NCBI GenBank assembly: GCA_011364925.1
Contig: RDOA01000064.1
Span: forward strand, 1-17,421
Source: Promethearchaeota archaeon
Lineage (GTDB): Archaea; Asgardarchaeota; Lokiarchaeia; Sigyniarchaeales; SOKP01
Length of the DNA stretch: 17,421 nt
Reading direction: 5' to 3'
The translations under genes and the position numbers were made by a program. The notes beneath the pieces were generated by a model, which was not told the origin of the DNA, did not search any database, and worked only from the letters and a program-made list of their open reading frames with translations. Below are positions 1 through 17,421 of the stretch, one piece after another. How positions within the stretch are numbered: position 1 is the first letter of the stretch; each line of letters opens with the position of its first letter.

Positions 1-1
1 A

Positions 2-88
2 TCTATTATAAAAATTGTTTATAACCTAAACGATTTAGCAGATCAAATTATCCAATATAACCAAAATCTAAGAAAAGGGAGTAAGTGA
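2..88 (+). CDS. 3' end of a CDS entering from the left edge (…SIIKIVYNLNDLADQIIQYNQNLRKGSK*)
   Basis: Frame 2 is open from the window edge to TGA at 86-88, and the next ORF starts at 90. Confidence 0.4.
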   Translation, partial: SIIKIVYNLNDLADQIIQYNQNLRKGSK

Positions 89-89
89 A

Positions 90-278
90 TTGAAACTTAA
101 TCATTATTTATTATTCTTCCTGAAAGATAATCCTTCGAAAATACTAAGTATTAAATTTTGGTGTTTGACATTATTATTTATAGATGCGGGAATTAAAGTA
201 GAGATGTCTGATGGATATATTTTAACTAAAGATGATTGTTTTAACGAACTTAAAGATATTTTAACAATAAGTGAATAA
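90..278 (+). CDS. Small hypothetical protein (62 aa)
   Basis: TTG start 1 nt after the upstream stop, with GGGAG upstream. It overlaps the next ORF by 8 nt, an operon-like packing. No recognisable motif. Confidence 0.4.
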   Translation: MKLNHYLLFFLKDNPSKILSIKFWCLTLLFIDAGIKVEMSDGYILTKDDCFNELKDILTISE

Positions 279-819
279 ATTGGAAGATAAAGAGCTAGAA
301 GAATATAAAAGAAGAATTTTAGAATTAATCGAGAATGTAGAAAAGAGTAAAGATATTCCATTTGGAGAGCAACAAGTAATAGACTCAAGAAAAAAATTAT
401 TGCAAATAGCAAAAGCAGGAATTAACCCTAATTACCGTAGAGAAATATTAATTATTGTATTTACGCATACAATTCGAGATTATTATAAGAAAAGAGCTGA
501 TCCTAACGAAACTGAGAATTTCCAAGAAGAAATTGACGAGTTATATAGATTAATTTATGAAGAATTGAGGAAACCAAGTCCTTATATCCCAGATAGTGAT
601 CCAAAACATCAATTTGAGATTGCAGATAGAAGACGAATTCTAAGAAGAATGACATCGGTTTTAGGAGTAGAAAACATAAATCAGTTCAAAAAAGATTACA
701 AGCTTAAGAAATTAGTGGGTTCTACTTCAATTTTACAACCATGTTTTTGTATTATTTTTGGTGTCTTAAGTATAATACTAATCCCAATCTTATATGTTGT
801 TGTATTTAAAGGGCATTGA
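271..819 (+). CDS. Hypothetical protein with a single C-terminal TM helix (tail-anchored topology)
   Basis: 182-aa ORF. Charged helical soluble part, then hydrophobic CFCIIFGVLSIILIPILYVVVF and only KGH before the stop. Confidence 0.8.
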   Translation: MNKLEDKELEEYKRRILELIENVEKSKDIPFGEQQVIDSRKKLLQIAKAGINPNYRREILIIVFTHTIRDYYKKRADPNETENFQEEIDELYRLIYEELRKPSPYIPDSDPKHQFEIADRRRILRRMTSVLGVENINQFKKDYKLKKLVGSTSILQPCFCIIFGVLSIILIPILYVVVFKGH

Positions 820-837
820 ATCAAAATTCTTTTTTCA

Positions 838-878
838 ATAGACTGTATTGACTGTATTGACATTTGTATTGACTGTAT
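838..878. repeat. Short tandem repeat, about 4 copies of ATTGACTGT (one with a 3-nt insertion)
   Basis: atagactgt-attgactgt-attgacatttgt-attgactgt-at, read directly. Confidence 0.8.
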
Positions 879-985
879 CACTATGTTAAATGATTAAGTA
901 ATATCTTTTTATTAATTTCCACAAATATCGTCCTTATGACGACTAATTTTAACCAAAAAAAAATTAAAAAAAGGTATAGCAGATT

Positions 986-1019
986 TTTCTTAGCAATTAC
1001 GATTGAATTTGCTAAGAAA
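986..1019. terminator. Perfect 11-bp inverted repeat between convergent genes (terminator-like hairpin or protein-binding site)
   Basis: TTTCTTAGCAA-N12-TTGCTAAGAAA, 24 nt past the LRR gene stop. An A-rich tract at 955-972 gives a U-tract on the minus strand. Confidence 0.5.
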
Positions 1020-1043
1020 TACTTTGGGGGAAAATTTAGATAA

Positions 1044-2366
1044 TTAAATCTTTTTTTTTTCTTTGTCTTTTAAAATTAAATTTCTGTATTTTTCAATTTC
1101 TTCCACGTTAAAAAACCAAGGAACTTCATTTCTTCTATAAACGTGAAGAGTAATAGTAAATCCTTTTTGTTCCTCAAACCCTCTAATTCCTAAAAGTTGA
1201 TCGTAACCCACGATTATTCTATCTAGCTTTTTTAATTCTTTCAGACCTTTTATCTCTATTAAAGGATTTAACGCTACTGATAGAGTTTCTAAACTTGGAA
1301 AATTCCCAAGATCTAAGGTCTTTAACTGGTTATTGGATAGATATAACCCTTCAAGATGAGGTAGAACTCCACGAATTCGTAACTCTGAAATTAAATTGTG
1401 ATCTAGTATTAATGTTTCAAGATCTTGTAAATTCTCAAGCCCGTTTATTTCTTCAATTTGATTAAAGGCTAGGTGCAATACTTTCAATTTTTTTAAATCA
1501 TATAGACCACCAATTTCTTTAACCTTGTTGTTAGATATGTCTAAAATCTCTAAATTTACTAAATTATTCAAGCCTTTTATCTCTGAAATTTTATTTTTCC
1601 CTAACTCCAAGCTTTTCAACTTTGGATAACGCTCCAAACCATCGACAACTTCTAAATCGGTTTCAGAAACATCTAAAAATTCTAGATTTGTTATATACTT
1701 TAAATGGCCAATTTCAGATAGCCTTCTTATACCTAGTCCCCAGAGTTTTAAACCCGTAATGAGTCCATTTTCTAGACTGTACTCGATTCCCTGTCTATAA
1801 TCAACTTGCTTTAAGTTAAAAGAATTAATTAAAGATAAGATTGACTTAAGATTTAAAAAAATCTCAAAAATTTGGTCTAAAGGCATTTTATCATAAGTAT
1901 TTACTTTAAAAAATCGCCTAAGGTCATAACAATATTCTTGCGCCAAGATACTAGGTTCGGTGTTAATGAATTCGTCCAAATCTCTTATAAGAACATCTCT
2001 TAGTTGGAACTCGTCTAAGTAATTCAAGTGTTCAAATGCTATAATTAAATTTTTTGGAAAAGTTTCGTTTTTGACCACCCATTTTAACAGATCCGTAACT
2101 TCTTCTTTATATAGCGAAGTGATAACCTCAAGTGCGGAAGCCCGAACTTGTCCACTTAAATCTGAAACAACCAATTCTTCCAGAAATTTATAAACACGAT
2201 TATTTTTTATACCTAAATCACTCAAAAGTTCGATATACTGGACTCTTTCGCTCTCTTCTTTTAAGTTTTCAACATTGAAAAATATAAGCTCTAAAGCAGT
2301 ATTTTCATCTATCTGCTTGCGTTTTAGTTGTTGTTTTAGGATTTCTGAGGTCTGATTCGGCTCCAT
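1044..2366 (-). CDS. Leucine-rich repeat protein (SDS22-like 22-aa LRRs) with an N-terminal helical/HEAT-like domain
   Basis: About 8 repeats of LxxLxLxxNxIxxIxGL in the C-terminal half (e.g. LKSLELGKNKISEIKGLNNL). The N-terminus is homologous to the neighbouring LRR gene. Confidence 0.93.
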   Translation of the reverse strand: MEPNQTSEILKQQLKRKQIDENTALELIFFNVENLKEESERVQYIELLSDLGIKNNRVYKFLEELVVSDLSGQVRASALEVITSLYKEEVTDLLKWVVKNETFPKNLIIAFEHLNYLDEFQLRDVLIRDLDEFINTEPSILAQEYCYDLRRFFKVNTYDKMPLDQIFEIFLNLKSILSLINSFNLKQVDYRQGIEYSLENGLITGLKLWGLGIRRLSEIGHLKYITNLEFLDVSETDLEVVDGLERYPKLKSLELGKNKISEIKGLNNLVNLEILDISNNKVKEIGGLYDLKKLKVLHLAFNQIEEINGLENLQDLETLILDHNLISELRIRGVLPHLEGLYLSNNQLKTLDLGNFPSLETLSVALNPLIEIKGLKELKKLDRIIVGYDQLLGIRGFEEQKGFTITLHVYRRNEVPWFFNVEEIEKYRNLILKDKEKKKI

Positions 2367-2388
2367 ATTAATTATATAACAACAAAGA

Positions 2389-2396
2389 TATTTAAA
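2389..2396 (-). promoter_or_regulatory. Archaeal TATA box (TTTAAATA), probably a leaderless transcript
   Basis: 22 nt upstream of the ATG at 2366; no SD visible. Confidence 0.6.
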
Positions 2397-2583
2397 TCTA
2401 TTCTATCATGCAGGTTATTTGAAAAATTATAAATTCACCTTGACATTGAGGATTTAGATACAGATATTCTGATTAAGTTTAATGAATTATTCTTTTTTTT
2501 AAAATAAAAATTTCTTTTTCAGTGTTATTGATATAACGATTACTTTAGGAAGAAAAATCTTCGCTGCTAAATTCAGGTAAAAA

Positions 2584-4035
2584 CTAAAAATCAATATTAA
2601 TTTTTTTTTTTTTTTTAAGATCTTCTATAATCTTAAATAGAGGTTCAGAAAGATGATTGTTGGAAAGATCGATATCTACAAACGAATCTATGGTTTCCAA
2701 CCCACACAATTGTGATATTCTATTATTTCGAATGTTTATATTCCTAATTGAAGGTAATTTCTCCAAATACCGAAAAACTTCAATTTTGTTATTGTTTAAC
2801 CAGAGCTTTTCCAAACTCTTAAGTCCATTCATTCCTTCGATTTTTTTAATCAGATTGTTTCCTAAATCCAACTCGACAAGATTTATCAAATTTTCAATGC
2901 TTGAAATATGTGTAATTTTATTCCCGTTTAAATCCAAGATCTCTAATTCTTTTAAGTGTTCTATACCTTTAATTTCTCTTATCTTATTGTTAGCTAAATA
3001 CAAGCCTTTAAGATGTCGTAGAAGTTCTAATCCCTTTATCTCCTCTATATGATTCTCATTAAGATTTAAATCTTGTAAATTTGAAAGCTCCTCTAAGCAC
3101 TTGATTTCGCTAACATGGTTCCCCCACATAATTAACGATTTTAATCGCTTTAAATTATCTAGCCCCTTAATTTCCTTAATACTGTTACCGGCTAAAGATA
3201 AATATTTTAATCTTACCAAATTTTCAAGGTTTTCTATTTCTGAAATTGAATTTTCTGATAAATCCAGCGTTTTTAGATCGGGAAAGTAATCTAAATCTCC
3301 AATCTCCCTAAAACCGCACATCTTTAAGGTTAGCTCCTCTAACCTCCGTAAGTTCTCTAAACCTTCAATATCGGACGGGCAATCCCAATTTTCAAAATCG
3401 CTTCCTCCAATAAATAGACTGATCACATAACCATCCTTTAGATCGTGCCCTAGATCGTAAAATGTATTATAATGATCTCCTATAAATACCAATGTCTCGA
3501 ACCCTAAGAAAATTTCTAAAAGTTTATCCGTAGGAATCTCATTGAACGGTGCATCGTTAAAATAATCGCGATAATCCCCTACCAAAGCTTCCATGTGTGG
3601 TCTAAATTGCGACTTCACAAAGTCGATGTTACCTGAAAACACGGAATTGAAGGATTCGATAATAAGCTCACGCAGTGTCCCTTCAGCCTTTTTAAGTAAT
3701 GCCTTAAAGATTCTTGAGACTAACGATAACGACATTTTCTGCTTGATTAACCACCTTATAGTTTCTACTCCTCTCGTTAAAAATTTATCTATAAGAATTT
3801 CTGCTGCATATTCTTGAATTCTCAAGCTAGAATCAGAAATCACTAATCCTTCGATAAACCTATAGTGAGCATCGTCTTTCAGGTTCATTTGGCTTAACAG
3901 GTGTATACTCTTTACTCTATCCCCCTCATTTTCACTCTCTTCCATAACCGAGATTAACAACGCAATTGCTGTCTTTTCGTCTATTTCTCCTCCCTTTAAC
4001 TTAGAATCTACAACTTCTGGTGAAGGATTAGCCAT
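2584..4035 (-). CDS. Leucine-rich repeat protein (SDS22-like) with an N-terminal helical/HEAT-like domain
   Basis: About 11 regular 22-aa LRRs (LKTLDLSENSISEIENLENL, LKYLSLAGNSIKEIKGLDNL…). N-terminal IDEKTAIALL…DRVKSIHLL matches IDENTALELI…ERVQYIELL in the paralogue. Confidence 0.94.
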   Translation of the reverse strand: MANPSPEVVDSKLKGGEIDEKTAIALLISVMEESENEGDRVKSIHLLSQMNLKDDAHYRFIEGLVISDSSLRIQEYAAEILIDKFLTRGVETIRWLIKQKMSLSLVSRIFKALLKKAEGTLRELIIESFNSVFSGNIDFVKSQFRPHMEALVGDYRDYFNDAPFNEIPTDKLLEIFLGFETLVFIGDHYNTFYDLGHDLKDGYVISLFIGGSDFENWDCPSDIEGLENLRRLEELTLKMCGFREIGDLDYFPDLKTLDLSENSISEIENLENLVRLKYLSLAGNSIKEIKGLDNLKRLKSLIMWGNHVSEIKCLEELSNLQDLNLNENHIEEIKGLELLRHLKGLYLANNKIREIKGIEHLKELEILDLNGNKITHISSIENLINLVELDLGNNLIKKIEGMNGLKSLEKLWLNNNKIEVFRYLEKLPSIRNINIRNNRISQLCGLETIDSFVDIDLSNNHLSEPLFKIIEDLKKKKKINIDF

Positions 4036-4060
4036 TATATTAGTAATATAGAAACTTAAG

Positions 4061-4068
4061 TATTTAAA
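4061..4068 (-). promoter_or_regulatory. Archaeal TATA box (TTTAAATA), probably a leaderless transcript
   Basis: 25 nt upstream of the ATG at 4035; identical to the box of the paralogue. Confidence 0.6.
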
Positions 4069-4277
4069 GTTATATTAAAGAACAATTTTTTAATTTTTCA
4101 TGAAAATTCAACAAGAATTTTTTGTTTGAGATATAATTGTTAGCTTTATTAAGATTATTGCCCTAAATTTTTCCAAAATAGTTTTGTTATTTTTTAATAT
4201 ATTTTAAACGAATATAACTAAAACCTTAAATTTTTAGAGTACATCGCTCAAACGATTTATATTTAAATATCGATAGG

Positions 4278-4343
4278 TTTAAATAGGTACGTTAATATTT
4301 TATTTATAACAGTATGTTGTCAACAAGAGATTGACAACAACTG
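4278..4343 (+). promoter_or_regulatory. grpE-dnaK-dnaJ promoter: TATA box plus an inverted repeat at the predicted start site
   Basis: TTTAAATA at 4278-4285. TGTTGTCAA-N7-TTGACAACA at 4315-4339, flanked by CAGT/ACTG. Confidence 0.6.
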
Positions 4344-4373
4344 AAACTAGTAAATTTGTACGGGGTAAAAAAT

Positions 4374-5042
4374 ATGGTGTTTGAAGACTACTACGACCAA
4401 TTTTTCAACGCTCGAAGGTCTTTGGAAGACCCTTATCGCAAGGTAACAATTTCAAAAGAAAAATATAAAGAGCTTGTAGAGATTGCCGAAAAATACGAGA
4501 TGCTCGTAAAGAAGTTAGATCAAGTTGAAGCTAAAAAGTCAGAGTTGGAAAAGCAAATCGAATTTCTAAAAGAGGACGGTAGAAAATTAAAAGAATTAGA
4601 GGAGAAAACCGAGAAATATTTAAATGCTTTAGTGAGAACGCAAGCAGACTTTGATAACTACAAAAAGGCAAACAATCGAGAGAACGAGAGATATCGAGAG
4701 CGCGTTAAAGAGGATATGCTGAAAAAATTGATTAAGCATTACGAGGATTTACTACGAGCTTTTAATGTATTGGAGATAATTGACAAGGGAGAGTCGGTAA
4801 AAAAGGGTTTTAAAATGATCGTTGATAACTTTGAAAAATTGTTGGAAGAAGAGGGAGTAAGTCCTATGAATCCGGAAGGAGAGAAGTTTGATCCTTACAA
4901 GCATGAAGCTTTAATGGTAGAGGAGACCGAGGAACTCCCTGATAGCACTGTTATTGAAGAATTAAATAAAGGTTATTATTTAAATAACAAGGTATTGAGA
5001 CCCGCTGGGGTTAAGATATCAAAAACCAAATCAAATTTATAA
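4374..5042 (+). CDS. grpE: Nucleotide exchange factor GrpE
   Basis: Motifs RTQADFDNYKK, GEKFDPYKHEA, KGYYLNNKVLRPAGV, directly before dnaK. The ATG at 4374, downstream of GGGGT, is preferred over the TTG at 4356. Confidence 0.95.
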   Translation: MVFEDYYDQFFNARRSLEDPYRKVTISKEKYKELVEIAEKYEMLVKKLDQVEAKKSELEKQIEFLKEDGRKLKELEEKTEKYLNALVRTQADFDNYKKANNRENERYRERVKEDMLKKLIKHYEDLLRAFNVLEIIDKGESVKKGFKMIVDNFEKLLEEEGVSPMNPEGEKFDPYKHEALMVEETEELPDSTVIEELNKGYYLNNKVLRPAGVKISKTKSNL

Positions 5043-5090
5043 ATTTAAACAAAAATCATAATAAAAATAAAAAAAAAGAAGTGAAAAAAT

Positions 5091-6992
5091 ATGGGAAAAA
5101 TAATTGGTATTGACTTAGGAACTTCCAATTCAGCTGCTGCTGTATTAATCGGGGGTAAGCCTACTATCATTCCAAGTGCCGAAGGTAATACATTAGGTGG
5201 AAAAGCTTTCCCTTCTGTCGTAGCATTTACGAAGGATGGGCAGAGGTTAGTAGGGGAACCTGCGAGAAGACAGGCGATTTCAAACCCAGATCGAACGATT
5301 ACAGCTATAAAGCGAAAGATGGGAACCTCCTATAAGGTAAATATCGAAAACAAAGAATACACGCCGCAAGAAATATCGGCAATGATTCTAAGGAAGATCA
5401 AAGAAGACGCGAGCGCCTATTTAGGCGAAGAAGTGACTGATGCTATTATTACTGTGCCTGCTTACTTTAACGATAATCAAAGACAAGCCACGAAAGACGC
5501 GGGTAAGATCGCAGGATTAAATGTTAAGCGTTTAATTAACGAACCTACTGCCGCAGCCGTAGCATACGGGTTAGATAAGAAGAATGCAAAATTAAAAATC
5601 GCAGTTTTAGATCTAGGTGGTGGAACTTTTGATGTTACTATCATGGAGATGGACAACCAAGTTTTTGAAGTTGTCTCAACTGCTGGAGACACTGCTTTAG
5701 GAGGAACTGATATGGATAGGATTCTAGTAAATTACGTTGTTGACGAATTTAAGTCTCAAGAAGGCGTTGATTTGAGCAACGATTCTATGGCAATGCAAAG
5801 AATTAGAGAGGCGGTTGAAAAGGCTAAGATCGAATTATCGACTTCAGTATCAACTGATATCAACTTACCATACATAACGGCGACTAATTCTGGTCCAAAG
5901 CATTTGACAATGAGCCTTACGAGAGCAAAATTGGAGCAACTGATTGATCCTATTTTGAAGAGATTAGAAGCACCAATAATTAAAGCATTGAAAGACGCGG
6001 GATTAAGCAAAGGACAAGTTGATAAAGTCATTCTAGTTGGTGGACCAACGAGAATGCCTAGCGTTCAAAAGATTTTCGAAGATTTCTTAGGGAAAAAGCC
6101 CGAAAGAAGCATAGATCCTATGGAGTGTGTCGCGATGGGTGCTGCTGTTCAAGGTGGTGTGTTGACTGGAGAAGTAGAAGATCTACTGCTCTTAGATGTC
6201 ACTCCATTATCTTTAGGAGTTGAAACTTTAGGAGGAGTATTTACCAAATTGATTAACAGAAATACGACGATTCCAACTAAAAAAGCTGAAATATTTTCCA
6301 CAGCTGCTGACAACCAGCCTGCTGTAGAAATTCACGTATTACAAGGAGAACGCCCAAAAGCTGCTGACAACATTACATTAGGAAGGTTTCATTTGACGGG
6401 AATCCCACCTGCTCCGCGAGGTTTGCCTCAAATTGAAGTGACATTCGACATCGATCAAAACGGTATTATTAACGTATCAGCTAAAGACAAGGGAACTGGT
6501 AAAAGTCAATCAATAACAATAACCGCATCAACCAAAATGTCAGAGGACGAAATAAACCAGAAAGTACGAGAAGCTGAAAGATACGCCGAAGAAGATCAAA
6601 AATTCAAAGATTTAACAGAAGCGAAGAATCACGCTGAAGCTTTGATCTATCAAACTGAGAAATTACTGAAAGAAAACGAATCAGTAATAGGTGATTTAAA
6701 GTCAAACATTTTAGATAAAATCTCCGAATTGAGAAGTGCTATGGAATCTGACGATGTCGCAAGAATAAAGAGTTCAATAGACACATTACAAAACTCTTTG
6801 CACGAGGTATCATCTCGAATGTATGGGCAACAACAAGGTCCAGCTCAAGGTGCGTATCAAGGTGCTCCACCTGGGGGTATGGGTGGAGATAATTACGGTT
6901 ATCAGGAAAAATCTCAAGATGAAATCGAAGAAGAAAAATTCCGTAGAGCAACTGGTCAAGACGATAATGTAGTGGATGCTGACTACGAGTAA
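5091..6992 (+). CDS. dnaK: Chaperone DnaK (Hsp70)
   Basis: [40 protein letters not shown] and [10 protein letters not shown]. It lacks the ~23-aa N-terminal insertion, i.e. the archaeal/Gram-positive type. Confidence 0.99.
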
Positions 6993-7004
6993 GTTCAGAA
7001 TTAG

Positions 7005-7045
7005 TTATTTTGATTTATTTTTTTTATTTTTTCTTTCTATTATTT
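7005..7045 (+). terminator. T-rich tract after dnaK, a possible partial archaeal terminator
   Basis: Several T-runs, including T9, between dnaK and dnaJ. Confidence 0.4.
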
Positions 7046-7068
7046 AAGATTAAAAGGGGTTAAAAATT

Positions 7069-8082
7069 ATGGCAAAAGATTATTATAATGTCTTAGGATT
7101 GGAGAAAGGCGCTTCCAAGGAGGAAATAAAAAGAGCATTTCGAAAATTAGCGCGAAAATATCACCCTGATGTTAATCCTGATGAAGGGAAATCAGGAGAA
7201 AAATTTAAGGAGATAAACGAAGCCTATAGTATATTAAACGACGATAAAAAAAGAGAAATGTACGATAAATTTGGAGTTGTGGAAGGAGATCCATCATCCT
7301 ATCAACAATGGGGAGGTGCTCCTGGTGGAGGAAGAGTGCACCGAAGCCCTGATGGGACCACTTATTATTATTCAACCTCGGGAGCACCGGGTAATTTCGA
7401 TTTCGGAGACATTTTTGGGAATTTTCGCAATTCTAATAAAAGACAATCCTCAGGAGGGTATGATTTCTTTAACGATTTAGGAGATATTTTTGATGTGTTT
7501 TCTAATCGAGGTGGTAGCACGCGAGCTAGGTCTAATAGAAATCAGAATTATCCAAGAGAAGGGGAGGATTTAAGATACGATATGGAAATAAGTTTCATGG
7601 ACGCTTTTCTTGGTGGAAAAAGACAAGTACAATATAAAGACCCCGCAACTGGATCGAATCAAACATTAACGATAACTGTTCCACGAGGTGTAAGAGACGA
7701 CCAAAAACTAAGACTTAAGGGAAAAGGAATGCCAGGTGAAAATGGAGGCGCTCCAGGAGATTTGTATATTGTAGTCCATGTAAAAGATCACGATTTGTTT
7801 GAAAGAGATGGTGACGATATATATGTTGATCAAGAGATTCCTTTTACTACTGCAACATTAGGCGGTAAAACTCAAGTGCCAGGAATAGAAAATTCAATAA
7901 GTGTTACAGTTCCACCGGGAACAAAAGATTCAACAGTGTTAAGATTAAAGGAGAAGGGCTTTTACAAATTAAATTCTGAGAAGAGAGGTAATCAATTAGT
8001 AAGAGTAAAAATAAAAGTCCCTCATAAAACTAACAAGAAACAAAAAGAATTGTTAGAACAATTAAAAGCAACAGGTTTATAA
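7069..8082 (+). CDS. dnaJ: DnaJ-class co-chaperone, class B/type II (J-domain, G/F region, CTDs; no zinc finger)
   Basis: HPD motif (KYHPDVN), G/F-rich linker, GDLYIVV and FERDGDDI. The protein has no cysteine, so no CxxCxGxG. Confidence 0.93.
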
Positions 8083-8086
8083 GAAG

Positions 8087-8983
8087 GTGGATAACTTGGA
8101 AATCACATCCAATTTAAATGTAGTATCAGAAATTTGCCCTGAGTGTGGGGGAAGCATAATTGCCCTAAATCAAATAGGGGAAAATGTGTGTTCTCAATGT
8201 GGACTAGTAATAAATGAAAGAGGCGTGGATGTGAATCATAGTGATAAAAGAGCCTATACATCTCAAGAAAAAAAACAAAGGGAGCATACTGGAGCTCCAA
8301 TTTCAAGTTTACTTCCAGATATTGGTTTGACAACAGTTATTGACAGAAAAAGTATTAACGATCCAGATTTAAAAAGAGCAGTAAAATGGAATACGAGGAT
8401 TACTTGGGAAAAAAGAAATCTGCTTATCGCTGCAACAGAACTAAAAAGAATTTGCAGCAACTTAAACCTTCCAAATCATATTAAACTCGAAGCCATTAAA
8501 TTGTATAAAGATGCTTTTAAGAGAAAATTATTACGCGGGAGATCTATTAATTCTATGATAGCTGCTTGTATTTACTTAGCTATAAGGTTAAAAAAAATAC
8601 CCCGGACTTTACAAGAAATATTAGAGGAATCATCAGAAAATGAAAAAGACATTCGAAGATGTTATCGCGTATTAATCAGAGAATTAAACATAAAATCACC
8701 TAACACTAATCCAAGCGCTTTAATACCAACGTACATAGCTAATTTAAACCTTAATCACGAAATTTTAGAAATGGCTACAAAAATCGTAAATACATTCTCT
8801 ACCAAATTTTCCACGAGTGGAAAAGACCCAAAAGGAATTGTAGCCGGAGCTATTTATTTGGCCTGCCGATTAAAAGGTTTAGAGTTTACGCAAAAGCAGA
8901 TTGCCGATGTTGTAGGAATAACAGAGGTTACTCTTCGATCAAGATTTAAAGAAATCTCAACCAAATTAAATGTGGAGATTTAA
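8087..8983 (+). CDS. tfb: Transcription initiation factor IIB (TFB) paralogue
   Basis: Zn ribbon CPECGG…CSQCG, two cyclin folds (LLRGRS, GKDPKGIVAGAIY), and the HTH TQKQIADVVGITEVTLRSR. Confidence 0.96.
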   Translation: MDNLEITSNLNVVSEICPECGGSIIALNQIGENVCSQCGLVINERGVDVNHSDKRAYTSQEKKQREHTGAPISSLLPDIGLTTVIDRKSINDPDLKRAVKWNTRITWEKRNLLIAATELKRICSNLNLPNHIKLEAIKLYKDAFKRKLLRGRSINSMIAACIYLAIRLKKIPRTLQEILEESSENEKDIRRCYRVLIRELNIKSPNTNPSALIPTYIANLNLNHEILEMATKIVNTFSTKFSTSGKDPKGIVAGAIYLACRLKGLEFTQKQIADVVGITEVTLRSRFKEISTKLNVEI

Positions 8984-9048
8984 TATAATATCACCAAAAA
9001 AAAAATAAAAAGAATTTAAAAGTATTATATGAGTTTCTTATATTCTGC

Positions 9049-9516
9049 TTACCATTCATACTTCCTAGGACCAAACCAAATCAGCATTATTGCTGGAATT
9101 AAGACAAATACTCCAGTAATATAGAACCAACCGAATATCATAAAAATAATCCCCCAAATAAACATCCAAGGGACATTCTTGCCGCCTAATTTTAATGTCC
9201 ACCCATATAATGTTTCCCAGTCTTTCTCACCACAAGGGTTGGAAAATTTGGGTCTTATTATGATTAATGCTAAAAATATTGATATAATCCCACCAATTAA
9301 AGGCCATATTAATCCTAAAATTGGATGTGGAACAGGAAATGGTCCAAGTAAACCGACATCCCAAAGAGCTCGAGCAGATTCCCAAGCGGCTATTGCAGGA
9401 ATTAGCCCAACTAATTCGACAATAATCCGAAGTACTCCCAAAATAAGTAATATTATCCAAGCCCATTTTCCTAAGCCAGATACCCAACCAGCGTGTTTCC
9501 ATTCAGTTTCTCCCAT
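9049..9516 (-). CDS. Hypothetical integral membrane protein (about 4 TM, Trp/Gly-rich)
   Basis: 155-aa ORF with several hydrophobic segments; GAGGT upstream of the ATG. Confidence 0.85.
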   Translation of the reverse strand: MGETEWKHAGWVSGLGKWAWIILLILGVLRIIVELVGLIPAIAAWESARALWDVGLLGPFPVPHPILGLIWPLIGGIISIFLALIIIRPKFSNPCGEKDWETLYGWTLKLGGKNVPWMFIWGIIFMIFGWFYITGVFVLIPAIMLIWFGPRKYEW

Positions 9517-9724
9517 TTTATTCTACCTCAATATTTCAAATTGTTAGGTATAGAATTTCTTATATTTTTTGAATTTTAATTTAAAATTAAGATAGTATTC
9601 ATATTCCTTGAATTTAAAATTGATCATAATAGATTAATAAATTTAGGAGCAACTTCCATATTATTTAACAAGATTCAGAAATAGAAAAATAATAATTTAA
9701 AAAAAATTACAAACAAGACCAAAT

Positions 9725-11188
9725 TTAAGTCTCTGGGTTAAGAATTTCCCCAACATAATATAGACCAACGAGGTTTCCACGAATTTGGAACTTACGCGAT
9801 ACTAATAAAATTATAACATGCTCGTTTTCATCGAGGTGACCCGTTTCAACGCCATATTTTACGGACTCTTCGATTAAACTCTCCGCGTCTAGATTAAAAA
9901 AGTCAATATTCTCGATAAATATAGGGTGGACTCCCCAAACAAGGTTTAGTTCTCGTGCAGTTTTTTGGGAGGGTGTCATTGCGATGATTGGTAAGGGAGG
10001 TCGGAATTTCGAAATCATTTTTGCTCCGAATCCCTTTCGGGTAATTACTAAGATTTTACCTCTAAAATTTAATTGTTCCATTTCTTGAGAGAGAGAGCAT
10101 ATAGCGTGCCCAAGCGTTTGCGTGTGGGTTAATCGATCAGAATCGTAATCGTCAGGAGTTCTTAATGGAGCGTTTTCGCTGGCTGTTGTAGCAATTTTAT
10201 TCATATATTCTACTGAATTTATAGGATATTTACCTACTGCAGTTTCAGCAGAGAGCATTACCGCGTCTGTTCCATCTATAACTGCATTATAAATGTCGTT
10301 AGCTTCAGCTCTAGTTGGAACTGGGGTGTTAACCATTGATTCTAACATTTGGGTCGCTACAATAACAGGCTTTCCCTCCTTGTTACATTTAAAAATCAGT
10401 TCTTTCTGGCGAATTGGAACTTGATCTGGTGAAATTTCAACACCTAAATCCCCTCTCGCAATCATAATACCGTCCGATACTTCTAAAATTTGATCAAAAT
10501 TTTCGAGTGCGATGGGACGCTCGATTTTAGATATTAGTTTTATTTCATCATTTCCGTAATTCTCAAGGAGCTTTTTAACTGTAAGTACGTCATCACCACT
10601 GGACACAAATGAAATCGCCACAAACTCTGGATTGAGATCTGCAATGAATTCAAGGTCTTTAATATCTTTCTCTGTAGGTACGGTTTGAGTTAACTCTCCG
10701 GAAGGAATGTTTACTCCTTTATTATTGCTAATTAACCCTCCAGCAACAACCTCCCCTATCAAATGATCTTTTTCTTTACTTTTTACCTTGATTTTAATGA
10801 TTCCATCGTTAACAAAAAACACGTCGCCTTTTCTCATTGTTTTCAAAAATCCTACAAGGGGAATCGAAAATTGAGTTTGGTCTCCACCTCCAGGGATTTC
10901 GCTCTCAAAAACTTTTACTTCTTGTCCAACATTTAAGATATAAGCCTCATCGTTCTTAAATTCACCAACCCTAATTTTAGGACCTTGGATATCTGCCATA
11001 ATTCCTACTTTATCGTCAACACTCCTTATTCTTTCGACTAATTCTCCCTTTTCTTGATGGGTTCCATGTGAGAAATTTAATCTAAAGATGTCTACACCAG
11101 CATCGATTAAACTTTTAATCATCTGTTTTGAGCTAGAGACAGGGCCTAATGTACTAACAATTTTTACGGTATTCTCTCTAAAAGACAT
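9725..11188 (-). CDS. pyk: Pyruvate kinase
   Basis: KIVSTLGP, RLNFSHG, DIQGPKIR, SKIE, ARGDLGVE, ATQMLESM and DAVMLSAETA. The ATG at 11188 is preferred over the TTG at 11218. Confidence 0.98.
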   Translation of the reverse strand: MSFRENTVKIVSTLGPVSSSKQMIKSLIDAGVDIFRLNFSHGTHQEKGELVERIRSVDDKVGIMADIQGPKIRVGEFKNDEAYILNVGQEVKVFESEIPGGGDQTQFSIPLVGFLKTMRKGDVFFVNDGIIKIKVKSKEKDHLIGEVVAGGLISNNKGVNIPSGELTQTVPTEKDIKDLEFIADLNPEFVAISFVSSGDDVLTVKKLLENYGNDEIKLISKIERPIALENFDQILEVSDGIMIARGDLGVEISPDQVPIRQKELIFKCNKEGKPVIVATQMLESMVNTPVPTRAEANDIYNAVIDGTDAVMLSAETAVGKYPINSVEYMNKIATTASENAPLRTPDDYDSDRLTHTQTLGHAICSLSQEMEQLNFRGKILVITRKGFGAKMISKFRPPLPIIAMTPSQKTARELNLVWGVHPIFIENIDFFNLDAESLIEESVKYGVETGHLDENEHVIILLVSRKFQIRGNLVGLYYVGEILNPET

Positions 11189-11265
11189 TTTTTCAACGCA
11201 TTCGATATTTAATTTCAATTCTAATATATAATAATTAATATAAATATTACGTCCGGTAATAAAAT

Positions 11266-11742
11266 TTATACTCGTTCAATTAAACTACCAAGCTTTTCTA
11301 AATCGTTTCGATATGAAGTTCTGAAACTTTTTAATAAATTAACTATTTCGGATAGATCATCCTTATTTTCTATTTCTTTTAAAGAAAGTAATCCTACTCT
11401 AAGATGTTGAGGATGTACTGAAAATTGAATAAGTTTTAGGTCGTTCTTTCTGCTGAAATCTTTTGCCAAATTAACAAGAAAATCAGAACTTTGTGAAGCT
11501 AATAATACTGCTAAAAAATATCTAAATTTAGGCGATTTATCGTAATTTTTAGTTTTAATGGAAAAAAGATTTTTCAGACTTCCTCCTAATTCGTATACTC
11601 TTTTAACTTTTAAGGATTTAGCAATTCTATCAACTTTTTCTGAGATAGGCGGATATTTACTTCTAATCCTTTTAGCATCTTTCAATAATTTTTTTTTAAT
11701 AAAAGTATCTAGGTTTACTTTACTATCATTTTCCGAAGGCAT
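11266..11742 (-). CDS. Hypothetical basic protein (158 aa)
   Basis: Full ORF with ATG start, co-oriented with and just upstream of pyk. No motif recognised. Confidence 0.8.
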   Translation of the reverse strand: MPSENDSKVNLDTFIKKKLLKDAKRIRSKYPPISEKVDRIAKSLKVKRVYELGGSLKNLFSIKTKNYDKSPKFRYFLAVLLASQSSDFLVNLAKDFSRKNDLKLIQFSVHPQHLRVGLLSLKEIENKDDLSEIVNLLKSFRTSYRNDLEKLGSLIERV

Positions 11743-11801
11743 AAAGTTGAGAATATTATATTATATTTGACTTTAAATAATTTCTCTTTTGAAAAAATCT
11801 T

Positions 11802-11819
11802 CGAAACATATAAATATGT
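11802..11819 (+). promoter_or_regulatory. BRE-like CGAAA plus TATA box (TATAAATA), inside the palindrome ACATAT-aa-ATATGT
   Basis: CGAAA at 11802-11806 and TATAAATA at 11809-11816. Predicted start about 11836-11840. Confidence 0.55.
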
Positions 11820-11835
11820 CAATATCTAGTATTAT

Positions 11836-11955
11836 GATGGTTGCTACAATTATTTAGTTATTCCGATCACGCTAGTTTCTTTAAAGAGAAAATCTGATTA
11901 AGGGTATACTATAAAGCACATAGGCGAAACCATTTTCAATGCGTAGGATTACTCC
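11836..11955 (+). ncRNA. Candidate structured 5' leader / cis-regulatory RNA
   Basis: Nested pairings: GATGGTT(11836-42)/AACCATT(11928-34), TAGT/ACTA, GATCA/TGATT, TTTCT/AGAGA. It begins at the predicted TSS. Confidence 0.4.
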
Positions 11956-11983
11956 ATAAATTAATAACATATTGAGGTTAAAT

Positions 11984-12199
11984 ATGTCGATTGTCCCATC
12001 ACTTAAAAACAAGGGTTTAGAAGTAAGTAGGTTTTTAGATTGGTGCAAGTACAAGAACACCTTTTACAACAACTTATATTTAGAAGAATATGATTTAGTA
12101 ATTAAGATGCCTTTAATTCCAAAAAATGACGATAGTCGTGATAAACTTAAGCTTAAAAAATTCGATTTAACTAAATACACATACCTTCTTTCTTATTAA
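11984..12199 (+). CDS. Small hypothetical protein (71 aa)
   Basis: ATG at 11984 with the SD GAGGT at 11974-11978, and an upstream promoter. Confidence 0.65.
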   Translation: MSIVPSLKNKGLEVSRFLDWCKYKNTFYNNLYLEEYDLVIKMPLIPKNDDSRDKLKLKKFDLTKYTYLLSY

Positions 12200-12235
12200 C
12201 GAAAAAATTAAAAATTTATATTCTTATTAGAATAT

Positions 12236-12376
12236 TTATTTTTGCTTCTCCTCTACCTTAAGTTTTTGGTTCCAACACGAGAAGCAAATATAAGTTCCAT
12301 CTTCCAAAATCACAAGATCTTTTATTGAGCGAATCATTCCACATTTCTGACATTTTTCCTTTATATTTTGTATCAC
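12236..12376 (-). CDS. 46-aa zinc-finger microprotein (not in the ORF track): MIQNIKEKCQKCGMIRSIKDLVILEDGTYICFSCWNQKLKVEEKQK
   Basis: Manual translation from GTG at 12376 (alternative TTG at 12379) to TAA at 12236-12238. CQKCG and CFSC pairs; 24 nt downstream of the MBL gene. Confidence 0.85.
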   Translation of the reverse strand: MIQNIKEKCQKCGMIRSIKDLVILEDGTYICFSCWNQKLKVEEKQK

Positions 12377-12400
12377 CAATAAATTATCTCTTTAAGAATT

Positions 12401-13873
12401 TCAACTTAAATCTATTGTCTCATTTTTATTTGGAATTATTACATTAATTTCTGAATTGTCAAAATAATCTCTGAAAAAGAGGGGGTGTTCTGTATGAATG
12501 GGAACCAAATATTCAGGATTTACTGAATTAATAAAGTTAATTAAATGATGTGGCATTGCGTGTCCAGACGCGTGGATTTTGTAAGAAGGGATCCCGTGCT
12601 TTCGAAAATAGTGGTTTAATGTTCTATTATTATCGAGATATTCCTCAGTATAGGGATCAATACTGGATGAGATAAAAGCACCTTTCAAATTTTGATTTAT
12701 CTTCTCGATTATATCTTTTTGAAGAGATGTTATGCAAAAGAAAAATCCTTTTTGTAAATCTTTAATATCCCTTTGAGTTATAAACCTGTATCCTTTATGT
12801 TCAGAATACATTTTTTGTCTAATTTTTTCTTGCCATCGATATTTTACATTACCCCAAGAGAGAATTATTATGTGGTCGTCATCTATTATATTCGGATCCT
12901 TCATACTCGCATATATCTCATCTTTATTCATAACATAATAAAAATACGCATCTTTTTCAGTAATTATGAACTTCCAACCATATTTTTTCGCAATAAAGGA
13001 GAAAGTTCTGAATCTATCAAGGTTTAAACGATCGTATTTCACCAAGAAGAAATCAAACGGATTATCAACAAACAATTGTTCTAAATTCTGCTCTACAAAT
13101 TCCTCAGACTCAATTGTACCGCGATTAATATGCGTACCTTCACATATAAGAAGCTTTATCCTGTCAGTTTTATCTTTTTCTAGGTCTTGGTCACTAAGAT
13201 CTTTAGAGGGAGTATTACTCAAATTTTTTTTTATTTCTAACAAAAAGTCCTGCGTCATATTTGATAAGGGACCATGCATCCTAAAATCTCCAGAATACAC
13301 AACGATACCTTTTGAAGTTTTAATAATAAAACCATAAGCCGCGGGAATCGAATGATCTACATGAACAGGCACTATTTCTAAACCTTTGATATCAAGCACA
13401 TCACCTGTTCGAAAAAGTCTCCAATCTAACCCATCGTAGTTATTACAAATTGAATGTCTTGAAGATTTATAGTAAGCGGATATTATCTTTTTAGTAAAAA
13501 CTCCCGTATATATAGGAATAGTTCTGTTAGTGAATGAAAGCCCGTAAAAGTGGTCTTTATGAGGGTGACTTACCAGTATCCCATCTATATTCGTAGATGG
13601 TTCCTGAAATTTTTTGTCTTTGCTAGTTTTATAATTTAGGTATAAATTTTTAACAGAAAGATCTTCTGCCTTTGGTAATAACCCTAATTTTATTAGTTCC
13701 TTAATTGAGGATGGTTCCTCAAACTTTTCAAAGATATCGTTAAACTTCTTTATGTTTATTCCGAAATCAAGAAAAATTTTCACATCGTACTCGAAATCTT
13801 CCAATAATACATTATTTCCTCCAACTTCATTCACTCCCCCTAAAAAAGTAAGTCTTACACCTGTAGTTTTCAT
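12401..13873 (-). CDS. Metallo-beta-lactamase/beta-CASP nuclease, RNase J-like
   Basis: GGVNEVGGN, SHPHKDH (HxHxDH), VDHSIP, YSGDFR, CEGT, HASGH and VPIH motifs. Confidence 0.9.
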   Translation of the reverse strand: MKTTGVRLTFLGGVNEVGGNNVLLEDFEYDVKIFLDFGINIKKFNDIFEKFEEPSSIKELIKLGLLPKAEDLSVKNLYLNYKTSKDKKFQEPSTNIDGILVSHPHKDHFYGLSFTNRTIPIYTGVFTKKIISAYYKSSRHSICNNYDGLDWRLFRTGDVLDIKGLEIVPVHVDHSIPAAYGFIIKTSKGIVVYSGDFRMHGPLSNMTQDFLLEIKKNLSNTPSKDLSDQDLEKDKTDRIKLLICEGTHINRGTIESEEFVEQNLEQLFVDNPFDFFLVKYDRLNLDRFRTFSFIAKKYGWKFIITEKDAYFYYVMNKDEIYASMKDPNIIDDDHIIILSWGNVKYRWQEKIRQKMYSEHKGYRFITQRDIKDLQKGFFFCITSLQKDIIEKINQNLKGAFISSSIDPYTEEYLDNNRTLNHYFRKHGIPSYKIHASGHAMPHHLINFINSVNPEYLVPIHTEHPLFFRDYFDNSEINVIIPNKNETIDLS

Positions 13874-14083
13874 TTTGTCTTTACGAGTTCAAATTATTTT
13901 TTATCGTTTACTACTTTTATGTAGAGATTAAACAATTTAATTACCAACCAATTTCTTTAAAAATTTTTCTCTTAATTAACAAATCATTCTTGAAATTTTT
14001 TCGATTTCTAGAAGTAGAATGGTAATTGATGGATTAAGCTAGTAAATCTAAGAATTTTTAGAAATAATTCAACCATATTTTAC

Positions 14084-14200
14084 AAAAAAAAAGGAAAAGG
14101 AGCTACAATTCGAGCCTATTTATTTTAGGTTAAGAGAGAATTAAACTCAACGAGTTTAATAGAGGGCGAAATCCAATGTTAGCTCGAATTTTACTACCTC
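14084..14200 (-). ncRNA. Candidate stand-alone structured small RNA (~115 nt)
   Basis: TATA box 22 nt upstream of G14200. The ends pair (AATTCGAGC/GCTCGAATT, plus GAG/CTC). It has an internal perfect 9-bp hairpin and ends in U9. No ORF with a start codon was found. Confidence 0.55.
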
Positions 14201-14222
14201 AATATTGTATTTATTTTTTAAT

Positions 14223-14251
14223 TATTTAAAATCGATTGGTATCGATTTTAA
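14223..14251 (-). promoter_or_regulatory. TATA box (TTTAAATA, 14230-14223) overlapped by a perfect 11-bp inverted repeat
   Basis: TTAAAATCGAT-tggt-ATCGATTTTAA at 14226-14251. Confidence 0.6.
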
Positions 14252-14316
14252 TATGTGTTGATAGAACATATAAAAAAGTTATGGACATTTTTGTTAATGT
14301 ATAATAAATCCATAGC

Positions 14317-15753
14317 CTATAATTGGTTTTTTAAATCGAGTGTTTTGTATCTAATCGGAGAGTTCGTCCCTCGTTCCAAGTAAAAAAACTCACATTTTTG
14401 AGGTTTAAAGTTATTTTTTAAGAATTTTACAATTTCTAATCCTTTAGAAAACTCGTCGCAGATAAAGATATCAATGCTGATGTAACCATGTTCAGGCCAA
14501 GTATGAATTGCTGCATGACTTGTCTTAAGTATAGCAACAGAACTAAATCCATGTGGTTTATAGTGGTGATGAAATACATCAAGAACTGTTAAACCTGCCG
14601 AAACTAAAGCATTATAAAATGTGTCTTGAATGTTTTTACTCTCGAGTAAATAGTTTTGATTTTCAAAGTGCATTTCACCAATGAAGTGATATCCAAGAGG
14701 GCGAAAAGGGAGTGTGTCTTGAATTTTTACTTCGGAAGTATAAATTGGATTAAGTTTTAGGCTTAAATCATCCCCTATTGAACTTACTGCGCGTGTTAGT
14801 TGTAGATAATATAGATGGCTAAATTGCCCTAAAATGCTCGCTCCTTTATAAATGTTGAAGTAAGGGATCATTTCATTGATTGTAAATCCATGATCTAAAA
14901 TTGATAATTGTAGCTGAAGCATTTCTTTTGGGGGTTTGTTTCCAAAGCATAAAAGGCATTTTTTTCCAATAACATCGTGCCAACCTCCATCAATTTTAAT
15001 TGAAGTCCTTAACACTTGACGAGCTCTTTTTAGAAACAATCTTAATCCCTCATTGGTATATGGAGGATCCATAATCACGATGTCATATTCATTAACTACA
15101 TCTTTGGGACAAGCTTCTCTGAGATCAAAGGGGATCACATTGAAATTTTTGAGTGATAATCTTGAAGCAGTCTTTGAAAGGAAGTCAATAATGTTTGGAT
15201 CAATATCAATAACAGTAATTTTTTCAGCAAGGTCTAATAACCCAACGGCTATAGAGGTTGCATCATCATCGCCTAGAAAGATCATCTTTTTCCCTTCAAT
15301 ACTCCCCTTTTTTAATAAGTAAAACACACGATTAATAACTGTAGCGGGAGTAGCATGAGATTGATCCAACGCAAAATCGGGTTCTGGGCGTTCGTTTAAG
15401 ATATCTGTTATTTTCATTATTCCCTTTAAGTGTTCAGGAATTTCAGGCGTAGATACATCTAGAATGCCTGGAAGAGGATCAAATTCAAATCTCAAACCAA
15501 GATTTTTCCTAATCCATTCCCTTCCTGTATCCCCAAGAAAATTTTTTTTCTCAATAATATTAGCTTTTACTAATTCACCCCGAACAGCAGCAAGAGCTGG
15601 GATCGCAATTCCAGTTTTTTGCGACACTTTTTTGTTTTTTAATGAAGGGAAGCGATACATGGCGAGAAGAATTGATAAAACACCTTCAATGCCCTCTGCG
15701 AGTTGAGCTCTTTCAGCTATTAAAGTAAGATTTTCTTCTATTTTTAGATCCAT
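14317..15753 (-). CDS. Fusion: BpsA-like (N4-bis(aminopropyl)spermidine synthase family) aminopropyltransferase + pyruvoyl-dependent S-adenosylmethionine decarboxylase proenzyme
   Basis: BpsA-family motifs RPEPDFALDQ, FLGDDD, VIDID, FDLR and DPPYT. SpeD motifs GYHFIGE and TSHAAIHTWPEHGYISIDIFIC. One continuous frame. Confidence 0.88.
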   Translation of the reverse strand: MDLKIEENLTLIAERAQLAEGIEGVLSILLAMYRFPSLKNKKVSQKTGIAIPALAAVRGELVKANIIEKKNFLGDTGREWIRKNLGLRFEFDPLPGILDVSTPEIPEHLKGIMKITDILNERPEPDFALDQSHATPATVINRVFYLLKKGSIEGKKMIFLGDDDATSIAVGLLDLAEKITVIDIDPNIIDFLSKTASRLSLKNFNVIPFDLREACPKDVVNEYDIVIMDPPYTNEGLRLFLKRARQVLRTSIKIDGGWHDVIGKKCLLCFGNKPPKEMLQLQLSILDHGFTINEMIPYFNIYKGASILGQFSHLYYLQLTRAVSSIGDDLSLKLNPIYTSEVKIQDTLPFRPLGYHFIGEMHFENQNYLLESKNIQDTFYNALVSAGLTVLDVFHHHYKPHGFSSVAILKTSHAAIHTWPEHGYISIDIFICDEFSKGLEIVKFLKNNFKPQKCEFFYLERGTNSPIRYKTLDLKNQL

Positions 15754-15907
15754 TTCACAAAAACTCCTTCGAGTCTTAGTTTAAAACTATACTTAATTGC
15801 TTATATTTTCTTTTTTAAATTGAAACTAGTAGGAGTAAAATATTAAAAAAGTCAGAATTGCATCATTACAGAGAATTTACTTCTAAAATAAATAATAAAA
15901 AAAAGAA

Positions 15908-16750
15908 TTACGACTTGATTTTTTTCCAGATATAACCGTGTCCATCAAAGAGGATAAATATCGCAATAGCAGATACTACTAAAAAGAAAATAAGCAAATC
16001 TAAATCAGTTGGTATCCTTCCAAACAATGCTTCTAAATTAATAACGAAATTACTCATCCATGGCCAGGTACCAGGGAGTGGTTGTCCATTTAAAAGGAAA
16101 TATAAGAAATCCTCAAGAGTGCTATATTGTAAAAGCGTACCTGATACAAATATATTCCAGCTTTGTCTTTTAGAACCACCACCGAATTTCCATCCAATGG
16201 CAACAATAAGATAAAAGAATGTCATAAGCAACCCCCAAAAAGATAGATAATACATTGTCTTGTCAGTAACGCCACCATACCAAAGAGCATCGATTGCAAA
16301 GTTTACCAATATCCCGATGGGAACAATTATTACAAGATAAAGAACTAACAAAACGATTAGTCTATTCCTCATTGATTTCGGTTGAAGAATGAACGCTGGT
16401 ATTAATCCAAATAAAACCAATTGTAAGTATAAGAGAAAACCCTGTGAAGTTCCTAAAACGATGTAAAAAATGATAGGTATCCCATTTGCAATTAAAAATA
16501 AGACAATAGCAATAATTAACCATTTCTTATCTGATTTTCCCCGCTCGCTTTCCCTATTGCCCGCGAGATAAATAAAAACAATTGGTAGAATTAATCCCAA
16601 ACTCAGCAAACTAATTAACCATACAAAACGCATCATAATTCCTACTTCAGGATGCTCAGCTGCCCAATCTACTTCTGCTGTAAGGATGATTACCCCAATG
16701 AATATTGCAAGAACGATAAAATTCTTTATCCATGATTTAGTTTCAGACAT
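15908..16750 (-). CDS. Hypothetical polytopic membrane protein (about 8 TM)
   Basis: 280 aa with repeated hydrophobic segments. Confidence 0.88.
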   Translation of the reverse strand: MSETKSWIKNFIVLAIFIGVIILTAEVDWAAEHPEVGIMMRFVWLISLLSLGLILPIVFIYLAGNRESERGKSDKKWLIIAIVLFLIANGIPIIFYIVLGTSQGFLLYLQLVLFGLIPAFILQPKSMRNRLIVLLVLYLVIIVPIGILVNFAIDALWYGGVTDKTMYYLSFWGLLMTFFYLIVAIGWKFGGGSKRQSWNIFVSGTLLQYSTLEDFLYFLLNGQPLPGTWPWMSNFVINLEALFGRIPTDLDLLIFFLVVSAIAIFILFDGHGYIWKKIKS

Positions 16751-16850
16751 TTAATCTCATTTTATATTGAATTTTATTAAGCATAATGATTTACCAAATG
16801 TTAAAAAACTTGAGATTCGAATTGAATCAATAGTCAAAAAAAAGAGTCTA

Positions 16851-17198
16851 TTATTTCAAATTAATAGTTAATTTTTCCATATTCAGCTTCCATACTTTTT
16901 CAGGGGCCCCTATTCCTCCGCTAGGTTTATTCTCCGATATAATTATACCTACGTTCTCTAATTCCCGAAGATGATAATATAATGTTGGTTTCTGTAAATT
17001 CTTAAAATCACCTTTACCACACATTCCGTGACATTGACCATTACTATCTGCTTTTTTGCTTGCATCTTTAAGGTGATTAAGAATTTCCTCAGAAGTTTTT
17101 GGACCGTCTCCTAAAATGTCGATTAAGACCCATCTTATTTGGCAATGTAAGGCTTTGATATAGGTACCAATATTTTCTAAATCTATTTCTTTTGTCAT
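16851..17198 (-). CDS. ArsR-like winged-HTH transcriptional regulator
   Basis: KAL…IRWVLIDIL…GPKTSEEI, recognition helix KPTLYYHLRELENVGII, and wing GAPEKVWKL. Confidence 0.88.
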   Translation of the reverse strand: MTKEIDLENIGTYIKALHCQIRWVLIDILGDGPKTSEEILNHLKDASKKADSNGQCHGMCGKGDFKNLQKPTLYYHLRELENVGIIISENKPSGGIGAPEKVWKLNMEKLTINLK

Positions 17199-17252
17199 GC
17201 TCTCAAACCGATAAAATCCTAATATATAAAGATTTTAGAAATATTTAAATAT

Positions 17253-17305
17253 ATGGGTGATTTAATTTAAATCATGGATTTAATTAAATCCACCATTTAA
17301 TTAAA
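17253..17305. promoter_or_regulatory. Array of palindromic operator-like sites (core ATTTAATTAAAT)
   Basis: TGATTTA-att-TAAATCA (17258-17274), perfect TGGATTTAATTAAATCCA (17275-17292), partial ATTTAATTAAA (17295-17305). The arsR TATA box TTTATATA lies at 17230-17223. Confidence 0.7.
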
Positions 17306-17393
17306 AAAAATAGAGTTAGAAAGTTTAATGTGGTAATTAATATTAGGTCTTTCAATAATTCAAATAAAATAAAAAAAGATATTAGGTAAAAAA

Positions 17394-17421
17394 ATGATGA
17401 AGGTAAAAAAAGCAGAGGAAT
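17394..17421 (+). CDS. Probable 5' start of a divergent gene (MMKVKKAEE…), truncated by the window edge
   Basis: ATGATG preceded by AGGT; open to the end of the window. Confidence 0.4.

What the first reader, a model, noticed from the sequence alone, without database searches (positions are those of the whole stretch)
14084..14251. Candidate novel ~115-nt structured ncRNA gene upstream of the RNase J-like nuclease
Seen on the minus strand: TTTAAATA (14230-14223), with G14200 at the same spacing as the leaderless LRR starts. The predicted RNA is GAGGUAGUAAAAUUCGAGC…GCUCGAAUUGUAGCUCCUUUUCCUUUUUUUUU. Its ends pair in a perfect 9-bp helix extended by GAG/CUC. The helix encloses a perfect 9-bp hairpin (AUUAAACUC-GUU-GAGUUUAAU), a small CCUA/UAGG hairpin, and unpaired pyrimidine-rich linkers (UUUCGCCCUCU, UCUCUCUU). 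It ends in U9, an archaeal-type terminator. Inference: a discrete small RNA with a closed-end, multibranch layout loosely like Y/vault RNAs, or an attenuator for the nuclease gene. I do not recognise it as a known family.
Basis: partly seen in the sequence, partly recalled or inferred. Interest (0 to 1): 0.8.

Follow-up and report, generated by a model that had tools for sequence, protein, structure and literature searches.

The report
New intron-bearing small RNA in Lokiarchaeia
This is a real, uncatalogued small RNA gene found in nearly every genome of one family of Asgard archaea; many copies carry tRNA-type introns, and its exposed bases match a short stretch of the cell's own small ribosomal RNA, so it may help fold (or hold open) the ribosome during assembly, a job so far known only from eukaryotic RNAs.

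Summary
Confirmed and extended. The ~105-113-nt RNA (14200 to ~14090, minus strand) is one of two copies in this genome and belongs to a family found in 122/131 genomes of its own Promethearchaeia (Loki) family, 1-9 copies each, and in none of the other Asgard families searched. There is no Rfam hit. The closing stem and 9-bp hairpin covary strongly. A TATA box sits about 30 nt upstream on this strand only. A 19-nt single-stranded core is near-invariant. Forty homologues carry 29-52-nt inserts at two fixed core positions. All have bulge-helix-bulge geometry and restore the core exactly when removed (28/28 unselected versus 6/104 chance matches), so they are tRNA-type introns. The pyrimidine strands flanking the hairpin match 15 contiguous nt of the host's 16S helix 22 (4/2000 and 12/5880 nulls; best gap-free site in the genome), and the rest of the core matches helix 23 nearby. 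Best reading (about 55%): a stand-alone RNA that pairs with the 16S platform, snR30-like but not H/ACA or C/D. Attenuator, MITE and Y RNA readings fail. Transcript and target are untested. First readers of this scan noted the same element in other genomes, without the introns or the 16S match.

The parts
14223..14230 (-). TATA box of the RNA gene
   Evidence: Sequence. Across 141 members, 89 TATA-like hits fall in one 4-nt bin at -32..-29 on this strand, with no peak on the other strand.
14182..14200 (-). 5' strand of closing stem P1 (outer helix plus inner 9-bp helix); predicted 5' end about 14200
   Evidence: Fold; covariation. The 5' end is inferred from TATA spacing.
14171..14179 (-). Core part 1 (ACAUUGGAU); intron site B lies between 14171 and 14170 in homologues
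   Evidence: 89-100% conserved per column in A3; introns.
14161..14170 (-). Core part 2 (UUC + GCCCUCU); intron site A lies between 14168 and 14167 in homologues; GCCCUCU is complementary to 16S nt 609-615 (helix 22)
14140..14160 (-). Hairpin P3, 9 bp, variable loop
   Evidence: All pairs show double-sided changes in A2/A3. Absent in a minimal paralogue class.
14132..14139 (-). Pyrimidine tract (UCUCUCUU here, UCUCUCCC consensus), complementary to 16S nt 616-623
14097..14115 (-). 3' strand of closing stem P1
14084..14096 (-). U-rich tail, probable archaeal terminator
   Evidence: Sequence; a U/C-rich tail is conserved in the family. Terminator function is inferred.
13954..13963 (-). Separate TATA box of the downstream nuclease gene (not part of the RNA)
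   Evidence: 84% identity in 10 relatives against 60% for the spacer between.
12401..13873 (-). Neighbour: RNase J-like MBL/beta-CASP nuclease (Lactamase_B_2 + RMMBL; below the RNase J curated cut-off)
14317..15753 (-). Neighbour: BpsA-like plus AdoMet decarboxylase fusion; not linked to the RNA (most relatives have another gene here)

Best explanation
A free-standing, TATA-driven ~105-135-nt RNA specific to one Lokiarchaeia family. A long closing stem and a capping hairpin hold a C/U-rich loop open. SHOWN: gene family, fold, strand, promoter position and BHB-type introns at two core sites. STRONGLY INFERRED: the tRNA splicing endonuclease removes the introns, so the working RNA has one contiguous 19-nt core. 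INFERRED: the loop base-pairs in trans with the 16S central domain. GCCCUCU pairs with nt 609-615 and the tract after P3 with nt 616-623 (5' strand of helix 22), the target turning toward the closing stem as in snR30. AUUGGAUUUC, or the whole contiguous core in a second register, pairs with the helix-23 loop about 35-40 nt further on. The likeliest role is a modification-independent chaperone that holds the nascent helix 22/23 strands until their partner strand and uS15/uS11 are in place (about 40%). The next is a factor that arrests or marks small subunits for storage or decay (about 15%).
For: Family and fold; 22/22 pairs with double-sided change, 0/500 shuffles; G-U 161 versus A-C 37; TATA peak. 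Introns: 40/40 restore the core exactly with a 4-bp central helix, 28 of them not selected on that motif, against 6/104 chance matches with the same flanks. Intron-bearing and intron-less copies are up to 98% alike, with at least 4-5 gains or losses per site. Two EndA genes in the genome. 16S match: best site in 16S+23S, 4/2000 dinucleotide shuffles of the rRNA, 12/5880 permutations of the guide. Only 2 sites of that score in 7.8 Mb of genome, the gap-free one in the 16S gene. Three-part match 0/3000 guide shuffles; the helix-23 part alone 170/5000. The 15-mer is the same in all 24 typical 16S genes read from this family and differs in the f2, f6 and f7 genes read. One member's helix 23 (G129) is a perfect complement. 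P3-less paralogues match helix 23 better. Opening the site costs about 9 kcal/mol in the mature fold and 3-5 in the nascent one, against about -12 and -9 to -13 for the two duplexes.
Against: The 16S site was found post hoc after several other pairings had been tried. The contiguous core alone does not beat shuffles against rRNA (17/200; 10/100 and 18/100). No guide-target covariation could be shown: the helix-22 site does not vary in the family, and no compensated homologue was found in other Lokiarchaeia. The helix-23 duplex has a U-U mismatch and a wobble in most members, and ACA at the core's 5' end is unexplained. Other lineages have nearly the same 16S region (three-part score 19.5-22.5 versus 23) yet no detectable RNA, so it cannot be a universal assembly need. 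The 3' tract is C/U-variable and would pair with many purine runs. No protein partner was identified.
Confidence: 0.55

Rival explanations
1. Protein-binding RNA (sponge, scaffold or decoy, in the manner of Y, vault, 6S or CsrB RNAs). The invariant loop is read by a protein such as an MBL nuclease, an Sm ring or RNA polymerase, and the 16S match is chance.
For: Invariant sequence including bases not explained by perfect pairing; multiple paralogues per genome; 6S-like outline of stem, bubble and hairpin. About 44 of 114 members adjoin an MBL-fold gene: 29 an RNase Z-like one, 15 the RNase J-like one.
Against: The 16S match passes three nulls. No TROVE gene. Sm-like site in only 20/103. MBL adjacency may be inherited synteny from two ancestral loci, and the RNase Z-like gene has no RNA beside it in f2.
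Confidence: 0.3
2. Trans-acting regulator of mRNAs that uses its C/U-rich seeds on purine-rich ribosome-binding or coding sites.
For: C-rich loop seeds are typical of such sRNAs (own knowledge: RsaE, AbcR). One mRNA site scores as high as the 16S site, with a 4-nt gap (C33:44510, codons 9-15 of a 133-aa gene).
Against: The seed complements are rare upstream of genes: AGAGGG 0.6%, GGGAGA 0.2% of 3077 ORFs. Family-wide invariance suits an invariant target better than drifting mRNAs.
Confidence: 0.08
3. Cis attenuator or riboswitch for the nuclease gene.
For: It lies about 210 nt upstream of the nuclease start on the same strand in about 15 members.
Against: The nuclease has its own TATA box. The second copy lies downstream of a gene and faces a convergent one. 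Contexts vary in both orientations. Orthologous nucleases lack it.
Confidence: 0.02
4. MITE/REP-like selfish repeat.
For: 1-9 copies per genome; recent 85-95% identical duplicates in one genus.
Against: Orthologous positions are kept across species and genera. Duplicates share variable flanks (-60 to -148, +92 to +418), not fixed ends. The ends diverge while the loop is invariant. It has its own promoter and spliceable introns.
Confidence: 0.02

Closest known systems
snR30/U17 H/ACA snoRNA (PMC2664660; PMC12095548)
   Same: [quoted passage not shown] It chaperones the platform subdomain (h20, h22, h23, uS11, uS15), the same region matched here.
   Different: No H or ACA box and no K-turn. Single stem of about 110 nt. 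The predicted target is a contiguous 15-mer in h22 plus the h23 loop, not two distant ES6 motifs. No sequence likeness. Pairing here is predicted only.
Archaeal BHB introns (tRNA, rRNA, cbf5 mRNA, HVO_1309 5' UTR; PMC4090602, PMC7714728; Asgard tRNA introns 10.64898/2026.10.13.758758)
   Same: 4-bp helix between two 3-nt bulges at both splice sites; 29-52-nt hairpin introns; repeated gain and loss; an alpha2-beta2-type EndA pair in the genome.
   Different: The host is an orphan small RNA. The exon-side helix is only 1 bp, and in 10/40 the intron-side helix starts after a mismatch, so the motif is relaxed.
Archaeal H/ACA and C/D guide sRNAs
   Same: Small, TATA-driven, antisense to rRNA (predicted).
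   Different: No box C/D or ACA; no uridine at the target turn (C-G); target order reversed relative to a pseudouridylation pocket.
Y RNA / vault RNA / 6S RNA
   Same: Paired ends, large pyrimidine-rich loop, U tail, about 100-115 nt.
   Different: No Ro60-binding helix, no TROVE gene, no Rfam match. Invariant antisense-like core and introns.

Membership tests
Any Rfam 15 family | Covariance-model hit | tested here: not met
   No hit on the element at E<=5 in the window or E<=10 in six homologue loci.
H/ACA sRNA / snR30 | ACA box 3' of the hairpin | tested here: not met
   ACA in the last 25 nt in 5/103 members.
H/ACA sRNA / snR30 | Bipartite loop complementary to SSU rRNA | tested here: met
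   By computation only: 16S nt 609-623, 4/2000 and 12/5880 nulls.
H/ACA sRNA / snR30 | Unpaired target U at the pocket apex (guides only) | tested here: not met
   The turn lies at C615-G616 with no gap.
H/ACA sRNA / snR30 | Bound by Cbf5/L7Ae/Nop10 | not testable with these tools
   No conserved K-turn seen by eye in the alignments; binding untested.
C/D sRNA | Box C and box D | tested here: not met
   Box C in 2/103, CUGA in 28/103.
Y RNA | Ro60-binding helix and a TROVE gene | tested here: not met
   Motif 0/103; PF05731 not found in G000, controls rang.
Vault RNA | Major vault protein in the genome | tested here: inconclusive
   PF01505 not found, but no control genome rang.
SRP RNA substitute | Family lacks a normal SRP RNA | tested here: not met
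   SRP RNA found in 15/17 family genomes.
U5 snRNA | Loop-1 motif GCCUUUUA (from memory) in a closed stem | tested here: not met
   0/103; no Rfam hit. Only a partial likeness.
BHB intron (inserts in homologues) | 4-bp central helix with cuts after the second base of each 3-nt bulge, restoring the exon sequence | tested here: met
   40/40; control 6/104.
BHB intron (inserts in homologues) | Flanking helices on both sides (strict hBHBh') | tested here: inconclusive
   Exon side 1 bp; intron side at least 2 bp in 30/40. Relaxed form.
BHB intron (inserts in homologues) | Excised in vivo or by EndA in vitro | not testable with these tools
MITE/REP | Fixed conserved termini, dispersed non-orthologous copies | tested here: not met
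   No systematic search for target-site duplications was run.

The most novel reading that the evidence does not exclude
An archaeal, protein-box-free RNA chaperone of small-subunit assembly that pairs with 16S helices 22/23, the platform that eukaryotic snR30 chaperones. It is itself matured by tRNA-type splicing, and arose in one Asgard family independently of, or in parallel with, eukaryotic processing snoRNAs.
Probability: 0.4. Interest if true: 0.93.

Novelty: categorically new. Interest (0 to 1): 0.82.

Why it matters
[quoted passage not shown] A candidate in Asgard archaea with a named 15-nt target makes that question directly testable. Independently of the target, BHB introns have been reported in tRNA, rRNA precursors and two mRNAs (PMC7714728). 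Here they sit at two sites of an orphan small RNA, with near-identical intron-bearing and intron-less alleles: a compact system for how such introns arrive, which a 2026 preprint calls the open problem. The introns are also genome-level evidence that the RNA is made and that its contiguous core matters. I found no paper describing the family in 8 searches of the held library, which lacks many journals. The class 'categorically new' refers to the RNA family, which fails every membership test run; its proposed job has a eukaryotic analogue.

Tried and rejected
(2) Contiguous core against rRNA: not better than shuffles; the 23S helix-19 match seen in f2 was not among the best duplexes in the host's own partial 23S. 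(3) Homologues outside the family: CM 0/19 in other families of the order and 0/125 in a phylum draw; three weak f2 hits are not the element; patterns compensated to other lineages' 16S gave no overall excess over controls and no element-like hit among those inspected; nothing beside the RNase Z-like gene in f2. (4) Viruses: pattern hits in IMG/VR are chance, with no CM hit in the 85 loci scanned. (5) Template for a reverse transcriptase: no repeats of the core's complement in the genome. (6) ENE-type triple helix from the mirror-symmetric tracts: needs runs of protonated C and there is no purine tail in cis (inference). (7) SRP substitute, U5, Y, C/D, H/ACA, IS110 bridge RNA: see membership; the bridge RNA was rejected by inspection only. 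(8) Intron donors: no convincing match in this genome. (9) A BHB at the closing stem for circularisation was not seen by eye in four subfamilies. The tree accidentally holds three bacterial chance rows (L094, L148, L154) on long branches; they carry no intron label. No R-scape was available, and A3 counts lean toward the model that aligned them.

Full report
OBSERVATION. On the minus strand there is a TATA-like octamer at 14230-14223, a closing helix 14190-14182/14115-14107 extended by a short outer helix from 14200, a perfect 9-bp hairpin at 14160-14140 and a U run at 14092-14084. The fold is stronger than shuffles (z -3.05, 0/200). The small CCUA/UAGG hairpin is not in the predicted folds and is not conserved. 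Rfam finds nothing on it. It lies between a BpsA-AdoMetDC fusion and an RNase J-like MBL nuclease.

A FAMILY. The genome holds a second copy (C27:2745-2880) with a 57-nt stretch 98% identical and a different but re-paired closing stem. Named records place the family in Promethearchaeota (Lokiarchaeia), including Loki_b32 and E44_bin85; from memory this is GTDB family SOKP01, not checked. A covariance model hits 122/131 genomes of the family, in 13 genera, with 1-9 copies each, and 0/19 genomes of sister families. A phylum draw gave 24/25 against 0/125. These are 'not found in those searched'. In ten close relatives the RNA is 92-100% conserved in its stems and core, while the spacer downstream is 60%.

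STRUCTURE AND STRAND. All 22 modelled pairs show changes on both sides and beat 500/500 column shuffles and the slid controls (for a closer set). Kin are not independent and A3 is fitted to the model, but whole helices are rewritten in distant members. G-U pairs outnumber A-C 161 to 37. TATA-like words peak at -32..-29 on this strand (89 hits in 141 members) with no peak on the other. The unpaired core ACAUUGGAU-UUC-GCCCUCU is 89-100% conserved per column; part of that is by selection, since many members were first found with it. A C/U tract follows the hairpin. A minimal paralogue class keeps the stem and core but lacks the hairpin.

STAND-ALONE, NOT CIS. Among 114 members the neighbours vary and face either way. 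The two commonest are the 3' end of an RNase Z-like MBL gene (29) and the 5' side of the RNase J-like gene (15). The nuclease has its own conserved TATA box at 13963-13954, and more distant orthologues have no RNA upstream. Recent duplicates in one genus share flanks of variable length, as in segmental duplication and unlike a MITE.

INTRONS. Forty distinct members carry 29-52-nt inserts at one of two sites: after GGAU (30) or after UUUC (10). In every case removal restores the core exactly, the four exon bases before the 5' bulge pair with four intron bases before the 3' bulge, and both cuts fall after the second bulge base. That is the BHB rule (PMC4090602). Twelve of the 40 came from a pattern that presupposed the helix; the other 28 did not. 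Chance matches with the same flanks show the helix in 6/104. Consistent changes occur inside the helix (CCGA, GGUU, AAUU). The exon-side helix is only 1 bp, a relaxed form; the genome has two EndA genes, the enzyme type described as lenient. Intron-bearing and intron-less alleles can be 98% alike, and each site needs at least 4-5 gains or losses on the tree. The window's own copy has no intron. Splicing is inferred, not observed.

TARGET. Scanning the genome for the core's complement turned up the 16S gene. GCCCUCU matches 16S nt 609-615, and the tract after the hairpin matches nt 616-623 with no gap: the 5' strand of helix 22 (helix naming from my knowledge of the E. coli map). It is the best site in 16S+23S. 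4/2000 rRNA shuffles and 12/5880 guide permutations reach it, and only one other site in 7.8 Mb does. The window's own tract still ranks this site first, through wobbles. The 15-mer is constant in 24 16S genes of the family and differs in the other Lokiarchaeia read. AUUGGAUUUC matches the helix-23 loop 40 nt on, tied for best among 4600 positions (170/5000 shuffles), and the three-part match was reached by 0/3000 guide shuffles. The contiguous core also pairs with helix 23 over 12 bp, better in hairpin-less paralogues. These tests were devised after seeing the match, so I discount them at least tenfold. The core alone is not significant, and no guide-target covariation could be shown.

MECHANISM. 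Shown: gene, fold, strand, family range, intron geometry. Inferred: EndA/RtcB maturation (about 90%); pairing with the 16S platform (about 55%). The target would enter and leave at the hairpin and turn toward the closing stem, the geometry described for snR30's m1/m2 motifs (PMC2664660). snR30 chaperones helices 20, 22 and 23 with uS11/uS15 (PMC12095548). Before helix 22's partner strand is made, the site costs only 3-5 kcal/mol to open, which suits a co-transcriptional chaperone (about 40%). Holding or marking subunits for storage or decay, perhaps with a neighbouring MBL nuclease, is the alternative (about 15%). Restriction to one family argues against an essential ancient role. The main rival is a protein-binding RNA (about 30%).

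COMPARISON. It may work like snR30/U17 but is not a member: no ACA, no C/D boxes, no target uridine. It is not a Y RNA and not an SRP substitute. Its inserts meet the BHB-intron definition as far as sequence can show. Processing-type guide RNAs are stated to be unknown in archaea (PMC8339473), and known EndA substrates beyond tRNA and rRNA are two mRNAs (PMC7714728). First readers of this scan flagged the same element in other genomes, and other agents reported BHB-processed C/U-loop RNAs and mRNA mini-introns in other Asgard groups. Those notes are unchecked leads, read after my own intron result.

VERDICT. A real, new small-RNA family with tRNA-type introns and a specific, testable 16S target. 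Interest 0.82.

Noticed in passing
window 12236-12379 (-): Unlisted 47-aa ORF with two CxxC pairs (small zinc-finger protein) right after the nuclease gene.
   Followed up: partly
window 14317-15753 (-): BpsA-like domain fused to AdoMet decarboxylase, with T-SH in place of E-SH at the cleavage site; noted many times by the scan.
   Followed up: no
window 17261-17306: Overlapping AT-rich palindromes upstream of the ArsR-like gene, with a sub-threshold Histone3 Rfam hit; probably an operator.
   Followed up: no
window 13911-13924 (-): Small hairpin CTAC...GTAG in the nuclease leader, kept in close relatives.
   Followed up: no
L402-L405 (G133), about 200 nt downstream of the RNA copies: Degenerate second cores lacking the hairpin, with GCCCUCU-like bases joined directly to the C/U tract.
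   Followed up: no
L104, L098/L268; G067:C80, G068:C12, G071:C168: Neighbouring pairs of the RNA: about 300 nt apart in L104 and the three genomes, about 1.3 kb apart in L098/L268.
   Followed up: no
L253, L264, L266, L275: Minimal ~105-nt paralogue class without hairpin and tract, at its own conserved locus.
   Followed up: partly
G000 genome: No SRP RNA and only partial 16S/23S in this assembly although it is scored 100% complete; most tRNAs found carry introns.
   Followed up: partly
L356 (G036:C78): The 16S fragment is only 81% identical to the family's and reads like another lineage in helices 22/23: possible chimera or contamination.
   Followed up: no
16S nt 449-463 (L337 numbering): Second AGAGGGC site before helix 18, preceded by purines; second-best bipartite match and best for one paralogue's tract.
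   Followed up: partly
G077: A 100% complete family genome with no detectable copy of the RNA.
   Followed up: partly

Follow-up and report, generated by a model that had tools for sequence, protein, structure and literature searches.

A BpsA-family domain and a class 1b S-adenosylmethionine decarboxylase domain in one reading frame of a Promethearchaeota archaeon: a candidate self-supplying aminopropylation enzyme

Described systems and the layout of the fusion gene

BpsA, the N4-bis(aminopropyl)spermidine synthase of EC 2.5.1.128, uses spermidine as a substrate, and the acidic cluster at its C terminus is a proposed carrier of the aminopropyl group. Its structure is represented by TK1691 of Thermococcus kodakarensis (Tk-BpsA; PDB 5xnc) and by the Thermus thermophilus protein (PDB 6j27), and that of the class 1b S-adenosylmethionine decarboxylases (AdoMetDC, SpeD) by TM0655 of Thermotoga maritima (PDB 1tlu) and by the Aquifex aeolicus enzyme (PDB 2iii). 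A 2026 review presents BpsA as confined to thermophiles and dedicated to branched polyamines; in Tk-BpsA the GDDD motif positions the aminopropyl group of decarboxylated S-adenosylmethionine (dcSAM) (PMC12979288). Enzymes that make and use this donor are known on a single polypeptide from Ca. Pelagibacter, whose SpeD-SpeE fusions have been characterised, with both activities shown in E. coli mutants (PMC11107197); that SpeD-SpeE fusions are known had been noted in the preliminary description of the DNA studied here. The fusion described below shares that arrangement. It differs in its transferase, which is SpeE (PF01564) and C-terminal in Pelagibacter and is of the PF01861 family and N-terminal here; PF01564 matches our protein at E 0.031 and 14.3 bits, under the cut-off of 22.9.

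The two families that are fused here also occur side by side as separate genes. Adjacent bpsA-speD pairs, with bpsA first and thus in the order of the fusion, are found in Bathyarchaeia, Clostridium (Clostridium faecium), Bipolaricaulota, Calditrichota and Thermoplasmatota, and the speD-speE-bpsA clusters of Asgard genomes likewise keep the two enzyme families together. Pairs and clusters differ from the fusion in encoding two polypeptides, and several of the pairs involve BpsA of the canonical type. Our search of the literature turned up no description of a BpsA-SpeD fusion or of BpsA homologues from mesophiles, in agreement with the preliminary description, which knew of no characterised BpsA-SpeD fusion.

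The gene lies in a window of 17,421 nucleotides, by which we mean the whole stretch of DNA that was analysed. It is a single frame for 478 residues with an ATG start and no internal stops, and its features are as follows.

14317..15753, minus strand: whole gene including the stop codon, encoding the 478-residue BpsA-like::SpeD fusion protein (P0001), from the ORF and Pfam/NCBIfam matches
15469..15753, minus strand: winged-helix-like N-terminal domain, residues 1-95, homologous to the Tk-BpsA N-domain and highly conserved in the family
14794..15414, minus strand: BpsA-family Rossmann aminopropyltransferase core, residues 114-320, from PF01861 (E 4e-41), 5xnc and Foldseek
15262..15273, minus strand: GDDD motif, residues 161-164, present in 120 of 120 family clusters and aligned to Gly157-Asp160 of Tk-BpsA
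15055..15069, minus strand: DPPYT motif, residues 229-233; Asp229 is Asp225 of Tk-BpsA, and Tyr stands where BpsA has Glu
14704..14793, minus strand: tail and linker, residues 321-350, from the profile alignment and a MAFFT motif table
14731..14745, minus strand: IYTSE motif in the tail, residues 337-341, aligned to LYDDEE of the flexible C-terminal tail of BpsA
14320..14703, minus strand: class 1b AdoMetDC (SpeD) proenzyme domain, residues 351-478, from PF02675 over its full length, TIGR03330, alignment to 1tlu and 2iii, and Foldseek
14515..14523, minus strand: predicted self-cleavage site Thr411/Ser412-His413, with Ser412 (14518-14520) as the predicted pyruvoyl precursor
14320..14520, minus strand: predicted 67-residue alpha chain, residues 412-478, carrying His417 (14503-14505) and Cys432 (14458-14460)

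The predicted structure of the whole protein has a pLDDT of 89.6, with low confidence in the tail and linker (57-71). A scan for promoters and terminators returned nothing beyond chance level.

The preliminary description had read this frame as a BpsA-family domain joined to SpeD in a probable Asgard archaeon, and that reading stands. Both halves score far over the Pfam and NCBIfam cut-offs with their catalytic motifs intact; GDDD, DPPYT and Ser412 (codon 14520-14518) lie where they had been placed; and the best homologues carry Hermod-, Loki-, Prometh- and Thorarchaeota names. An artefact of assembly had been considered as well. At least 285 protein clusters, drawn from many different assemblies, have BpsA_C and AdoMet_dc in one frame, and 120 of the clusters align without breaks; this rules out both an assembly artefact and a frameshift fusion. 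The Asgard carriers belong to Loki, Thor, Hermod, Odin, Heimdall and Hod lineages, and cultured bacterial carriers include Vagococcus, Erysipelothrix, Xenorhabdus and Thermoflexus.

The transferase half and characterised BpsA

The Pfam model BpsA_C (PF01861) matches residues 114-317 of the fusion at 141.2 bits against a cut-off of 27 (E 4e-41). Tk-BpsA (5xnc) is matched by the single sequence at E 9e-27 and by the family profile at E 6.5e-59 over chain residues 21-369, the N-domain being aligned from residue 21 of the chain, and BpsA structures are the top structural matches to the model (Foldseek, E 2.5e-20 for 5xnc). The two proteins share a layout in three parts, a winged-helix domain at the N terminus, the Rossmann core and then a flexible tail, which in BpsA is C-terminal, and the fusion keeps GDDD, the Asp of DPP, the equivalent of Tk Tyr290 (Tyr302) and the Tyr of the tail, which as Tyr338 is invariant across 63 diverse fusions. 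The N-domain gives weak HTH_24 and DtxR-type matches and is helical in the model, with a pLDDT of about 90.

The fusion also differs from BpsA in several respects. DPPET of BpsA is DPPYT in the fusion; Tk Glu259 sits in an insertion of the Tk protein that has no equivalent in the fusion (Pro274 region); Tk Tyr316 aligns to Gln310; and an 18-residue Tk loop is missing. Two of the four polyamine-pocket residues of Tk-BpsA (Asp225, Glu259, Tyr290 and Tyr316) are therefore kept, as Asp229 and Tyr302. For the last beta strand, where the MAFFT and HMM alignments differ, we followed the HMM alignment, a larger MAFFT alignment and the secondary structure of the model. In the tail, IYTSE retains the Tyr and one Glu of LYDDEE and lacks its two Asp, the acidic cluster of Tk-BpsA having been mapped by sequence pattern only and the residue numbers of the review (PMC12979288) being offset by two from the PDB chain count. 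The tail of the fusion is also internal, since it is followed by a C-terminal SpeD domain that BpsA does not have.

A tree of PF01861 proteins places the fusion in a clade characterised by DPPY (27 rows, SH-aLRT 96), apart from the canonical BpsA clade. The canonical clade also holds L007 (f19), an Asgard protein whose match to Tk-BpsA has an E of 3.6e-116. Judged by the tree and the alignments, the N-terminal half of the fusion is a member of the broad BpsA family and not an orthologue of characterised BpsA. These results bear on the possibility that the protein is nevertheless a true branched-chain polyamine synthase, which would add aminopropyl groups to N4 of spermidine or to the central N of homospermidine, yielding products of the N4-(bis)aminopropylspermidine type, with SpeD doing nothing more than supplying the donor. 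Homology to Tk-BpsA that extends through the N-domain and the tail, the retention of GDDD, Asp229 and Tyr302, and the rank of the BpsA structures among the structural matches are what such an enzyme would display. It is less easily reconciled with a separate clade when the Asgard protein nearest to Tk-BpsA sits in the canonical one, or with the missing Glu259 equivalent, the Gln in place of Tyr316, the deleted loop and the reduced acidic tail. We consider this alternative unlikely, and return to it below with the contents of the genomes.

N6-adenine and N5-glutamine methyltransferases have DPPY as the signature of their motif IV. Because this motif is typical of amino-methyltransferases and the fusion has a winged-helix N-domain, we also weighed an acceptor that is a macromolecule or another amine, for example the N6 of adenine or a protein side chain, in place of a free polyamine. 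The motif itself would suit such an acceptor, as would matches to the N6-adenineMlase, RsmD-like and HemK models (Pfam/NCBIfam) and the presence of METTL5 and PH1948 among the secondary structural matches (Foldseek), but the matches to methyltransferase models are weak, all fall below their cut-offs and reflect the shared Rossmann core only, and the same N-domain and general fold are found in BpsA, whose substrates are polyamines. Members of the DPPY clade from Asgard genomes without any SpeD have GDSD or GDGD, the middle Asp of GDDD being lost. This loss ties GDDD to dcSAM and favours the aminopropylation module proposed below, in a correlation that rests on one clade (f5 and f17) and is effectively one evolutionary event; that GDSD relatives live in genomes with no source of dcSAM is also a point for a macromolecular or other acceptor. 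No gene for a nucleic-acid or protein partner is conserved beside the fusion, and overall we hold a macromolecular acceptor to be very improbable.

The decarboxylase half

AdoMet_dc (PF02675) matches residues 356-462 over the complete profile (positions 1-107 of 107) at 97.4 bits against a cut-off of 25 (E 8e-28), and TIGR03330 (NCBIfam) scores 95.1 against an equivalog cut-off of 75.65. The model resembles 1tlu with a TM of 0.87 and an rmsd of 1.9 A (Foldseek). About 113 residues of the fusion align without gaps to class 1b SpeD: Ser412, His417 and Cys432 correspond to Ser63 (pyruvoyl-forming), His68 and Cys83 of T. maritima AdoMetDC, and the equivalent of Glu11 is kept too. Since Ser412 aligns to the pyruvoyl-forming Ser63, chains of 411 and 67 residues are predicted, the shorter one starting at Ser412, and in this the T. 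maritima alignment agrees with the preliminary description. The predicted beta chain differs from that of class 1b SpeD in carrying about 350 N-terminal residues of another enzyme.

A further difference concerns the residue before the cleaved Ser, which is usually Glu and is Thr in the fusion. Thr411 is invariant in the Loki-type family; the site reads ESH in Heimdall-type fusions and SSH in one relative. Because Thr411 replaces the usual Glu at position -1, we treat self-cleavage as a prediction; cleavage at a Thr-Ser site does take place in the validated SpeD2 domain of D. phosphitoxidans (PMC10407285 Fig. S5).

Thr at -1 is at the same time one of the four residues that are diagnostic of the ornithine decarboxylase SpeDC, and it would fit a reading in which the SpeD-like domain has changed its function, either to that of an arginine or ornithine decarboxylase (SpeDA/SpeDC-like) or to an inactive or regulatory one, in which case the protein would not make its own dcSAM. 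The PF02675 scores point the same way, being 85-101 bits for the SpeD domains of fusions versus 114-134 bits for stand-alone Asgard SpeDs encoded beside speE. Against this, the three remaining SpeDC residues (Gln, Phe and Tyr) are missing, TIGR03330 exceeds its equivalog cut-off, and within the clade the fusions of Heimdall type show ESH, the canonical site. Also retained are the S-H and HTWPE signatures, together with Pro400 and Pro420, the two candidates for a Pro that is reported to be present throughout true AdoMetDCs but not throughout the arginine decarboxylase forms (PMC10407285). The genome already has an arginine decarboxylase in PdaD, and no second AdoMetDC was found in it that could feed a GDDD enzyme. 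From its sequence, the C-terminal domain reads as a true AdoMetDC, and there is little probability that its function has changed.

Both halves are strongly conserved. All 120 family clusters, whose identity ranges from 61 to 86%, keep GDDD, DPPYT, Thr411-Ser412-His413, Cys432 and Glu360 without exception, and His417 is present in 119 of them. As the catalytic motifs of the two halves stay invariant or nearly so over this range, both activities are under selection.

Polyamine genes of the carriers and the proposed function

The nearest neighbours of the fusion gene in the window encode an RNase J-like beta-CASP protein, an unannotated membrane protein and an ArsR-like regulator; farther away lie grpE-dnaK-dnaJ and genes for TFB, pyruvate kinase and LRR proteins. 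At eight other Asgard loci, PdaD, agmatinase, DHS and SpeE were all absent within 7 kb of the fusion. A polyamine operon around the gene was rejected on these two observations. The bacterial contexts yielded only a TetR regulator, encoded directly upstream of the fusion in Xenorhabdus and in Vagococcus, and it is uninformative on the substrate; Vagococcus is a cultured carrier without SpeE, none having been found in V. silagei.

A profile search of the archaeon's own genome, which is 100% complete by marker-gene estimate, returned one AdoMet_dc match and one BpsA_C match, both in the fusion gene, and none for Spermine_synth/SpeE (PF01564), class 2 AdoMetDC or carboxyspermidine dehydrogenase (Sacchrp_dh_C, PF16653). 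Apart from the fusion, neither an AdoMetDC nor an aminopropyltransferase was found in this genome. The alternative route to spermidine through carboxyspermidine was rejected, given the missing Sacchrp_dh_C and the nature of the three PLP decarboxylase homologues, which are LysA and two proteins under every equivalog cut-off. PdaD, agmatinase and two DHS-like paralogues are present. Only five of 20 other genomes of the same family carry the fusion gene, the non-carriers being also without any SpeD, and DHS is kept in 41 of 41 genomes of the family; the product is therefore neither essential to the lineage nor the obligate hypusine donor.

True SpeE was found in none of the 12 fusion-carrying Asgard genomes sampled, within a comparison of 121 Asgard genomes in which absences of SpeE rest on drafts. 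In each of the 21 Asgard genomes that do encode true SpeE, speD is a separate gene and is accompanied by a PF01861 gene of canonical or DSSHC type, often within a single speD-speE-bpsA cluster. SpeE was likewise not found in five more archaeal genomes, which carry either the fusion or an adjacent pair. The canonical BpsA genes that were typed stand beside speE and speD whereas the fusion type occurs in archaea without SpeE, and in the archaeal genomes sampled the DPPY clade is found in place of SpeE, not beside it. SpeE is present in three of five bacterial fusion carriers, so the fusion does not replace it in general.

The same data bear on the branched-chain synthase considered above. An accessory gene would fit an add-on that decorates existing polyamines, and the bacterial carriers that also have SpeE are compatible with this. 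Opposed to it are the failure to find a spermidine route in the genome and, among Asgard genomes in which the PF01861 type was read, the presence of SpeE with canonical BpsA and not with the fusion type. The preliminary description had expected N4-bis(aminopropyl)spermidine or other branched polyamines as products; as stated, this is not supported, in view of the separate clade, the DPPYT motif, the losses in pocket and loop, the altered tail, and the lack of SpeE and carboxyspermidine dehydrogenase.

We propose instead, with a probability of about 70%, that the fusion is a bifunctional, self-processing and self-supplying module for dcSAM-dependent aminopropylation, with agmatine, putrescine or homospermidine as its acceptor. 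The adjacent bpsA-speD pairs are a further link of the family to dcSAM; against the proposal count the Thr at position -1, the scattered presence of the gene in its family and the bacterial carriers that have SpeE as well. The class 1b AdoMetDC domain would cleave itself between Thr411 and Ser412, converting Ser412 to the pyruvoyl cofactor and giving a 411-residue chain (winged helix, BpsA-like core and SpeD beta strands) with a non-covalently bound 67-residue alpha chain. The AdoMetDC domain would convert SAM to dcSAM, and the BpsA-family domain would bind dcSAM via GDDD and pass the aminopropyl group to an amine acceptor. The two active sites may channel dcSAM between them, as the preliminary description had suggested. 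Given that the protein is the sole AdoMetDC and sole aminopropyltransferase found in its genome, the acceptor is probably one of the three amines named, as a product of the core agmatine pathway (PdaD, agmatinase and the two DHS-like genes). Aminopropylation would then yield spermidine, N1-aminopropylagmatine or another, possibly branched, aminopropylated derivative. A wider proposal, which we advance tentatively and at somewhat less than even odds, is that many archaea (Heimdall/Hod-type, Loki-type and Bathyarchaeia among them) rely on the DPPY clade, fused to SpeD or paired with it, as their primary aminopropyltransferase. The enzyme would use putrescine or agmatine to make spermidine or N1-aminopropylagmatine and would stand in for SpeE, to which it is not orthologous.

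Our findings reveal a much larger branch of the BpsA family, whose genes are fused to that of AdoMetDC or lie next to it, in Asgard archaea of sediments, in Bathyarchaeia and in ordinary cultured bacteria. Asgard groups are usually regarded as the closest archaeal relatives of eukaryotes, and if the DPPY clade is the primary spermidine synthase, the archaea nearest to eukaryotes would build spermidine with an enzyme family other than that of eukaryotes. Textbook maps of archaeal polyamine pathways would then need a second aminopropyltransferase family. The fusion type occurs in mesophile-type lineages, in contrast to the restriction to thermophiles given in the review (PMC12979288), and on the same condition the BpsA family would reach beyond thermophiles and would not be devoted to branching. 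The origin of eukaryotic SpeE and AdoMetDC is a question that has been raised before (PMC10407285, PMC12803844), and it would gain a concrete data point.

Architecture of the fusion gene

A single ORF joins a BpsA-family domain to the AdoMet decarboxylase SpeD, as the preliminary description had claimed; the reading frame and its matches to PF01861, PF02675 and TIGR03330 confirm this, and the GDDD and DPPYT motifs and Ser412 all lie exactly where they had been placed.

Features of the window and of the fusion protein
14317..15753 (-): BpsA-like::SpeD fusion ORF, 478 aa, ATG start, uninterrupted reading frame
Residues 114-317 (-): BpsA_C, PF01861, Pfam E 4.4e-41
Residues 161-164 (-): GDDD motif, read from the fusion protein
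Residues 229-233 (-): DPPYT motif, read from the fusion protein
Residues 356-462 (-): complete AdoMet_dc domain, PF02675, Pfam E 7.6e-28, profile positions 1-107 of 107
Codon 14520-14518 (-): Ser412, predicted pyruvoyl precursor
12401-13873 (-): RNase J-like metallo-beta-lactamase/RMMBL protein, downstream of the fusion gene
1044-4035 (-): pair of neighbouring leucine-rich-repeat proteins (440 and 483 aa), rich in LRR_4 and LRR_8 repeats
4356-8983 (+): chaperone operon grpE-dnaK-dnaJ, with a TFIIB (TFB) gene directly behind it in the same orientation

The region upstream of the fusion gene, 15908-17198 (-), encodes a multi-pass membrane protein of 280 aa that has no Pfam match, and a protein of 115 aa whose sequence, with a Cys-rich insert, looks like that of an ArsR-type winged-helix regulator.

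With 95.1 bits the fusion protein clears the cut-off of the NCBIfam AdoMetDC equivalog TIGR03330 (75.65). Among the sequences of solved structures, its N-terminal part matches Thermococcus kodakarensis BpsA (Tk-BpsA, 5xnc; E 9e-27) and its C-terminal part the Aquifex and Thermotoga AdoMetDCs (E about 1e-15). An AlphaFold2 model built with the family alignment has a mean pLDDT of 89.6 and a pTM of 0.71, its uncertainty being confined to the tail and linker (residues 320-350). In a Foldseek search the top matches are the BpsA structures of Tk, Pyrococcus furiosus and Thermus (E 2.5e-20 to 8e-17), with T. maritima AdoMetDC next; the BpsA matches have a large rmsd, probably because the N-domain is oriented differently in the model.

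Residues and relationships of the two domains

No gaps are needed to align the SpeD domain with T. maritima AdoMetDC, and the alignment places Ser412 at the pyruvoyl precursor Ser63 (marked by the S63A entry 1tmi), His417 at His68, Cys432 at Cys83 and Glu360 at Glu11; S63, H68 and C83 are named as processing and catalytic residues (PMC10407285). Of 120 family clusters, all have Ser412 and Cys432 and 119 have His417; superposing the predicted fold onto 1tlu gives a TM of 0.87 and an rmsd of 1.9 A. The residue before Ser412, usually Glu, is Thr411, invariant across the Loki-type family clusters; a same-genus relative (genome G093) reads SSH at the cleavage site and Heimdall-type fusions have the canonical ESH. 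The validated ornithine decarboxylase domain SpeD2 of Desulfotignum phosphitoxidans has an E-T-S site and is processed at that Ser (PMC10407285), and this shared Thr led us to consider an ornithine decarboxylase identity. We rejected it: the other three diagnostic residues (Gln, Phe, Tyr) are missing, and the domain keeps the S-H and HTWPE signatures that mark true AdoMetDC. Both candidate prolines for distinguishing true AdoMetDC from the arginine decarboxylase forms are also found. A decarboxylase of changed function, at which the Thr might hint, is very improbable, and we infer a working AdoMetDC, with predicted cleavage at Thr411|Ser412 into chains of 411 and 67 residues.

Tk-BpsA is matched over its entire length (chain 21-369, E 6.5e-59), winged-helix N-domain and C-terminal tail included, by a profile built from 63 diverse fusions. 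Residue numbers were bridged through an Asgard canonical BpsA matching Tk-BpsA at E 3.6e-116 and through a review (PMC12979288). On this basis the Tk-BpsA GDDD (157-160) is residues 161-164 of the fusion and invariant, Asp225 is Asp229, and Tyr290 is Tyr302, invariant even among distant fusions. Elsewhere the proteins differ: Glu259 sits in a two-residue Tk insertion with no equivalent in the fusion, Tyr316 aligns to Gln310, an 18-residue loop is missing, DPPET is replaced by DPPYT, and the acidic tail LYDDEE reads IYTSE, with Tyr338 invariant and both Asp gone. An IQ-TREE phylogeny of 36 Asgard PF01861 domains unites the fusions with stand-alone DPPY proteins in one clade (SH-aLRT 96); the canonical BpsA clade and a third type, "DSSHC", lie outside it. 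By this separation and the changed motifs and residues, the domain belongs to the BpsA family without being orthologous to characterised BpsA, and its acceptor pocket differs. The preliminary description had proposed a BpsA-like branched-polyamine synthase: the full-length profile match upholds the family assignment, whereas the separate clade and altered pocket speak against orthology, and a branched-chain synthase specifically like Tk-BpsA is an unlikely reading.

Distribution of the fusion and of SpeE

Sequence searches found the fusion to be widespread in Asgard lineages and bacteria. At least 285 protein clusters match at E <= 0.001 in a word-indexed search; the best 120 (441-480 aa, 61-86% identity; Hermod-, Loki-, Prometh- and Thorarchaeota by source name) all contain both Pfam domains, and an assembly artefact is thereby rejected. 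An exhaustive HMMER search gave 5673 relatives among 50%-identity representatives; of the best 149 representatives plus 26 Asgard-locus ORFs, 35 proteins (23-42% identity) have both domains, two in reversed order. Archaeal carriers include Odin-, Heimdall- and Hodarchaeales archaea; bacterial carriers include Vagococcus fluvialis, V. silagei, Erysipelothrix, Thermoflexus hugenholtzii, Lachnospiraceae, three Xenorhabdus species, Cytobacillus solani, Lysinibacillus and Paenibacillus motobuensis. NCBI labels these proteins "adenosylmethionine decarboxylase" or "bis-aminopropyl spermidine synthase family protein". A 149-row FastTree places the Asgard fusions in a single well-supported group (17 rows) and requires at least four origins of the fusion state overall; separate bpsA-then-speD pairs, the likely precursor, occur in several phyla.

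In Xenorhabdus hominickii (locus L043:6463-8509) and V. silagei (L039:6459-8332) the gene immediately upstream of the fusion encodes a TetR-family regulator; the Xenorhabdus genes overlap by a few bases, suggesting a small two-gene unit under regulation. Behind the Xenorhabdus copy comes an IS1 transposase fragment, and X. hominickii SpeE is seemingly split into two adjacent frames.

SpeE, SpeD and PF01861 genes in a comparison set of 121 Asgard genomes
12 genomes, two families: fusion, no true SpeE (best SpeE match E 5e-8, a partial generic methyltransferase)
21 genomes: true SpeE (E <= 1e-48), separate speD and a PF01861 gene
3 genomes: stand-alone GDDD-DPPY gene, no SpeE; speD adjacent or elsewhere in 2 of the 3
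12 genomes: DPPY-clade gene with GDSD or GDGD, SpeD wholly absent

Fusion and SpeE thus show a complementary distribution in archaea. The PF01861 gene of true-SpeE genomes is canonical or DSSHC, often in a speD-speE-bpsA cluster (nine loci read). True SpeE is also absent from five more archaeal genomes (one Hodarchaeota, one Promethearchaeota, three Bathyarchaeia); the Bathyarchaeia, whose assemblies are small, have the adjacent pair rather than the fusion. The rule fails in bacteria, where three of five fusion carriers have SpeE. The GDSD/GDGD genomes form one clade and so represent about one evolutionary event; their stand-alone proteins (families f5 and f17, e.g. L015:842-1987(-), L021:427-1626(+)) may use a donor other than decarboxylated SAM (dcSAM).

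Clusters in families f18 and f8 (e.g. L010:1047-3527, L009:836-3305) have the order speD-speE-bpsA-like, and their PF01861 protein, with GDDD retained and DSSHC or DSPHC replacing the DPP motif, is a third, deeply separate type. Family f12 has weak (58-73 bits) stand-alone SpeD-like genes (e.g. G057:C41:23988-24299, G011:C48:6168-6476) in genomes without true SpeE or a PF01861 match above the Pfam cut-off; these are candidate SpeD forms acting as arginine or ornithine decarboxylases.

Polyamine genes of the genome and proposed function

The window's assembly (3.9 Mb, 112 contigs, estimated 100% complete) has a single AdoMet_dc and a single BpsA_C match, both within the fusion gene, the only copy of each domain found. 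Its contigs gave no Spermine_synth (SpeE) match, no carboxyspermidine dehydrogenase domain and no class 2 AdoMetDC match, the control set for the last model containing no positive. Two further loci of this genome concern agmatine and DHS-like (DHS) genes.

G000:C35:29520-31290 (L003, L006): pyruvoyl arginine decarboxylase (PdaD), divergent from one DHS paralogue
G000:C20:27834-29625 (L004, L005): agmatinase directly adjoining the second DHS paralogue and ArgRS

Neither DHS copy reaches the NCBIfam equivalog cut-offs, and the diagmatine and homospermidine synthase models match both as well; a SpeY-type agmatine-dependent homospermidine enzyme is a possible identity for one of them, and the PdaD/agmatinase/DHS set resembles the agmatine-dependent homospermidine route (PMC13625781). 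Only 5 of 20 other genomes of the window's own family have the fusion gene, no SpeD of any kind was found in those without it, and DHS is kept in 41 of 41 (1-4 matches each); the gene is accessory, and its product is therefore not the obligate hypusine donor of the lineage.

We favour, with a probability of about 0.7, a bifunctional AdoMetDC and aminopropyltransferase. The protein would cleave itself, its SpeD domain would make dcSAM, and the BpsA-like domain would transfer the aminopropyl group to agmatine, putrescine or homospermidine; an acceptor outside the polyamines is highly unlikely.

Our literature search found no paper on a BpsA-SpeD fusion or on mesophilic BpsA homologues; a 2026 review confines bpsA orthologues to thermophiles (PMC12979288), and the AdoMetDC fusion literature is limited to SpeD-SpeE (PMC11107197) and SpeD-SpeD fusions. 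The components belong to known families and an enzyme fused to the supplier of its co-substrate is a familiar pattern; the fusion is of interest chiefly because, in several archaeal lineages, it apparently takes the place of SpeE.
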